From a virus, in the UHGV virus genome UHGV-0141872: a DNA stretch of 12,686 nucleotides. One strand, written 5' to 3'. The translations under genes and the position numbers were made by a program. This document shows, in pieces, positions 1-12,686 of the stretch (positions within the stretch are counted from its first letter, which is position 1; every line of letters starts with the position of its first letter). The notes under the pieces were generated by a model. That model made no database searches. It saw nothing but the letters and a program-made list of their open reading frames with translations, and was not told the origin of the DNA.

Positions 1-1325
1 TTCGAGAACTCATACACTTTGTTGGCATGATGACCGCCCGAGTCATGGCAGACCGCCGAGAGCGTCAGCCCGAAACCGTCGGCCCGCCGCCAGACCTGCT
101 TCAGGTACGCGTCAAGGCGCTCCCACGGCTCTTCTGTTTCCAGGTCACCAAAAATCACGTCATGCGCAATCACCCAGCACTCTTCGTTCATGCCCCAGCC
201 GAGAACGGTGATTTCGAAGCGGTCATCCTGCGTATCTACCCCGGCGGTCAGCAGGAGCACGCCATACGGCACCTCCGCTCCCCAGACCTCGACACGGGCA
301 ATCAGCCGCTGCTCACTCATCGCAAACTCACCGGTATCCTCGTAAGGTTCGCCCAGGGTGGTGTTGATGAATGTCTGGCGCATCAGCGGGTCGTCCTTCA
401 CCCTCAGCCACTCAGCGACCAGATTCGGCCAGGAGGCATTTGAGTGTGGACTGTAGCCCGTCCAGATATGAAAACCGGCATGCCCCCTGAATGGTGCACT
501 GGCACGCCATTCGCCTTTTGCCAGCATCCCGGGCAGTTCACTGTGCACAATCACACAGCCGTGGTGACGGCACAGATAGTAAGCGGTCTCCGGCAGCCCG
601 TTACCTCCGCTGTCCTTTTCCCATTTGATGCCGTAAGGGGTGCTTTTGCTGCCCCACTCTAGCACCTGATATTCCCCGCAGTGAGGACAGGGTACGAAGT
701 AGCGGCGCTGATCGCTTTCCAGCCAGGCTTTTTCAATACGGCTCACGCCTTTCACTGTTGGCGTGGAGCCGAGAACAATCTTGCGGTTCCAGAAGGTTTC
801 GGAACGTTTTGTCCCCAGAGCAATCTGGTCCCCTTCGGAGCCTGCGCCACCTGCCGGATACCCGTCCACCTCATCAAAAAGGATGATGCGGCACGTGATA
901 CGGCGAAACCCGCCGGGCGAGTTGGCCCCGACCAGCGTGAGGTTTGCACCGTTGGAAAAGGTTTTGCGAAGAATGGTCTGGTTGCTGTTTTTTGCCTTCG
1001 GGTCGCCGCTGATGGCTGCCAGCACCGGCGTGTCGCGCAGCATCGGGGCAATTTCGGTTTTACTGTAGTCTTCGGCGTCCTCCACCCTTGGCTGAACCAC
1101 CAGGATGGGTGACGGATCATGTGCCAGGTAATAACCCACCACATGGTCAAGAATTTTGGTGTAACCCACACGGGCTGATTTCATCACCGACACATACGTG
1201 ACTGACGGGTCGGTGATGGCATCCATCATGCCATCCTGATAGGGATAGGAGCGGAATTTCCCCGTCTGGGCGCTGGTCTCACGGGAAAGCACGGCGAAGG
1301 TGTTGGCCCACTGGCTTAAGGACAT
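1..1325 (-). CDS. Terminase large subunit, lambda gpA-like; N-terminal ~441 aa, gene continues past the left edge of the window
   Basis: Open frame on the minus strand from ATG at 1325..1323 to position 1 with no stop (not in the ORF track because it lacks a stop). My translation (MSLSQWANTF...VMKSARVGYTKIL...RIILFDEVDGYP...VPCPHCGEYQVLEWG...) resembles recalled lambda gpA segments (VKSARVGYSKML, ACPHCGEEQYL). Start codon is uncertain: weak SD at 1325, and an in-frame TTG lies further upstream. Confidence 0.85.
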   Translation of the reverse strand, partial: MSLSQWANTFAVLSRETSAQTGKFRSYPYQDGMMDAITDPSVTYVSVMKSARVGYTKILDHVVGYYLAHDPSPILVVQPRVEDAEDYSKTEIAPMLRDTPVLAAISGDPKAKNSNQTILRKTFSNGANLTLVGANSPGGFRRITCRIILFDEVDGYPAGGAGSEGDQIALGTKRSETFWNRKIVLGSTPTVKGVSRIEKAWLESDQRRYFVPCPHCGEYQVLEWGSKSTPYGIKWEKDSGGNGLPETAYYLCRHHGCVIVHSELPGMLAKGEWRASAPFRGHAGFHIWTGYSPHSNASWPNLVAEWLRVKDDPLMRQTFINTTLGEPYEDTGEFAMSEQRLIARVEVWGAEVPYGVLLLTAGVDTQDDRFEITVLGWGMNEECWVIAHDVIFGDLETEEPWERLDAYLKQVWRRADGFGLTLSAVCHDSGGHHANKVYEFS

Positions 1326-1371
1326 CGGCTGCGGCGAAGCAAGATATCGTTGCAGCGGGAACAACGCCTCT

Positions 1372-1968
1372 TTAAGCAGGATCTTCTTCGATTTCCCTTT
1401 TCTCAAACGCAAGTTCATCCAGCGCCTCGTATATCAGCTCCTGCAGCGCTGCCGTGAAACCCTGATCATCCGTCATTCCCGCCAGCGCCCGCAGACGGGG
1501 ACCATGCTCCGGTGCAAGGGCTACAAGGCGCGTCCTCACCCGTGTGTATTCAGCAGCGACCTGTTCAGTAACGAGTTTCAGCGGGAACAGCTTTCCGTCC
1601 TTATCCTCATATTCCAGACGCGCCATCTCCGCAAAAAAGTGTTCTTTCACTGCGCGGGACTCTTCCAGTGAACGGATAACAACATCCCCGGTGGTGAGCG
1701 AATCAAACACTTCTCTTGCCCGTTGCTCGAACCCTTCCTCCGTGCCGGACTGCGATGCCCTGACTTTTCTGGCAACTCCGGTTTTTTTTCCGTTGGCCGC
1801 ACGCGGATCGGCGCTGTCACGAAAACGCTTCAGATTTTTATCCGTCGCCTCCACGTCAATTTTTTTTCCGTCCATGACGACGAACGTACCGGCCTTGATC
1901 CATCGTGAAATCGTTTTGCGGTTTACCCCGGCATGTTCGGCGTACTGCCCGACTGTCATTAAGCTCAC
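1372..1968 (-). CDS. Terminase small subunit (Nu1-like DNA-recognition subunit), 198 aa
   Basis: ORF-track protein MSLMTVGQYAEHAGVNRKTISRWIKAG... has an N-terminal HTH-like segment and sits immediately upstream of the gpA-like gene and downstream of the cos repeats. GTG start at 1968 preceded by GGAGGTG with a 5-nt spacer. Family assignment is by position and architecture, not strong sequence identity to lambda Nu1. Confidence 0.65.
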   Translation of the reverse strand: MSLMTVGQYAEHAGVNRKTISRWIKAGTFVVMDGKKIDVEATDKNLKRFRDSADPRAANGKKTGVARKVRASQSGTEEGFEQRAREVFDSLTTGDVVIRSLEESRAVKEHFFAEMARLEYEDKDGKLFPLKLVTEQVAAEYTRVRTRLVALAPEHGPRLRALAGMTDDQGFTAALQELIYEALDELAFEKREIEEDPA

Positions 1969-1987
1969 TGAATCACCTCCGAAAACG

Positions 1988-2163
1988 GGGACACTGGGAC
2001 ATCAAAATGAATGTCCCACAGATGGGACATGGAATGGGACATTGGGACATTGGGACATAAAAATGTCCCATTTTTTGGGACGCAAAATGCAGCCAAAAAT
2101 GTGCCTTAAGCCCGATGAGGAAAGGGATTAAACAAAAAATTAACAATGGGACATTGGGACGCA
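1988..2163. repeat. Array of 11 copies of the heptamer GGGACAY (9 direct incl. variants GGGACAC/GGGACGC, 2 inverted ATGTCCC); putative cosB-like terminase binding sites
   Basis: Direct copies at 1988, 1996, 2024, 2036, 2044, 2052, 2077, 2148, 2157; inverted copies at 2011 and 2063. Three copies form an exact 8-bp tandem (TGGGACAT x3 at 2035-2058). The array lies between the cosN-like sequence and the small terminase start, where lambda has its R sites. Confidence 0.55.
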
Positions 2164-2191
2164 AATTTGAAAATTTATAGCTGGTGAAACA

Positions 2192-2213
2192 CCGCGCTCG
2201 CGCAATGCCCGTG
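2192..2213. other. Putative cosN (cohesive-end nicking site) of the prophage
   Basis: Minus-strand sequence cacgGGCATTGCGCGAgcgcggtgtttcaccagctataaattttcaaatttgc parallels the recalled lambda cos sequence acgGGGCGGCGACCTcgcgggttttcgctatttatgaaaattttccgg (same framework: GC-rich 12-mer, then CGCGG, then T-rich/AT-rich stretch). Exact nick positions cannot be determined from sequence. Confidence 0.45.
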
Positions 2214-2238
2214 CAATAACTCGCTCAGGAAGGACCCG

Positions 2239-2358
2239 TTACCCTGCCAGGCGACAGTGTCGACATCCGCTTGCGGTTTCAAAAATCTCGAGATAACGAT
2301 AAGTCAGGATGCCATCACGAACCCCTGTAATGATTTTTTCACGACTGATGGTTTTCAT
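2239..2358 (-). CDS. Small hypothetical protein, 39 aa (MKTISREKIITGVRDGILTYRYLEIFETASGCRHCRLAG)
   Basis: Found by manual translation; below the ORF-track size cutoff. ATG at 2358 preceded by GAGGAAATAT (good SD). No recognisable family; could be a chance ORF. Confidence 0.3.
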   Translation of the reverse strand: MKTISREKIITGVRDGILTYRYLEIFETASGCRHCRLAG

Positions 2359-2433
2359 ATATTTCCTCACATTTCATCAGACAATAAAAAACGCTGCTGG
2401 CACGTTCTTTCTTCATGGCAGCAATGCCCTGCA

Positions 2434-3099
2434 TCACTTCGCCGTCTTTAACGCCTGTTCAAGCGCCACGCTCAGCTCCGTCTTCATGAGACGCGATGCC
2501 ATGTCGTGCGCCAGCGCCTGATAACCCAGTACCGGCGTGACCGGCAGTGCATCACCAAAACGTATCAACAGCTTTGGTGAAGGGCTTTTTTTGCGGGGAG
2601 CGCGTGTGCCATTGGGGGAGCGTTTTCTCCGCTTCCTGGTTTTTGCCACTTTTTTCGCTTTCTTACGCTGCCAGACGCCACCAACATCCTCACCATCGTT
2701 GTTCATCACCTTACCGATGAACACATCCGGTCTGGCCTTCAGCTGTTGCAGTTTTGCCTTTGGCAGGTTGCCGTATTTGTTCAGCCGGATATTTTTCGGG
2801 TTCAGTACAGCTTTCTGCCCCTCACCGAGATAATGCAGCCCGCCCACCTCAAAAGGTTCAAGGTAAGGCACGGCGGTATCCATGATGAACACCCGACCGG
2901 TAAGATTGTCCCTTGTTGCCCCTTTTGAGCGCACCGAGTTCACGGTGAACGGCGTCGGGTTATCCAGCTTCCGGCGAAGGTTTTCTTTCTCTGCCGCTTC
3001 AATTTTTCTCACCGTGGCGGTGATGGCGCGCGCAGTGGCAAAACGCACCTGTTTCTGCATCCCCTGAAGCTGTCTGTGAAGGTCATTAAGGTCAGCCAT
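2434..3099 (-). CDS. Hypothetical phage protein, 221 aa, basic with a Lys/Arg-rich low-complexity segment (KKAKKVAKTRKRRKRSPNGTRAPRKKSPSPK)
   Basis: ATG at 3099 preceded by AAGGTGGAATA (SD). Located between the lysis genes and cos (the lambda bor/moron position). Function not recognisable from sequence. A hairpin plus T-run follows the stop (about 2395-2432). Confidence 0.6.
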   Translation of the reverse strand: MADLNDLHRQLQGMQKQVRFATARAITATVRKIEAAEKENLRRKLDNPTPFTVNSVRSKGATRDNLTGRVFIMDTAVPYLEPFEVGGLHYLGEGQKAVLNPKNIRLNKYGNLPKAKLQQLKARPDVFIGKVMNNDGEDVGGVWQRKKAKKVAKTRKRRKRSPNGTRAPRKKSPSPKLLIRFGDALPVTPVLGYQALAHDMASRLMKTELSVALEQALKTAK

Positions 3100-3159
3100 T
3101 ATTCCACCTTCTCAAGCTGCATTATCGCAGCCCCTCACTGAAGGGCTGCTGTAATGCTG

Positions 3160-3459
3160 TTACTCAGTAACTACCGCACCTTCCGGTAATTCCATACCGG
3201 CAAATACCGGACAACCAGGATGACGCTCATCTTCTGTTGCTTCCAGCATTGACTGACCAAACCACTCCGTCGTGGCGCGACCATCAGCTGCTTTGTAGTG
3301 GATCAGGTACTGGTTTTCACCATCCGCATACTGCGCGCGGGCTTTAATCTCACCCCATTCATCACTGATGCGCATCTCCACCAGTTGAGACAACTCAAAC
3401 TTAAACGGAGCAGCATCAGCACCAATTACAAACGGTTTGTTTTCTGTTTTTTTCATCAT
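3160..3459 (-). CDS. Hypothetical acidic protein, ~99 aa (MMKKTENKPFVIGADAAPFKFELSQLVEMRISDEW...)
   Basis: The ORF-track frame starts at ATG 3507 with no SD; the internal ATG-ATG at 3459/3456 is preceded by CAGGAGACG (strong SD), so the shorter form is preferred. No family recognised. Confidence 0.55.
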   Translation of the reverse strand: MMKKTENKPFVIGADAAPFKFELSQLVEMRISDEWGEIKARAQYADGENQYLIHYKAADGRATTEWFGQSMLEATEDERHPGCPVFAGMELPEGAVVTE

Positions 3460-3630
3460 CGTCTCCTGATATCTAAGCCCGTCGCCGCACCGGGTACTGT
3501 TCAACATTTGAGTATTCGCGGCGACATAAAGAATTTATTTTATTGAATAACCACAAACGCAGAATTTCATGCTTTCCGGTCGCTGACGCACCCTTCATTT
3601 TTCAGCAAAATATTCTGCTCTTACAGGCGA

Positions 3631-3813
3631 TCAGTTCTGCAGACACTGCCGAACATCGTCGACAATTTCACAGACCTGAGAAGCTGTATCGAAAAGCTGG
3701 CGCGCTTTATCCAGGCTGACGCATCCCACCAGGAAAAAAGGCACCAGTATCGCTACCAGTGCCCATTTCACCGCCGCTCGCGGCATTCTGTGTGTCCAGT
3801 GTTTTCTGCTCAT
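3631..3813 (-). CDS. Small putative lipoprotein, 60 aa (signal peptide plus lipobox LVGC, ~27-aa mature part with 3 Cys); possible spanin-like or exclusion lipoprotein
   Basis: MSRKHWTHRMPRAAVKWALVAILVPFFLVGCVSLDKARQLFDTASQVCEIVDDVRQCLQN: positively charged n-region, hydrophobic core, L-V-G-C lipobox. ATG at 3813 preceded by CAGGTGGGTT. The ORF-track version starting at 3885 (inside the endolysin gene) has no SD. Confidence 0.4.
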   Translation of the reverse strand: MSRKHWTHRMPRAAVKWALVAILVPFFLVGCVSLDKARQLFDTASQVCEIVDDVRQCLQN

Positions 3814-3827
3814 AACCCACCTGGTTA

Positions 3828-4205
3828 TCAGCGTTTCAACTGAAAATGAGGTCCGTCTTTCAGTGTTTTCCAGTCGCCGCCCCATTCGATGGCAGTTCCC
3901 AGCTCTGCGGCAGCCTGCTTAAATGCCTGCGCGATTTTCTCGTACAGAGGCCAGTCCCATGACACCTGGCTGCCAATGTAGGCCACAACATCCACCGCAT
4001 CACCGGTCAGGTGGCGGCTGTTCATGGTCTGGCTTTTCCCTTCCGCGACCAGCTGTTTCTGGCGTTCTTTCGTGCGCAGCCCTTCCGTAATACCGAAATC
4101 AACCTCCGTCAGTTCAAGGGCGCGGCGAACGACAGCAACCAGCTGTGGTCTGACACCCTCCAGATTTTTCTCGCTCCGGCGGCTGAATCTGAATTTACCC
4201 GACAT
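3828..4205 (-). CDS. Endolysin, peptidase M15 family (VanY-like L-alanyl-D-glutamate / D-Ala-D-Ala peptidase type)
   Basis: Zn-peptidase M15 motifs SRHLTGDAVDV and DGPHFQL. ATG at 4205 preceded by GAGGTG; the ORF-track start at 4211 is GTG and overlaps the upstream stop. Follows two membrane-protein genes with overlapping stops and starts. Confidence 0.8.
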   Translation of the reverse strand: MSGKFRFSRRSEKNLEGVRPQLVAVVRRALELTEVDFGITEGLRTKERQKQLVAEGKSQTMNSRHLTGDAVDVVAYIGSQVSWDWPLYEKIAQAFKQAAAELGTAIEWGGDWKTLKDGPHFQLKR

Positions 4206-4207
4206 AT

Positions 4208-4483
4208 TCACCTCAACAATGGAAAGATTCTTGTGACGTTCCCGCGTGCGCGTATCACCAGCACGCAGAACAGCAGATTAAAAAACACCTCCAGCCAGCC
4301 CGTTGCTAACGGGCGACCACACAGATAGCTGAGGGGGGCAAAGGCATACAGCAGCATCAGCAGCCAGGCCAGCCATGACATCAGCGGTTTGTGTCTGGAG
4401 TCACGACGACGATAAAAAAAGAGCGTCAGCACGATAACCGTGCATAACGCCACATTCAGCAATCCGGGAAGGTTACTTAACAT
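4208..4483 (-). CDS. Small membrane protein, 91 aa, about 3 predicted TM segments; holin/antiholin-like lysis accessory protein
   Basis: Strong SD GGAGGAGG 5 nt before ATG at 4483. Start overlaps the stop of the upstream putative holin and its own stop overlaps the endolysin start (translational coupling). Hydrophobic segments LLNVALCTVIVLTLFF, LMSWLAWLLMLLYAFAPLSYL, WLEVFFNLLFCVLVI. Confidence 0.55.
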   Translation of the reverse strand: MLSNLPGLLNVALCTVIVLTLFFYRRRDSRHKPLMSWLAWLLMLLYAFAPLSYLCGRPLATGWLEVFFNLLFCVLVIRARGNVTRIFPLLR

Positions 4484-4865
4484 TACCGCCTCCTCCGCCC
4501 CGCAGGCGCGAGAACAGGCCAGACACCAGTGATGCGATATCCTGCTGGTGGATGAATGACATAATCTTTACAGACACCAGCGATACCAGCACCGCACACA
4601 ATGCATCTGCAGATGTGCCGTCATAACCAGTTTTTGATGCCACCCAGGCTGAAAGCAAACGCGCACCCAGCACGCCGACGATAAATGACACAAGAAAATG
4701 TGCCGCCACCCGCCATGCTGAAAGCGCCTGCGGTATCGTTGCAACAAACAACGCCCCCGCAAATGCGCCAAACACAATCCCGAAATCCGTTCCGGTAAAC
4801 AGCCCGAAAACAGTCGCCCCACCGAGCGCAGCAGCTGTGCCGGAACCGGATAAGGGTTCAGACAT
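4473..4865 (-). CDS. Putative holin / lysis membrane protein, 130 aa, Gly-rich TM segments
   Basis: ATG at 4865 preceded by CAGGAGAAAAAGT (SD); the ORF-track start at 4922 is GTG inside a terminator hairpin and is unlikely. Multiple hydrophobic Gly/Ala-rich segments; first gene of the lysis cassette. Holin call is by position and hydropathy only. Confidence 0.5.
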   Translation of the reverse strand: MSEPLSGSGTAAALGGATVFGLFTGTDFGIVFGAFAGALFVATIPQALSAWRVAAHFLVSFIVGVLGARLLSAWVASKTGYDGTSADALCAVLVSLVSVKIMSFIHQQDIASLVSGLFSRLRGGGGGNVK

Positions 4866-4908
4866 ACTTTTTCTCCTGTAAATTAAAAAAGGCCACCAGC
4901 GGCCCCCC

Positions 4909-4957
4909 AAAAAAAACACCACACCAAAGACATCCGCAGATGCCTTTGTGTGGTGTT
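4909..4957 (-). terminator. Strong rho-independent terminator about 45 nt upstream of the holin start
   Basis: Minus strand reads AACACCACACAAAGG-catctgcggatg-TCTTTGGTGTGGTGTT followed by TTTTTTTT (about 14-bp stem with one bulge, U8 tract). A weaker GGCC...GGCC hairpin plus T-run follows at 4885-4904. Confidence 0.6.
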
Positions 4958-4994
4958 ATTCAGTTTTGATATGTATGGGACGTGGAGCGAATAC

Positions 4995-5049
4995 AAAAAA
5001 GGCCTGCCGGAGCAGACCTCAAAAAAAAGCCAGCACTGGGGGGGCTGGC
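4995..5049 (-). terminator. Tandem pair of rho-independent terminator hairpins
   Basis: Minus strand: GCCAGC-cccccagt-GCTGGC + TTTTTTTT (5021-5049), then GGUCUGC-uccg-GCAGGCC + TTTTTTGT (4995-5018). Confidence 0.5.
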
Positions 5050-5665
5050 AGGAAAGCAAACGTGCTTATCGGATTTTCAAAAAAAGAATATTACCTTTGC
5101 GTTAATCATCCTGGCCTTCCGAAGCACATTTCTCAACTGAAAACGGGTATTTTCAGATTTCGTTATCTGTCATATTGACAGGCCCCACTTCTCCGGGGTA
5201 GTGAAGTAAGTGGCGTTTGCTTCCTGTAAATGCCCGAGAGTTATCCATGATCTCTTGTATTAGGCATTCCTCAGTGGACTAATTTCGGAGTTATCATCCT
5301 GTTCAATTTCATCCAGGATCCCCTACTTAATAAGTTCATCATTCTTCAGGTGGCAGTTTCTTTCAGCCAGCCGTGCAAGCAACAGCACATTCTTGTCGGG
5401 CTCAGAATAACTCCTGCAAATGCAACAATGATGACCGTAGCACCAATAACCTTGAGCTGCCCGCATCCGTAAAAAGCGAAGGCCCCAAATTACCAGAATA
5501 AAACTGAGCAGATATCCGACCTTCGTTACCGCATGGACTTCATTGTCTCATACACCAGGAGCAGCAAATTGCAAAGGATGAAGCACGCCCCATGAAGATT
5601 CTCCCAAAACTATAATTGTAAAAACCAAAGTAGAGGAAGCGAACACTTGCAAACCCGAACGTTGA

Positions 5666-5693
5666 ATAAAAAAAACCGCCTGGAGCGGCGGTT
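5666..5693 (-). terminator. Rho-independent terminator downstream of the tRNA pair
   Basis: Minus strand: AACCGCC-gctcca-GGCGGTT followed by TTTTTTTTATT. Confidence 0.5.
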
Positions 5694-6046
5694 AATGGCA
5701 TATAAAAACGCATGATTTAATTGTATTCAGAAGTGTCGGGTACCTCCCGAAGCATCCAGCCCCACATGGATACTGTGGTTTCCCGCTAAACCGACTCTTT
5801 AAACCACCCTCGCACTGAGGAACACCTCTGTAGTGTTTTTACAACACCGGGATAGTGCATCATCAGCCCTGCCAGGAAATACTAAATCTCCACCGATAAT
5901 GCACTATTCCATTGTTGTAAAAAATCAGCACTGAGGCTATAACCGACCTCAAACAATAGCCTGAGGACCAAAGATGTCTTAAAACAACCTGCCCCCACGT
6001 AAAAAAACACGCCAGTGCTGTATAATTCGTGTTGCCAGAATAATGA

Positions 6047-6121
<75 letters not shown>

Positions 6122-6124
6122 ATA

Positions 6125-6200
<76 letters not shown>

Positions 6201-6365
6201 ATTGGTTCCTCAGGTGTGGATGAGATGCCCGGATACATAAATTACCCTCCCTTGGAACCGATGAAGAATAATAATGAATTTCGTTCTTGTTTCAATACAA
6301 ACAATGTCAGGTATTTAAAACATAATTATACAATATTATAAAAATTAAAAAGTTCGCAAAAAAAG

Positions 6366-7412
6366 CTAACTATTGTTTCTTATTTCATCAAACGTTTGAT
6401 TAAACCTATCCTTTTCCAGCTCTACGCCAATAGCTCTACGTCCCAGAGAGAGCGCAGCCTTTATAGTCGCCCCCGATCCCATAAAAAAGTCTGCAACCAA
6501 TTCCCCCGGACGACTGCTGGCTATAATTATCTGCCGCAACATATCCGCTGGTTTCTCACACGGATGTTTACCCGGATAATACTGCACAGGTTTGTGCGCC
6601 CAGACATCCGTATAAGGAACGGCAGCCGATACGGAAAAGTAACGCCGCAGGGATTTGTACTCCTCTAGCAGGCTGGCATATTGTCGGTTCAGTTCGCTGT
6701 ATGTGCTGACCAGCTGGTGGTGTGGCTGTTCCAGTTCACCGCGCTGATGTTTTTCTGCTGCAACACGCGCAAACAACGCCTGCAGTTTTCTGTAATCAAC
6801 CTCATTCGGCAACTGCCACTGACTGGCACCAAACCAGTGTGAAGCCATGTTTTTCTTTCCGGTGGCTTCCGCTATCTGTTTTGATGTTATCCCCAGTGAT
6901 ACACGCGCATCACGAAAGTAAGAAATCAGCGGGGCCATGACGTGCTGTTTAAGCTTGCGCCCCTGTGCCGCATAGCCGTCATTTTTGGGCTGGTATGGCC
7001 CCTGATAATGTTCTGCAAACAGAATGCGTTCTGTTGCCGGGAAATACGCCCGCAGGCTTTCCTTGTTGCATCCGTTCCAGCGTCCGGACGGCTTCGCCCA
7101 GATAATGTGGTTCAGCACATTAAAGCGCTCACGCATCATGATTTCGATATCAGATGCCAGGCGATGACCACAGAACAGGTAGAGACTTCCGGCAGGTTTC
7201 AGTACCCGCCAGAACTGCGCCAGACACTGGTCCAGCCAATTCAGGTAATCATCGTCGCCCCTCCACTGGTTATCCCAGCCTTCGGGTTTCACTTTAAAGT
7301 ATGGAGGGTCTGTGACTATCAAATCGACAGAGTTTTCCGGTAAGGTCTGGATAAATTCCAGGCAATCAGCGTTGATTAACTCACAACTGGATATTTTTAC
7401 AGTGTAAACCAT
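6366..7412 (-). CDS. DNA amino-methyltransferase (N6-adenine or N4-cytosine), beta-class, orphan (no restriction enzyme partner in the window)
   Basis: Catalytic motif IV DPPY (LIVTDPPYF) near the N-terminus and AdoMet-binding motif I FxGxG (ADFFMGSGAT) near the C-terminus, the beta-class motif order. 348 aa; ATG at 7412. Confidence 0.85.
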   Translation of the reverse strand: MVYTVKISSCELINADCLEFIQTLPENSVDLIVTDPPYFKVKPEGWDNQWRGDDDYLNWLDQCLAQFWRVLKPAGSLYLFCGHRLASDIEIMMRERFNVLNHIIWAKPSGRWNGCNKESLRAYFPATERILFAEHYQGPYQPKNDGYAAQGRKLKQHVMAPLISYFRDARVSLGITSKQIAEATGKKNMASHWFGASQWQLPNEVDYRKLQALFARVAAEKHQRGELEQPHHQLVSTYSELNRQYASLLEEYKSLRRYFSVSAAVPYTDVWAHKPVQYYPGKHPCEKPADMLRQIIIASSRPGELVADFFMGSGATIKAALSLGRRAIGVELEKDRFNQTFDEIRNNS

Positions 7413-7549
7413 AGATCAATAAGCACTTCTCTGATAGGCTCATTCCGCTTTTGCGCAAAGCAGATGGGCCTGAGGTTTGCTTGTGACCCCAACGCATGAG
7501 CAGATGGCTGGCAGGTGCCGCTAACACCCACCAGCCGCCCATCACCACA

Positions 7550-7576
7550 AATTAAAAAGCCTTCACTGTGGAAGGC
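7550..7576 (-). terminator. Rho-independent terminator overlapping the stop of the 65-aa ORF
   Basis: Minus strand: GCCTTC-cacagt-GAAGGC followed by TTTTTAATTT. Confidence 0.45.
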
Positions 7577-7760
7577 GTCTGTAACAACCGAACTGATAAT
7601 CTGCCAGGCCCGCCATAACAAGCTGAGTCAGTATTAACTGGCAGCGCTCGCGTGAAAGGTAAGTATTCTGCGCAATCTCCCCGACAGTCGCCGGTTCGGT
7701 GACGCTTAATTCATTAAACACCACTCTGGCGGTTTCGGTCATATCCTGCTGTTTTAGCAT
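7563..7760 (-). CDS. Small hypothetical protein, 65 aa, possibly winged-helix/HTH-like (MLKQQDMTETARVVFNELSVTEPATVGEIAQNTYLSRERCQLILTQLVMAGLADYQFGCYRRLPQ)
   Basis: ATG at 7760 preceded by AAAAGGGAAAAAGAC; the longer ORF-track form starts with GTG at 7853 and has no SD. The HTH-like call is from the pattern TVGEIAQNTYLSRERCQLILTQL only. Confidence 0.4.
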   Translation of the reverse strand: MLKQQDMTETARVVFNELSVTEPATVGEIAQNTYLSRERCQLILTQLVMAGLADYQFGCYRRLPQ

Positions 7761-7881
7761 GTCTTTTTCCCTTTTCTGGTTAACGTGACATACCAATAAC
7801 TCTTGTCGAAAAAGCCAGCAAGCAGAAAGACCAGTATTAATAACTACCAGCACATTTAACGCACTGCGCTACTTTGCGGGC

Positions 7882-7906
7882 ACAAAAAACCCGCTCAGAG
7901 GCGGGG
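7882..7906 (-). terminator. Rho-independent terminator downstream of the CPBP-protease gene
   Basis: Minus strand: CCCGC-ctctga-GCGGG followed by TTTTTTGTG. Confidence 0.5.
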
Positions 7907-8047
7907 GGCAAGCTATGCGGAGAAATAACAACTCTTAACAGCATACCTGATTTTTTACGTACGTAAATGCTTTGCCGTGCATATTTTTCATGCAAATGTC
8001 ACATCCTGCTATTTTTCAGTGTTATAAATTTAAAGTCATAGAAAAAA

Positions 8048-8866
8048 TCAATTATGTTTTAAGAATGGATAGGTAAAGAATAACAAGTGACACAGATTCA
8101 AACCAAAATGGAAAAGGGTGGCAACCCACAAGCGCCCACTCCACATCCATGACAATCCATACACAACACCAGATAACGTGGCAAATAATACAAGTAAAGC
8201 ACCACCTGAATAGTGAAAAAAACCAAACAACAAAGCCGCCACAATTAACGCAACCAATGGAGACGTCACTTCTGATAGCCGTGATTGAATATACCCTCTA
8301 AATAATGACTCCTCAGCCAGAGACACAAAAAATAAATTAGCCAATATAAACTCTGGCAACCACTCAGGAAAATGAATCTCTGGCTTTAACCCACCCAAAA
8401 AAACAGCCAAAAACAGGATAAGAGGAACAGAGAGCAACAGAGTCCCCCACTTCCACAAAGACACTTCTGATTTCACTTCTTTTTTAAACAAAGAAGCTGT
8501 ACACAGGACTAACAAAAATGGCACCAGTGCTTTATCAAAATTAAAATACATTGTATAGGGAGTGCTTTGAGGCCCGACAGTAACAGACTTTAGCACTACA
8601 GGATTGTGAAACCCTGGCCATAAATGGAAAGATAATGCTATGGCTGATAAAACTATGCCAGCTTCATATATAGATTTAGCCCAGGCGTTATATTTCCAGT
8701 TGAGCTTCAAAATAATAAAAAAAACGATTGTAGCAACAAAAAACAACACCGACCAATCAATAATATCATTAAGCACAGCCAGGACAACTGACACCGTCAA
8801 TAATGAAAAAGCCACAACCTTATGCCAACTGAGAGTTGACAGTGACAGTGCTAACACAATCCACAT
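8048..8866 (-). CDS. CPBP-family intramembrane metalloprotease (CAAX protease / bacteriocin-processing, Abi-domain family), 272 aa, polytopic membrane protein
   Basis: All three CPBP signature motifs are present: EExxxR (AEESLFRG), FxxxH (FGFFHY), HxxxN (HFGLN), in a protein with about 7-8 hydrophobic segments. ATG at 8866 preceded by AAAGGAGCGCTT. The gene is strongly AT-rich relative to the rest of the prophage. Confidence 0.75.
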   Translation of the reverse strand: MWIVLALSLSTLSWHKVVAFSLLTVSVVLAVLNDIIDWSVLFFVATIVFFIILKLNWKYNAWAKSIYEAGIVLSAIALSFHLWPGFHNPVVLKSVTVGPQSTPYTMYFNFDKALVPFLLVLCTASLFKKEVKSEVSLWKWGTLLLSVPLILFLAVFLGGLKPEIHFPEWLPEFILANLFFVSLAEESLFRGYIQSRLSEVTSPLVALIVAALLFGFFHYSGGALLVLFATLSGVVYGLSWMWSGRLWVATLFHFGLNLCHLLFFTYPFLKHN

Positions 8867-8896
8867 AAGCGCTCCTTTTATTTAATGATGAAGATT

Positions 8897-8926
8897 GATT
8901 ATCAATATTTTCAATTCACCTGGCAA
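8897..8926 (-). promoter_or_regulatory. Candidate sigma70 promoter upstream of the CPBP gene (moron promoter, or the phage late promoter PR')
   Basis: Minus strand: TTGCCA (-35), 17-nt spacer, GATAAT (-10), about 30 nt upstream of the CPBP start and about 100 nt downstream of the Q stop. AT-rich context, so chance matches are possible. Confidence 0.35.
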
Positions 8927-9019
8927 CATTTTGTTTACCTTCCACAAAATTCATGACCACCAAAAAATAAACACATTAATTATAAACACAGAAAACATAA
9001 CCCTCATCACTATATATCC

Positions 9020-9394
9020 CTACCGCATATCCATATCTAGCCGGACATTCAGAGCCATAAGCATTCCTTCAATAATACCTTCCGCTTTATAAAGTCTTTT
9101 ACCAATAAGACCATCAGAACATCTATGCTTACGTGCAAGAGCCATAAATGTCATTCCACCTACGTAATAATCCACCAACAAATCGTGCAAATACTGATTA
9201 TTCTTGTTTAATCGTGCCATACAGCCACAAATTATCATGGCATCATCATCAGAACACTGAGGACGTGATTTCACTTTAGTCGGGATTAATCCTTTAAAAC
9301 CAGCAGCTATCGAGGGCCATGTTACATCCTCATGATTATTTGCTGCCCATGCTCCCCACCGCTCCATAACCAGCTGAATATCACGCAACATCAT
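9020..9394 (-). CDS. Late-gene antitermination protein Q (phage 82 / QuuD-type), 124 aa
   Basis: [62 protein letters not shown]... closely matches my recollection of E. coli DLP12 QuuD / phage 82 Q. ATG-ATG start preceded by AAGAGGATG. Confidence 0.8.
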
Positions 9395-9476
9395 TACATC
9401 CTCTTATTACGAATATATTCACACCCAGTCGCCCACCGCAAATAGGCAGACCACGCACAATATTGATTCCATCAAA

Positions 9477-9752
9477 CTACTCGTCGTCTATGAGTAGTCC
9501 GGCATGCGTCAGCGCATCCAGTGGCGCTTTCAACAGGTTGTCCAGGTCACGACGGCGCTTATCCGGTGGCTCCACAATAATCCTGATCGCCAGCTTTTCG
9601 GACAGGTTTAATTTCAGTCGCTGCTGGCTAACAACTAGCGCTACATCACGGCAATAACGCTTTCCTGCTTCCGAGATGAAATACGTATTGCCATGACGTC
9701 GCCAGTAGGTATTCACCGTCGGCGGGTAAGGCAAAACAAACTCTATACGCAT
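9477..9752 (-). CDS. rusA: RusA-like Holliday junction resolvase, truncated at 91 aa by an in-frame TAG; the frame continues to 9381 encoding the expected RusA C-terminus
   Basis: RRRDLDNL and LIDD motifs (RusA catalytic Asp cluster). The TAG at 9479..9477 falls where E. coli RusA has Gln (CAG); downstream in-frame FDGINIVRGLPICGGRLGVNI aligns with RusA [21 protein letters not shown]. ATG at 9752 preceded by AAAGAGGTTACTG. Confidence 0.7.
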   Translation of the reverse strand: MRIEFVLPYPPTVNTYWRRHGNTYFISEAGKRYCRDVALVVSQQRLKLNLSEKLAIRIIVEPPDKRRRDLDNLLKAPLDALTHAGLLIDDE

Positions 9753-9764
9753 CAGTAACCTCTT

Positions 9765-10814
9765 TTACCCAAGCACGCCGGTTGCAAAGGCGTGATCAAG
9801 AAAACCAAAAATTAAATCAACCTGGGAACCATGCTTTTCTTCGAACGCCTGCGGATCTGCATGAAGTTCGTTGTGATGTTCCCGACACAGCGGCAACGTA
9901 AAAATATCGTGGGCTTTTGTCCCCATCCCGCCCTGACCGTGACCAATCAGGTGATGGGGATCGTCTGCTGGCTTACCACAACACGTACACGGCTGTGTCT
10001 TCACCCAGCGCGTATATTTCTCATTTACCCAACGGCGACGTTTAGGCCGCCTCATGAAAGATTCCGGTGACTCCGGATCAACGGTGATGCTGACCACCGT
10101 CTTTTCCTGTAGTGGGTTTTGTTGCTGGTGGGCGTGATATGGCTGCACAAGATTTTTTGTGCGCTGCTTCAGTACGCTGGTGGCTGTCTGCTCTCCCGGT
10201 ATGATTTCGCTTTCGCGGTACACCGAGCGGATTTTTTCCGCACGCAATCCCAGAGAACGACGTAATACTGCCTCCGGAAGCGCGTCCGCCACTTGATTGC
10301 AGACCGCCCACCAAGATAATTCAGCTAGCGATAACTCTCGCTCCTGTGTGCCATTCATTGCATGACGGATGACGTCAATCATCCATGCTGACAAGTTTTG
10401 GTGAGCTAGTAGCCCGAGTGATTCGGAGGTCTGGTCACGCAACTGGTTGTCGCAGTGCCAGCACAACACCATCGCGCCAGAGTCATAACGGTGAATGACG
10501 GTTTCACTGTGGTGATAATCGCCGTGTGGCCACTGGCAGGATTTAACATGGCGCAGTAACCAGTGAGACAATGCGCCAGCGCCACCAGCAGCACGAATCA
10601 CTCGTTCGTCGCTGAAAAATGACAGTAATGATTTATCCTCCGCCAGCGGCTGGCGAACGGCAGGGACGACTCCGGACGGCAGACCGAGCATGCTTTTCGG
10701 TTCCGGCTCCACCAGCACTCGAGGATTGTGAAATACCTTCATGGATTCACGACCTGGCTTAAGGACCACCAGCCCGAGTTCCGGTACCAGAACAGGTCGA
10801 AGTAATACCCGCAC
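9765..10814 (-). CDS. DUF968-like lambdoid nin-region protein (YdfU-like) with C-terminal HNH-like Cys/His motif, 349 aa
   Basis: C-terminal CTCCGKPADDPHHLIGHG...LCREHHNELH zinc-finger/HNH-like pattern. Size and position (just upstream of rusA and Q) match my recollection of E. coli Qin YdfU. GTG start at 10814 preceded by GGAGGTAAC; an internal ATG (MKVFHN...) is an alternative. Confidence 0.5.
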   Translation of the reverse strand: MRVLLRPVLVPELGLVVLKPGRESMKVFHNPRVLVEPEPKSMLGLPSGVVPAVRQPLAEDKSLLSFFSDERVIRAAGGAGALSHWLLRHVKSCQWPHGDYHHSETVIHRYDSGAMVLCWHCDNQLRDQTSESLGLLAHQNLSAWMIDVIRHAMNGTQERELSLAELSWWAVCNQVADALPEAVLRRSLGLRAEKIRSVYRESEIIPGEQTATSVLKQRTKNLVQPYHAHQQQNPLQEKTVVSITVDPESPESFMRRPKRRRWVNEKYTRWVKTQPCTCCGKPADDPHHLIGHGQGGMGTKAHDIFTLPLCREHHNELHADPQAFEEKHGSQVDLIFGFLDHAFATGVLG

Positions 10815-10815
10815 G

Positions 10816-11094
10816 TTACCTCCAGATCCGTTGCAGGAACGTGCGGGACGGACGCGGTGGGCGTTCGGAGTAAGGCAATCTGACTGAGATTATCCAGTGA
10901 CGGTAGTCGAGACTAAGGGCTTTCTTAACCTCGTATCCGCGCCTGCGGTAACACTGAATTATCCATTCAGCCTGCTCTTCAGTGCATGGAGGGTGCTGGA
11001 ACCATTCAGACTTGAATGCGTGAGAATACCGCTCGTGCGTGCAGGCAAGAACGGGCGAATTATCAGAATTGTAATATTTTACGTTGCGTGCCAT
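10816..11094 (-). CDS. Hypothetical phage protein, 92 aa (Cys/His-containing)
   Basis: ATG at 11094 preceded by GGAGAAAACCG. Stop abuts the next gene's start. No family recognised. Confidence 0.5.
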   Translation of the reverse strand: MARNVKYYNSDNSPVLACTHERYSHAFKSEWFQHPPCTEEQAEWIIQCYRRRGYEVKKALSLDYRHWIISVRLPYSERPPRPSRTFLQRIWR

Positions 11095-11160
11095 CGGTTT
11101 TCTCCGGTGGCACGGTGTTACTCAGCGGGAGTTCAGCCCCGCGCAAGATTGTAGATGAGT

Positions 11161-11412
11161 TTATTCTTCTGCAAAAGCTGAAAAGCCTGCTTTTATTCCG
11201 ATCTCTTTCAGTGCCTGTAATGAAGTGACAAACTCACCTTCGCGCAAGATAAATCCGTCCGTCACTCGACCATCCACAAAATTAATTAACGCAGCCCCAT
11301 TCTTTCGCAAACACATAATGCGGTAATGACTAACAAGATTTCCATTTTCAACACACACAGCATAGAGGCCATCTTCACAAAAAATTTTACGCAGTTCTTC
11401 GATGTTCATCAT
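11161..11412 (-). CDS. Small hypothetical protein, 83 aa; resembles my recollection of E. coli Qin protein Rem
   Basis: MMNIEELRKIFCEDGLYAVCVENGNLVSHYRIMCLRKNGAALINFVDGRVTDGFILREGEFVTSLQALKEIGIKAGFSAFAEE. ATG at 11412 preceded by GGAAGGATTCTG. The Rem assignment is from memory and unverified, so no symbol is given. Confidence 0.5.
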   Translation of the reverse strand: MMNIEELRKIFCEDGLYAVCVENGNLVSHYRIMCLRKNGAALINFVDGRVTDGFILREGEFVTSLQALKEIGIKAGFSAFAEE

Positions 11413-11530
11413 CAGAATCCTTCCGGATAATTAGCTCTCCCCTTTAAGGGACCATCCCTCTTATCCCTGCGCGCTACTTAAGTATTTTTGATTCTATTCC
11501 GGCACCGTCCAGAACTTCAAACGCGTTGAA

Positions 11531-11560
11531 AATAAAAACAAAAACCCGCCGAAGCGGGTT
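11531..11560 (-). terminator. Rho-independent terminator at the 3' end of the hok transcript
   Basis: Minus strand: AACCCGC-ttcg-GCGGGTT followed by TTTGTTTTTATTTT. An fbi-like hairpin CGAGGGAGAAATCCCTCG lies just upstream. Confidence 0.55.
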
Positions 11561-11628
11561 AAGTACGGGTGCGTTGAGGATGCCTGCCACATCAGAGGTG
11601 GCGAGGGATTTCTCCCTCGCTGGGTCTC

Positions 11629-11784
11629 TTACTCCTCAGGTTCGTAAGCTGTGAAGACAGCGACCTCCGTCTGGCCGGTTCAGATTCGTACCTCGCAGAG
11701 GTCTTTCCTCGTTACCAGTGCCGTCACTATGACGGTTAAACAGATGACGATCAGGGCGATTAACATCGCCTTTTGCTGCTTCAT
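11629..11784 (-). pseudogene. hokD: hok-family type I toxin gene (HokD/RelF-like) interrupted by an in-frame TGA at codon 35
   Basis: Translation MKQQKAMLIALIVICLTVIVTALVTRKDLCEVRI*TGQTEVAVFTAYEPEE matches my recollection of E. coli HokD (51 aa) except that the Arg codon is TGA (11682..11680). SD AAGGAG lies 9 nt upstream of ATG at 11784. Confidence 0.6.
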
Positions 11785-11900
11785 AGCCTGCTTCTCCTTG
11801 CCTTTCGGCACGTAAGAGGCTAACCTACATGTGTCTAGCATGAAATTGGCCTCAGATTAATGTTAAGCGTCTTGCAGGACGCGTAATGTTAACTGGGGCT
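11785..11900. promoter_or_regulatory. hok mRNA leader / mok-overlap region; expected location of the antisense Sok RNA and its promoter (plus strand)
   Basis: Inferred from the canonical hok/sok architecture (antisense RNA complementary to the leader of the toxin mRNA). An in-frame upstream ATG (MLDTCRLASYVPKGKEKQA...) is present in the leader. Exact Sok boundaries cannot be set from sequence alone. Confidence 0.3.
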
Positions 11901-11995
11901 TTTCTCTATCTGCCGTTGGTGTTCATGCCCGAGGCAGATAGCCTCAAGCACCCGCAGCCATTCTACTTAACTACCGCTACCTCGCCAATATGAAA

Positions 11996-12085
11996 TCAGT
12001 CTGAAAGGCGATCCATAAGAACAATAGCAAGACAATAAATCGCCATTACAGCTGTAATAGCCAGCGCACATTTGAGAACCAGCAC
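11996..12085 (-). CDS. Candidate small hydrophobic peptide, 29 aa (MLVLKCALAITAVMAIYCLAIVLMDRLSD)
   Basis: Found by manual translation. GTG start at 12085 with AGGAGG 5 nt upstream; single predicted TM helix. No family recognised; could be a chance ORF. Confidence 0.3.
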   Translation of the reverse strand: MLVLKCALAITAVMAIYCLAIVLMDRLSD

Positions 12086-12325
12086 CACAACCTCCTGTAT
12101 TGGACGTACACCAGTCCTGATGAATATGAGGCTATCTCGTCAGTGATTCAATACAACTATTGGGTATAGTTTCTCTGATTTTTTCTGTGGTAATGGGGCA
12201 CAACCACTAGTCACCACCAGCACTTCTTTTAATACGCAAAGTCCGCCACAAGCTAACCCCCTAGTCCGCTTTGAGCGAACAGCGGACGTTGGCCGACCGC
12301 TCTTAGCGGCAAACGCCACCAAATG

Positions 12326-12356
12326 TAAATAAAAAAGCCACCTTATCAGGTGGCCA
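12326..12356 (-). terminator. Rho-independent terminator downstream of the alpha/beta-hydrolase gene
   Basis: Minus strand: GCCACCT-gata-AGGTGGC followed by TTTTTTATTTACATTT, 30 nt after the stop at 12385. Confidence 0.6.
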
Positions 12357-12384
12357 GTTCAGTGAATCTTTAAGTTATAAAGGG

Positions 12385-12646
12385 TTATTCAGCAAAGCAC
12401 TTCCTGGCATGCTCTTCCACGAACGCCGCTACGGTTTCCGGCGCTTCAAGCGGCGGGAAGTGGTTTACGCCTTTCAGGATTTTCAGCTCCGCGCCGCCGC
12501 CCAGCACCTGCTGCAGCGCCGCTGCAAACGGAAGCGGGTTTGGCGCGTCATTTTCGCCCTGCAGAATAAGCGCTGGCGCGGTGATAGCATCATACTGATC
12601 GGCCATTTCATGATTCAGAAACGCAGCGGCATTGGCCTGCATCGAG
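12385..12646 (-). CDS. Alpha/beta-hydrolase fold protein, C-terminal fragment (N-terminus lies beyond the contig end); probably a host gene
   Basis: C-terminal translation ...ITAPALILQGENDAPNPLPFAAALQQVLGGGAELKILKGVNHFPPLEAPE... is typical of the cap/His region of alpha/beta hydrolases. GC content is clearly higher than in the prophage. The first 10 residues of the ORF-track protein (MGSEMCIRDS) are translated adapter. Confidence 0.6.
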
Positions 12647-12680
12647 CTGTCTCTTATACACATCTCCGAGCCCACGAGAC
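12647..12680 (+). other. Illumina Nextera (Tn5 mosaic end) adapter, a sequencing/assembly artifact at the contig end
   Basis: Exact match to CTGTCTCTTATACACATCTCCGAGCCCACGAGAC, followed by 6 nt that would be the start of an index. Confidence 0.95.
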
Positions 12681-12686
12681 GCTCAT

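Follow-up and report, generated by a model that had tools for sequence, protein, structure and literature searches.

The DNA analysed here, a stretch of 12,686 bp referred to below as the window, very probably carries on its minus strand, from 2237 to 1987, the cos site of an enterobacterial prophage with a lambda-type head-packaging module, and the octamers within it are predicted sites for the small terminase subunit, TerS. Comparison with related sequences leads us to put this reading at a probability of about 0.85. Along the minus strand the elements follow one another as cosQ, cosN, an octamer pair, a 63-bp spacer, nine octamers, terS and terL (Table 1). The locus is a recognition-sequence variant of the lambda cos design, and not a new kind of element or mechanism.

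In the mechanism that we propose, the N-terminal winged HTH of TerS would bind the octamer ATGTCCCA. The tandem pair at +47 to +62 from the predicted nick, in the role of lambda R3, would position a TerL of the gpA family for staggered nicks at cosN, which would leave a 12-nt 5′ overhang close to GCATTGCGCGAG, with positions predicted to about 1 nt. The nine octamers at +126 to +222, two of them inverted, would be the counterparts of R2 and R1, and together with the A+T-rich spacer they may hold a TerS oligomer on bent or wrapped DNA. Octamers that abut at 8-bp spacing cannot all be occupied from one face of the helix. Packaging would then proceed toward terS and terL until the next cos is reached, its termination there requiring cosQ (GGGTCCT).

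Table 1. Features of the predicted packaging region, in window coordinates
Feature	Position	Strand	Remarks
terL, 5′ part	1..1418	-	472 codons, runs off the window; 47-nt overlap with the 3′ end of terS
terS	1372..1968	-	198 aa, GTG start at 1968; phrog_57 match
Specificity cassette	1650..2158	-	5′ part of terS (DNA-binding domain and linker) and the array minus its outermost 4 bp
Distal array, nine octamers	1987..2083	-	Predicted R2/R1 equivalent; +126..+222
Distal octamers, terS direction (7)	2076-2083, 2051-2058, 2043-2050, 2035-2042, 2023-2030, 1995-2002, 1987-1994		
Distal octamers, inverted (2)	2063-2070, 2011-2018		
A+T-rich spacer	2084..2146	-	63 bp, from proximal pair to distal array
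Proximal tandem octamer pair	2147..2162	-	Predicted R3 equivalent; +47..+62 from predicted nick
Conserved block, cosN to first repeats	2163..2196	-	CGCGGTGTTTCACCAGCTATAAATTTTCAAATTT
cosN, predicted 12-nt 5′ cohesive end	2197..2208	-	GCATTGCGCGAG; nick sites predicted to about 1 nt
cosQ-like heptamer	2231..2237	-	GGGTCCT, presumed packaging-termination element; GGGTCCTTCC = 2228-2237

Packaging genes adjacent to the array

The terL product matched the Pfam families GpA_ATPase (E 8.9e-77) and GpA_nuclease (E 2.2e-49), which places it in the gpA family, and its DNA is 72.6% identical to terL of Serratia phage vB_SspM_BZS1 (BZS1). In a close E. coli relative, genes for gpW, portal, S49 protease, decoration and capsid proteins are found downstream. 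TerS matched phrog_57, 'terminase small subunit' (E 3.5e-26), and is 40% identical to TerS of BZS1 and 38% identical to that of Citrobacter phage phiNP. Its winged HTH occupies about residues 1-52 at the N terminus and is joined by a disordered linker (55-75) to a C-terminal part that is helical and conserved.

AlphaFold models had a pLDDT of 76.7 for full-length TerS and 88.2 for the N-terminal domain. Generic HTH proteins dominated the Foldseek matches of the full-length model, and the search was therefore repeated with the N-terminal domain alone, which was then matched to the TerS DNA-binding domains 7lw0, 7lwr, 6hn7 and gpNu1 1j9i with TM scores of 0.60-0.67 (0.60 for 1j9i). All matches of the TerS models had E > 0.07; for the N-terminal domain these weak values are due to its length of only 55 residues. 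At the sequence level, the single Pfam match was to HTH_17, whose 20.3 bits fall short of the cut-off (27), and there was none to Phage_Nu1; the homologues of TerS carry PF07278. BLASTP against lambda Nu1 found 10/29 identities (E 0.013), comparison with N15 gp1 found no sequence similarity, searching the PDB by sequence yielded nothing meaningful, and a back-translated search of genome contigs found no TerS relatives. The likeness of TerS to gpNu1 thus appears, from the models, to be limited to the fold of the DNA-binding domain only.

Winged HTH proteins of the Xis, BldC and MerR-N type bind closely spaced direct repeats head-to-tail. The TerS domain model also resembled Pukovnik Xis (TM 0.60), BldC (0.58-0.60) and RacA (up to 0.61), with weak E-values; proteins of this type differ from TerS in that they act in recombination or transcription and lack a terminase oligomerisation domain.

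cosQ, cosN and their flanks

GGGTCCT occurs as a single copy in the window when both strands are scanned. It is identical to cosQ of lambda, with the predicted nick 29 nt downstream versus 30 in lambda, and is kept in BZS1, phiNP and 83 of the 122 cosN matches listed from viral contigs. BZS1, phiNP and 83 family matches listed from viral contigs contain the 15-mer CACGGGCATTGCGCG (2199-2213) without a mismatch; these 83, together with the reference sequences, collapse to at least 67 distinct cos loci. When genome contigs were scanned with the same 15-mer, 2 of the 120 matches listed were real (L227 and L245), nearly all others were chance matches in GC-rich genomes, and no picture of the host range emerged.

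The predicted cohesive end GCATTGCGCGAG is identical at 10/12 positions to the 12-nt overhang of BZS1, GCATTGCGCGCC, with which it shares the cosQ, cosN and flank context; that overhang was mapped by PhageTerm and by PCR and sequencing (PMC7556043). To the lambda end GGGCGGCGACCT it is identical at 4/12 positions only, in the ungapped register. The flanks of the nicks are lambda-like (ACGG/.../CGCGGnnTTTC, nicks marked by slashes). Lambda bp 13-45 (CGCGGGTTTTCGCTATTTATGAAAATTTTCC) can be aligned with the block that separates cosN from the first repeats, as can the AGCTAT..TTTTGAAATTT blocks found in BZS1 and phiNP; in the orphan cos copies described below, the block of the window has 2-3 mismatches in 32 positions. 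The sequence-only reading had proposed a lambda-like cosN and flank; on alignment to lambda cos this held for the flanks but not for the 12-nt segment, for which BZS1 is the closer match. That reading had also set the cos site at 1988-2213, and the array lies where it was placed, but cosQ falls outside this interval. What resembles lambda is thus cosQ, the layout and the flanks, and not the 12-nt end. The cosN here is predicted to yield 12-nt 5′ cohesive ends.

That the site instead initiates headful (pac-type) packaging, with no defined cohesive ends, is highly improbable. The pac site of P1 is a bipartite packaging recognition site with two clusters of TGATCA/G hexamers; it serves headful packaging by an unrelated terminase, depends on Dam methylation and is cleaved between the clusters. 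The bipartite arrangement of short repeated words in the window recalls it, but the repeats contain no GATC, the predicted cut lies outside the array and not between clusters, and terL is of the gpA family. Moreover, cosQ, which is needed for cos-type termination only (PMC4669245), is conserved, and the homologous sequence of BZS1 has defined 12-nt cohesive ends.

Octamer array

Eleven copies of GGGACAY had been counted in this region. Eleven is correct for the GGGAC core, but exact GGGACAY occurs nine times in 1987-2162, and the two other copies, at 2077 and 2156, are GGGACGC. Seven of the exact sites are on the plus strand and two on the minus strand, and none was found elsewhere in the window than in 1988-2154. 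The nine sites compare with 2.65 expected for the whole window (sd 1.61), a count of at least nine being reached in 0 of 200 shuffles; for 175 bp about 0.037 would be expected (Poisson P ~3e-19). The count of nine direct and two inverted copies was right, as was the exact 8-bp tandem of three, which is TGGGACAT ×3 at 2035-2058. The array was also said to lie directly upstream of the small terminase gene, and indeed it ends 19 bp before the GTG of terS (1968).

The repeat unit is the octamer TGGGACAT, or ATGTCCCA when read in the direction of terS. When 276 homologous sites from 35 related loci are compared, what is conserved is an octamer, A(A/G)TGTCCCA (terS direction), and not a heptamer. 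In the cosB of the window, GTCCCA occurs ten times and GTAACA not at all.

Within the spacer, one match to the IHF consensus with a single mismatch was found at 2130-2142 on the plus strand. Across the window 12 such matches were found and 12.2 were expected; the count is at chance level, and IHF binding in the spacer is thus without statistical support. A 63-aa ORF at 1973-2164 (minus strand) was rejected as a gene, and N-terminal 'MSHMSQCP...' extensions of TerS at some loci were rejected as well; both are artefacts that arise because ATGTCCCA contains no stop codons.

Repeat word and TerS recognition helix

The layout seen in the window recurs in the at least 67 distinct cos loci with the cosN 15-mer and cosQ, and 63 of these fall into two main repeat classes. 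The 35 loci with the helix [DN]RKT[IV]xRW have 6-11 GTCCC sites and 0-2 GTAAC sites, and the 28 loci with the helix SRKT[VI]TxWK have 6-14 GTAAC sites and 0-1 GTCCC sites. The repeat word, GTCCCA or GTAACA, therefore tracks the recognition helix of TerS in 63/63 loci of the two classes, with no exception. The window, with the helix NRKTISRWI, belongs to the GTCCCA class, distinct from the GGTAACA class of BZS1 and phiNP. Other words, TTCACA, GTTCGCA, GGTTGTC and GGTGTCCGC, occur with other helices.

All repeat classes examined share one cosB plan, in which proximal direct repeats are followed by a spacer, one to three inverted repeats and finally three to six direct repeats. In each family member, between one and three direct copies of its word lie at +45 to +70 from the nick. 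This architecture is kept across loci with unrelated spacer sequences and differing repeat words. In short loci of the GGTAACA class, the distal repeats lie within the terS coding sequence.

Specificity cassette

An E. coli ST2350 prophage is 92-97% identical to positions 1-3200 of the window outside a 509-bp segment, 1650-2158, which is the sole part of this region without homology to it. At this position the ST2350 prophage has GGTAACA repeats and a TerS with the helix SRKTVTAWKARGW. The repeats and the DNA-binding domain of TerS have been exchanged together, as one cassette, between near-identical prophages.

The cosN-cosB-Nu1-A layout of the sequence-only reading is supported by the GpA_ATPase, GpA_nuclease and phrog_57 matches, by the superposition of the TerS winged HTH on TerS DNA-binding domains including gpNu1, by the homologous mapped end of BZS1, by the co-variation with the helix and by the cassette swap. 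Its proposal that the heptamers are candidate sites for the small terminase HTH gains from the same co-variation, with the unit corrected to an octamer. Given the layout, the helix co-variation and the swap, a terminase recognition specificity distinct from that of lambda, as had been suggested, is therefore supported.

The octamers might alternatively be operators for another DNA-binding protein, or hairpins that attenuate terS and terL, with only cosQ and cosN serving packaging. Terminator-like sites on the sense strand of terS number three, versus 0.7 expected, and coincide with direct/inverted octamer pairs, which give stems of 6-8 bp followed by T-runs at 2030-2011 and 2081-2065; a promoter scan of the terS strand gave no match. 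We consider such a role very unlikely: the word follows the TerS helix and moved with the DNA-binding domain of TerS in the cassette swap, the spacing between cosN and the proximal repeats is constant and R3-like throughout the classes, and arrays persist in islands where no terS is present for them to regulate.

Copies of the cos site in terminase-less islands

Two satellite-like islands of E. coli carry the cosQ-cosN-array unit but no terminase gene, and both keep it exactly up to the ribosome-binding site of terS. The islands encode a primase, with the cos unit at the end far from the primase gene. In the copy EC12, mismatches affect 3/80 positions of the repeats versus 24/88 non-repeat positions of cosB (Fisher p = 3e-5), the spacer having diverged freely. 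A third candidate for an orphan cos, H42, proved to be a complete prophage of the GGTAACA class.

This preservation bears on the suggestion that the repeats are a functionless, slippage-prone microsatellite adjoining a real cosN. Tandem copy number does vary, with three copies in the window versus two in L112, L128, L129 and L130. Nevertheless, the repeats are kept while the DNA between them diverges, and the architecture is kept across unrelated spacers and different words, which makes a microsatellite very unlikely.

The array could also be read as a replication origin of the plasmid, SaPI or PICI type, in which iterons flank an A+T-rich spacer; short repeats do stand on both sides of the 63-bp A+T-rich stretch, and the unit is present in islands that encode a primase. 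In those islands, however, the array is far from the primase end. No initiator gene is adjacent, the neighbours being terS and a 39-aa ORF; the repeats are in fixed register to cosN and co-vary with TerS and not with any replication protein; and short loci of the GGTAACA class have their distal repeats within the coding part of terS itself. We regard an origin as extremely unlikely, and return to the cos site as the preferred reading.

Comparison with other packaging systems

The predicted cos site and lambda have cosQ, cosN, cosB, terS and an overlapping terL in the same order, and share inverted sites distal to the spacer, a gpA-family terL and an N-terminal winged HTH in TerS. R3 of lambda occupies bp 50-65 (PMC9026076), close to the first predicted TerS site here at about +47 to +62. 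The differences are that the window has an 8-bp word in eleven copies and lambda three 16-bp R sites, that terS starts at +241 here and at +191 in lambda, and that the window has no convincing IHF site, a TerS outside Pfam Nu1 and a cohesive end matching at 4/12. The family's succession of proximal direct repeats, a spacer, inverted repeats and further direct repeats mirrors R3-I1-R2(inverted)-R1 of lambda and R3 plus rR2 of N15.

BZS1 and phiNP share cosQ, the cosN 15-mer and the AGCTAT..TTTTGAAATTT block with the window. They differ in their word (GGTAACA, versus TGTCCCA in the window), in their helix, SRKTVTxWK, and in having three copies before an ATG at +74, with the inverted and remaining direct copies inside terS. 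In a literature search for the overhang sequence and the cosB repeats, which covered few subscription journals, the BZS1 paper was the only one found; a keyword search of this paper gave the overhang but no mention of cosB (PMC7556043).

The Feiss laboratory distinguished a 'simple' cosB in N15 from a 'complex' one in Monarch (PMC4669245). Short forms of the present family resemble N15, as terS starts immediately behind the proximal sites and contains an inverted site about 200 bp away, like rR2. The long forms, including the window, resemble Monarch and lambda in having the entire array upstream of terS. N15 and Monarch differ from the family in cohesive end and repeat word, and have one to three sites versus the many found here.

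Implications

For lambda-like cos phages, three packaging specificities have been documented, those of lambda, 21 and N15 (PMC4669245). We suggest tentatively, as somewhat less than an even chance, that the window is one allele of a large 'packaging barcode' system in phages of Enterobacterales, exploited by terminase-less satellites. If so, interchangeable cassettes, at least five or six in number, would be combined with one conserved cosQ-cosN chassis, each a repeat word with a matching TerS winged HTH, and the words GTCCCA, GTAACA, TTCACA, GTTCGCA, GGTTGTC and GGTGTCCGC would each mark a separate packaging specificity. Some satellites would then copy the full cos of their helper, as in the E. 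coli thiM-rcnR and tRNA-Ile islands, and others would pair repeats of their own with a stand-alone gene for a TerS DNA-binding domain (L113). The islands are candidate satellites parasitising phages of the GTCCCA/GTAACA cos family.

The locus and its relatives form a natural series of TerS helix and DNA word pairs on a constant cosQ/cosN background, and near-isogenic prophages that differ by the 509-bp cassette make the rules of recognition and the evolution of specificity testable through swaps. Annotation can also be corrected, since TerS homologues are now called 'RNA polymerase subunit sigma-70', 'cytochrome P450' or 'hypothetical'. A signature for finding cos sites of this family is cosQ followed by CACGGGCATTGCGCG 17-19 nt on.

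Gene context of the cos region

All genes in the cos part of the window lie on the minus strand (table below), which is the direction of terS, and the ORF starting at 1418 is a large terminase of the lambda gpA type, as it matched both GpA_ATPase and GpA_nuclease. A prophage of E. coli ST2350 was 94.5% identical across 89% of the window length, and downstream of its terL are gpW, portal, S49 protease, decoration protein and major capsid protein genes, followed by a contractile tail. The 221-aa ORF fills the slot upstream of cos and was likened by position alone to p72 of Serratia phage vB_SspM_BZS1, for which the BZS1 paper describes that slot as conserved (PMC7556043); the gene in this slot of Citrobacter phage phiNP is annotated as a p72 homologue. 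Two tRNA genes, tRNA-Gly(TCC) at 6047-6121 and tRNA-Thr(TGT) at 6125-6200, both on the minus strand, are prophage genes between the methyltransferase and lysis genes.

Features of the cos region and orphan cos copies (+n counts from the predicted cosN nick in the terS direction; L131 and L132 are comparison loci)
Feature	Position	Strand	Remarks
Two holins and M15 endolysin	first in transcription order	-	
Small ORFs	after holins and endolysin in transcription order	-	
221-aa protein	2434-3099	-	phrog_1924 'minor tail protein'
39-aa Cys-containing ORF	2358-2239	-	TAA 2 nt before cosQ
Repeat region	between 39-aa ORF and 198-aa ORF		
Proximal pair GCGTCCCA-ATGTCCCA	+47..+62 (2162-2147)	-	
Spacer	2146-2084		
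Distal array	+126..+222 (2083-1987)		inverted copies 2063-2070, 2011-2018
terS GTG start	+241		
terS, 198-aa ORF	1968-1372	-	phrog_57 'terminase small subunit', E 3.5e-26
terL ORF	start 1418, off left end of window	-	Pfam GpA_ATPase E 8.9e-77, GpA_nuclease E 2.2e-49
Orphan cos, E. coli 2015C-4136CT1	L131 14001-14259		NZ_CP027550.1 1657865-1658123
Orphan cos, E. coli EC12	L132 14001-14262		NZ_CP070229.1

Predicted cohesive end

The terL DNA of the window is 72.6% identical to that of BZS1, and the TerS proteins are 40% identical. The BZS1 record opens with an annotated 12-nt cosL, and its 5′ overhang, GCATTGCGCGCC, was found by PhageTerm analysis and verified by PCR and sequencing over the prophage cos (PMC7556043). 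In the terS direction the window reads ...GGGTCCTTCCTGAGCGAGTTATTGCACGG/GCATTGCGCGAG/CGCGGTGTTTCACCAGCTATAAATTTTCAAATTTG..., where slashes enclose the predicted overhang; 2208-2197 agrees with the BZS1 overhang at 10 of 12 positions, and the surrounding 15-mer CACGGGCATTGCGCG (2213-2199) is found exactly in BZS1 and phiNP. The lambda cosQ sequence GGGTCCT occurs only once in the window, at 2237-2231, 29 nt from the predicted nick compared with 30 nt in lambda, and the right flank CGCGGTGTTTC...TATAAATTTTC can be aligned with lambda bp 13-45. The predicted overhang matches lambda GGGCGGCGACCT at only 4 of 12 positions. Therefore, the likeness to lambda cosN proposed in the sequence-only reading holds for position, flanks and cosQ and does not extend to the cohesive end itself. 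The exact nicks are predicted from homology, and the BZS1 register could be 1 nt off the lambda-like ACG/G register.

The repeat array

Words with a GGGAC core (plus strand) are crowded into 1987-2162. Across all 12,686 bp of the window there are nine exact GGGACAY, always within 1988-2154, against an expected 2.65 (sd 1.61) per window, and none of 200 dinucleotide-preserving shuffles reached nine; for 175 bp the expectation is about 0.037 (Poisson P about 3e-19). The sites at 2077 and 2156 are GGGACGC, so the eleven GGGACAY copies counted in the sequence-only reading are eleven GGGAC cores, nine of them on the plus strand and two on the minus. Its orientations (nine direct, two inverted) were borne out by the cores, as was its exact 8-bp triple tandem (TGGGACAT, 2035-2058). 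The array is thus present as claimed, with a different unit: the consensus of 276 homologous sites from 35 related loci is an octamer rather than a heptamer and reads A(A/G)TGTCCCA along the terS strand; T at -1 is shared by 270 of these sites and A at +5 by 267.

In the four closest relatives of the window (L112, L128, L129 and L130) the TGGGACAT tandem has two copies compared with three in the window. This difference is an 8-bp slippage polymorphism within a putative binding array, so the array may contain octamers that are dispensable; directly adjoining 8-bp tandems cannot all be occupied from a single face of the helix. In the terS sense strand, direct/inverted octamer pairs at 2011-2030 and 2065-2081 (both on the minus strand) form stems of 6-8 bp with T-rich runs behind them, and therefore score as intrinsic-terminator-like sites.

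Architecture in relatives, lambda and N15

Scanning viral contigs for the cosN 15-mer gave at least 122 matches, a few of them in reference loci. Of the 122 matches listed, 83 carry GGGTCC within 45 nt upstream. With the window these make 84 members and, among the matches listed, 67 distinct cos-to-terS regions. All members have one plan in common: one to three direct repeats proximal to cosN, at +45..+70, then the spacer, then inverted repeats (one to three) and lastly direct ones (three to six). In the lambda site, R3 occupies bp 50-65 and is followed by I1, inverted R2 and direct R1 (PMC9026076; PMC4669245), and the nick was measured at 47 +/- 2 bp from the R site (PMC9026076, with its reference 26). 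The repeats of the window follow the lambda order of a proximal site, inverted sites beyond a spacer and direct sites, and terL is of the gpA type, in agreement with the lambda cosN-cosB-terS-terL layout originally suggested.

In the short GGTAACA form, represented by BZS1, phiNP and E. coli ST2350, terS starts at +74, and the inverted and distal direct repeats fall within terS, at about +205..+310. The GGTAAC codons there encode a Gly-Asn-rich linker (L001 about 14012-13650; L004 1-330; L006 1421-1760), so that one stretch of DNA is both a protein linker and a putative TerS binding array. The 'simple cosB' of N15, with inverted rR2 within gene 1, is a parallel (PMC4669245). The single IHF-like match in the window spacer (2130-2142) is at chance level (12 matches in the window versus 12.2 expected), and any role of IHF is conjectural. 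A 14-bp palindrome, TGCATA-NN-TATGCA, is located just after the proximal pair in GTCCCA-class loci L033, L037, L079, L086 and L095, is absent from the window, and is replaced in L007-type spacers by two copies of TTATTCCA.

Repeat word and TerS helix change together

The repeat word covaries with the TerS helix. All 35 distinct loci with the helix [DN]RKT[IV]xRW have 6-11 GTCCC-type and 0-2 GTAAC-type sites, and all 28 with SRKT[VI]TxWKxRGW have 6-14 GTAAC-type and 0-1 GTCCC-type sites. SRRAFYNW is paired with TTCACA (L058, L245) and CSDTLVRRAVKQG with GTTCGCA (L062), and GGTTGTC (L113) and GGTGTCCGC (L089) occur on the same cosQ/cosN chassis with other helices. At least four words beyond GTCCCA and GTAACA were therefore observed on this chassis, each with a different TerS N-terminal helix; L014, L065 and L123 also have the chassis, with an unclear word. 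All GTCCC-class helices have an Arg directly preceding the conserved Trp and no GTAAC-class helix does; this Arg may contact the GGG/CCC triplet.

Comparison with the ST2350 prophage revealed homology over window 1-1649 (91.6%), 2159-2387 (92.2%) and 2387-3200 (96.7%), and no match for 1650-2158. These 509 bp comprise the 5′ part of terS, encoding the DNA-binding domain and linker, and the array except its outermost 4 bp; ST2350 has GGTAACA repeats and an SRKT-type helix at the swapped position. The TerS alignment is likewise modular, with variable N-terminal domains and linkers and a conserved C-terminal body.

Orphan cos copies in E. coli

The window-type array was found in 3 of 5,426 complete E. 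coli genomes. In two of these, 2015C-4136CT1 and EC12, the conserved segment begins some 10 nt upstream of cosQ and reaches the ribosome-binding site of terS, where homology ends, and no terS or terL follows the array. Each orphan cos lies at one end of an island, and the two islands are alike in content: both encode a primase-family protein, an Icd-like protein, SSB, ProQ/FinO and PerC-type regulators, and neither has capsid, terminase or other structural genes. The 2015C-4136CT1 island, the one for which size and end were read, is about 17 kb with a tyrosine integrase at its far end. The insertion sites differ (thiM-rcnR in 2015C-4136CT1 versus beside tRNA-Ile near mug in EC12). From their sequences, the islands look like phage satellites that copy the whole cos of a helper.

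The orphan copies act as an experiment of nature in deletion and mutagenesis, and they delimit a unit of about 255 bp that is complete in itself. In EC12, the more diverged of the two, the copy has no change in the 29 positions of cosQ and cosN, and its substitutions affect 3 of 80 octamer positions versus 24 of 88 in non-repeat cosB (Fisher p = 3e-5), a pattern that shows selection acting specifically on the octamers. The repeats might instead be operator or attenuator hairpins, an iteron origin, a pac site or neutral slippage repeats; together these are improbable, as each fails on at least one of TerS covariation, the constant spacing from cosN, the terL of gpA type with the mapped BZS1 ends, and repeat versus spacer conservation. 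Covariation, cassette swap and orphan copies argue that the octamers are TerS recognition sites, with binding itself as the presumed basis.

A further arrangement was seen in an IMG/VR contig (L113, about 11672-12000), where the ORF after a cos belonging to this family has 54 aa and consists of no more than a TerS-like winged HTH (MSHVFILKFAAMHGVSKQAAAKWKTRGL...), with GGTTGTC repeats on either side and no terL downstream, reminiscent of how cos and rpp are arranged in E. coli PICIs.

Proposed mechanism and relation to known cos sites

We propose that the TerS winged-HTH domains would bind the octamers, that the two proximal octamers, placed like R3, would anchor terL for staggered nicking at cosN, and that the distal array, inverted copies included, would stabilise a bent or wrapped TerS oligomer, the number of sites occupied being presumptive. 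Packaging would run toward terS and terL and end at the next cosQ-cosN.

The element is of a textbook kind, a cos of the lambda type whose cosB sites a TerS winged HTH recognises, and an octamer cosB is no surprise in principle to specialists. The cohesive end of this family has already been published for BZS1; that paper reports the overhang alone, and a keyword search of it that did not include 'repeat' found no use of the term cosB (PMC7556043). No published description of the cosB of this family was found in the literature covered, which excludes most subscription journals. The Feiss laboratory noted that no more than three specificities, those of lambda, 21 and N15, had been documented (PMC4669245). 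The present family adds a rich set of naturally occurring specificity cassettes, together with candidate cos-mimicking satellites.

The TerS protein

From an alignment of 35 sequences, AlphaFold modelled the N-terminal 55 residues of TerS as strand-helix(6-13)-helix(17-26)-beta hairpin-helix(39-51), with a mean pLDDT of 88; the full-length model (pLDDT 76.7) is disordered at 55-75 and has long C-terminal helices. Foldseek found nothing in the PDB at E <= 0.001 for the 55-residue domain. Above that threshold, the domain superposed on the small-terminase DNA-binding domains 7lw0_A and 7lwr_A (TM 0.67, probability 0.97-0.98), 6hn7_B (TM 0.65), Pukovnik Xis (TM 0.60) and the gpNu1 DNA-binding domain 1j9i (TM 0.60, probability 0.90), and also on RacA, BldC and MerR N-domains. 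At the sequence level TerS resembles Nu1 only in the N-terminal HTH (10/29 identities, E 0.013), and Pfam gave nothing beyond a sub-threshold HTH_17. TerS would be Nu1-like in its working, with putative DNA binding, and lies outside the Nu1 sequence family. Some of its homologues (P0004-P0066) carry PF07278. In public records the homologues are often named 'RNA polymerase subunit sigma-70', and also 'cytochrome P450' or 'hypothetical protein', which looks like systematic misannotation.

What the first reader, a model, noticed from the sequence alone, without database searches (positions are those of the whole stretch)
3631..4865. Lysis cassette with two coupled membrane proteins, an M15 peptidase endolysin and no recognisable Rz/Rz1 spanin pair
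The cassette is holin-like (130 aa), then a 91-aa 3-TM protein with a very strong SD and overlapping stop/start on both sides, then an M15 zinc-peptidase endolysin (not a lysozyme or transglycosylase), then only a 60-aa lipoprotein with a 27-residue Cys-rich mature part. There is no room for a canonical i-spanin (about 150 aa) with an embedded o-spanin. Either outer-membrane disruption uses an unusual mechanism (a miniature lipoprotein spanin or none), or the lipoprotein has another role such as exclusion.
Basis: partly seen in the sequence, partly recalled or inferred. Interest (0 to 1): 0.45.

Follow-up and report, generated by a model that had tools for sequence, protein, structure and literature searches.

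The report
Phage lysis cassette with lone lipoprotein
This is the lysis gene set of a phiP27-like E. coli prophage, in which a tiny outer-membrane lipoprotein sits exactly where other phages keep their two-part membrane-fusing "spanin", with no inner-membrane partner anywhere, so it may break the outer membrane in a way not yet described.

Summary
On the minus strand, 3631-4865 encodes a 130-aa holin (Phage_holin_8), a 91-aa 3-TM holin-family protein (Phage_holin_3_7), a 125-aa M15 L-Ala-D-Glu endopeptidase (ChiX/T5-Lys-like) and a 60-aa prolipoprotein. Its mature part is 30 aa, not 27. The window is a phiP27-like prophage.

The lipoprotein is not new. Kongari et al. 2018 listed it as the phiP27 o-spanin, paired with a 64-aa TTG-start "i-spanin". 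That ORF lies in a phiP27-specific insertion that this window lacks, and it is antisense to a conserved 90-aa gene. I judge it a false call.

In about 106 distinct related loci the lipoprotein is always the last lysis gene, behind two holin systems and four endolysin types. No conserved i-spanin-like ORF occurs on either side. No second lipoprotein exists in the whole prophage. In relatives it follows the same small TM gene that precedes Rz/Rz1 in Stx phages. In the one lineage that has Rz/Rz1, it is a pseudogene. It is under purifying selection (pN/pS 0.18).

Best reading: a partner-less outer-membrane lysis factor in the spanin slot. The mechanism is untested. Novelty: a new variant of a known kind. 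Interest: moderate to high.

The parts
4473..4865 (-). Holin-family gene 1 (130 aa, 3-4 hydrophobic segments; SD AGGAG)
   Evidence: Pfam Phage_holin_8 at 80.9 bits (cut-off 26.4); phrog_198 holin. Hydropathy. RefSeq 'putative holin' WP_001362368 in L002.
4208..4483 (-). Holin-family gene 2 (91 aa, 3 TMDs, net charge +8). Its start overlaps gene 1 by 11 nt and its SD is GGAGGAGG. It is probably the second half of a two-gene holin or holin/antiholin module.
   Evidence: Pfam Phage_holin_3_7 at 78.1 bits; phrog_217 holin. It is always paired with gene 1 in relatives, including divergent pairs in L097 and L103.
3828..4205 (-). Cytoplasmic endolysin: M15 zinc L-alanyl-D-glutamate endopeptidase (125 aa; His65-x6-Asp72 and His120; no signal peptide or TMD)
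   Evidence: Pfam Peptidase_M15_4; phrog_465 at E 1e-75. PDB relatives: 23ri, 8q2g, ChiX 5opz, T5 Lys 2mxz.
3631..3813 (-). 60-aa prolipoprotein. The signal peptide is residues 1-30 (nt 3724-3813), the lipobox is LVGC, and Cys31 is at 3721-3723. The mature peptide is 30 aa (CVSLDKARQLFDTASQVCEIVDDVRQCLQN), predicted helical, net charge -2, no Pro, with conserved Cys48 and Cys57. This is the candidate outer-membrane lysis factor.
   Evidence: phrog_7528 (function unknown) is the only family hit. pN/pS is 0.18. Invariant C31, C48 and C57. AF2 predicts one helix over residues 12-59, pLDDT 69. It is identical to the o-spanin that Kongari et al. listed for phiP27.
3729..3764 (-). Terminator-like hairpin (11 bp, loop GCGA) followed by a U-run, inside the signal-peptide coding region
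   Evidence: RNA MFE -21.9 kcal/mol, z -3.6. A stable hairpin is kept in the 12 unique variants printed as structures; the 13th, the L093 type, has a weaker, different hairpin. Median MFE over all 36 unique variants is -19.75 kcal/mol, and the stem changes seen preserve pairing.
4887..5693 (-). Three terminator-like hairpins (5693-5674, 5020-4999, 4908-4887) in the ORF-free leader upstream of the holin. This fits a Q-antiterminated late transcript.
   Evidence: An antiterminator Q gene lies upstream in L002/L092.

Best explanation
The region is the late lysis cassette of a phiP27-like lambdoid/Mu-tailed prophage of E. coli, read on the minus strand from a Q-antiterminated late transcript.

Proposed sequence of events:
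1. The two translationally coupled holin-family proteins (130 aa and 91 aa) permeabilise the inner membrane.
2. This lets the signal-less M15 L-Ala-D-Glu endopeptidase reach and cut the peptidoglycan.
3. The fourth gene makes a 60-aa prolipoprotein. [quoted passage not shown]
4. This lipoprotein occupies the slot that Rz/Rz1 spanins fill in other lambdoid phages. It most likely carries out or enables the last step, breaking the outer membrane, without any phage-encoded inner-membrane (i-spanin) partner.

Shown here: the gene identities; the lipoprotein features; purifying selection; the invariable position at the end of the cassette behind different holins and endolysins; the absence of any i-spanin or second lipoprotein; positional replacement of Rz/Rz1; and decay of the gene where Rz/Rz1 is present.

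Inferred: that the lipoprotein acts on the outer membrane.

Unknown: the physical mechanism. My preferred guess is a partner-less perturbation of the outer membrane, comparable to the 28-aa colicin lysis lipoproteins that activate outer-membrane phospholipase A. The unusually conserved signal peptide may play a part.
For: Gene identities.

Window identity: 92% identical to phiP27 and 96.5% to an E. coli ST2350 prophage.

The lipoprotein is a real, selected gene. pN/pS is 0.18, against 0.11-0.34 for its neighbours. Cys31, Cys48 and Cys57 are invariant. It is present in 360 of 5426 complete E. coli genomes, and also in Salmonella, Citrobacter and Lelliottia.

Position in the cassette. In 81 loci of the first set it always follows hol130 and hol91, and in 35 of them it follows the M15 endolysin directly, as in the window. 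In divergent relatives it directly abuts the endolysin, with a 0-16 nt gap, behind a different holin family (Phage_holin_3_1). It follows M15a, M15b, GH108+PG_binding_3 or CHAP endolysins.

No partner found. No recurrent ORF with an N-terminal TMD lies within -1200 to +1000 nt in 106 unique loci, whereas GER2 Rz is found by the same scan. No other lipoprotein of Rz1 type occurs in any locus or in the whole prophage.

The slot is the spanin slot. The small TM gene (phrog_4493) is followed, after stop plus 1 nt, by the lipoprotein in relatives, and by Rz/Rz1 in GER2 and O157/O104 prophages. bor follows the lipoprotein on the opposite strand in about 9 of the fetched loci, which I recall is also its place after Rz in lambda.

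Decay where Rz/Rz1 is present. In GER2 and O104:H4 C227-11, which carry Rz/Rz1, the lipoprotein copy has three in-frame stops.

Literature. Rz is reported in 277 of 279 Stx phages, and the two phiP27-like cluster C phages appear to be the exceptions (PMC8136144). Small partner-less lipoproteins that permeabilise the outer membrane exist: colicin lysis proteins have a 19-aa signal peptide, a 28-aa mature part and activate phospholipase A (PMC2896534).
Against: - There is no experiment on this protein.
- A 30-residue helix (about 4.5 nm) cannot span the periplasm, so it cannot work like a spanin by bridging the membranes.
- The peptide is anionic, unlike the only known spanin-independent factor, disruptin.
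- It has no sequence similarity to colicin lysis proteins: no Pfam hit even at E<=10.
- Variable insertions (251-976 nt, some carrying antisense morons, an HNH or a KilA-N gene) separate it from the endolysin in many relatives. Mosaic breakpoints flank it on both sides. This is also how morons behave.
- The pseudogene evidence rests on a single lineage.
- A host inner-membrane partner cannot be excluded.
- The small TM ORFs next to it in some relatives might be partners that this prophage has lost.
Confidence: 0.55

Rival explanations
1. It is the o-subunit of an ordinary two-component spanin, as catalogued by Kongari et al. 2018. The inner-membrane subunit exists but is unrecognised. Candidates are a very short i-spanin, one of the holin-family proteins, the small TM proteins seen in relatives, or a host protein.
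For: - Kongari et al. list phiP27 as a 'separated' 2CS with a 64-aa i-spanin and a 51-aa o-spanin, 62 periplasmic residues in all.
- The two conserved periplasmic Cys resemble the disulfide-forming Cys of o-spanins such as T4 PseT.2.
- Some relatives carry a 57-aa or 60-aa TM ORF whose stop abuts the lipoprotein start.
Against: - The 64-aa ORF (L001 4833-5027, TTG start) lies in an insertion found only in phiP27 and a few relatives. It is absent from the window and from 35 of 81 loci.
- It has no PHROG or Pfam hit. It is antisense to a 90-aa ORF of phrog_36812 that stays open at 46% identity, with third-position-biased changes (37/26/54). The sense ORF shrinks to 36 aa in L042.
- The small TM ORFs have a C-terminal TMD and essentially no periplasmic tail. 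They also precede genuine Rz in other phages.
- Neither holin system nor any endolysin type is common to all lipoprotein-bearing cassettes.
- No N-terminal-TMD ORF recurs in 106 loci.
Confidence: 0.15
2. It is a moron-type accessory lipoprotein with no role in lysis, parked at the recombination-prone end of the lysis module. Its role could be superinfection exclusion by masking a receptor, as with Cor or Llp, or a host-fitness factor, as with Bor.
For: - The gene is a separate mosaic unit, with homology breakpoints just before its start and 20-120 nt after its stop in most loci.
- The junction with the endolysin is an insertion hot spot for morons.
- Small phage lipoproteins with such roles are known (my own knowledge).
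- It has a terminator-like hairpin of its own.
Against: - No promoter-like site lies between the endolysin and the gene. In the window and in divergent relatives it is packed 0-16 nt behind the endolysin.
- It travels with lysis genes, while the packaging and tail modules downstream vary.
- It never co-occurs intact with Rz/Rz1, and it is decayed where Rz/Rz1 is present.
- No PADLOC hit.
- bor, a true moron, is found next to it as a separate, oppositely oriented gene.
Confidence: 0.17
3. These phages need no dedicated outer-membrane step. The lipoprotein is dispensable for lysis or only modulates its timing or the endolysin, and the outer membrane fails mechanically after the stem peptides are cut.
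For: - About 13% of phages of Gram-negative hosts have no recognisable spanin (91 of 677).
- Salmonella T10SS cassettes work without spanins.
- ChiY and ChiZ are individually dispensable for chitinase secretion next to the homologous ChiX.
Against: - Strong purifying selection and conservation across four genera.
- Strict retention at the end of otherwise shuffled lysis cassettes.
- By my own knowledge of the field, in lambda the outer membrane does not fail on its own without spanins when divalent cations are present.
Confidence: 0.08

Closest known systems
phiP27 'o-spanin' (Kongari et al. 2018, BMC Bioinformatics 19:326; singleton o-spanin family, 'separated' architecture)
   Same: It is the same protein family, 92% identical. 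The 30-aa helical mature domain matches their table entry (SOS 30 residues, 83% helix).
   Different: They start it at Met10 (51 aa), but Met10 is not conserved across the family (V, I, T or A in homologues), whereas Met1 is present in all 51 unique alleles. They pair it with a 64-aa i-spanin, which I find to be an antisense artefact that is absent here.
Lambda Rz/Rz1 and other two-component spanins
   Same: Last position in the lysis cassette. Outer-membrane lipoprotein with conserved periplasmic Cys. Same slot after the phrog_4493 small TM gene. bor follows in some relatives.
   Different: There is no i-spanin. The mature part is 30 aa, helical and Pro-free, whereas Rz1 is 40 aa, Pro-rich and unstructured. 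It is too short to bridge the periplasm.
Serratia marcescens chiWXYZ (T10SS; ChiW holin, ChiX endopeptidase, ChiY lipoprotein, ChiZ i-spanin-like)
   Same: The endolysin matches ChiX at E 1e-42. Divergent relatives use a ChiW-type Phage_holin_3_1 holin. A lipoprotein gene directly follows the endopeptidase, as ChiY does.
   Different: No ChiZ-like gene follows the lipoprotein. No homology to anything outside the small family was detected: 23 hits among 1.84 billion representatives. The ChiY sequence itself was not compared.
Colicin lysis proteins / bacteriocin release proteins
   Same: Tiny prolipoprotein, about 28-30 aa when mature, sorted to the outer membrane, acting without an inner-membrane partner (PMC2896534). 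By my own recollection, BRP signal peptides are stable and functional. Here the signal peptide is more conserved than the mature part.
   Different: No sequence similarity (no Lysis_col hit). The context is a phage late operon. The mature part is helical and Cys-containing. Dependence on OmpLA is untested.
Unimolecular spanin (T1 gp11) and disruptin (phiKT gp28)
   Same: A single-gene solution to the outer-membrane step in phages that lack Rz/Rz1.
   Different: The u-spanin has a C-terminal TMD and a long beta-rich periplasmic domain. Disruptin is a cationic, non-lipidated peptide. This protein has no C-terminal TMD and a net charge of -2.

Membership tests
Two-component spanin (i-spanin + o-spanin) | o-subunit: lipoprotein signal with lipobox Cys and no inner-membrane retention residue at +2 | tested here: met
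   LVG-C31, Val at +2, basic n-region, hydrophobic h-region. Cys31 is invariant.
Two-component spanin (i-spanin + o-spanin) | i-subunit: adjacent, overlapping or embedding gene for a type II inner-membrane protein with an N-terminal TMD and a periplasmic, usually coiled-coil, domain | tested here: not met
   None in the window or the whole prophage. None recurrent within -1200/+1000 nt in 106 loci, with GER2 Rz as positive control. The published phiP27 candidate is absent here and is antisense to a conserved gene.
Two-component spanin (i-spanin + o-spanin) | Combined periplasmic length sufficient to link the inner and outer membranes | tested here: not met
   There are only 30 mature residues. 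Even the published pair (62 residues) was the shortest of 528 systems.
Two-component spanin (i-spanin + o-spanin) | Periplasmic Cys residues that form intermolecular disulfides | tested here: inconclusive
   Cys48 and Cys57 are conserved, with spacing of 9-10. Bond formation cannot be tested here.
Two-component spanin (i-spanin + o-spanin) | Required for outer-membrane disruption (spherical-cell arrest when absent) | not testable with these tools
   Needs genetics and microscopy.
Unimolecular spanin (T1 gp11 type) | N-terminal lipoprotein signal plus a C-terminal transmembrane domain in one polypeptide | tested here: not met
   The only hydrophobic segment is the signal peptide. The C-terminus is polar.
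Disruptin (phiKT gp28 type) | Small cationic amphipathic peptide without a lipid anchor | tested here: not met
   The mature peptide has 3 K/R against 5 D/E, and it carries a lipobox.
Colicin lysis protein / BRP (Pfam Lysis_col) | Sequence membership in the family | tested here: not met
   No Pfam hit for the lipoprotein at E<=10. No NCBIfam hit.
Colicin lysis protein / BRP (Pfam Lysis_col) | Small outer-membrane lipoprotein (about 28 aa mature) that permeabilises the envelope through phospholipase A | not testable with these tools
   The size and lipoprotein architecture match. OmpLA dependence needs a pldA mutant.
Phage holins (Phage_holin_8; Phage_holin_3_7) | Pfam model above the gathering score, multiple TMDs, position upstream of the endolysin | tested here: met
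   80.9 and 78.1 bits against cut-offs of 26.4 and 25.4. Hydropathy. Hole formation itself was not tested.
M15 (LAS-type) L-alanyl-D-glutamate endopeptidase endolysins | Peptidase_M15 fold with His-x6-Asp and C-terminal His zinc ligands, and homology to characterised enzymes | tested here: met
   Pfam Peptidase_M15_4 at 48 bits. PDB 8q2g, 5opz and 2mxz at E 1e-44 to 1e-24. H65-x6-D72 and H120 are read from the sequence.

The most novel reading that the evidence does not exclude
The 60-aa protein defines a new class of phage outer-membrane disruptor. It would be a lipoprotein-only 'solo o-spanin' that needs no inner-membrane subunit and no C-terminal anchor.

Its long, basic signal peptide is more conserved than the mature part: 71% identity in the h-region against 34% in the mature peptide. 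It may itself take part, either as a stable membrane-active peptide as in bacteriocin release proteins, or as an uncleaved inner-membrane-anchored isoform that pairs through the Cys residues with the outer-membrane form.
Probability: 0.35. Interest if true: 0.75.

Novelty: new variant of a known kind. Interest (0 to 1): 0.55.

Why it matters
About one phage in seven that infects Gram-negative bacteria has no recognisable spanin, and only one alternative (disruptin) has been worked out.

This family offers a genetically simple test case in E. coli. It is a 30-residue lipopeptide that replaces Rz/Rz1 in an otherwise ordinary lambdoid cassette. It is present in about 7% of complete E. coli genomes, including strain W and the Stx2e phage phiP27.

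If it breaks the outer membrane on its own, it adds a new mechanism and a very small tool for controlled envelope permeabilisation. The analysis also indicates that the phiP27 entry in the reference spanin catalogue, and annotation derived from it, needs correcting.

Tried and rejected
- **Rz/Rz1 in alternative frames.** I scanned all start codons in six frames of the window and of a 50-kb stretch covering the ST2350 prophage. Nothing was found.
- **The published phiP27 i-spanin.** I located it (L001 4833-5027) and rejected it as an antisense artefact.
- **Small TM ORFs (phrog_4493, 1115, 4906) as i-spanins.** Rejected because the TMD is C-terminal, there is no periplasmic domain, they are absent from the window, and they also precede genuine Rz.
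- **The downstream 98-aa gene (phrog_1935) as a partner.** It has no TMD or signal peptide, is acidic, and is variably present.
- **Remote homology of the lipoprotein.** Pfam, NCBIfam, PADLOC and PDB profile searches gave nothing. A profile search of 1.84 billion representatives returned only 23 hits: family members and fragments, plus three longer proteins with partial matches.
- **AlphaFold2.** It gave only a single helix at moderate confidence (pLDDT 69), which is not informative about function. I therefore ran no fold search.
- **Species-representative genomes.** The scan with alignment A2 failed because there was no conserved block. With A1 it gave 3 loci.
- **The ChiY sequence** could not be fetched for a direct comparison.
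Full report
**What is there.** The finding lies on the minus strand. Four genes are packed head to tail.

- **Gene 1, 4473-4865 (130 aa).** It matches Pfam Phage_holin_8 (E 1e-22) and phrog_198 'holin'.
- **Gene 2, 4208-4483 (91 aa).** It has three hydrophobic segments and a net charge of +8. It matches Phage_holin_3_7 (E 5e-22) and phrog_217 'holin'. Its ATG overlaps gene 1 by 11 nt behind a GGAGGAGG Shine-Dalgarno sequence. Its TGA overlaps a GTG and lies 2 nt before the ATG of the next gene.
- **Gene 3, 3828-4205 (125 aa).** It is a Peptidase_M15_4 protein (phrog_465, E 1e-75) with no signal peptide or TMD. Its closest solved relatives are L-alanyl-D-glutamate endopeptidases: 23ri and 8q2g at E 1e-44, Serratia ChiX 5opz at 1e-42 and T5 Lys 2mxz at 7e-24. 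His65-x6-Asp72 and His120 are present in the sequence.
- **Gene 4, 3631-3813.** It starts 14 nt after the endolysin stop, behind AGGTGG, and encodes MSRKHWTHRMPRAAVKWALVAILVPFFLVG|CVSLDKARQLFDTASQVCEIVDDVRQCLQN. This is a 30-residue signal peptide with the lipobox LVGC, Val at +2 (outer-membrane sorting), and a 30-residue mature part with three Cys.

**Where it comes from.** The stretch is 92% identical to the Stx2e phage phiP27 and 96.5% identical to prophages in E. coli ST2350 and other strains. The surrounding genes are an antiterminator Q, a CPBP protease, a DNA methylase, tRNA-Thr and tRNA-Gly, then the cassette, then packaging genes and a Mu-like contractile tail. Three terminator-like hairpins precede the holin, as expected for a Q-dependent late operon. 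In phiP27 the stx2e genes sit in this leader.

**Is there a hidden spanin?** I enumerated every ATG/GTG/TTG-initiated ORF in all six frames of the window, and of 50 kb covering almost the whole ST2350 prophage.

- The only credible lipoprotein ORF is the 60-aa gene.
- No ORF with a single N-terminal TMD and a periplasmic tail lies near the cassette.
- The same filters recover both Rz and Rz1 in phage GER2, so the negative result is meaningful.

**What the literature already says.** Kongari et al. 2018 (PMC6139136) list phiP27 as a 'separated' two-component spanin. Both subunits are singleton families, and the system has the shortest periplasmic length of all 528 systems, 62 residues. Their supplementary tables give an o-spanin of 51 aa with a 30-aa, 83%-helical periplasmic part, and an i-spanin of 64 aa at 20348-20542.

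Mapped onto the phiP27 record, the o-spanin is this lipoprotein started at Met10. The i-spanin is a TTG-initiated ORF, L001 4833-5027. That ORF lies in a roughly 470-bp insertion between the endolysin and the lipoprotein. The window lacks this insertion, and so do 35 of 81 related loci. The ORF has no PHROG or Pfam match. The opposite strand carries a clean 90-aa ORF of phrog_36812. In a diverged copy of the insertion (L042) the antisense ORF stays open at 46% identity, with changes concentrated at third codon positions (37/26/54). The 'i-spanin' frame there shrinks to 36 aa. I conclude that the i-spanin call was a false positive.

Pinto et al. 2021 (PMC8136144) report Rz in 277 of 279 Stx phages. 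Their two-member cluster C, the phiP27-like stx2e phages, appears to account for the two exceptions.

**Is the lipoprotein a real gene?** Yes.

- Across 51 unique alleles, pN/pS is 0.18, similar to the endolysin (0.11) and the holins (0.24 and 0.34).
- Met1 is present in all 51 of these alleles. Met10 is replaced by V, I, T or A in other homologues.
- Cys31, Cys48 and Cys57 never change in the close family.
- The gene occurs in 360 of 5426 complete E. coli genomes, at 568 places, and strain W is among them.
- It also occurs in Salmonella, Citrobacter braakii and Lelliottia.
- The family is nevertheless tiny. A profile search of 1.84 billion representative proteins gave 23 hits.
- Pfam, NCBIfam, PADLOC and PDB profile searches gave nothing. 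The only family hit is phrog_7528, of unknown function.

**Genomic context is the main evidence.** I examined about 170 fetched loci, roughly 106 of them distinct. The lipoprotein gene is always the last gene of a lysis cassette.

- The holin module is either the Phage_holin_8 + Phage_holin_3_7 pair, or a single Phage_holin_3_1 holin of the ChiW type.
- The endolysin is one of two M15 subtypes, a GH108+PG_binding_3 muramidase, or a CHAP-domain enzyme.
- In the divergent relatives the lipoprotein abuts the endolysin, with a gap of 0-16 nt.
- No ORF with an N-terminal TMD recurs between -1200 and +1000 nt. This matters on both sides, because in Serratia chiWXYZ the lipoprotein ChiY precedes the i-spanin-like ChiZ.
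- No other Rz1-type lipoprotein occurs in any locus.
- Downstream of the lipoprotein, homology to the window ends within 20-120 nt in 55 of 91 loci, and the packaging modules differ. The gene therefore travels with the lysis genes and not with the virion genes.

**It sits in the Rz/Rz1 slot.** Many relatives carry a 57-aa ORF with a C-terminal TMD (phrog_4493), whose stop is followed after one base by the lipoprotein ATG. In phage GER2, in the O104:H4 Stx2a prophage and, at about 84% identity, in O157 prophages, the same small gene is followed by Rz/Rz1. In GER2 and O104:H4 the annotated junction is again stop plus one base. In about nine of the fetched loci bor follows the lipoprotein on the opposite strand. 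From my own knowledge, bor follows Rz in the same way in lambda.

GER2 and O104:H4 C227-11 have Rz/Rz1 and also keep a copy of the lipoprotein gene 750 nt further on. That copy carries three in-frame stop codons. This is a single lineage, found in 43 genomes. It is nevertheless the only place where the two co-occur, and there the lipoprotein gene is dead.

**Properties of the mature peptide.**

- It is predicted to be helical. Jpred gives 83%, and AF2 gives one helix over residues 12-59 with pLDDT about 65-69.
- It contains no proline and has a net charge of -2.
- It is amphipathic, with a heptad-like hydrophobic seam (L4, A7, L10/F11, A14, V17/C18, V21, V24, L28).
- The two periplasmic Cys are 9 or 10 residues apart in different members. 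In a helix that spacing argues against an intramolecular bond and for intermolecular ones.
- At about 4.5 nm, the peptide cannot reach the inner membrane.

**An oddity.** Among divergent members, the signal peptide is more conserved than the mature part: 53% in the n-region, 71% in the h-region with the lipobox, and 34% in the mature part. The h-region coding sequence forms an 11-bp hairpin followed by a U-run (3764-3729; MFE -21.9 kcal/mol, z -3.6). Of the 13 unique variants printed as structures, 12 keep a stable hairpin with a T-rich tail, and the L093 type has a weaker, different one. The median MFE over all 36 unique variants is -19.75 kcal/mol, and the stem changes seen preserve pairing. 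Either the signal peptide has a function of its own, or an RNA or terminator element is embedded in it. I cannot tell which.

**How it most likely works.**

- The holin module and the endopeptidase behave as in any canonical holin-endolysin system. This is inferred from family membership.
- The lipoprotein is made late and lipidated at Cys31. [quoted passage not shown] This is inferred from the sequence rules.
- It provides the third step, outer-membrane disruption. This is inferred from its position, its mutual exclusivity with Rz/Rz1 and its retention across shuffled cassettes.
- No phage-encoded inner-membrane protein is common to all cassettes, so it probably acts alone or with a host factor.

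The nearest mechanistic precedent for a tiny, partner-less outer-membrane lipoprotein that permeabilises the envelope is the colicin lysis proteins. These have a 19-aa signal peptide and a 28-aa mature part, and they activate phospholipase A (PMC2896534). There is no sequence similarity to them, and this step is a guess.

**Rivals.** In order of weight:
1. A moron lipoprotein with a non-lytic role.
2. A true two-component spanin with an unrecognised or host partner.
3. No dedicated outer-membrane step at all.

**Verdict.** The protein itself was already catalogued. What is new is the evidence that it has no i-spanin and stands in for Rz/Rz1. That makes it a new variant of a known kind, and a cheap, direct experimental target.

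Noticed in passing
window 3729-3764 (minus strand), inside the lipoprotein gene: A terminator-like hairpin (11 bp) followed by a U-run sits in the signal-peptide coding region (MFE -21.9, z -3.6). Of the 13 unique variants printed as structures, 12 keep a stable hairpin with a T-rich tail, with different loops and pair-preserving stem changes. One divergent member (L093) has a different, weaker hairpin at the same place. Its function is unknown.
   Followed up: partly
window 3724-3813; alignment A2: The signal peptide is more conserved than the mature peptide among divergent family members: n-region 53%, h-region with lipobox 71%, mature part 34% pairwise identity. It is also unusually long (30 aa) and basic. 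This is atypical for signal peptides. It may reflect the embedded hairpin, or a function of the signal peptide itself.
   Followed up: partly
L001 (phiP27) 4771-5043 plus strand, and 4833-5027 minus strand: The ORF published as the phiP27 i-spanin (64 aa, TTG start) is antisense to a conserved 90-aa ORF (phrog_36812). It lies in an insertion of about 470 bp that is absent from the window. The reference spanin table entry for phiP27 appears to be wrong.
   Followed up: yes
L058 5826-5999; L055 5662-5996; L096 3130-3282: Small tail-anchored TM ORFs (57/60 aa in phrog_4493/1115, and 44 aa in phrog_4906) abut the lipoprotein start in many relatives. The same 57-aa family abuts the Rz start in GER2, O104:H4 and O157 prophages. 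Their function is unknown and they are absent from the window.
   Followed up: partly
L096 4489-4668 (phage GER2); L174 2576-2790 (E. coli O104:H4 C227-11): An unannotated pseudogene copy of the lipoprotein, with three in-frame stops, lies downstream of Rz/Rz1 and an antisense heptose-phosphatase moron in the Stx2a prophage lineage. The arrangement is found in 43 complete E. coli genomes.
   Followed up: yes
window 4866-6365: A 1.5-kb leader holds no ORF of 80 aa or more. It carries tRNA-Thr and tRNA-Gly (6047-6200) and three terminator-like hairpins on the minus strand. This is the position occupied by stx2e (plus tRNA-Ile/Arg) in phiP27, and by TerB-like plus DUF3927 genes in other relatives.
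   Followed up: partly
window 11779-11953 (minus strand): Rfam sok antitoxin RNA (115 bits) is present, which indicates a hok/sok type I toxin-antitoxin locus (hokD in the ST2350 annotation) in the early region of the prophage.
   Followed up: no
window 3160-3456 (minus strand): A 98-aa acidic protein (phrog_1935, function unknown, no TMD) follows the lipoprotein after a conserved spacer of about 175 nt in roughly 40% of relatives. Short unrelated soluble ORFs occupy this place in the others.
   Followed up: partly
L011 (PP818812.1, 'Actinobacillus phage vB_Apl-pPE4'): A phage record labelled as infecting Actinobacillus pleuropneumoniae is about 90% identical at the DNA level to this E. coli prophage cassette. 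The lipoprotein gene there is unannotated. The host assignment looks doubtful.
   Followed up: no
junction at window 3814-3827, and the equivalent site in relatives: The 14-nt spacer between endolysin and lipoprotein is an insertion hot spot. Relatives carry inserts of 251-976 nt there. These hold an HNH/NUMOD4 homing endonuclease, a KilA-N or Bro-N protein, a 93-aa phrog_33497 protein, or antisense morons.
   Followed up: partly

Follow-up and report, generated by a model that had tools for sequence, protein, structure and literature searches.

A conserved structured RNA behind phage tRNA genes, within a probable mosaic of terminator-bearing modules upstream of the holin gene

The region between the tRNA genes and the holin gene of the UHGV virus genome UHGV-0141872 is probably a mosaic of three independently mobile modules, each with its own terminators, and one of these modules includes a structured RNA that trails the tRNAs. 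This RNA of about 357 nt is a new, previously unannotated element, and the stack of terminators around it is ordinary lambdoid architecture. Within the window (the whole stretch of 12,686 nt that was analysed), BLAST mapping relates modules A (6214-5664), B (5663 to about 5005), and C (about 4984-4877) to different sets of relatives. Modules A and C co-occur in nearly all loci of the family, at spacings of 39, 68-76, 245-272, 670-673, 741-754, or 935 nt. The slot between them contains TerB and DUF3927 in one relative, an intact 164-aa gene in another, and a pseudogene in the window.

The surroundings display the layout of a late operon, probably the Q-controlled one of a lambdoid Escherichia prophage. 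The Q gene at 9394-9020 matches PF06530 over the full-length profile (E=4.5e-51) and lies on the same strand as the lysis genes, upstream of them; Pfam places an M15 endolysin and holins downstream of Q. A promoter-like site at 8926-8898 (10/12 match), about 4 kb upstream, is the presumptive PR', and no qut site was identified downstream of Q at this presumptive late promoter. Terminators at 7905-7890 and 7576-7559 flank the upstream morons. All genes in this region are encoded on the minus strand. The holin gene (PF16931, E=1.1e-22; ATG at 4865), which together with its Shine-Dalgarno sequence (AGGAG, 4877-4873) occupies 4473-4877 on the minus strand, is the first lysis gene preceded by terminators.

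The five hairpin-plus-U-tract sites that the original prediction had placed in 4885-6040 are all present, as sequence and folding energies confirm. Each lies on the minus (late-gene) strand, with energies from -9.7 to -30.4 kcal/mol and tracts of U6 to U8, and the combination of hairpin and U-tract marks them as predicted intrinsic (Rho-independent) terminators. A pattern scan of 4870-6046 agrees, with five terminator-like matches (four distinct sites) compared with 1.7 +/- 1.1 in shuffles. All five fall on the minus strand and none on the plus strand; two further sites, T_B1 and T_C1, exceed the loop and stem limits of the scan and are additional to its matches. The same scan returned 0 promoter-like sites in this interval.

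Module A is organized as a unit of promoter, tRNA-Thr, tRNA-Gly, a trailer of about 357 nt (6023-5667), and the terminator T_A. The sigma-70-like promoter (TTGAAA-16-TATTAT, 10/12 match) lies at 6268-6295 on the minus strand, about 67 nt upstream of tRNA-Thr, and presumptively drives the tRNA/RNA unit, with pT of phage 933W as its analogue. In most of 49 unique upstream regions of the family, the first tRNA is preceded by such a promoter at a distance of 61-67 nt. Both tRNA genes, tRNA-Thr (UGU) at 6125-6200 and tRNA-Gly (UCC) at 6047-6121, are on the minus strand and were identified by ARAGORN as well as by the Rfam tRNA model (69.8 and 65.6 bits, respectively). T_A (AACCGCC-GCUCCA-GGCGGUU followed by U8; 5666-5693, minus strand, -12.4 kcal/mol) closes the tRNA/trailer-RNA unit at its 3' end. 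Of about 100 family copies whose upstream sequence was long enough, 97 sit 216-234 nt from the last tRNA of the upstream array, 6 more at about 800-820 nt, and 5 have no tRNA, so that the fixed distance holds for 97 of the 103 copies with an upstream tRNA. This distance is kept regardless of whether the last tRNA is Gly, Arg, or Lys. Situated directly 3' of the last tRNA, devoid of a promoter-like site of its own, and ending at the operon terminator, the RNA has the layout of a tRNA-operon 3' trailer.

The segment 5700-6040, which had stood out earlier as especially unexplained, is indeed special, since it belongs to a conserved structured RNA supported by compensatory substitutions. The trailer folds into three domains with 69 consensus pairs, 19 of them with changes on both sides, compared with 12.3 +/- 1.9 in shuffles (0/500 reach the observed value) and 5-10 in slid controls; the aligned sequences share descent, which inflates the shuffle significance and is mitigated by the slid controls. 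Double changes fill 81 cells, against 28 +/- 4.6 in shuffles. The alignment comprises 30 non-redundant sequences, with 96.3% of cells paired, and was collected by a motif inside domain 3, which fixes helix 7 in advance and skews the diversity sampled. The MFE of the trailer is -136.5 kcal/mol (z=-4.8).

Domain 1 (5926-6020, minus strand, MFE fold) is branched, closed by GCACUG/CAGUGC, and followed by a conserved run of six to seven U residues; the hairpin 5952-5931 before this run was flagged as terminator-like. Its consensus helices 1-3 carry compensatory changes in 8/15 pairs. Domain 2 (5838-5921, minus strand; helices 4-5) is a long hairpin of about 84 nt with a nearly invariant apical part (GGUGGAGAUUUuGUAUUUCCUGGCAGGG), in which 5 of 23 pairs changed on both sides, for example, AU:18/GC:11. 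In domain 3 (5730-5828, minus strand; helices 6-10), a closing stem leads into a multi-branched junction bearing four hairpins, and one pair of this stem alternates between CG:16 and UA:13. T_A is kept at the end of the family alignment as helix 11. A pseudoknot between the helix-7 loop (CAGUGCG) and the 5' strand of domain 1 (GCACUG) was considered and dropped because the central loop base varies freely. Unpaired positions are conserved as well as paired ones (0.90 vs 0.87), and such strongly conserved loops suggest specific partners. The single-stranded linker is among the less conserved parts (mean identity 0.80). A small RNA's seed would be expected there, so the trailer fits poorly with a simple seed-pairing sRNA. 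Indels of 1, 4, and 13 nt within the most conserved part argue that the region is not coding. No small ORF is conserved in the interval, where a 25-aa ORF in domains 2 and 3 is disrupted by 1-nt indels in relatives.

The trailer is widespread. It was matched in 424/5426 complete E. coli genomes (about 8%), and copies in hundreds of genomes retain 70-98% identity; the annotation at its position is "none" in nearly every row among the matches listed. Carriers of this prophage type include E. coli E24377A (NC_009801 1437390-1439074) and E. coli 042 (NC_017626 1549666-1550811). In a pattern scan of genome contigs, Escherichia ruysiae was the sole species representative with the element, and its host range is Escherichia only. 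Plasmids and other strains also carry sub-domains (domain 2 alone, domains 2-3, or domains 1-2) detached from complete units. One phage record gives a "hypothetical protein" over a stretch homologous to the trailer. A text search of the literature for three conserved sequence motifs of the trailer found none of them. Among Rfam matches with E<=10, those to miRNA precursors, which are sub-threshold, merely reflect the long hairpin of domain 2, and those to isrK, Hrs13, and anti-hemB cover terminators only.

The Rfam search that had been proposed for the interval produced no family over the trailer at gathering thresholds, at which the window yields two tRNAs and, elsewhere, a sok RNA. The closest resemblance is to STnc100 (RF02076), which scores 20.6 bits at 5852-5662, far short of its gathering score of 47; the alignment extends over the entire model, and its closing stem is compensated. 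By this measure the trailer appears to fall outside the STnc100 family; the same model scores 23.7 bits for the closest E. coli relative, 41.4 for PasD2, and 207.7 for the true 933W STnc100. Conversely, the top match of a covariance model restricted to domain 3 (R2) was the bona fide 933W STnc100 at 19.7 bits (E about 3.5e-4, on a rough calibration). The similarity of domain 3 to STnc100 thus appears weak, and reciprocal. PasD1 and PasD2 (EcOnc13) went undetected by both models built, R2 and the whole-trailer model R1, and blastn similarity between PasD and the window is absent. R1 matched neither PasD nor STnc100 except for a 15-nt hairpin, and gave no match to the RIL-seq sRNA candidate after the pseudo-tRNA-Gly in prophage PP10 of E2348/69.

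Position is shared more broadly, and architecture may be. STnc100 and PasD, like the trailer, lie between Q with tRNAs or cargo and the lysis cassette, on the late-gene strand, and end in a hairpin with a U-tract. Domain 3 appears to share with STnc100 its closing stem, the GUGCG-type loop of its first hairpin, and a last hairpin that is nearly the same (CGGGAGGCACCCG). In 933W, STnc100 is located just downstream of stx2B, after the tRNAs, and upstream of the esterase and holin genes; in Stx2 phages of two STEC strains it lies 75 nt downstream of the stx2 operon (PMC12370729). PasD is an Hfq-dependent sRNA (PMC8550237), and the U8 of T_A with its A/U-rich upstream stretch would be no more than compatible with this RNA type. 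There are also differences: the trailer is about twice as long, has two extra domains (1 and 2), and is fused to a tRNA array, whereas STnc100 and PasD follow DUF3927 or an stx gene.

Most likely, the tRNAs and the trailer would share one transcript, started at the local promoter in lysogens and at PR' once the prophage is induced, and tRNA 3'-end processing would free it as an RNA stabilized by its three folded domains and terminator hairpin. The released RNA would then most likely act in trans, given that domain 3, the U-rich linker, and the terminator resemble the Hfq-binding STnc100 and PasD. A bolder reading, which we consider possible though rather doubtful, assigns the RNA of about 357 nt to a new tRNA-array-associated class, a smaller enterobacterial counterpart of GOLLD and ROOL and not merely a divergent STnc100-type Hfq sRNA. 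Its invariant loops would recognize a particular partner, either a protein or another RNA, and its role would concern the phage tRNAs, such as their maturation or protection or a counter to tRNA-targeting host defences. If this were true, the weak STnc100 resemblance would make STnc100 and PasD reduced derivatives of the larger RNA.

It is unlikely that the trailer serves the tRNA operon in cis only and has no role in trans, as an element for 3' processing, stability, and termination that shields the tRNAs from 3' exonucleases or directs RNase E/P. Its fixed position after the last tRNA of any identity, the strong terminator at its end, and the conserved U-run of domain 1 behind a terminator-like hairpin would all suit such a role. 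However, a multi-domain structure of about 330 nt with nearly invariant loops far exceeds ordinary tRNA-operon needs, and its sub-domains persist detached from such units, as noted above for plasmids and other strains.

Module B is a decayed moron. The interval 4885-6040 had been described as ORF-poor, with no convincing ORF on either strand, and it does lack an intact one: no gene-like ORF of at least 20 aa was found in 4850-6060, where the longest ORFs cross tRNA or terminator sequence. It does, however, contain a gene remnant. At 5153-5560 on the minus strand lies a pseudogene, which tblastn aligns at 36% identity (121-124 aa, E about 1e-12) with a 164-aa hypothetical membrane protein (WP_021560133.1-like, phrog_6315) and which has two stop codons and a frame change. 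The 164-aa protein matches phrog_6315 (E=2.4e-27) and has no Pfam match. An intact homologue is present in the related locus L008 (2706-3200), and the 3' flank of that intact gene (L008 3186-3390) shares 85% identity with window 5167-4964, a stretch that includes both terminators, T_B1 (GCCAGC...GCUGGC followed by U8; 5021-5049, minus strand, -10.6 kcal/mol) and T_B2 (9-bp stem and U6; 4995-5020, minus strand, -15.6 kcal/mol). Module B occurs in only 16 E. coli genomes and has no match in the phage collection; the E24377A copy of its gene is degenerate too, and tblastn found no DUF3927 or TerB remnants in the module. Variable among collinear relatives and bounded by its own terminators, module B is a moron, and without an intact gene it is a dead one. 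Its identity of 89.5%, compared with about 97-98% for the flanks, is what would be expected of junk, and its two terminators may therefore be vestigial.

Module C consists of a tandem terminator next to the holin gene, kept in 46 unique variants. T_C1 (a hairpin of about 20 bp with U8; 4909-4957, minus strand, -30.4 kcal/mol) begins at the stop codon of DUF3927 where that gene is present. In locus L003, the DUF3927 CDS ends at 4312 and module C homology begins at 4301; in the window, only the last three codons (CTGAATAAC) survive, at the start of T_C1. T_C2 (GGCC-GCUGGU-GGCC followed by U6; 4885-4908, minus strand, -9.7 kcal/mol) contains a Chi octamer at 4900-4893 and also precedes a different downstream gene, annotated essD, in the E. 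coli 042 type. The original prediction had ranked the hairpin at 4885-4904 as the weaker site and placed the last terminator about 45 nt before the holin Shine-Dalgarno sequence. Instead, T_C2 is nearly invariant, the best conserved of all five, and ends 8 nt before that sequence. The proposal that the terminators delimit non-coding RNAs of roughly 100 and 600 nt is incorrect in its particulars, since the longer interval is the pseudogene and the shorter one holds terminator hairpins only, with no promoter-like site to serve it.

Reading the terminators as a Q-gated stack that silences the lysis genes succeeds in part. It fits the Q gene, the promoter-like site about 4 kb upstream, and the layout of 933W; a promoter distance of 4 kb is no obstacle to Q-type antitermination. 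PR' is constitutively active, yet its transcription is terminated early in lysogens, and read-through is given by Q (PMC7547250). In a lysogen, the terminators would keep transcription from the tRNA and moron promoters out of the lysis genes, and Q-modified polymerase coming from PR' would pass all of them. What does not hold is that the stack is one designed unit, because each terminator is part of a module that moves separately and two of the five arrived with a now-dead gene. In its strict form, in which the entire interval is a single purpose-built Q-dependent barrier (a distal tR' array) with mere spacers between hairpins, this explanation is improbable, even though it accommodates five same-strand terminators between tRNAs and holin, a Q gene upstream, and the tight conservation of T_C1 and T_C2 beside the holin Shine-Dalgarno sequence. 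The terminators are distributed differently among relatives, as are the mobile modules to which they belong, and some relatives function with T_A, T_C1, and T_C2 alone, with T_A 160-170 nt from the holin. Moreover, one supposed spacer (6023-5694) is conserved beyond spacer level with compensatory changes, and another is a pseudogene. Hardly any credence can be given to 5700-6040 as a degraded coding gene or other non-functional relic whose structure is a by-product of recent common descent: the adjacent segment is truly a pseudogene, the "hypothetical protein" annotation exists, and related sequences can exceed shuffle controls without structure, but the indel pattern, the lack of a conserved ORF, the excess of double-change pairs over slid controls that preserve relatedness, and the presence of the element in hundreds of genomes against 16 for the adjacent pseudogene all argue otherwise.

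On the mosaic reading, the pile-up of terminators before the lysis genes would be explained by each cassette bringing its own, with Q neutralizing them at induction. The tandem terminator with Chi at the holin ribosome-binding site is a candidate safeguard against leaky lysis. E. coli is the best-annotated bacterium, yet a covarying RNA of this size has gone unannotated in about 8% of its complete genomes. Trailer-tRNA arrays occupy a late-region slot also used by Shiga toxin and other virulence cargo. If expressed in lysogens, the trailer would be a new member of the prophage RNAs that link prophage to host regulation (STnc100, PasD, AsxR, AgvB, and StxS), and it may reveal the ancestry of STnc100 and PasD.

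Several known systems invite comparison. PasA and PasC are intergenic sRNAs just upstream of the holin/lysozyme operon in EPEC and EHEC prophages (10.64898/2026.05.13.724894) and are antisense to late genes (table S6 in PMC8550237). Identity with them was rejected: blastn gave only an 18-nt terminator-like match at 5038-5021, which is sense relative to the holin and hence on the opposite relative strand. GOLLD and ROOL are large structured non-coding RNAs of phages and prophages, typically adjoining tRNA genes. The trailer is much smaller and less ornate, has another host range, and Rfam gave no GOLLD or ROOL match in 4700-6400 at E<=10. The 3'ETS-leuZ RNA of E. coli, a chromosomal tRNA 3' external transcribed spacer of about 50 nt, is likewise a non-coding RNA that adjoins the 3' side of an operon's last tRNA and carries the operon terminator; by analogy, the likeness may extend to release by tRNA processing. 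Unlike 3'ETS-leuZ, the trailer is about 357 nt long, multi-domain, and prophage-borne, and sponge activity would be at most hypothetical. The closest overall counterpart in layout is phage 933W, annotated (NC_000924) as pR'-qut-terminators-pT-ileZ/argN/argO-terminator-stx2AB-...-S. Both loci combine Q, a late promoter, several rho-independent terminators, a tRNA array served by a promoter and a terminator of its own, a slot for cargo, and a holin. They differ in their tRNAs (Thr and Gly in the window; Ile, Arg, and Arg in 933W) and in the cargo slot, which holds a pseudogene and no toxin in the window and stx2AB in 933W. The tRNA array of 933W ends in a bare terminator, whereas that of the window ends in a structured trailer of 357 nt, and the window, unlike 933W, carries a tandem terminator right at the holin Shine-Dalgarno sequence.

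The interval between tRNA-Gly and the holin genes contains a conserved structured RNA, located where the original prediction had singled out 5700-6040 as unexplained. This trailer RNA of about 357 nt (6023-5667, minus strand) forms the trailer of module A, one of three segments of the interval, and belongs to a family of tRNA-linked structured RNAs in Escherichia prophages that is supported by covariation and has gone unannotated. Window positions 6046-5660 fold with -136.5 kcal/mol (z=-4.8). A motif scan of IMG/VR provided 64 unique homologs after removal of nine chance matches, and RNAalifold analysis of 30 representatives below 97% identity predicted 69 pairs in 11 helices. These comprise the minus-strand domains D1 (6020-5926), D2 (5921-5838), and D3 (5828-5730), followed by a linker and the terminator T_A. 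Pairing is preserved in 96.3% of cells of the consensus structure. Changes on both sides occur in 19 pairs, compared with 12.3 ± 1.9 in shuffles (0/500) and 5-10 with partners slid by 1-3 columns, and the covariation score is 0.239 versus 0.173. Clearly compensated pairs are seen, for example, in the closing stem of D3 (CG:16/UA:13), in D2 (AU:18/GC:11), and in helix 9 (GC:19/AU:7). Indels within D2-D3 measure 1, 4, and 13 nt, indicating that the region is not coding. In D2, unpaired bases are as conserved as paired ones. R1, a covariance model of the whole trailer RNA, also matches the plus strand over D2 (5836-5917; 27 bits), which is taken to be a symmetry artefact rather than an antisense gene because D2 is a near-palindromic hairpin.

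The trailer RNA is closely tied to tRNA arrays. Its distance to the last tRNA is fixed in 97 of the 103 copies with an upstream tRNA, the D3 motif lying 216-234 nt from the tRNA end. The preceding array is usually Thr(UGU)-Gly(UCC) (72 copies); elsewhere, the last tRNA is Arg(UCU), Lys(UUU), or the end of a longer array. Most loci display a sigma-70-like promoter 61-67 nt upstream of the first tRNA (TTGAAA or TTGCGA, a 16-nt spacer, TATTAT or TATCAT; 6295-6268 in the window). No such promoter was detected by scanning 4870-6046, the trailer included (1.9 expected). The downstream gene varies among a pseudogene, TerB, a holin, a DMT transporter, and an unrelated gene. From these features, we read the unit as promoter, tRNAs, structured RNA, and terminator, in which the RNA trails the tRNA operon at its 3' end rather than serving as leader of a downstream gene.

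Matches to the trailer RNA occur in 424 of 5426 complete E. coli genomes, with up to five copies per genome; 217 genomes carry at least 80% of the RNA, and the annotation beneath it, among the matches listed, is almost always 'none'. Only two GenBank phages carry it, and Escherichia ruysiae was the sole match of the strict pattern among one-per-species genomes. The R1 search added further members: one on an IncF plasmid, preceded by a tRNA-like gene, one on plasmid p1303_109, and a variant without the D3 interior. The copies on IncF plasmid p04IncF (L120, 2316-2768) and p1303_109 (L119, 2447-2741) lie amid IS remnants, one plasmid copy sits between a 'tRNA-OTHER' gene and a DMT transporter gene, and E. 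coli plasmids hold 40 places in total. In E. coli 2015C-4136CT1 (L008, 2400-2670; 83.5 bits), a variant follows a four-tRNA array (Ile, Arg, Thr, Gly); a short hairpin replaces its D3 interior and its D2 apex differs, indicating that domains can be swapped. Porcine ETEC and bovine strains (H122-H125) carry D2 alone (trailer query 101-209), separate from the rest, and further E. coli genomes hold D1-D2 or D2-D3 fragments. The homolog in phage vB_EcoS-683R6 (ON470595.1, 31832-32146) is annotated as 'hypothetical protein'; because the indels seen in the family do not fit a coding sequence, this call is probably spurious. In the LT-IIb toxin phage SerU-LTIIb (L001), the unit of tRNA, structured RNA, and holin occurs whole and twice in tandem (1110-2461 and 3027-4199), and the two copies begin with different tRNAs, Arg and Thr.

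The window's genes are all encoded on the minus strand and together make up a lambdoid prophage late region. Their order begins with sok/hok, a type I toxin-antitoxin at the early end (sok antitoxin RNA at 11779-11953; RF01794, 115.3 bits), and DUF968, and a 91-aa ORF (9477-9752) precedes the Q antiterminator (9394-9020; 124 aa, whole PF06530 profile, E=4.5e-51). Directly after the candidate late promoter PR' (8926-8898) comes a CPBP/Rce1-like intramembrane protease gene (8048-8866; PF02517), which looks like another moron, an independently acquired cassette of the late operon. A terminator at 7905-7890 follows it, and another lies at 7576-7559. A small ORF, a DNA methyltransferase (7412-6366), tRNA-Thr(UGU) (6200-6125), and tRNA-Gly(UCC) (6121-6047) lead to the interval, two holins (from ATG 4865), and an M15 endolysin. 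A metagenome contig in IMG/VR (L047) matches the window almost perfectly. The nearest complete E. coli genomes, E24377A and five others (~93-95% identity), leave the tRNA-Gly-to-holin interval without any annotation. Where the window encodes the 124-aa Q, E24377A carries a 229-aa Q together with a RusA gene; hence, the Q allele of the window differs from that of its closest relatives.

As originally predicted, the interval lacks a convincing ORF (none credible of at least 20 aa in 4850-6060), and all five hairpin-plus-U-tract terminators were recovered on the minus strand: T_A (5693-5666), T_B1 (5049-5021), T_B2 (5020-4995), T_C1 (4957-4909), and T_C2 (4908-4885). Hairpin energies span -9.7 to -30.4 kcal/mol with tracts of U6-U8. 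A terminator consensus scan of 4870-6046 gave five matches at four distinct sites, all minus, against 1.7 ± 1.1 in shuffles; two more sites fall beyond its loop and stem limits. The spacing of about 45 nt proposed between the last terminator and the holin Shine-Dalgarno required correction, as T_C2 ends 8 nt before it.

BLAST against relatives splits the interval into three modules, each distributed differently. Module A (6214-5664) consists of the tRNAs and ~380 nt up to the end of T_A; prophages whose Q and lysis genes differ carry it at 78-84% identity. Module B (5663-~5005) is complete in only six E. coli genomes, partial in ten, and absent from 50,697 phage records. Module C (~4984-4877), with T_C1 and T_C2, recurs beside the same holin, and in E. 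coli 042 precedes a different gene annotated essD. Modules A and C co-occur in about 100 IMG/VR and RefSeq loci at discrete gap sizes (39, 68-76, 245-272, 670-673 as in the window, 741-754, and 935 nt), which identifies the gap as a cargo slot. One strain fills this slot with TerB and DUF3927 and another with an intact 164-aa gene; in the shortest forms it is empty.

A protein-coding gene in the interval was recognized only as a remnant: module B is a dead gene. The intact 164-aa WP_021560133.1 (phrog_6315, E=2.4e-27; no Pfam match) aligns by tblastn to 5523-5188 at 36% identity (E about 1e-12). The alignment is interrupted by gaps and by two in-frame stop codons, and the reading frame switches within the transmembrane part; the last codons reappear at 5178-5153. 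The E24377A copy is degenerate too. Window positions 5167-4964, including T_B1 and T_B2, match the sequence 3' of the intact gene at 85% identity, indicating that both terminators came in with the moron.

T_C1 and T_C2 are kept in 46 unique variants. Where present, the DUF3927 gene has its stop codon at the first bases of T_C1; in the window, only 'CTGAATAAC' remains. T_C2 (GGGCC-GCUGGU-GGCCC-U6) is almost invariant and includes a Chi octamer in 40 of the 46 variants, the remaining six altering a loop base with the hairpin intact. Ten Chi octamers (GCTGGTGG) occur in the 12.7 kb of the window, against 0.48 ± 0.64 expected (0/200 shuffles reach 10), a density several-fold above that of the E. 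coli chromosome. Four lie on the plus strand (4544-4551, 6713-6720, 10124-10131, 10176-10183) and six on the minus strand (4893-4900, 7528-7535, 10582-10589, 10709-10716, 10766-10773, 12214-12221), the copy at 4893-4900 forming the loop and 3' stem of T_C2.

One of two readings proposed for the terminators was a stack that silences the lysis genes until read through by Q-modified polymerase. The Q gene and candidate PR' upstream agree with this proposal, but the stack is not one unit, its terminators having been acquired module by module; it is ordinary lambdoid architecture explained by modular acquisition. In lambdoid and Stx phages, Q-modified polymerase ignores distant terminators, and PR' transcripts end early in lysogens (PMC7547250; 933W annotation). 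In the lysogen, we infer that the local promoter would drive the tRNAs and trailer RNA up to T_A, and the folded RNA, with the terminator as its cap, would be freed by tRNA 3' processing. Polymerase that still reads past T_A, or that starts at promoters within the cargo, would be stopped by the cargo's terminators and lastly by the T_C1/T_C2 pair at the ribosome-binding site of the holin. Upon induction, Q-modified polymerase from PR' would pass all of them, including 7905-7890 and 7576-7559.

Short non-coding RNAs had also been proposed, and an Rfam search of the interval returned no family at threshold. The only meaningful sub-threshold match was STnc100 (RF02076), a prophage sRNA, over the full model (5852-5662); scoring 20.6 bits where the gathering threshold is 47, the trailer RNA was not filed as a member. 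In the alignment, the closing stem shows compensatory changes and the last hairpin is almost the same. Conversely, the top match of R2, a covariance model of D3 only, was the bona fide STnc100 of phage 933W (19.7 bits; E about 3.5e-4 under rough calibration), a locus scoring 207.7 bits under Rfam. PasD2 and PasD1 of EPEC, for which a structural relationship to STnc100 has been reported (10.64898/2026.05.13.724894), reach 41.4 and 37.7 bits with the STnc100 model; PasD was not found by R2. The resemblance is reciprocal but weak, and D3 with T_A is a probable distant STnc100 relative to which D1 and D2 would be additions. Likeness to STnc100/PasD and the U-rich 3' end suggest a role as an Hfq-type sRNA, whereas the invariant loops and poorly conserved linker point to specific protein or RNA partners. 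The order in 933W (pR', terminators, pT, three tRNAs, terminator, stx2AB, STnc100, esterase gene, holin) agrees in position with STnc100 kinship. PasA and PasC, beside EPEC holin genes, differ in being antisense to late genes and unrelated in sequence to the window. In E2348/69 prophage PP10 (L123, 3558-3870), a pseudogenic tRNA-Gly is followed after ~100 nt by the RIL-seq sRNA candidate E2348C_2757.EST5UTR (table S6, PMC8550237). Although not homologous to the trailer family, it is another Hfq-bound RNA right after a prophage tRNA.

What the first reader, a model, noticed from the sequence alone, without database searches (positions are those of the whole stretch)
6366..7760. Orphan beta-class DNA methyltransferase with an upstream small HTH-like gene in the late region
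The 348-aa methyltransferase (DPPY ... FxGxG order) has no restriction endonuclease partner in the window. Phage-borne orphan methyltransferases typically protect phage DNA from host restriction or modulate epigenetic state. Its position inside the Q-dependent late transcription unit means it would be strongly expressed on induction, consistent with self-protection of progeny DNA. The 65-aa wHTH-like ORF upstream is terminated separately, so it is not obviously a controller protein.
Basis: partly seen in the sequence, partly recalled or inferred. Interest (0 to 1): 0.45.

Follow-up and report, generated by a model that had tools for sequence, protein, structure and literature searches.

The report
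M.EcoGII-type phage adenine methylase
The gene is a close relative (about 84% identical) of M.EcoGII, a prophage enzyme already shown to methylate every adenine regardless of sequence, so the finding is real but already known; the undescribed parts are its small winged-helix companion gene and a strongly conserved, probably folded, RNA leader in front of it.

Summary
A 348-aa beta-class N6-adenine methyltransferase lies at 6366-7412 (- strand), with DPPY at residues 35-38 and FxGxG at 310-314. A 65-aa winged-helix ORF lies upstream at 7563-7760. No restriction nuclease is in the window.

The enzyme is not of unknown specificity. It is 84% identical over its full length to M.EcoGII, 84% to the phage 1720a-02 methylase and 90% to phiP27 L24. 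[quoted passage not shown] The predicted role is blanket m6A modification of progeny phage DNA after induction.

Comparison places the late promoter PR' at 7967-7940 and its terminator at 7905-7884. The two genes would then be the first genes of the Q-antiterminated late operon.

Two things appear undescribed in the papers I read. The winged-helix ORF accompanies the methylase in 74 of 74 close relatives and 24 of 32 distant ones. The 130-nt leader before the methylase start codon is more conserved than the coding sequence (83% against 71%), has no Shine-Dalgarno sequence, and contains a helix with compensatory changes.

Verdict: already known, low interest. The regulatory leader and companion gene are a modest lead.

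The parts
6366..7412 (-). M.EcoGII-family beta-class N6-adenine methyltransferase, 348 aa. DPPY is encoded at 7310-7299 and FxGxG at 6485-6471.
   Evidence: PF01555 E=4.3e-42. 84% identity over 347 aligned residues to M.EcoGII, 84% to the 1720a-02 MTase, 90% to phiP27 L24. Motif positions.
7413..7542 (-). Conserved 130-nt untranslated leader of the methylase gene. It begins with a long hairpin (AUGGGC GGCUGG UGGGUG loop CACCUG CCAGCC .. GCUCAU). Next comes a second helix (nGCUCAUG..CACAAGCn) that competes for the GCUCAU segment, then a GGCCCA/UGAGCC helix enclosing a GCUUU/AAAGC hairpin. The bases just before the AUG (UGAUC) can pair with GGUCA. No Shine-Dalgarno sequence is visible.
   Evidence: Alignments. 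83% nt identity against 71% for the coding sequence. Top mutual-information column pair is 100% paired with 4 pair types. Pair counts. Compensatory variants L021, L242, L244. Covariance model hits 7408-7550 only, 145 bits. Window fold z=-3.0. No Rfam match.
7549..7576 (-). Hairpin plus U-run overlapping the stop codon of the small ORF. It is an intrinsic-terminator-like site between the two genes.
   Evidence: Consensus scan. The hairpin is conserved in homologues, though the U-run is weak outside the E. coli clade.
7563..7760 (-). 65-aa stand-alone winged-helix protein (phrog_331). It is a conserved companion of the methylase and has two invariant cysteines, C40 and C59.
   Evidence: phrog_331 E=1.4e-37. 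AF2 pLDDT 92. Foldseek matches generic winged-helix domains of MarR/IclR regulators, O-methyltransferase N-terminal domains and SelB. Co-occurrence. Invariant columns.
7884..7939 (-). Conserved initially transcribed region (GTTAAGAGTTGTTATTTC...) ending in the hairpin CCCGCCTCTGAGCGGG plus U-run (7905-7884). Proposed tR' and a short terminated PR' transcript of about 50 nt.
   Evidence: Terminator scan. The block is shared with phages carrying three other Q alleles, always just upstream of the small ORF.
7940..7967 (-). Proposed late promoter PR': TTTACG (7967-7962), 16-nt spacer, TATGCT (7945-7940). The spacer ACGTAAAAAATCA is a candidate Q-binding element.
   Evidence: In every phage with the window's Q allele (77-98% identity), homology starts exactly at TTTACR whatever lies upstream. 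In L122 the upstream cargo is a reverse-strand lipoprotein gene. It matches 8 of 12 consensus positions, below the threshold of the scan. The assignment is inferred, not mapped.
8048..8866 (-). CPBP/Rce1-like membrane protein gene, inserted as cargo between Q and PR', with its own promoter-like site TTGCCA-17-GATAAT (8926-8898). Context only, not part of the methylase module.
   Evidence: PF02517 E=2.1e-19. phrog_13291. Promoter scan. The Q-proximal segment 8867-9019 is found only in loci that carry this gene.
9020..9394 (-). Antiterminator Q (124 aa), which would drive read-through of the two terminators upstream of the methylase.
   Evidence: PF06530 E=4.5e-51.
6047..6200 (-). tRNA-Thr(UGU) at 6125-6200 and tRNA-Gly(UCC) at 6047-6121, directly downstream on the same strand. 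This is the slot that holds ileZ/argO and stx in phiP27.
   Evidence: ARAGORN. Rfam tRNA 69.8 and 65.6 bits. phiP27 annotation.

Best explanation

It sits in a lambdoid prophage as the second gene of the Q-dependent late operon. The order on the - strand is PR' (7967-7940), tR' (7905-7884), the winged-helix ORF, a second terminator-like hairpin, a 130-nt structured leader without a Shine-Dalgarno sequence, the methylase, two tRNAs, and then the lysis genes.

In the lysogen, transcription from PR' stops at tR'. The second hairpin and the poorly translatable leader add further insulation, so the toxic enzyme stays silent.

After induction, Q-modified RNA polymerase reads through both terminators. 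The enzyme is made while phage DNA is replicating and being packaged. Progeny genomes become heavily m6A-modified and so resist the many host restriction enzymes whose sites contain adenine.

Shown here: family membership, gene order, conservation of the companion ORF and of the leader. Taken from the literature on M.EcoGII: non-specific activity, silence in lysogens, toxicity. Inferred: the positions of PR' and tR', late expression, and the anti-restriction role for this particular copy.
For: Family membership. PF01555 with beta-class motif order. 84% identity with no large indels to the M.EcoGII sequence printed in Supplementary Table S1 of PMC11551740. By my count from that alignment this includes about 83% identity across the target-recognition region, residues 160-237. 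84% identity to the phage 1720a-02 MTase, which Murray 2018 names as a very similar homologue. 90% identity to phiP27 L24.

Properties of the family. M.EcoGI and M.EcoGII are non-specific, unexpressed in the lysogen and slow growth when expressed (PMC5778455). Reconstructed ancestors of the family remain largely non-sequence-specific (PMC11551740). REBASE-style annotation already labels 92-94% homologues as 'nonspecific' (PMC6602927).

Context. The same module (small ORF, about 150 nt, MTase, then tRNAs and/or stx) occurs in phiP27, 1720a-02, Stx2a phages and SfV. Q lies upstream and the lysis genes downstream on one strand. Two terminator-like hairpins lie upstream of the MTase. The PR' block is conserved among phages with the same Q allele. 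No nuclease partner was found.
Against: No activity, methylome or expression data exist for this copy. 16% of residues differ from M.EcoGII, and specificity changes cannot be excluded by sequence alone.

The M.EcoGII sequence I compared against was machine-read from a PDF and contains a few obvious reading errors, so the true identity may be slightly higher.

PR' and tR' are assigned by comparison only. The promoter matches only 8 of 12 consensus positions, and Tree 2014 (PMC4104026) draws PR' directly after Q with cargo downstream of it.

Protection from restriction by this family has been shown in vitro (PMC5778455) but, in the papers I read, not for phage particles.

The prophage may be defective. 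The contig ends in a hydrolase fragment and a sequencing adapter about 1.7 kb beyond the nin-region DUF968 gene (9765-10814).
Confidence: 0.78

Rival explanations
1. The winged-helix protein and the structured leader form a post-transcriptional gate on the methylase. This would resemble phage Mu com-mom, where a small upstream-encoded protein binds the leader RNA and opens a structure that blocks translation of a toxic DNA-modifying enzyme. This reading adds to the best explanation rather than replacing it.
For: The small ORF is adjacent in 74 of 74 close relatives and 24 of 32 distant ones, with fixed spacing. The leader is more conserved than the coding sequence. It has no Shine-Dalgarno sequence, and the bases just before the AUG can pair with GGUCA (98% of cells paired). 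Two mutually exclusive helices share the GCUCAU segment, and both survive a 3-4 base change in L021, L242 and L244. Winged-helix domains can bind RNA hairpins, and SelB is among the fold matches. Mom and M.EcoGII are cited together as silent-in-lysogen and toxic enzymes (PMC12707154).
Against: Eight of 32 distant loci and 7 of 121 leader-anchored loci keep the leader and the methylase without the small ORF. Four loci keep the small ORF and the first hairpin without the methylase. The protein is not related to Com, which is a zinc finger. The fold matches are generic, with E-values around 1e-3. Only one helix has real covariation; the rest is invariant. M.EcoGII is expressed and active from plasmids without the small protein (PMC5778455).
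Confidence: 0.2
2. The winged-helix protein is a subunit that redirects the methylase to a specific substrate such as rRNA. The precedent is the phiPA8 Stx-phage methyltransferase, which acts on 16S rRNA only with its upstream winged-helix partner PNB-2.
For: Gong 2023 (PMC10810198) reports that an upstream winged-helix ORF co-purifies 1:1 with a phage methyltransferase and confers a preference for RNA. M.EcoGII can methylate RNA in vitro. The tight co-occurrence seen here fits a partnership.
Against: The phiPA8 enzyme belongs to the MT-A70 family and lies at the other end of the phage genome, whereas this one is PF01555. M.EcoGII alone is fully active on DNA, and its initial rate on RNA is about 100 times lower (11.12 against 0.12, Supplementary Table S3). 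Many homologues lack the small ORF.
Confidence: 0.07
3. It is a sequence-specific orphan methylase (Dam- or CcrM-like) with an epigenetic regulatory role, or the methylase half of a restriction-modification system whose nuclease lies outside the window.
For: PADLOC and NCBIfam models label it generically as a Type II or adenine-specific methyltransferase. The window covers only 12.7 kb.
Against: Its nearest characterised relative at 84% identity is non-specific. Sequence-specific relatives with solved structures (RsrI, CcrM, MboIIA) match only the catalytic core at E=1e-15 to 1e-25. NCBIfam scores are far below the equivalog cut-offs. The annotated flanks of this module in phiP27 and 1720a-02 (about 4 kb each side) show no partner nuclease beside it; the only nuclease-like neighbour is a GIY-YIG family protein that occupies a variable cargo slot in phiP27 alone.
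Confidence: 0.05

Closest known systems
M.EcoGII and M.EcoGI, non-specific adenine methyltransferases of E. coli O104:H4 C227-11 prophages (Murray et al. 2018, PMC5778455)
   Same: Beta-class motif order. Length 348 against 349 aa. 84% identity over the whole protein, including the central helix-turn-helix target-recognition region. Prophage location. The closest phage homologues of M.EcoGII (93-94% identity) carry the same upstream small ORF and the same position after Q.
   Different: About 16% of residues differ. Activity has not been measured for this copy. Here the slot after Q holds a CPBP membrane-protein gene, and tRNA-Thr and tRNA-Gly follow the methylase instead of stx.
phiP27 L23/L24 and phage 1720a-02 'DNA methyl transferase' modules (also SfV orf47/orf48)
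   Same: Same two-gene module with a spacer of about 150 nt, the same conserved leader and the same upstream terminator block. L24 is 90% identical to the methylase, and L23 is 100% identical to the small protein over the aligned 65 residues.
   Different: Different Q alleles (46-48% identity). Different cargo between Q and the module: a GIY-YIG nuclease family gene in phiP27 and nothing in 1720a-02. stx lies downstream in those phages.
Phage Mu com-mom
   Same: A toxic DNA-modifying enzyme that is silent in the lysogen, made late, and preceded by a gene for a small (about 60 aa) protein and a structured leader around the start codon.
   Different: No homology. Com is a zinc finger and Mom is an acetyltransferase-fold enzyme. 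Any regulatory role for the winged-helix protein here is untested, and part of the family lacks it.
phiPA8 M.EcoPA8orf6770P-PNB-2 (Gong et al. 2023, PMC10810198)
   Same: A Stx-type phage methyltransferase with a small winged-helix ORF immediately upstream, preceded by a terminator.
   Different: That enzyme belongs to the MT-A70 family, lies near the left end of the phage, needs the partner for activity and prefers 16S rRNA. M.EcoGII-type enzymes are active alone on DNA.
Controller (C) proteins of Type II restriction-modification systems
   Same: A small DNA-binding-type protein encoded next to a methyltransferase.
   Different: C proteins are Xre-type helix-turn-helix dimers that time the expression of the nuclease. 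Here the fold is a winged helix, no HTH_3-type match was found, and there is no nuclease gene.

Membership tests
M.EcoGII family of non-specific beta-class adenine methyltransferases | N6_N4_Mtase domain with beta-class order: motif IV (DPPY) N-terminal, target-recognition region central, motif I (FxGxG) C-terminal | tested here: met
   PF01555 E=4.3e-42 over residues 29-340. DPPY at 35-38 and FMGSG at 310-314.
M.EcoGII family of non-specific beta-class adenine methyltransferases | Full-length sequence similarity to M.EcoGII, including the central helical target-recognition region (residues 160-237 in PMC11551740) | tested here: met
   290 of 347 residues identical with 2 single-residue gaps that coincide with reading errors in the PDF-derived sequence. 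About 83% identity across 160-237 by my count from that alignment.
M.EcoGII family of non-specific beta-class adenine methyltransferases | Encoded on a lambdoid prophage, like the homologues listed by Murray 2018 (for example phage 1720a-02) | tested here: met
   Q, holins, endolysin and RusA in the window. Same module as 1720a-02 and phiP27.
M.EcoGII family of non-specific beta-class adenine methyltransferases | Methylates adenine in any sequence context (DNA, single-stranded DNA, RNA) | not testable with these tools
   Known for M.EcoGII, M.EcoGI and reconstructed ancestors. Inferred here from 84% identity.
M.EcoGII family of non-specific beta-class adenine methyltransferases | Silent in the lysogen and deleterious when expressed | not testable with these tools
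   Consistent with two terminator-like hairpins upstream and a leader without a Shine-Dalgarno sequence. No expression data.
Type II restriction-modification system | A cognate restriction endonuclease gene next to the methylase | tested here: not met
   No nuclease or restriction-enzyme family among the window ORFs. The neighbours are a winged-helix ORF and tRNAs. Limited to the 12.7-kb window.
Controller (C) protein | Xre-type helix-turn-helix protein that regulates an adjacent nuclease gene | tested here: not met
   The only Pfam hit is a weak TrmB winged-helix match. The AF2 model is a winged helix. There is no nuclease gene.
MT-A70/PNB-2 rRNA methyltransferase holoenzyme (phiPA8) | MT-A70 family catalytic subunit | tested here: not met
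   The protein matches PF01555 only. The phiPA8 enzyme is described as MT-A70.
Any described RNA family (Rfam 15), for the leader | Match to a curated covariance model | tested here: not met
   No hit on 7390-7960 at E<=10, and none on the leader at E<=1.

The most novel reading that the evidence does not exclude
The M.EcoGII-family genes carry an undescribed cis-regulatory RNA. It is a roughly 130-nt leader with two mutually exclusive helices built on the same GCUCAU segment and an occluded start region without a Shine-Dalgarno sequence. The co-inherited 65-aa winged-helix protein, or some other late signal, would act on this leader. Together they would form a translational safety catch on a genome-wide, toxic methylase, functionally like Mu com-mom but built from unrelated parts.
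Probability: 0.2. Interest if true: 0.5.

Novelty: already known. Interest (0 to 1): 0.25.

Why it matters
As a methylase, it adds nothing new. The family is characterised, sold as a reagent and already recognised in Stx and other lambdoid prophages.

What may matter is how the phage keeps such an enzyme harmless until lysis. This has not been worked out in the papers I could read. The fixed architecture found here gives a concrete, testable model for that control: PR'-tR', the winged-helix ORF, a hairpin, a highly conserved structured leader, and the methylase. It also gives a candidate new RNA element.

Knowing that these prophages release heavily m6A-modified DNA also bears on their host range. 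It affects how they fare against restriction systems and against m6A-dependent Type IV systems.

Tried and rejected
(1) A small protein encoded in the leader. The 55-aa GTG ORF at 7381-7548, and the reading frame that opens at the leader's invariant ATGGGC (7542), are not conserved. Most homologues have an in-frame TAG after seven codons (ATGGGCGGCTGGTGGGTGTTGTAG), and 1-nt indels shift the frame. Rejected.

(2) A known RNA family. No Rfam hit even at E<=10.

(3) Homology to the phiPA8 methylase/PNB-2 pair. That enzyme belongs to a different family (MT-A70), so the comparison is analogy only.

(4) PR' directly after Q (TTGCCA-17-GATAAT at 8926-8898). That segment occurs only in loci that carry the CPBP gene. 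In L122, which has 82% Q identity, Q is followed by a terminator and a reverse-strand gene. I therefore assign that promoter to the CPBP cargo gene.

(5) StxS and AgvB/AsxR as the identity of the short PR' transcript. StxS is a 258-nt RNA processed to 74 nt in Sakai phages. The anti-sRNAs lie downstream of the cargo genes, after stx. Neither is the same element, and I had no sequences for a direct comparison.

(6) A local hairpin AUCAG/CUGAU before the AUG. Only 89% of cells pair, against 98% for the long-range GGUCA/UGAUC pairing. Neither option shows covariation.

(7) Reaching more distant methylase relatives to gain covariation. The profile-based scan of viral contigs returned only the 80 closest loci. 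The covariance model did not detect the shorter Photorhabdus and Xenorhabdus leaders.

(8) Fold search on the small protein. It returned only generic winged-helix matches at E around 1e-3, with no functional assignment.
Full report
**What is there**

On the - strand the window reads as the right arm of a lambdoid prophage:
- DUF968 at 9765-10814
- RusA at 9477-9752
- antiterminator Q at 9020-9394 (PF06530, E=4.5e-51)
- a CPBP/Rce1-like membrane protein at 8048-8866
- a 65-aa ORF at 7563-7760
- a 348-aa ORF at 6366-7412
- tRNA-Thr and tRNA-Gly at 6200-6047
- two holins and an M15 endolysin at 4922-3828

The 348-aa protein is an N6_N4_Mtase (PF01555, E=4.3e-42). DPPY is at residues 35-38 and FxGxG at 310-314, which is the beta-class order.

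**What the methylase is**

Similar DNA is widespread. It occurs in phiP27, Stx2a, Stx2c and Stx2d converting phages, SfV, phage 1720a-02 and thousands of E. coli genomes, where it is annotated as a DNA methyltransferase.

Murray et al. 2018 (PMC5778455) describe M.EcoGII. It is a 349-aa beta-class enzyme from an E. coli O104:H4 prophage that methylates adenine in any context, is not expressed in the lysogen and slows growth when expressed. They name the phage 1720a-02 enzyme as a very similar homologue.

The window protein compares as follows:
- 84% identical to the 1720a-02 enzyme
- 90% identical to phiP27 L24
- 84% identical, end to end, to the M.EcoGII sequence printed in Supplementary Table S1 of PMC11551740

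That printed sequence is machine-read and has a few obvious errors, so the true identity may be marginally higher. The similarity runs through the central helical target-recognition region.

Reconstructed ancestors spanning comparable divergence remain largely non-sequence-specific. Homologues at 92-94% identity are already listed as 'nonspecific' in a methylome study (PMC6602927).

Solved structures of sequence-specific relatives (RsrI, CcrM, MboIIA) match only the catalytic core. I therefore file the gene as a member of the M.EcoGII family. The activity itself is inferred.

**Orphan status**

Pfam and PADLOC scans of the other window ORFs find no restriction nuclease and no defence system. 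In the annotated flanks of phiP27 and 1720a-02 (about 4 kb each side) the module has no partner nuclease beside it.

**Position in the late operon**

Comparison refines this.

A block reading GTTAAGAGTGGTTAC..., followed by a G+C hairpin and a T-run, lies just upstream of the small ORF. It is found in phages with at least four different Q alleles. In the window the block is at 7939-7884 and the hairpin at 7905-7890.

In phages whose Q is 36-46% identical to the window's, Q ends only 219-254 nt from the small ORF. PR', its Q-utilisation site and tR' must therefore lie in that interval.

In all phages with the window's Q allele (77-98% identity) the gap is at least 808 nt and holds varied cargo. 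In L122 the cargo is a reverse-strand lipoprotein gene behind a terminator. Homology among these phages starts exactly at TTTACR-N16-TATGMT, immediately before GTTAAGAG.

I therefore place PR' at 7967-7940 and tR' at 7905-7884. The CPBP gene, with its own promoter-like site at 8926-8898, is cargo inserted between Q and PR'. The small ORF and the methylase are then the first two late genes.

This assignment is an inference. The promoter matches 8 of 12 consensus positions, and no transcript mapping exists.

The arrangement fits the reported silence of M.EcoGII in lysogens. Two terminator-like hairpins (7905-7890 and 7576-7559) stand between a constitutive PR' and the methylase. Only Q-modified polymerase would pass them.

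**The small ORF**

It is a real gene:
- It belongs to phrog_331 (E=1.4e-37).
- It has 334 database relatives at E<=0.001, mostly annotated as 'TrmB family transcriptional regulator' or 'DprA-like winged helix'.
- AlphaFold2 gives a confident three-helix, two-strand winged helix (pLDDT 92).
- C40 and C59 are invariant.

Fold matches are generic. They include winged-helix domains of MarR/IclR regulators, N-terminal domains of O-methyltransferases and the RNA-binding domains of SelB, all at E around 1e-3.

It is not a C-protein. The fold is not Xre-type and there is no nuclease to control.

It is, however, tightly linked to the methylase:
- 74 of 74 methylase-anchored viral loci have it adjacent, and 59 of those have a spacer of exactly 150 nt.
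- 113 of 121 leader-anchored loci have it.
- 24 of 32 full genome loci across Enterobacterales have it. These include Photorhabdus, Xenorhabdus and Rosenbergiella, where it is only 37-41% identical while the methylase is 66-71% identical.

Exceptions occur in both directions. Some loci keep the methylase with other small ORFs or nothing upstream. Four loci keep the small ORF while a 238-aa AT-rich ORF replaces the methylase. Its function remains open.

**The leader (found in passing)**

The 130 nt between the second hairpin and the methylase AUG (7542-7413) are the best-conserved part of the module. They are 83% identical to the window across 14 genome loci in which the methylase coding sequence is 71% identical. 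The leader is present whether or not the small ORF is there.

It does not code for protein. Most homologues have an in-frame TAG after seven codons, and 1-nt indels occur. There is no Shine-Dalgarno sequence. No Rfam family matches. A covariance model built from 72 distinct leaders finds exactly one copy in the window (7408-7550, 145 bits).

Predicted folding gives three elements (z=-3.0):
- a long 5' hairpin: AUGGGC/GCUCAU, then GGCUGG/CCAGCC, then UGGGUG/CACCUG
- a 3' domain: GGCCCA/UGAGCC enclosing GCUUU/AAAGC
- a long-range pairing of GGUCA with the UGAUC just before the AUG

Most helix positions never vary, so they say nothing either way. One helix does carry real evidence.

That helix is nGCUCAUG...CACAAGCn. 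Its closing pair is the highest mutual-information pair among all column pairs. It is paired in every sequence and shows four pair types: U-A 34, A-U 17, C-G 16, U-G 4.

In three divergent leaders (L021, L242, L244) the helix changes to GCCCGUU...CACGGGC. One pair is exchanged (U-A to C-G) and two mismatches become pairs.

The same changed segment still complements the upstream AUGGGC. Two mutually exclusive helices are therefore preserved together. This pattern suggests a switch, but the sample is small.

**Mechanism and rivals**

Best supported (0.78): a non-specific adenine methylase made only after Q antitermination, which blankets progeny DNA with m6A against host restriction.

An add-on hypothesis (0.2): the leader, possibly with the winged-helix protein, gates translation of the toxic enzyme in the way Com gates Mom in phage Mu. 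A recent review pairs Mom and M.EcoGII as silent-in-lysogen, toxic modification enzymes (PMC12707154).

A partner-subunit model (0.07) follows the phiPA8 MT-A70/PNB-2 rRNA methyltransferase (PMC10810198). It is less likely because the enzyme family differs and M.EcoGII works alone on DNA, about 100 times faster than on RNA.

A sequence-specific or restriction-linked role is unlikely (0.05).

**Verdict**

The gene is nonetheless a member of a characterised family, so novelty is 'already known' and interest is low. The conserved companion ORF and the structured leader are not described in the papers I read. They are the only parts worth follow-up.

Noticed in passing
window 7413-7542 (- strand); covariance model hit 7408-7550: The leader before the methylase AUG is more conserved than the coding sequence (83% against 71% nt identity). 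It is non-coding, has no Shine-Dalgarno sequence and matches no Rfam family. One helix has compensatory changes, and an alternative pairing uses the same GCUCAU segment. It is a candidate new cis-regulatory RNA of M.EcoGII-family genes.
   Followed up: partly
window 7884-7967 (- strand): Promoter-like TTTACG-N16-TATGCT, followed by a conserved block GTTAAGAG... and a strong terminator. This is probably PR' and tR', giving a terminated RNA of about 50 nt in lysogens. That would be analogous to lambda 6S RNA or StxS, though I could not compare the sequences.
   Followed up: partly
window 12647-12680 (+ strand): Exact Nextera transposase adapter CTGTCTCTTATACACATCTCCGAGCCCACGAGAC at the contig end, fused to a fragment of an alpha/beta-hydrolase gene (12385-12646). 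This is untrimmed read adapter and an assembly artefact. It does not affect the finding.
   Followed up: yes
window 12289-12646: The last ~400 bases of the window (from 12289, including the hydrolase fragment at 12385-12646) have no counterpart in the E. coli genomes that match the rest of the window at about 95%. The host may not be E. coli, the prophage may be truncated here, or the contig may be chimeric.
   Followed up: no
window 8048-8926 (- strand): A 272-aa CPBP/Rce1-like intramembrane protease homologue (phrog_13291) with its own good promoter-like site (TTGCCA-17-GATAAT). It is inserted as cargo between Q and the proposed PR'. It might be expressed from the lysogen, for example as an immunity or exclusion function.
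   Followed up: partly
window 11680-11841 (- strand): A hok/gef-family toxin ORF (PF01848, E=1.5e-12) in the nin-region side of the prophage.
   Followed up: no
window 5662-5952 (- strand): Downstream of the tRNAs lies a long hairpin (5825-5936; weak matches to miRNA-precursor models, which only indicates a long stem). A weak STnc100-like match covers 5662-5852 (20.6 bits, E=0.22), and there are two terminator-like sites. This is the region where lambdoid prophages are reported to carry convergent small RNAs (PMC4104026).
   Followed up: no
L002 (phiP27) 5562-6791: In phiP27 the cargo slot between Q and the proposed PR' holds a 409-aa GIY-YIG nuclease family protein directly upstream of the winged-helix/methylase pair. 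A nuclease next to a blanket methylase could be a host-DNA degradation and self-protection pair, or it could be unrelated cargo.
   Followed up: no
L055, L094, L120, L140 (viral contigs): These loci keep the winged-helix ORF and the first leader hairpin, but the methylase is replaced by a 238-aa AT-rich ORF with its own TTGATG-N18-TATAAT promoter-like site. The recombination breakpoint lies inside the leader.
   Followed up: partly
window 7563-7760 (- strand), protein residues 40 and 59: Two cysteines are invariant in the alignment. By eye they also appear to be kept in the 37-41% identical Photorhabdus and Rosenbergiella homologues (ORF translations). One is at the start of the recognition helix and one is in the wing.
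   Followed up: no

Follow-up and report, generated by a model that had tools for sequence, protein, structure and literature searches.

A CPBP endopeptidase gene next to antiterminator Q

Why should a lambdoid prophage carry a gene for a membrane-embedded protease directly downstream of its antiterminator gene, and what could such a gene do there? The question is raised by UHGV virus genome UHGV-0141872, from which a stretch of 12,686 nucleotides (referred to here as the window) was analysed. The antiterminator Q gene of the window (9020–9394, minus strand) encodes a 124-aa protein of the Q21/Q933W family (PF06530, E = 4.5e-51), with a weak sequence match (E = 1.2e-7) to the solved Q21 structures 6jnx and 6p18. 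It is followed by a gene for a CPBP (Rce1-like, or "Abi") glutamate intramembrane endopeptidase (8048–8866, minus strand), a 272-aa protein with about eight predicted membrane helices. A Shine-Dalgarno sequence, AAGGAG, can be read at 8872–8877 (minus strand), 5 nt before the ATG. The features described in an initial annotation of this locus were all recovered in place, on the minus strand.

That annotation had described a complete CPBP protease with three intact motifs, and the HMM search bore this out: residues 169–258 matched PF02517 with 70 bits against a cut-off of 22.4 (E = 2.1e-19), and the EExxxR (E185, E186, R190), FxxxH (F214, H218) and HxxxN (H253, N257) motifs are all present. These are the motifs by which Pei and Grishin reportedly defined the active type II CAAX protease family. 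Across 30 homologues, down to 49% identity, no variation occurs at E185, E186, R190, F214, H218 or H253, and at least 90% retain N257. The protein also matched phrog_13291 along its full length (E = 1.8e-176), and a search of NCBIfam gave only sub-threshold matches of the myxosortase type. Its AlphaFold model (pLDDT 90.9, pTM 0.89) was compared with the PDB using Foldseek, and the top two fold matches were the solved CPBP-family proteins SpdC/LyrA of S. aureus (6u0o_A, probability 1.00, TM 0.48–0.52) and Rce1 of M. maripaludis (4cad, 0.92); the remaining matches were noise. Identity to Rce1 and SpdC is only 14–16%, and a profile search of PDB sequences with the protein returned no match. In the subfamily of the window protein, in contrast to these two, an additional conserved segment (HLxPGFHN...MYFNFDKALVPF), modelled as a beta-hairpin, separates helix 3 from helix 4. 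SpdC is a non-catalytic scaffold, whereas all catalytic residues are retained in the window protein. The HMM match, the motifs and the predicted fold all mark the protein as a genuine member of the CPBP family. The dN/dS ratio among prophage copies (0.11–0.26) indicates that the gene is under purifying selection, and this ratio, together with residue conservation, is what points to the predicted proteolytic activity.

Identity with Z1787 and distribution in E. coli

Sequence comparison identified the CPBP gene as the orthologue of Z1787 of E. coli O157:H7 EDL933, which belongs to prophage CP-933N (O-island 50). The primers and recombineering arms published for Z1787 match the window at 8829–8849, 8355–8374, 8864–8897 and 8019–8056; both qPCR primers do so with 0 mismatches, and the arms bracket the gene exactly at its ATG and its stop codon (PMC2654852). 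At the DNA level the CPBP gene of the window shares about 96.6% identity with the O157:H7 copies, which occupy the same position after Q, but the downstream backbone of the O157:H7 strain TW14359 differs, in that its winged-helix (wHTH) gene is frameshifted, an HTH gene replaces the methylase gene, and Ile, Arg and Arg tRNAs are present. The gene was therefore already known, Z1787 being annotated and its RefSeq name being CPBP endopeptidase. The initial annotation, which was aware of no characterised role for such a protein in this position, is likewise outdated on that point, since Jandu et al. 2009 (PMC2654852) deleted and complemented Z1787. No other study of Z1787 came up in a literature search, and this one left aside membrane topology, substrate, phage resistance and regulatory context.

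The CPBP gene is carried by 572 of 5426 complete E. coli genomes (about 10%), all of these matches spanning at least 80% of the gene, and the carriers include O157:H7, O145, O111, O103 and O121 strains. One further copy is interrupted by IS1. A tblastn search of 50,697 deposited phage genomes with the CPBP protein gave no match, and the known members of the family all come from prophages (PHROGs, IMG/VR and bacterial genomes). Homologues of the protein are also widespread in non-pathogenic Enterobacterales. Chromosomal homologues (about 50% identity) stand alone in unrelated non-phage contexts. No conserved partner gene was found beside the chromosomal homologues of Enterobacter, Salmonella, Hafnia, Pseudomonas and a metagenome contig, all of whose contexts differ.

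The published work on Z1787 raises the alternative that the CPBP protein is a virulence accessory, which processes or helps to export a bacterial factor that lets EHEC block the IFN-gamma-induced phosphorylation of STAT-1 in epithelial cells. In the work of Jandu et al. 2009 (PMC2654852), Z1787 was up 2.66-fold with HEp-2 cells, its deletion mutant was without STAT-1 inhibition, complementation from a plasmid was measured, and HB101 expressing the gene showed the effect in part. Among the matches listed, moreover, the gene is enriched in STEC/EHEC backgrounds, and in the prophage of strain RM8082 it lies between Q and stx1d. However, the paper took Z1787 as a possibly released protease, whereas a polytopic inner-membrane protease could not itself reach host cells; the STAT-1 effect comes from a single study with few replicates (n = 1–4; PMC2654852); and the kan insertion in Z1787 sits between Q and the probable late promoter described below, so that polar effects are possible. 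A 2012 follow-up by the same group leaves Z1787 unmentioned, the gene was down, not up, in adhered cells in a 2020 transcriptome (PMC7649339), and the presence of homologues across non-pathogenic Enterobacterales also speaks against a role in virulence. We regard this explanation as quite improbable. Although about one in ten complete E. coli genomes carries Z1787, its assigned function comes from a single small study, and the direct mechanism proposed there is implausible.

Optional cargo in the interval downstream of Q

The CPBP gene has a GC content of 39.1% and the spacer between it and Q one of 29.4%, as compared with 49.5% (6366–7955) and 52.5% (9395–10814) on the two sides. The initial annotation had stated that the GC content of the gene is far below that of the flanking phage genes; this is correct with respect to the outer flanks, but the adjoining Q gene shares the low value (41.3%, GC3 35%). 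Because Q is also low in GC, the low-GC module extends over 7956–9394, and one of the supposed flanking phage genes is not normal in GC. The two genes almost always occur together: 571 E. coli genomes have this Q allele and 572 have the CPBP gene, and Q lies 146–295 nt upstream of a CPBP relative in 41 of 42 viral contigs. The association spans two unrelated Q families.

Homology of the window to phiP27 and Stx2 phages begins at 7955 and takes in the terminator and the wHTH gene that follow the CPBP gene. We compared phages with Q proteins of the same family (PF06530) that are 45–99% identical to that of the window, and found that the interval between Q and the conserved sequence is filled by the CPBP gene, an NmpC-type porin gene, an ORF6N gene, a gene for a 151-aa protein or a homologue of PD-Lambda-1 (L22 of phiP27), or by nothing, in which case Q lies about 40 nt from the conserved block. 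In a survey of 70 scanned IMG/VR loci and 10 already identified ones, the interval held CPBP in 16, a porin (PF00267) in 46, ORF6N in 15 and another gene in 1, and was truncated in 2; the conserved block was present downstream in 65 of the 70 scanned loci. In E. coli, 2166 genomes have a match to this block. On this comparison the interval is a true cargo hotspot, as the initial annotation had proposed, and the CPBP gene is optional cargo between Q and the conserved block of a phiP27-like lambdoid prophage.

Two of the alternative occupants are informative. The NmpC/Lc porin of DLP12 and PA-2, a classic envelope protein of lysogenic conversion, occupies the same interval in front of the same block, next to Q proteins of the same family (83–85% identical); it differs from the CPBP protein in being an unrelated beta-barrel of the outer membrane, and its gene lies on the opposite strand. 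L22 of phiP27 matches PD-Lambda-1 (Vassallo et al. 2022; PADLOC PDLC03976) with E = 2e-89, and is likewise unrelated to the CPBP protein, having a T5orf172/MUG113 nuclease-like domain.

The constant location of the CPBP gene between Q and the lysis genes could also mean that the protein serves phage lysis, as a membrane protease of the delayed-early or late phase that tunes lysis or release by processing a holin, a spanin or another envelope target. Its association with two unrelated Q families would fit such a role, as would two phages (L014 and L015) in which it follows a promoter-terminator pair directly 3' of Q, with the holin gene about 400 nt further downstream. In contrast, phiP27, 1720a-02 and VG48B2 have the same holin/endolysin set without a CPBP gene, with unrelated cargo in its place; the gene of the window is 3 kb from the holin genes; and homologues exist at non-phage chromosomal sites. 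We therefore consider a role in lysis very unlikely, and treat the gene as optional cargo in what follows.

A probable late cassette downstream of the CPBP gene

The conserved block opens with P2, a promoter-like element (TTTACG-16-TATGCT) at 7940–7967 (minus strand). It follows the cargo in TW14359, VG48B2, phiP27, L010, L012 and RM8082, in most of which a T-A-T-n-n-T -10 element stands in the same register; a weaker version follows the cargo in Stx2a_1447, and in the cargo-less phages 1720a-02, Stx2_14040 and PhiR5_1 the position of P2 is about 40 nt after the Q stop codon, with CAGTAT as the aligned hexamer. Next comes a leader, GTTAAGAGTTGTTATTTC... (7906–7939, minus strand), which is nearly invariant among phages whose Q proteins are just 45–84% identical and which may act as a Q-binding or pause element or as a small RNA. 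It contains GTTA repeated 10 bp apart; this repeat and an AAGAGT element are conserved in the block, although their register relative to the predicted start misfits the lambda and phage 21 layouts that were checked. The leader runs into an intrinsic terminator (7884–7905, minus strand; hairpin 7905–7890), CCCGC-CTCTGA-GCGGG followed by T6, which was recovered by a terminator scan and by folding and is kept with varying loops in nine phages, including ones without a CPBP gene. A near-identical terminator stands directly after the promoter 3' of the lambda-type Q in L014. Leader and terminator together folded no better than shuffled sequences (z -0.8), and Rfam at a permissive threshold gave no RNA family in 7400–9450.

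In cargo-less relatives the block is the sole sequence between Q and the terminator, and its promoter-like hexamers and hairpin are conserved. This arrangement suggests that this Q family probably uses P2 as its late promoter pR', that the terminator is probably tR', ending the CPBP transcripts as well, and that 7884–7967 is most likely a Q-dependent late cassette (pR'-tR'). The initial annotation had assigned the CPBP gene its own intrinsic terminator, but the only terminator before the next gene lies inside sequence common to phages without the CPBP gene and so is not its own; a terminator belonging to the cargo was rejected, as the homology boundaries place it in the backbone. On the definition of Hendrix and colleagues, a moron is a piece of cargo in a phage genome that forms an autonomous unit. 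The annotation of the gene as a moron accordingly holds for its presence or absence among relatives and its distinct GC content, but not for a terminator of its own.

The position of cargo upstream of a probable late promoter matters for the reading of "pR' region" diversity and of Shiga-toxin expression. An insertion in this interval may lie outside the control of Q, and its deletion may interfere with the late promoter.

Putative promoter P1 and expression in the lysogen

The spacer between Q and the CPBP gene (153 nt, 29% GC) contains the candidate sigma-70 promoter of the initial annotation, TTGCCA-17-GATAAT, here called P1 (8898–8926, minus strand). With 10 of 12 consensus positions it is the best promoter-like site within 7400–9450, although the seven such sites in this region are not above the number in shuffled sequences (5.2 ± 2.6). 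Its -10 hexamer is conserved in TW14359 and OkiPb01695, and in the divergent modules of L010 and L012 other promoter-like hexamers were found, by eye only, at a similar distance. We infer that P1 is the lysogen promoter of the CPBP gene, on the strength of a consensus match in AT-rich DNA, where such matches are common. Transcripts of Z1787 were detected in uninduced cultures by RT-PCR and microarray (Jandu 2009, PMC2654852), and a 2020 STEC transcriptome likewise showed expression of the gene in uninduced cultures (PMC7649339). In the lysogen, transcription of the CPBP gene would start at a sigma-70 promoter of its own, P1, and stop at the terminator of the phage (7884–7905), and after induction the gene would additionally be read through from the early operon.

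P1 could instead be the true pR' of this Q allele, in which case the CPBP gene would lie inside the pR'-tR' interval and be made constitutively in lysogens as a longer form of the short pR' transcript, of which lambda 6S RNA and StxS are examples. P1 stands directly after Q, where pR' is expected, and no site in the region matches the promoter consensus better; lysogens show constitutive pR' activity (PMC7547250; bioRxiv 10.1101/651190); no terminator lies between P1 and 7905; and Q and the P1 spacer are co-inherited. However, VG48B2, whose Q is 84% identical, has unrelated sequence after Q and yet shares the 7940–7967 element and the leader, and in cargo-less phages of this Q family that element is the only one between Q and the terminator. 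No pause element or Q-binding repeat is recognisable after P1. We judge this alternative unlikely and retain P2 as the probable pR' and P1 as the putative lysogen promoter.

In L014, a phage with a lambda-type Q, a clear promoter-terminator pair stands upstream of the CPBP gene, which is itself followed directly by the holin gene. There the CPBP gene looks like a late gene and not a lysogen gene, which counts against expression in the lysogen.

Function of the CPBP protein

Taken with moderate confidence, the best explanation is that an intact, Z1787-orthologous CPBP protease is selected optional cargo in front of a probable late cassette, presumably transcribed from P1 in the lysogen, where it would alter the envelope. 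The protein would insert in the inner membrane and cleave a membrane-embedded peptide or protein, and this cleavage would change a property of the lysogen's envelope.

Of the possible benefits, protection of the lysogen is the most likely, because the alternative occupants of the interval are a porin and a homologue of the PD-Lambda-1 defence gene; protection would come through exclusion of an incoming phage or immunity to a membrane-active toxin, and we propose it tentatively, as a possibility of less than even weight. A model for such a role is provided by the Abi-type bacteriocin immunity proteins of Gram-positive bacteria (PlnI, SkkI and relatives), which are membrane-embedded and belong to the same Pfam family. 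Kjos et al. reportedly found in 2010 that the immunity conferred by this family depends on the same conserved motifs. The immunity genes of Gram-positive bacteria adjoin their bacteriocin genes; in the window and in the contexts of nine homologues, the CPBP gene was found to have no bacteriocin, toxin or small-peptide gene beside it. When the CPBP protein was compared with PADLOC-DB 2.0.0, one of the defence resources named in the initial annotation, no family matched at E ≤ 1, nor is a phage or toxin phenotype on record for the gene. Since the chromosomal homologues stand alone in unrelated non-phage contexts, a general envelope function can be argued in place of a dedicated defence role, and the only experimental phenotype, which concerns host-cell signalling and not protection, also counts against the protective reading. 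If the role is protective, the reported effect on host STAT-1 would be indirect.

A more specific version, which we consider possible but rather doubtful, is that the CPBP protein is a single-gene protection determinant of prophages in Gram-negative bacteria, cleaving a phage injection protein or a membrane-active toxin. If this were true, the misnamed "Abi" family would gain a real anti-phage or immunity role in Enterobacteria, and the interval between Q and the late promoter, with its porin and PD-Lambda-1 homologue, would be a defence hotspot of lambdoid phages. That the CPBP gene is allelic with a conversion porin and a validated defence gene, and so may protect the lysogen, is a concrete hypothesis that is cheap to examine.

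The 65-aa gene downstream of the terminator

The first gene after the terminator (7563–7760, minus strand) encodes a 65-aa wHTH-like protein, a homologue of phiP27 L23 (phrog_331, E = 1.4e-37). Its RefSeq name is "TrmB family", and its Pfam match to TrmB is weak and below the cut-off (E = 0.0068); a PADLOC match (E = 0.0035) is at chance level. The gene accompanies the methylase gene in phiP27 and in Stx2 phages without a CPBP gene, and in the latter it lies directly after Q. No wHTH gene follows the CPBP gene in RM8082, L012 and L014, either in the annotation or in gene calls, and in TW14359 it is frameshifted while the CPBP gene is intact. The suggestion of the initial annotation that this protein is a partner or regulator of the CPBP protein was therefore rejected, the wHTH gene being a backbone gene that occurs independently of the CPBP gene.

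A complete CPBP protease gene downstream of Q

The window is part of a lambdoid prophage in which the relevant genes all lie on the minus strand; among deposited phages, the Stx2e phage phiP27 has the nearest backbone, and the nearest genomes come from E. coli. In transcription order, antiterminator Q (9020–9394; PF06530) is followed by a 272-aa ORF (8048–8866), which matched the Rce1-like/CPBP family (PF02517) well over threshold. The initial annotation had described this product as a complete CPBP intramembrane protease, and the description held: the EExxxR, FxxxH and HxxxN motifs are present, and E185, E186, R190, F214, H218 and H253 were invariant, and N257 nearly so, when 30 homologues with identities as low as 49% were aligned. 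An AlphaFold model based on this alignment was confident (pLDDT 90.9), and of the solved structures, only S. aureus SpdC and archaeal Rce1, both of the CPBP family, matched it meaningfully. The dN/dS values among prophage copies were 0.11–0.26.

In this subfamily, the stretch that lies between helices 3 and 4 is also strongly conserved (residues ~81–120, window 8510–8620; H81, G85, N88, S101, Y107, N109, D111 and K112). This segment, MYFNFDKALVPF, was modelled as a short beta-hairpin and may be a substrate-binding element. We know of no description of it for Rce1 or SpdC.

Orthology with Z1787 of E. coli O157:H7

The exact protein sequence is already on record from E. coli. It is named “CPBP family intramembrane glutamic endopeptidase” in RefSeq and matches phrog_13291 over its full length, and the gene is present in 572 of 5426 complete E. 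coli genomes (95–99% identical in 568 of the 572). The feature is genuine but of an ordinary kind, and its annotation predates this work. A 2020 STEC transcriptome paper (PMC7649339) points to Jandu et al. 2009 (PMC2654852), whose qPCR primers for Z1787 match the window without mismatch at 8829–8849 and 8355–8374, and whose lambda-Red homology arms map to 8864–8897 and 8019–8056, bracketing the gene precisely at its start and stop codons. These matches identify the CPBP gene as orthologous to EDL933 Z1787, which lies in prophage CP-933N. In that study (PMC2654852), the Z1787 transcript was found in uninduced cultures and rose 2.66-fold with HEp-2 cells, the deletion mutant lost STAT-1 inhibition, expression in HB101 had a partial effect, and the product was viewed as possibly a released protease. 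This view is at odds with a polytopic protein of the inner membrane. A literature search for Z1787 found no study besides Jandu et al. 2009, and the virulence claim amounts to one indirect observation.

The interval between Q and a conserved block is a cargo hotspot

Among IMG/VR viral contigs with a CPBP relative, a Q gene lay 146–295 nt upstream in 41 of 42 (PF06530 type in 40, lambda-type in one). We then surveyed the slot between Q and the conserved block in the best 80 viral loci by Q similarity, a ranked rather than an unbiased sample: it held a CPBP gene in 16, an NmpC-type porin gene (PF00267, opposite strand) in 46, an ORF6N-domain gene in 15 and a gene for a 151-aa protein in one, the other two being truncated contigs. 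The NmpC-type porin is a classic conversion porin. In phiP27, the same slot carries L22 (L002 6577–7806), a strong homologue of PD-Lambda-1, an anti-phage defence protein (PADLOC E 2e-89). The Stx1d prophage of E. coli RM8082 (L025 2200–4341) has the order Q, CPBP gene, a weakened form of the conserved block described below, and stxA1d/stxB1d, so that the cargo falls within what is commonly termed the stx “pR′ region”. Together, these loci bear out the earlier idea of a hotspot after Q, with the CPBP gene allelic to a conversion porin and a defence gene. It is only this company that suggests a protective role for the CPBP protein; a defence-database search with the protein (PADLOC) gave no support for such a role. 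L22 is a “GIY-YIG/unknown” protein with a T5orf172/MUG113 domain, and the RM8082 CPBP gene shares 88.8% DNA identity with that of the window.

Q-linked CPBP copies diverge to 59–62% identity, and their Q proteins remain 79–81% identical. In many Enterobacterales, and outside this order too, homologues sharing ~50% identity occur as lone chromosomal genes with unrelated neighbourhoods. In Hafnia, for instance, the gene has the gal operon on one side and, on the other, an ABC ATPase gene that adjoins the molybdate-transport genes. Capture of such a host gene, with its function preserved, is thus the probable origin of the phage gene. Among the chromosomal contexts examined, no conserved partner gene pointed to a substrate.

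Backbone, cargo and transcription signals

Homology to phiP27 and many Stx2 phages spans 7400–7955, which includes a terminator (a hairpin followed by T6, 7905–7884), a 65-aa ORF (7563–7760) and the start of the methylase gene; the CPBP gene lies outside it. L22 separates Q from this shared block in phiP27, and in phages 1720a-02, Stx2_14040 and PhiR5_1 the block begins ~40 nt after Q, with no gene between. The 65-aa gene consequently belongs to the backbone. O157:H7 TW14359 has a frameshifted copy of it together with an intact CPBP gene, and it was not seen after the CPBP gene in RM8082 or the compared loci L012 and L014 (annotation or gene calls). These observations argue against the proposals that this winged-helix-like gene is a CPBP partner or regulator and that the terminator is the CPBP gene's own. 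The GC content is 39.1% in the CPBP gene and 29.4% in the spacer to Q, versus ~50% further out. The low GC noted earlier therefore stands for the CPBP gene, but not as a contrast with Q (41.3%), and the low-GC unit is 7956–9394. The proposed promoter in the spacer, P1 (TTGCCA-17-GATAAT, 8926–8898), is the best promoter-like site of the region, although such sites are not over-represented around it.

We aligned the block at 7884–7967 across nine phages and the divergent loci L010, L012 and RM8082. It consists of a promoter-like pair, TTTACG-16-TATnnT (7967–7940), whose T-A-T-n-n-T pattern is in register in most loci with varying middle bases; a nearly invariant leader, GTTAAGAGTGGTTAC...; and a GC hairpin with a T run. 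Q-dependent cassettes have the order Q, promoter, pause site, terminator and late genes (bioRxiv 10.1101/651190). In cargo-less phages, a late promoter situated between Q and the terminator could lie only in this block, and E. coli VG48B2, with a Q 84% identical to that of the window and unrelated sequence after it, shares the block. On these grounds of layout, 7884–7967 quite probably represents pR′–tR′, the Q-dependent late promoter and its terminator, and we take P1 as the cargo's own promoter. No Q-binding or pause element could be placed convincingly in the block. In L014/L015, which have a lambda-type Q, the order is Q, TTGATT-18-TATGCT, a strong terminator, the CPBP gene and holin, so that the CPBP gene can precede the cassette or follow it. 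In VG48B2 (L005 4870–4990), a near-consensus promoter (TTGACC-17/18-TATATT) directly follows Q, with a strong terminator ~100 nt past it, then the ORF6N gene and the usual block; this layout amounts to two promoter–terminator units in series.

In the best-supported reading, an active glutamate intramembrane protease would be made in the lysogen from P1, with its transcript ending at the phage's terminator; after induction, the gene would be read through from the early operon. The protease would act on a membrane-embedded substrate and thereby alter the lysogen envelope. Promoter consensus, the reported expression of the orthologue and the layout underlie the first three steps, and family knowledge the last.

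Other features of the prophage

A complete hok/sok type I toxin–antitoxin locus (11680–11953; sok, 115 bits in Rfam) marks the early end of the prophage fragment and comes first in transcription order. Its Hok-like ORF is listed at 53 aa, and the Hok match begins at an internal Met. A DUF968 gene separates it from rusA (Holliday-junction resolvase, 9381–9752), where codon 92 of 123 (9477–9479) is an in-frame TAG versus CAG in two E. coli relatives, so that the resolvase is truncated in this prophage. The DNA methyltransferase gene (6366–7412) and genes for tRNA-Thr(TGT) and tRNA-Gly(TCC) (6047–6200) come after the 65-aa gene in transcription order; related Stx phages have Ile/Met-Arg-Arg sets at the tRNA position. 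The 1.1-kb stretch from the tRNA genes to the holin (4923–6046), where phiP27 instead has stx2e, contains only short ORFs (≤76 aa) and is non-coding in appearance. Six E. coli genomes contain it with ~93% conservation and have no annotated feature there, and Rfam gave only weak, sub-threshold hairpin matches in it (5825–5936). Two holin genes and an M15 endolysin gene (3828–4922) follow, and ORF 1372–1968 is, in our reading, a likely candidate for the small terminase subunit. The right end of the window carries an Illumina Nextera adapter, CTGTCTCTTATACACATCTCCGAGCCCACGAGAC (12647–12680), whose translation, “MCIRDS”, opens an alpha/beta-hydrolase ORF fragment (12385–12675); the contig end is thus an assembly artefact rather than biology.

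Follow-up and report, generated by a model that had tools for sequence, protein, structure and literature searches.

Is a prophage gene that carries an amber codon, with its reading frame still open behind it, broken, conditional or simply misread? The stretch of viral DNA analysed here (12,686 nt, in the following the window) raises this question for a gene encoding a RusA-type Holliday-junction resolvase. The initial annotation, made from the letters alone, placed three options side by side, namely a recent nonsense mutation, a sequencing error or a gene whose full-length product needs amber suppression. As a whole, the observations are best explained by a recent nonsense mutation in a prophage rusA gene, which arose once, was inherited and is tolerated, and we consider this explanation highly probable.

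Layout of the rusA-Q locus

The locus follows a lambdoid arrangement with the gene order DUF968, rusA and Q, in which rusA is the last gene of the nin region (Table 1); nin genes are known to lie close together, with stop codons that overlap the next start codon (PMC8022706). Translation of 9752..9381 on the minus strand reaches the TAG after the residues HAGLLIDDE, continues in the same frame for 31 further codons and ends at a TGA lying within a 14-nt overlap with Q; the coordinates and the codon count of the initial annotation are correct. Q starts with the ATG at 9394, which is followed by another one at 9391.

The 31 orphaned codons are 100% identical to residues 93–123 of an intact allele (P0002, see below) and align with the C-terminus of E. 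coli K-12 RusA, including the GGRL motif noticed initially; the open frame is therefore not due to chance. A role of the remnant as a separate protein of 31 aa was dismissed, as it features no Pfam hit, no start codon and no Shine-Dalgarno sequence.

Table 1. Features of the window mentioned in the text, with positions counted from its first letter.
Feature	Position	Strand	Description
Truncated rusA ORF	9477..9752	-	91 codons + TAG; N-terminal three quarters of the RusA Holliday-junction resolvase
Amber codon TAG in place of CAG (Gln92)	9477..9479	-	Alignments to relatives and intact-allele loci L014–L017
Mutated base	9479		T on minus strand, A on plus strand; ancestral C/G
Orphaned C-terminal rusA remnant	9384..9476	-	31 codons; would form β-strands 3 and 4 of the core sheet
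Ancestral rusA stop TGA	9381..9383	-	Inside the Q start; intact relatives end rusA there
Shine-Dalgarno-like AAGAGGA	9399..9405	-	4 nt 5' of the first Q ATG; read from the sequence
Late-gene antiterminator Q, intact	9020..9394	-	124 aa from first ATG; Pfam PF06530, 172 bits
DUF968 gene, intact	9765..10814	-	349 aa, directly 5' of rusA in the nin-like region; Pfam PF06147, 256 bits; same as L014
Sigma-70-like promoter	8898..8926	-	TTGCCA, 17-nt spacer, GATAAT; 10/12 matches
tRNA genes Thr(UGU) and Gly(UCC)	6047..6200	-	Between DNA methyltransferase and lysis genes
Stretch from tRNAs to holin	4866..6046		About 1.2 kb, no convincing ORF
Rem-family gene	11161..11412		Next after hok/sok
hok/sok type I toxin-antitoxin module	11680..11953	-	Hok/Gef ORF at 11680..11841
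sok antisense RNA	11779..11953		Rfam RF01794, 115 bits
Contig end containing the Illumina Nextera read-2 adapter	12647..12686		Adapter GTCTCGTGGGCTCGGAGATGTGTATAAGAGACAG on minus strand

Identity of the gene as rusA

The gene is a member of the RusA family by descent, with an incomplete product. In the search with the Pfam RusA family (PF05866, cut-off 22.8 bits), the truncated ORF scored 46.3 bits and the read-through sequence 52.1 bits, and the latter also matched the RusA structures 1Q8R and 2H8C (phmmer to PDB 1Q8R, E = 3.6e-20). The Asp triad and the lysine are present and all located 5' of the stop (D69, D71, K75 and D90, corresponding to D70, D72, K76 and D91 of K-12 RusA); the roles of the catalytic residues D70, D72, K76 and D91 have been described (PMC1636454).

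The RusA protein of the E. coli K-12 prophage DLP12 (PDB 1Q8R, 2H8C, 2H8E) and Rus of phage 82 belong to the same family, and their genes likewise close the nin-like region immediately in front of Q. The sequence analysed here is 37% identical to K-12 RusA, with D70/D72/K76/D91 and GGRL aligned, but a stop replaces the codon that matches Q93, leaving 91 instead of 123 aa and a protein without the last two β-strands. The initial annotation had named a conserved glutamine at this position, and rightly so, since none of 23 homologues, with identities down to 48%, deviates from Gln92 (K-12 Q93), and the surrounding block DEQFD is invariant as well. RusA homologues comprise 119–126 aa with a conserved QFD...GGRL. 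Sequences matching rusA occur at up to six places per E. coli genome, and several copies are frequent.

Origin of the amber allele

A search with the reconstituted protein (Q at position 92) revealed the intact parent allele P0002 on six contigs, encoding 123 aa which are 100% identical to the read-through product apart from Q92. Its DNA differs from the rusA gene of the window at only one of 372 nt (nt 274, C versus T), and over the 1.8 kb spanning DUF968, rusA and Q the amber base represents the sole difference to the intact-allele phage, while 79 differences were counted over 11 kb, most of which cluster in the two mosaic blocks formed by orf92 and the large terminase gene. The E. coli strains C8, ST2350 and RM11911 and the intact-allele loci L014–L017 do not share the stop either, as all of them feature CAG. 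With CAG in the closest relatives, the change is a single C-to-T transition, as had been proposed from the comparison to E. coli RusA.

When strain C8 serves as outgroup for an aligned core of 4.5 kb, T proves to be derived, the TAG carriers form one clade, and the amber change is essentially the sole substitution on their stem. Furthermore, the diversity within this lineage is very low (0–4 SNPs per 4.5 kb). Among the three options considered initially, the intact allele differing at one base and the derived state of T thus support a recent nonsense mutation. We propose that one C-to-T transition turned the CAG of the invariant Gln92 into the amber codon TAG in a prophage rusA gene, and that this change occurred once and recently in a narrow E. 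coli prophage lineage, and has since been inherited by many isolates. The carrier lineage has diversified structurally, as lysis and morphogenesis genes are absent from the locus of GCA_966542435.1 (L006/L186) and the late region of a further carrier (L007) is recombinant, which indicates that the allele has been inherited for some time.

Two further suggestions on the history of the gene were rejected. The residues G95 and I105, which differ from C8, could have been regarded as drift following inactivation, but the intact P0002 features the same residues, and both consequently predate the stop. Likewise, a deamination hot-spot at a Dcm site (CCWGG) does not account for the mutation, as the context GAG-CAG-TTT contains no such site.

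Regarding its distribution, the amber allele is rare. With a degenerate pattern accepting either TAG or CAG, all 167 related matches listed (at least 120 IMG/VR contigs and 47 metagenome contigs) featured CAG, and an exact TAG-specific pattern gave no match in species-representative genomes or IMG/VR. The closest complete E. coli genomes (C8, ST2350 and RM11911) are 91.6–95.4% identical over the rusA-Q segment, and with 95.4% as the best match of this segment, no complete RefSeq E. coli genome carries the amber allele. In terms of contigs, the amber allele (at least 24, spread over 36 blocks of the assembly collection) outnumbers its intact parent (six), suggesting that the amber prophage belongs to an E. 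coli clone which is sampled frequently. No cost of the allele is visible in these counts, which could also result from hitch-hiking in a successful clone.

Amber suppression and read-through

The open frame downstream of the stop could also be taken as the hallmark of a conditional gene, whose full-length RusA is produced via amber suppression, e.g., by a glnV/supE-type tRNA, or via programmed or leaky read-through. A supE-type suppressor inserts glutamine, and wild-type RusA would hence be restored exactly. In line with this option, the downstream frame is fully intact up to the ancestral TGA. The lack of extra mutations in the 93-nt remnant would fit a frame that is still in use, but the low diversity of the lineage predicts it just as well, so that it has no discriminating power; recency accounts for the intact remnant. 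The stop is, moreover, not conserved, given CAG in the nearest relatives and in every one of the related matches listed above. The only tRNAs found in the window are tRNA-Gly(UCC) and tRNA-Thr(UGU), neither of them a suppressor, and within the same prophage Q and the methyltransferase gene ordinarily end with TAG, so that this codon is not avoided. The local RNA is also not unusually structured (118-nt fold, z = -1.42, with 22 of 200 shuffled sequences folding as well), and the stop tetranucleotide is TAGT, neither of them giving a positive signal for read-through; with a U after the stop, termination in E. coli is relatively efficient. A literature search on natural amber suppressors revealed nothing relevant. 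Suppression by a host suppressor tRNA is unlikely, and a conditional gene, be it by suppression or by read-through, appears very improbable; of the options in the initial annotation, amber suppression finds no support in the non-conserved stop, the ordinary prophage tRNAs and the normal use of TAG.

The allele resembles the laboratory amber mutants of lambdoid phages (lambda Sam7 and Pam80, with supE/supF hosts), which display the same CAG-to-TAG type of change and an intact frame downstream. As with these lambda ambers, a Gln-inserting suppressor would restore the wild-type protein. In contrast to them, however, the present allele was found in wild isolates and gut metagenomes, affects a non-essential gene and is not associated with a suppressor in the element.

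Consequences for the RusA protein

The full-length sequence was modelled with AlphaFold2 (pLDDT 81.6), and the predicted protein consists of strands at residues 2–7, 54–60, 93–100 and 109–115 and helices at 28–43 and 70–83. This prediction agrees with the published RusA architecture of a four-stranded sheet and two helices with a cation site formed by D70, D72 and D91 (PMC1636454). The stop at codon 92 cuts off exactly the last two of the four core strands in the model and leaves the sheet of the family incomplete, while both helices, the arginine-rich loop and the Asp triad remain in the 91-aa product. With half of the core sheet lost, the 91-aa product is very probably misfolded or unstable and inactive, even though all catalytic residues are kept.

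It is precisely these retained elements (helices α1 and α2, the arginine-rich loop and the Asp triad) which could argue for a function of the 91-aa protein in its own right, e.g., in poisoning the RusA dimers of co-resident prophages or in binding junctions without cutting them. The presence of several rusA copies in many E. coli genomes and the more frequent sampling of the amber allele compared to its parent would also fit such a role. However, half of the core sheet is absent, the allele does not extend beyond one near-clonal lineage, independent recurrence is not apparent, and there is no evidence of selection, which makes a function of this kind most improbable. The same grade applies to a combined reading, in which the gene is a natural conditional allele, either in a host with a Gln-inserting suppressor or by low read-through, or in which the 91-aa protein is a dominant-negative partner of a co-resident RusA; we regard this as highly improbable as well, albeit it would, if true, explain the sampling of the amber allele above its parent.

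Authenticity of the stop codon

The window is a SPAdes node (ENA contig ERZ652483 NODE_273) with a k-mer coverage of only 6.6, and its end still contains Nextera adapter sequence, so that from this contig alone an error in a low-coverage metagenome assembly, with C as the true base (CAG), would be conceivable. This does not hold for the allele as such. Within the assembly collection, 36 index blocks list a protein identical to the 91-aa product, which is present on at least 24 independently assembled contigs, among them contigs of five NCBI E. coli isolate assemblies (GCA_032526365.1, GCA_966542435.1, GCA_033742835.1, GCA_033746555.1 and GCA_030816245.1), several ENA metagenomes and Logan assemblies of SRA runs. 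Ten fetched carrier loci, assembled independently from isolates, metagenomes and SRA runs, are 99.8–100% identical to the window; the TAG is present in each of them, and only one singleton SNP was observed across their rusA and Q genes. Moreover, NCBI nr holds the 91-aa protein under several accessions, deposited from several E. coli genomes. The sequencing error considered in the initial annotation is thereby refuted, and we see next to no room for it.

A natural short isoform, with intact relatives normally ending RusA at the site of codon 92, is just as implausible, since the alignment to related rusA genes shows CAG at this site, the closest complete genomes annotate a RusA of 122–123 aa ending at the Q-overlapping TGA, homologues of 119–126 aa contain QFD...GGRL, and no point was found in favor of this option. 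Neither of the two observations named as refuting in the initial annotation, i.e., reads with CAG or related intact phages with the same end of the protein, was made. The amber mutation is thus real, derived, of single origin, confined to one lineage and the only change in the gene.

Expression of Q and tolerance of the loss

A polar effect of the premature stop on Q was also considered. In the predicted RNA fold, the Shine-Dalgarno-like AAGAGGA of Q remains unpaired, and the fold itself is not unusually stable; no terminator-like site or stable structure hiding this motif was found. The newly untranslated gap of 82 nt contains 26 G versus 9 C, i.e., the opposite of a Rho utilisation site. We therefore do not propose a polar effect on Q; with its own Shine-Dalgarno sequence, a G-rich and C-poor gap and no terminator, Q expression should survive, as far as the sequence allows a prediction.

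Q shows no coding difference from the intact-allele phage, and relative to this phage none of the other genes of the window is broken. In a carrier scaffold identical to the window (L185), the head and contractile-tail genes downstream are also intact. The nin region can be deleted in lambda without loss of plaque formation (PMC10695390, PMC8022706). As the genes of this region, including the junction resolvase, are dispensable for the growth of lambdoid phages and silent in the lysogen, the loss of rusA would be tolerated. The lesion is probably both isolated and tolerated.

Prophage context

The region at 10551–20597 of scaffold L185 comprises lambda-like packaging and head genes (GpA terminase, gpW, portal, S49 protease, decoration protein and E-type capsid) beside contractile-tail genes for sheath and tube. 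The prophage hence combines lambdoid early and head modules with a contractile tail of the myovirus type.

Sister prophages with an intact RusA of 125 aa also carry single-gene lesions, with the N6_N4 methyltransferase split in L187 and the large terminase split in L188. These independent lesions show that prophages of this group commonly suffer a scattered inactivation of single genes. The rusA allele likewise resembles the point-mutation pseudogenes of resident and cryptic E. coli prophages, with one nonsense change in an accessory gene and vertical inheritance. It differs from wholesale prophage decay in that the lesion is isolated, the rest of the prophage region examined in the window and in L185 being intact. 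The carrier locus of GCA_966542435.1 is a deletion derivative with a truncated holin, a lost endolysin, a split terminase and no head and tail genes. Its remnant ends near yciE-yciF-yciG-trpA-trpB-trpC, the usual end for such an early region being of the ydfJ-ydfK-pinQ type.

Several additional features of the window and its surroundings were noted. A sigma-70-like promoter is located approximately 95 nt 3' of the Q stop, where the Q-dependent late promoter (pR') is expected. The tRNA genes lie at the position where Shiga-toxin phages also carry tRNAs. The adjacent stretch between the tRNAs and the holin gene is unannotated in RefSeq relatives and corresponds to the slot for toxin cargo genes ("morons") in related phages, with Stx2e in some relatives; only 286 nt of it match a phage record, namely Escherichia phage SerU-LTIIb. 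On the other side of the locus, a hok/sok module is followed by a Rem-family gene (Table 1). In the carrier loci L004–L011, about 4.4–7.4 kb upstream of the window start, three metabolic-looking cargo genes are located between the replication genes and hok, encoding an AraC-type regulator with a DJ-1/PfpI domain, an MBL-fold hydrolase and an alpha/beta hydrolase. Finally, the last 40 bases of the window are unmatched in any sister locus and contain the adapter, which, left untrimmed at the contig end, results in a spurious start of the ORF of 96–99 aa called there.

Implications

The rusA allele described here is a case of ordinary decay of a dispensable nin-region gene, and nothing in it departs from known biology. 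The unlikely suppression or dominant-negative action would, if true, mean that a phage recombination gene is expressed conditionally in nature, for which examples are rare. For annotation, the truncated protein is already present in public databases under the name of a normal RusA; as several NCBI records name the 91-aa product a RusA family protein, the gene is better annotated as a pseudogene with an internal stop.

With the intact parent still circulating, the locus provides a documented and datable one-step inactivation of an accessory prophage gene, and the amber allele could be used to mark the lineage of this prophage.

What the first reader, a model, noticed from the sequence alone, without database searches (positions are those of the whole stretch)
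11629..11900. hok/sok-type type I toxin locus whose toxin ORF is interrupted by TGA
The locus has the hallmarks of hok/sok: SD and ATG, a 51-codon frame matching HokD as I recall it, an fbi-like hairpin and a 3' terminator. Codon 35 is TGA where Arg (CGA) is expected, leaving a 34-aa peptide that retains the transmembrane segment but lacks the C-terminal tail. This is the second C-to-T nonsense change in the window (with rusA). Whether the truncated peptide is still toxic, or the locus is a domesticated decaying remnant, is open.
Basis: partly seen in the sequence, partly recalled or inferred. Interest (0 to 1): 0.5.

Follow-up and report, generated by a model that had tools for sequence, protein, structure and literature searches.

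The report
Prophage hokD toxin gene, nonsense-inactivated
This is the well-known hokD/sok toxin-antitoxin locus of a Qin-like E. coli prophage, complete in its RNA control elements but with a real, rare stop codon that cuts the toxin to 34 residues and most likely kills it: ordinary gene decay, not a new system.

Summary
On the minus strand, 11534-11988, lies a complete hok/mok/sok locus. It has a promoter-like site, a 5' leader matching Rfam sok RF01794 (115 bits), an in-frame mok-like start, and hok SD/ATG. It also has an fbi element predicted to pair with the 5' end, and a terminator. The coding sequence is identical to E. coli K-12 hokD except for one base, CGA to TGA at codon 35 (11680-11682).

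The stop is not a sequencing error. The same allele sits in at least five other assemblies of the same prophage at 99.8% identity or better. It also sits on at least two other hok haplotypes, each 1 nt from a CGA-bearing complete genome. It is rare:
- 0 of 7,867 places in 5,426 complete E. coli genomes
- 0 of 240 sampled viral and metagenome contigs
- absent from IMG/VR and from the GTDB representative genomes

The lost tail (residues 35-51) holds the conserved Glu and the TadA-edited Tyr/Cys position. In Hok of plasmid R1, 18 of 20 possible premature stops abolish killing. The best reading is a recently inactivated toxin in a decaying prophage, whose rusA also carries CAG to TAG, with Sok and the hok mRNA signals still intact. 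Residual toxicity, UGA read-through or an antidote-only role remain untested. This is a known kind of locus and of low interest.

The parts
11960..11988 (-). sigma-70-like promoter of hok mRNA (TTGGCG-17-TAGAAT)
   Evidence: Consensus scan, 9 of 12 matches, immediately upstream of the Rfam-defined 5' end. Function is inferred.
11779..11953 (-). hok mRNA 5' leader, holding the tac element, the mok translation-initiation region and the Sok target, up to the hok ATG
   Evidence: Rfam RF01794 (sok/CssrC), 115.3 bits versus gathering 59, full model 1-157. Identical in E. coli C and SC516.
11942..11953 (-). tac (5'-end) element GGGUGCUUGAGG
   Evidence: In the MFE fold of the 414-nt mRNA, positions 1-12 pair with 375-387, which is the fbi element.
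11680..11841 (-). mok-like upstream reading frame (ATG 11841), in frame with hok, now also ending at the TGA (53 aa instead of 70)
   Evidence: ORF list. The 70-aa intact form is on at least 1000 contigs in the collection.
11833..11906 (+). inferred Sok antisense RNA: single-stranded 5' tail complementary to the mok start region, then a long hairpin and a U-rich end
   Evidence: Fold gives -30.3 kcal/mol, z=-6.0, with 0 of 200 shuffles as stable. A candidate promoter, TTGCCT (11798-11803)-17-TAACCT (11821-11826), was read from the sequence but not picked up by the scan. The ends are inferred, not mapped.
11680..11784 (-). truncated hokD ORF: 34 codons plus TGA, with SD GGAG at 11794-11797
   Evidence: Translation. 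Pfam HOK_GEF covers profile positions 1-29 of 42.
11680..11682 (-). premature stop TGA at codon 35 (CGA in wild type)
   Evidence: Alignments. 0 of 7,867 places in complete E. coli genomes carry it. It is present in L004-L006, L010 and L014-L021.
11629..11679 (-). now-untranslated codons 36-51 plus the original TAA, unchanged from wild type. Includes the TACG TadA-editing motif at codon 47 (11643-11646).
   Evidence: The editing-site context comes from PMC12214031 and bioRxiv 10.1101/2025.08.07.668861.
11601..11621 (-). 3'-UTR hairpin GCGAGGG-AGAAAU-CCCUCGC, with a lineage-specific G-to-A at 11621 just 5' of it
11567..11579 (-). fbi (fold-back inhibition) element CCUCAACGCACCC. A lineage-specific C-to-T lies at 11565, 2 nt downstream.
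   Evidence: Pairs with the 5' end in the MFE structure of both alleles.
11534..11560 (-). intrinsic terminator of hok mRNA
   Evidence: 7-bp G+C-rich stem plus T-run.

Best explanation
The locus is a full-length, ancestral-type hokD/mok/sok cassette of a Qin/Rac-like lambdoid prophage. [quoted passage not shown] A single C-to-T transition turned Arg35 (CGA) into TGA. Translation, coupled to the in-frame mok-like start, now ends after the transmembrane helix and about 10 periplasmic residues. Missing are the periplasmic tail with the conserved Glu (HokD E40) and the Tyr47/Cys position recoded by TadA editing. The truncated peptide is most likely non-toxic and short-lived, so the toxin half is a recent pseudogene. 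It is one of several decay events in a prophage that also lost rusA to CAG-to-TAG.

Shown here: the anatomy, the mutation, its reality, its rarity and its recurrence.
Inferred: loss of toxicity, continued Sok and hok RNA expression, and neutrality or benefit of the loss.
For: Anatomy:
- Rfam sok hit and Pfam HOK_GEF.
- Promoter-like site and terminator.
- tac/fbi pairing in the MFE fold, with the C-to-U change altering energy by only 0.8 kcal/mol and one local pair.
- Sok-like hairpin, z=-6.

Identity:
- The coding sequence equals K-12 hokD apart from 1 nt, and the synteny is hokD-rem-ydfU-Q.
- Upstream of the stop, the 278 nt are identical to E. coli C and SC516.

The stop is real:
- The window equals ENA contig NODE_273 (L007).
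- TGA is present in the same prophage in L005, L010, L014, L016 and L021, with 1-19 mismatches over 2-10 kb.

Rarity and recurrence:
- 0 of 5,426 complete genomes, 0 of 240 sampled contigs, none in IMG/VR or GTDB representatives.
- The L017 and L018 haplotypes each differ by 1 nt from CGA-bearing complete genomes.
- The analogous R33* allele is in 7 complete genomes.

Loss of function, from the literature:
- In Hok of R1, 18 of 20 possible premature stops, Y48N, a C-terminal FLAG tag and stop-codon loss all abolish killing (PMC9841398).
- A stop-containing Hok R1 construct is non-toxic. CDS shorter than 40 aa (5.1%) or with internal stops (2.6%) were set aside as degenerate (bioRxiv 10.1101/2025.08.07.668861).
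- The periplasmic C-terminus has been proposed as the toxic domain of Gef/HokC (cited in PMC8509063).
- A Cys at position 46 is needed for toxicity of edited HokB, and in HokC/D/E that Cys is supplied by RNA editing (PMC12214031).
- HokD levels drop in an RseP-dependent way in vivo (PMC10470546).

Decay context: rusA TAG in the same lineage.
Against: - No assay of HokD(1-34) exists. The loss-of-function data are for Hok R1 and HokB, not HokD, and I could not see which 2 of the 20 R1 stop positions were not recovered.
- From my own knowledge, other type I toxins (TisB, Ibs, Ldr, ShoB) are TM-only peptides of 35 aa or fewer. PMC8509063 argues that the TM region contributes to HokC toxicity.
- Codons 36-51 carry no further changes and the regulatory RNA is untouched, so there is no sign of long-term decay.
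- The same stop on three or more haplotypes could mean selection rather than neutral loss.
- UGA is the leakiest stop codon in E. coli (own knowledge).
Confidence: 0.8

Rival explanations
1. Sequencing or assembly error. The true sequence is CGA and the contig (6.6x coverage, adapter-tailed) carries a miscalled base.
For: Coverage is low (contig name cov_6.59). Untrimmed Nextera adapter at the contig end shows imperfect read cleaning. No complete genome carries the allele.
Against: The same T, together with the two linked 3'-UTR changes, is found in independent isolate and metagenome assemblies of the same prophage: L005, L010, L014, L016 and L021, with distinct mismatch patterns. The same T, without those two changes, is also found on other haplotypes (L015, L017-L020).
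Confidence: 0.02
2. The 34-aa peptide is still an active membrane toxin, a TM-only toxin like TisB or Ibs, so the locus remains a working though altered toxin-antitoxin pair.
For: The TM helix and Cys15/Cys30 are retained. HOK_GEF is still matched at 49 bits. The regulatory RNA is fully intact. The allele persists in several lineages, one with 12 further similar places. PMC8509063 shows that the TM region matters for HokC toxicity.
Against: Premature stops throughout R1 hok are loss-of-function at native expression, and even small C-terminal changes (Y48N, FLAG tag, extension) abolish killing (PMC9841398). Truncated Hok R1 is non-toxic on induction (bioRxiv 10.1101/2025.08.07.668861). The conserved E40 and the edited Y47 are lost.
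Confidence: 0.08
3. Attenuated toxin by UGA read-through. A small fraction of ribosomes insert Trp at UGA-A and make full-length HokD(R35W), giving a low-dose toxin.
For: UGA is the leakiest E. coli stop (own knowledge). The downstream frame is perfectly preserved.
Against: No SECIS-like or other recoding RNA family is matched even at E<=10. The prophage tRNAs are ordinary Thr(UGU) and Gly(UCC), not suppressors. The downstream hairpin is equally present in wild-type CGA loci. A preserved frame is also expected for any recent mutation.
Confidence: 0.04
4. Antidote-only module. Loss of the toxin is selected because the locus still supplies Sok RNA, and Sok-titrating hok mRNA, in trans to other hokD copies of the same Sok-specificity type. 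This would protect the host from killing when a sister prophage is lost or arrives.
For: E. coli genomes carry a median of 2 and up to 9 related hok places. The Sok region is identical to wild type. Nonsense alleles recur: R35* on three or more haplotypes and R33* in 7 complete genomes.
Against: The recurrence is equally explained by huge sampling plus only about five codons in the gene that a C-to-T transition turns into a stop (Q3, Q4, R33, R35, Q38). The alleles are rare, under roughly 1 in 1000. No co-occurrence data could be obtained here.
Confidence: 0.06

Closest known systems
hokD (relF, b1562) of the cryptic prophage Qin, E. coli K-12
   Same: Identical coding sequence apart from the one base, an identical 3' UTR apart from three bases, and the same neighbours rem, ydfU and a Q antiterminator.
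   Different: In K-12, homology starts only at the hok SD. relBE replaces the whole promoter, tac, mok and sok leader, so K-12 hokD is intact in coding sequence but lacks its regulators. The window has the reverse state: a complete leader and a broken coding sequence.
Intact prophage hokD loci (WP_000813254.1), e.g. E. coli C and SC516
   Same: 99.1-99.3% identity over 431 nt with the same anatomy throughout.
   Different: They have CGA at codon 35. The window lineage additionally has G-to-A at 11621 and C-to-T at 11565 (sense strand) in the 3' UTR.
hok/mok/sok of plasmid R1 (post-segregational killing paradigm)
   Same: Same parts list: tac/fbi fold-back, an upstream leader ORF coupled to hok, Sok antisense RNA against the leader ORF's initiation region, and 3' processing. 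Same protein family (PMC9841398).
   Different: It is prophage-borne rather than plasmid-borne. The mok-like start is in frame with hok here (57 nt upstream). In R1, the published coordinates (mok ATG about 116, hok ATG about 174) put them in different frames. The toxin here is truncated.
Inactivated chromosomal hok loci of K-12 (hokA, hokC, hokE by IS elements; hokD by rearrangement) and the 'degenerated' hok CDS in RefSeq
   Same: They show the same phenomenon of hok decay in chromosomes and prophages (PMC12214031 introduction; bioRxiv 10.1101/2025.08.07.668861 reports 5.1% of unique CDS under 40 aa and 2.6% with internal stops).
   Different: The mechanism here is a single nonsense transition with every other element intact.

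Membership tests
Hok/Gef toxin family (Pfam PF01848) | Sequence match above the curated threshold | tested here: met
   49 bits for the 34-aa product and 82.9 bits for the repaired 51-aa product, against a cut-off of 22. PHROG 251 'MokW-like host killing' scores 114.7 bits. The NCBIfam Hok subfamily model NF007279 stays below its cut-off even for intact HokD (48.5 versus 73), so that model is uninformative here.
Hok/Gef toxin family (Pfam PF01848) | A product of about 50 aa: an N-terminal TM helix plus a periplasmic tail with the conserved Glu (R1 E41) and the Tyr/Cys48 position | tested here: not met
   The ORF stops after residue 34 and only profile positions 1-29 of 42 are encoded. The tail codons survive only as untranslated DNA.
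[quoted passage not shown] | hok mRNA leader and Sok region recognised by the RNA family model | tested here: met
   RF01794, 115.3 bits versus gathering 59, full-length match.
[quoted passage not shown] | Long-range 5' (tac) to 3' (fbi) pairing that closes the full-length mRNA | tested here: met
   In the MFE structure, nucleotides 1-12 pair with 375-387, for both the TGA and the CGA alleles. This is in silico only.
[quoted passage not shown] | An upstream leader ORF (mok) whose translation is coupled to hok | tested here: met
   ATG at 11841 with a GAGG SD, 19 codons upstream and in frame. The coupling itself is not testable here.
[quoted passage not shown] | An antisense Sok RNA with its own promoter and terminator hairpin | tested here: inconclusive
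   A strong plus-strand hairpin with a U-rich tail and a free 5' tail complementary to the mok start (z=-6). The candidate -10 box matches only 3 of 6 positions and was not reported by the scan.
hokD orthologue (Qin-type prophage locus) | Near-identity to K-12 hokD and conserved synteny with rem, ydfU and Q | tested here: met
[quoted passage not shown] | Toxin kills or depolarises the cell, Sok neutralises it, and the pair gives post-segregational killing or phage exclusion | not testable with these tools
   Needs expression and loss assays. Data on R1 and HokB in the literature predict loss of toxicity.

The most novel reading that the evidence does not exclude
The same R35* stop has arisen, or been patched in, on at least three different hokD haplotypes, and a sister stop R33* exists in complete genomes. 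The regulatory RNA stays intact in the loci examined here. This could mean that toxin-dead, Sok-proficient hokD loci are selected as antidote-only immunity modules against hokD-bearing sister prophages. Alternatively they could be low-dose toxins made by UGA read-through, rather than neutral wreckage.
Probability: 0.08. Interest if true: 0.45.

Novelty: already known. Interest (0 to 1): 0.15.

Why it matters
It matters little on its own. The locus is a natural loss-of-function allele of a textbook type I toxin, and it agrees with saturation-mutagenesis results on plasmid R1 hok. It has three modest uses:
- It is a clean natural pair (one base apart from wild type, regulators intact) for testing whether the Hok periplasmic tail is required for killing.
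- It warns annotators that 'partial HokD' entries mix true nonsense alleles with genes cut at contig ends.
- Together with rusA*, it marks this prophage lineage as decaying.

Tried and rejected
- **Sequencing error.** Rejected, because identical alleles occur in independent assemblies.
- **Native short Hok variant.** Rejected. The 51-aa CGA form is the norm and the downstream frame is still intact.
- **Selenocysteine or other recoding signal.** The hairpin after the UGA has a GGUC-containing loop, but no Rfam family matches even at E<=10, and the same hairpin is present in CGA loci.
- **Prophage suppressor tRNA.** The two tRNAs are Thr(UGU) and Gly(UCC).
- **Disturbance of hok mRNA folding.** The change costs 0.8 kcal/mol and one local pair, and tac/fbi pairing is unchanged.
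- **A Q38* (CAG to TAG) allele explaining the abundant 37-aa entries.** There is no exact match in complete genomes for this haplotype. Many 'partial' entries of 28, 35 and 37 aa are probably contig-end cuts.
- **Contigs ending at CGAATC[C].** Seven retrieved contigs end exactly there. I read this as selection bias of an exact-sequence look-up, not as biology.
- **Dcm or other methylation hotspot.** The mutated C is not in a CCWGG site, as read directly from the sequence.
- **R1 supplementary table.** The supplement listing which R1 stop positions were recovered is not held.
- **The hydrolase gene at 12385-12646 as a chromosomal flank.** It is prophage cargo, as sister contigs show.

Full report
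**What is there**

Read on the minus strand, window 11629-11784 translates to MKQQKAMLIALIVICLTVIVTALVTRKDLCEVRI*TGQTEVAVFTAYEPEE*. The 34-codon ORF ends at TGA (11680-11682). The next 16 codons and the original TAA (11629-11631) are still in frame.
- The 34-aa product matches Pfam HOK_GEF at E=4.5e-13. With the stop repaired to Arg, the 51-aa product matches at E=1.2e-23.
- Rfam's sok model (RF01794) matches 11779-11953 on the same strand at 115.3 bits against a gathering score of 59, E=3e-26. As its alignment shows, that model is written in the hok-sense direction and ends at the hok AUG.
- A sigma-70-like promoter (TTGGCG-17-TAGAAT) lies at 11960-11988. An intrinsic terminator lies at 11543-11560, followed by a T-run.
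- An ATG at 11841, with a GAGG SD, opens a mok-like frame 19 codons upstream of hok and in frame with it.
- Folding the 414-nt transcript (11953 to 11540) pairs nucleotides 1-12 (GGGUGCUUGAGG) with 375-387 (CCUCAACGCACCC, window 11567-11579). This is the tac/fbi fold-back that defines hok mRNAs.
- On the plus strand, 11834-11906 folds into a free 5' tail complementary to the mok start, followed by a long hairpin and a U-rich end (-30.3 kcal/mol, z=-6.0). That is the expected shape of Sok. Its promoter (TTGCCT-17-TAACCT, 11798-11826) is only my reading of the sequence and was not picked up by the scan.

**Which hok it is**

The coding sequence is identical to E. coli K-12 hokD (b1562) except for the one base. 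The neighbours are those of the Qin prophage: rem, a 92-aa ORF, ydfU (DUF968), rusA and a Q antiterminator. In K-12, homology begins only at the hok SD. Everything upstream is relE/relB. K-12 therefore keeps the coding sequence but has lost the leader, while the window keeps the complete leader. E. coli C, SC516 and thousands of other genomes carry the complete locus with CGA: 4,032 of 5,426 complete genomes have a place covering 80% or more of the query, with a median of 2 places per genome. Against the closest of these, the window differs at three positions, all transitions:
- the stop itself
- G-to-A at 11621
- C-to-T at 11565, both in the 3' UTR

The 278 nt upstream of the stop are identical.

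**Is the stop real, and how common is it?**

The window is ENA contig ERZ652483 NODE_273, at 6.6x coverage (L007). The same prophage carries the same three changes in other assemblies:
- Logan ERR10677351 (2 mismatches in 6.5 kb)
- SRR32969857 (1 mismatch in 2.2 kb)
- GCA_043674415.1 (6 mismatches in 9.4 kb)
- GCA_032526365.1 (1 mismatch in 11 kb)
- GCA_033742835.1 (19 mismatches in 10.5 kb)

It is therefore inherited, not a miscall.

The identical 431-nt haplotype also sits in a prophage whose flanks are only 92% identical (L006). TGA also occurs on other hok haplotypes (L015, L017/L020, L018, L019). The L017 and L018 loci each differ by a single base from CGA-bearing complete genomes (99.8% of 431 nt). 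The stop has therefore arisen more than once, or has been moved by very short conversion tracts.

It is nevertheless rare:
- No 100% match among 7,867 places in 4,328 complete genomes.
- 0 of 120 IMG/VR and 0 of 120 metagenome contigs sampled with an N at the site.
- No exact T-allele 30-mer anywhere in IMG/VR or in the GTDB species representatives.

The exact 34-aa and 53-aa products are recorded on 193 and 41 contigs. Part of these are genes cut by a contig end exactly at this codon (7 of 20 loci retrieved). The sister mutation R33* (CGA to TGA at codon 33) is in 7 complete genomes. A Q38* allele of this haplotype is in none.

**What the stop does**

Step 1, shown: the RNA-level cassette is unaffected. 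The C-to-U change removes one local pair and 0.8 kcal/mol, and leaves tac/fbi pairing intact.

Step 2, shown: the peptide keeps the TM helix and about 10 periplasmic residues. It loses residues 35-51, including E40 and Y47 with its TACG motif.

Step 3, inferred from the literature: this abolishes killing.
- In Hok of R1, at native chromosomal expression, 18 of the 20 possible single-substitution premature stops were recovered as suppressors. So were Y48N, loss of the stop codon (+17 aa) and a C-terminal FLAG tag (PMC9841398).
- A stop-containing Hok R1 is non-toxic on induction. E41 is among the few positions conserved in over 80% of homologues, and position 48 is nearly always Tyr or Cys (bioRxiv 10.1101/2025.08.07.668861).
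- The periplasmic C-terminus was proposed as the toxic domain of Gef/HokC (cited in PMC8509063).
[quoted passage not shown] In HokC/D/E that Cys is supplied by TadA editing of the Tyr codon (PMC12214031).
- HokD accumulation falls in an RseP-dependent way in vivo, and periplasmic trimming is thought to precede clearance of HokB (PMC10470546).

A genetically trimmed HokD should therefore be a harmless, quickly cleared stub.

Step 4, inferred: Sok and hok mRNA are still transcribed.

**Context of decay**

rusA in the same prophage carries TAG at codon 92 (9477-9479) where a homologue has CAG, and its frame also stays open to the normal end. The 91-aa RusA recurs in the sister assemblies. Two fresh C-to-T nonsense changes in one prophage fit relaxed selection on a resident prophage. 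Degenerate hok genes are documented: 5.1% of unique CDS are under 40 aa and 2.6% have internal stops in RefSeq (bioRxiv 10.1101/2025.08.07.668861). The K-12 hok loci are themselves mostly inactivated (PMC12214031).

**Rivals**
- Sequencing error is essentially excluded.
- Residual toxicity of a TM-only 34-mer cannot be excluded without an assay. From my own knowledge, other type I toxins are that short, and PMC8509063 stresses the TM region. The R1 data argue against it, however.
- UGA read-through or recoding has no support. No SECIS-like match was found, there is no suppressor tRNA, and the downstream hairpin is the same in CGA loci.
- An antidote-only role for a Sok-proficient, toxin-dead locus is compatible with the recurrence and with multi-copy hokD genomes. 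The recurrence is equally expected, however, from very large sampling and only five codons that a C-to-T transition turns into a stop.

**Verdict**

The thing is a known locus (hokD/sok of Qin-type prophages) carrying a rare, real and recurrent nonsense allele. It is best read as a recent toxin pseudogene inside an intact regulatory shell. Novelty: already known. Interest is low, at 0.15.

Noticed in passing
window 12647-12686: The contig ends in the Nextera adapter CTGTCTCTTATACACATCTCCGAGCCCACGAGAC followed by GCTCAT, the start of an index read. Homology to every sister assembly stops exactly 40 nt from this end. These bases are non-biological, and the N-terminus 'MGSEMCIRDSS' of ORF 12385-12675(-) is an artefact.
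   Followed up: yes
window 9477-9752 (-), stop at 9477-9479: rusA is cut to 91 aa by TAG where a homologue (ST2350) has CAG, and the rest of the frame is open to the normal end. The same 91-aa RusA is in sister assemblies L004, L005, L016 and L021. This is the second C-to-T nonsense change of this prophage lineage.
   Followed up: yes
window 11996-12088 (-): A small hydrophobic ORF (about 29-30 aa, GGAGG SD, GTG start) lies just upstream of the hok promoter. It is intact in 74 of 264 hok-bearing loci fetched. Sources call it only 'hypothetical protein'. It has no Pfam, NCBIfam or PHROG match. Among pairwise single-base codon differences, 46% are synonymous, which hints at coding constraint.
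   Followed up: partly
hokD codon 33, window 11686-11688 (-); complete genomes H96-H102: A sister nonsense allele, R33* (CGA to TGA), is present in 7 complete E. coli genomes, where it is annotated 'Hok/Gef family protein'. R35* is in none.
   Followed up: partly
L008, L009, L011, L012, L013, L022, L023 (contig ends): Seven retrieved contigs end exactly at ...CGAATC or ...CGAATCC, the polymorphic base of codon 35. Their 'HokD partial' products mimic the nonsense allele. This is probably selection bias of the exact-sequence look-up plus assembly breaks inside a multi-copy repeat.
   Followed up: partly
window 11827-11848 (-), sense positions 113-134: Variation between hok haplotypes is concentrated in the mok-start/Sok 5'-tail region. 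That is the segment setting Sok/hok pairing specificity, so copies in one genome may not cross-neutralise.
   Followed up: no
window 11539-11620 (-): The hok 3' UTR gives a sub-threshold match to the Salmonella prophage sRNA family isrK (25.6 bits versus gathering 50, E=0.002 in a 651-nt search). It may be shared prophage 3'-UTR ancestry or chance.
   Followed up: no
window 11643-11646 (-): The TACG motif at hokD codon 47, the TadA A-to-I editing site giving Y-to-C (PMC12214031; bioRxiv 10.1101/2025.08.07.668861), is intact but now lies in untranslated RNA downstream of the stop.
   Followed up: no
window 12385-12646 (-) and sister loci L004, L014, L016: The alpha/beta-hydrolase gene at the window edge belongs to a cargo block (abhydrolase, metallo-beta-lactamase-fold protein, DJ-1/AraC regulator, two unknowns). 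The block is inserted between the DUF977 gene and hokD of this prophage. Other prophages carry QueH, KwaAB, NUDIX/HAD or AIPR genes at the same spot, so it looks like a moron or defence hot spot next to hokD.
   Followed up: partly
window 6047-6200 (-): There are two prophage tRNA genes, Thr(UGU) and Gly(UCC), between the methylase and the lysis genes. Neither is a suppressor.
   Followed up: yes

Follow-up and report, generated by a model that had tools for sequence, protein, structure and literature searches.

A 29-codon reading frame beside hok/sok in Escherichia lambdoid prophages is very likely a gene for a single-helix membrane peptide

A reading frame of 29 codons adjoining the hok/sok locus of a lambdoid prophage is very likely to be a real gene, its product being a tiny membrane peptide with a single helix, as indicated by comparison of its alleles. 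The DNA analysed here, referred to as the window, is a stretch of 12,686 nucleotides from UHGV virus genome UHGV-0141872, and the features of the gene and its surroundings are listed in Table 1. The reading favored here, with a probability of about 0.6, is that the gene is genuine, that its 29-residue product is a single-pass inner-membrane peptide, and that it constitutes an autonomous accessory (moron-type) unit of Escherichia lambdoid prophages rather than a toxin controlled by an RNA antitoxin.

Table 1. Coordinates of the small gene and the neighboring features in the window.
Feature	Coordinates	Strand	Details
CDS of the 29-aa peptide	11996..12085	minus	GTG start 12085-12083, TGA stop 11998-11996, 29 sense codons
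Shine-Dalgarno sequence AGGAGG	12091..12096	minus	spacer TTGTG, 5 nt to the GTG start
Putative sigma-70 promoter of the small gene	12123..12151	minus	-35 TTGAAT (12151-12146), 17 bp, -10 CATATT (12128-12123)
Conserved non-coding spacer, cargo hotspot to small-gene promoter	12152..12283	minus	alignment
hok mRNA promoter	11960..11988	minus	-35 TTGGCG, 17 bp, -10 TAGAAT
5' part of hok mRNA and sok antitoxin region	11779..11953	minus	Rfam RF01794 (sok), 115.3 bits, E = 3e-26

The sequence-only reading of this DNA had described a 29-aa ORF with AGGAGG 5 nt ahead of a GTG start without giving its strand; the ORF is present as described, on the minus strand. Its product, (f)MLVLKCALAITAVMAIYCLAIVLMDRLSD, is the same peptide as VLVLKCALAITAVMAIYCLAIVLMDRLSD and matches the helix quoted in that reading; written from the start of the CDS, it is fMet-LVLKCALAITAVMAIYCLAIVLMDRLSD. 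The minus-strand sequence over this region is, from 5' to 3', TACAGGAGGTTGTGGTGCTGGTT.... The program-made ORF list opens the frame one codon upstream, at GTG 12088. This codon is 2 nt from the Shine-Dalgarno (SD) sequence and is replaced by GTC, ATC or TAT in relatives. Because it is too near the SD and is not conserved, GTG 12085 is the right start.

The proposal of a single hydrophobic helix agrees with two predictions. The best 19-residue Kyte-Doolittle mean of the peptide is 2.58, and AlphaFold2 run on the single sequence predicts one continuous helix over residues 2-29 with pLDDT 92. The rarity of such a pattern was evaluated over the whole 12.7-kb window, which has 340 start-to-stop ORFs with lengths of 20-50 aa. 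A 19-residue Kyte-Doolittle mean of 2.0 or more together with an SD is found in the small ORF and in hok only, and the pattern is therefore more than chance. A lipoprotein or a signal peptide was rejected on inspection, as neither Cys is preceded by a lipobox and so short a peptide could not yield a cleaved product.

The conservation of the frame was examined with two samples of loci. Nine loci, 78-97% identical to the window, were fetched by nucleotide similarity, and the frame could not bias this sample because the retrieval was by DNA similarity. None of the nine carries an indel within the small ORF, whereas the flanks carry indels, and the position of the stop is identical in all nine. 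The start of the relatives aligns at 12085 and is GTG, or ATG in the copies on Shigella plasmids of the pINV type. The second sample consisted of IMG/VR contigs retrieved with a non-coding 28-mer starting 86 nt 5' of the start codon. Exactly 29 codons are intact in 113 of the 114 contigs with enough sequence, and the remaining one has the whole segment deleted.

The pooled set of 212 loci contains 33 distinct nucleotide alleles, which encode 22 peptides. Between these 33 alleles there are 42 distinct single-site variants, of which 21 are synonymous, 21 are non-synonymous and none is nonsense; no frameshift was found. The neutral expectation is 26-30% synonymous, and the observed excess is significant (binomial p = 0.0008-0.005), with the reservation that the selection tests draw on about 42 variant sites over 84 nt and on closely related alleles, most of them more than 85% identical and only the pINV lineage strongly diverged. 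All replacements are conservative for a membrane helix (A/T/V, V/I/L, M/V/I/T, D/E/N). An earlier set of 22 alleles had 10, 4 and 16 variable sites at codon positions 1, 2 and 3, respectively. In that set the pN/pS of the small ORF was 0.26, the lowest among the six frames; the reverse frame sharing the third positions was also low, at 0.34. The most diverged comparison, between the window and the Shigella pINV copy (78% identical), gave dS 0.885, dN 0.159 and dN/dS 0.18.

By these comparisons, the frame, the start, the stop and the SD are under purifying selection. The sequence-only reading had regarded a frame that is not kept among related genomes, with no synonymous/non-synonymous pattern, as grounds for abandoning the gene. 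The frame is kept and its dN/dS is low, and the proposal of a real gene for a hydrophobic membrane peptide has gained comparative support.

The signals upstream of the frame are conserved as well. Among 40 distinct upstream variants, the SD is AGGAGG, GGGAGG, AGGAGA or AGGGGG at a fixed spacing, and the -10 element of the putative promoter is invariant in all 40. This promoter matches the consensus at 8 of 12 positions, below the 9/12 cut-off of the standard scan. Its -35 element, as TTGAAT, TTGAAG or TTGAGT, occurs at the 17-bp distance in four upstream contexts that have nothing else in common, namely the window type, the L003/L009 type, the L218 type and the pINV type, among which the sequence of the 17-bp spacer and everything farther upstream differ. 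The -35 element is mutated in a few alleles (L079, L080, L082 and L095) and is different in E. albertii. The predicted transcription start site is near 12116. We infer from this conservation that the small gene probably has a promoter of its own, with a leader of about 30 nt.

The conserved spacer upstream of the promoter is replaced in the L003/L009/L218-type and pINV-type loci, and it is thus dispensable for the ORF module. Within it lie a hairpin, GTCCGCT...AGCGGAC, and a further copy of GCGGAC, which belongs to an 18-nt direct repeat (D1) at 12240-12257 and 12263-12280; alternative pairings could form between them. Its folding is no better than that of shuffled sequences. A weak divergent promoter-like site on the plus strand, GTGATT-16-TATAGT, is located at 12143-12170 and points away from the small ORF. 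Control by LexA through an SOS box was considered and rejected; the only candidate seen by eye, CTGG-N12-ACAG, has a spacing unlike that of CTGT-N8-ACAG. A terminator-like hairpin at 12061-12042, inside the small ORF, is found in this allele only and is made by the ACA codon of Thr11. It was rejected as a conserved terminator, being absent from the relatives in the alignment.

The small ORF stops 7 nt upstream of the -35 element of the hok promoter and no terminator lies between them, and hok begins 211-213 nt downstream of the small ORF in 93 of 105 distinct loci. The surroundings had been described as otherwise ORF-free DNA from hok to the host hydrolase. This is imprecise, given the short distance to the hok promoter and the conserved prophage spacer that extends to about 12283. 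The hok CDS of the window (hokD/hokW-type, 11629-11784, minus strand) has an in-frame TGA at 11680-11682 in place of the CGA codon for Arg35 of its relatives, which cuts Hok to 34 aa (...DLCEVRI*). It is the sole internal stop among the 93 distinct hok-linked loci, and hok may be inactivated or altered in the strain of the window.

The remaining 12 of the 105 distinct loci have no intact hok CDS within 600 nt of the small ORF, and can be divided into three groups. The pINV-type loci retain the hok promoter and about 90 nt of the leader while hok is gone, and their small ORF ends about 290 nt ahead of the icsP (sopA) start codon, on the same strand. In the recurrent L008-type loci, everything from about 17 nt past the stop of the small ORF is replaced, including the hok promoter, and a weak hairpin with a T-rich run follows the stop. 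The third group (L020, L049 and L059) keeps the hok leader, with no Hok CDS found within 600 nt. The minimal unit shared by the loci spans from the -35 element to about 17 nt past the stop and comprises the promoter, the leader and the ORF. In the Shigella/E. coli pINV-type plasmids L004 (2725-3104) and L005 (3038-3127), the 78%-identical copy of the small gene is located in the icsP regulatory region, which has been studied intensively; the omptin gene of L005 is truncated by an IS element.

The reverse arrangement was also observed. An ST131 genome (L216) has lost the small ORF by deletion at a QueH cargo junction, an O157:H7 genome (L217) has a decayed remnant of it, and the 933W-type hokW loci do not have it. 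Because the ORF occurs without hok and hok occurs without the ORF, the small unit is separable from hok and dispensable. In the O157:H7 genome, that of E. coli O157:H7 strain 1130, a pseudogene labelled by PGAP as a partial "hypothetical protein" (L217 2090-2173) lies just upstream of the decayed remnant, and an alpha/beta-hydrolase is found in the cargo position of the prophage.

The window is a segment of a Qin/933W-like lambdoid prophage with ydfU (DUF968), rem and hokD-type genes. Adjacent prophage-borne genes for tRNA-Thr(TGT) and tRNA-Gly(TCC) are present at 6047-6200 (minus strand). E. coli prophages, as well as phages mEp460, Evi, Tritos and HannyBb, resemble the window as far as about 12283-12290. 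Rightward of the conserved spacer, the genes of the relatives vary by locus and are found in either orientation. The cargo of seven loci (L001, L002, L006, L007, L009, L219 and L220) includes PD-T7-1, a Septu-like PDC-M01A/B pair, PDC-S39, a TPR protein with DUF262, DUF6650 and QueH. This position is a hotspot for known or candidate anti-phage defence genes and accessory cargo. It lies between the replication genes and the hok-rem-ydfU-rusA-Q block. Gene order is conserved, and the small gene is on the conserved flank of the hotspot, co-oriented with the early-right operon.

The prophage of the window is truncated where its relatives carry the variable cargo, the homology stopping exactly at this boundary. 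Beyond it, at about 12284-12648, an alpha/beta-hydrolase gene is represented by its 3' end and terminator (12336-12355). A search with this flank among E. coli genomes, phages and plasmids returned no match, and it is probably chromosomal DNA of a host other than E. coli. The last nucleotides of the window, 12647-12686, are an Illumina Nextera transposase adapter (CTGTCTCTTATACACATCTCCGAGCCCACGAGAC...), and the true contig end is near 12646-12648. The called hydrolase ORF of 96 aa opens with MGSEMCIRDS, residues that are an artefact.

The segment consisting of the ORF and the spacer was found at a coverage of at least 80% in 1682 of 5426 complete E. coli genomes (~31%). The plasmid matches numbered 144, nearly all of them from Shigella pINV with about 78% identity. 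A scan of one genome per species returned only species of Escherichia and Shigella and, in addition, a small number of short MAG contigs, which are probably fragments of E. coli-type prophages. An exhaustive phmmer search of 1.84 billion representatives revealed nine clusters, each at least 83% identical over the peptide and differing only by spurious N-terminal extensions. These searches point to no recognisable relatives of the small gene outside Escherichia and Shigella.

The description of the ORF as unannotated holds for RefSeq/PGAP, where it lacks annotation in every record sampled. It does not hold for a few GenBank E. coli genomes, in which the exact peptide is deposited as a "hypothetical protein" (EGI50483.1 and OSK45992.1). 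Scans against Pfam, PHROGs, NCBIfam and PADLOC gave no family match, and matches to CoxIIa and ATP synthase c with E = 0.07-0.3 were rejected as hydrophobic noise. A full-text literature search with fragments of the peptide returned nothing. The small ORF is not described in the accessible portions of the hokW-sokW study (PMC8621323), the Pro-SMP finder paper, a 2025 review of small membrane proteins (PMC12648545), or papers on prophage transcriptomics and defence. Among the six novel membrane candidates of a CFT073 small-protein Ribo-seq preprint, SMP3 and SMP7 are comparable from the accessible text, and both differ from the peptide. The small ORF is an uncharacterised, effectively unannotated gene in a known category, the small membrane proteins on mobile elements.

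An accessory small inner-membrane protein ranks above a type I or lytic-phase toxin, and the latter ranks above both a cis-regulatory element of hok and a non-functional frame. The peptide had been suggested to be typical of type I toxins, and it is within their range, being a membrane peptide below 60 aa with one helix. As a toxin of this type, or as a membrane-damaging peptide of the lytic cycle, it would damage the inner membrane by depolarisation or permeabilisation, with silencing by an unseen antitoxin RNA or by prophage repression, and would act like or with Hok in induction or abortive infection. The length, the single helix and the short charged tail resemble TisB, ZorO, DinQ and ShoB (PMC12648545). 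The direct adjacency to hok/sok in 93 of the 105 distinct loci and the shared orientation with the early-right operon are in the same direction, and HokW is reported to help phage release during induction, which makes a second lytic-phase membrane peptide conceivable (PMC8621323). The RNA antitoxin expected of such a locus was sought in several ways. No promoter-like site antisense to the small ORF is present at 9/12 or even at 8/12, a screen of the sequence that a weak or unusual promoter could escape; the only plus-strand candidate is directed away. The scan gave no terminator-like site on the plus strand. Folding of either strand was no better than that of shuffled sequence (z = -0.28, +1.01 and +0.10), and a permissive Rfam scan of 11850-12400 gave sok and chance matches only, with no family on the small ORF. 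No direct repeat offering a complementary patch to a divergent sRNA was found, no k-mer of at least 7 nt is shared by the small ORF with the Sok region or the upstream spacer, and its duplexes with these two regions are no better than shuffles. An antisense or divergent sRNA was rejected on the present evidence of promoters, structure, repeats and complementarity. The short leader shows no conserved structure that would sequester the SD; the probability of the SD being unpaired is 0.03-0.50 with no structure common to the alleles, and since the hok control gives 0.54, this measure does not discriminate. A diverged duplicate of Hok was likewise rejected, as BLASTP of the peptide against the adjacent Hok gave no alignment; Pfam HOK_GEF (PF01848) did not match the peptide at E <= 10, nor did the toxin families searched. 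The apparent promoter, the consensus SD and the ORF are kept in pINV-type and L008-type contexts without hok/sok, which speaks for expression being tolerable in the absence of an RNA antidote. A toxin is the strongest of the rivals and is still unlikely, and a small membrane regulator, which the sequence-only reading had also named, or effector would fit better.

The same linkage to hok could have another meaning. Transcription from the promoter of the small gene, or its translation, might run into the hok promoter and leader and modulate the synthesis or folding of hok mRNA, through promoter occlusion or a 5'-extended hok transcript, and the peptide would then be secondary. The fixed 7 nt from the stop to the hok -35 element with no terminator between, the constant position of the hok start in 93 loci, and the retention of the hok promoter and part of the leader beside the ORF in pINV are consistent with such an element. 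It is improbable, as the substitutions indicate selection on the amino-acid sequence beyond the act of transcription or translation, the ORF persists in the L008-type loci although the DNA from about 17 nt past its stop, the hok promoter included, is replaced there, and many hok loci function without the small ORF, including 933W hokW and ST131 (PMC8621323). The frame might also have no function of its own and be open by chance or recent ancestry, or its conservation might stem from an element acting as DNA or RNA, or from an opposite-strand gene. The high identity of most alleles leaves little time for decay, the ORF is lost in several lineages with no obvious consequence, and PGAP calls it in none of the sampled records. 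An opposite-strand frame is annotated in phage HannyBb and is open in 43 of 73 alleles; it contains stops in the other 30 and was rejected as the gene. The codon-position bias and the synonymous excess, the lack of nonsense and frameshift changes in the 33 alleles, the conserved SD and start spacing, and the ORF of pINV, intact at dS ~0.9 with its start upgraded to ATG, make a non-functional frame just as doubtful, and neither a signal of RNA structure nor an Rfam match points to an RNA element. A further reading, also of low probability, places the peptide as a functional partner of Hok-type toxins or of the defence hotspot, either as a second membrane effector or as an immunity or modulator peptide tuning Hok killing or abortive infection, with possible co-option in the icsP region of Shigella.

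For the accessory membrane peptide favored here, the unit would begin with a sigma-70 promoter of weak to moderate strength (TTGAAT-17-CATATT) and a leader of about 30 nt, followed by the 29 codons, which open with GTG behind a consensus SD. Lysogens would transcribe the unit from this promoter. Read-through of the phage early-right transcript would provide additional transcription, as suggested by the shared orientation with the replication genes and Q, and the transcript of the small gene probably runs into the hok leader because no terminator precedes the hok promoter. The N terminus with Lys5 is expected to be cytoplasmic and the acidic DRLSD tail to be outside. By analogy with KdpF, PmrR, MgtS and MgtR, the helix of the peptide may bind a larger membrane protein or mediate self-association. 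The lysogen or the phage may benefit from an accessory function at the membrane, such as exclusion or the modulation of envelope functions.

The hok/sok loci are among the best-studied toxin-antitoxin loci, yet a conserved gene-like unit adjoining them went unnoticed. If translated, it would be a widespread prophage-borne addition to the small membrane proteome and a conserved landmark flanking a hotspot of defence cargo. If the peptide were a partner of Hok, a classic type I locus would have a new two-peptide architecture in about one third of E. coli genomes. Constructs or deletions of "hok/sok" or of the "icsP promoter region" may unknowingly include or disrupt the small gene. No concept is overturned, as unannotated small membrane peptides on mobile elements are an established category.

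Enterobacteria have several small single-pass inner-membrane proteins, including KdpF (29 aa), PmrR (29 aa), MgtS (31 aa), MgtR (30 aa) and AcrZ (49 aa). The small gene is similar to them in length, in the single hydrophobic helix with few flanking polar residues, in the strong SD, and in a history of being missed by annotation pipelines. Its size and predicted topology would permit their mode of action, the binding of a larger membrane protein (PMC12648545). Unlike them, it shows no sequence similarity to these proteins, resides on prophage or plasmid DNA and not on the core chromosome, and has no partner protein encoded beside it.

The short hydrophobic type I toxins include TisB (29 aa), ZorO (29 aa), DinQ (27 aa), ShoB (26 aa) and IbsC (19 aa). 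The peptide resembles them in size, in the hydrophobic helix, in the location on a mobile element, and in having a bona fide type I system adjacent. It differs from them in lacking a detectable cis-antisense or divergent sRNA gene, a patch of complementarity, membership in their families, and, judging by its predicted leader, a long structured 5' UTR. With the neighboring Hok/Gef protein of the hokD/hokW type it shares a membrane helix, the strand and the prophage segment. Unlike Hok/Gef, it is 29 aa and not 51 aa, it is without a periplasmic C-terminal domain, a mok-type overlapping frame and a Sok target, and its own putative promoter lies upstream of the hok promoter.

The morons of lambdoid phages are units of a promoter and a gene expressed in lysogens, such as bor and lom of lambda and gp15 of HK97. 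The small gene is much smaller than these, its hok-linked form is without a terminator of its own, and its expression in lysogens is only predicted. Of the features that characterise morons, its own promoter, as recognized from sequence, differing flanks and dispensability were found. Like the lambdoid morons, it is a compact unit with its own putative promoter, dispensable, placed in an accessory region and in variable genomic contexts, and beside defence cargo.
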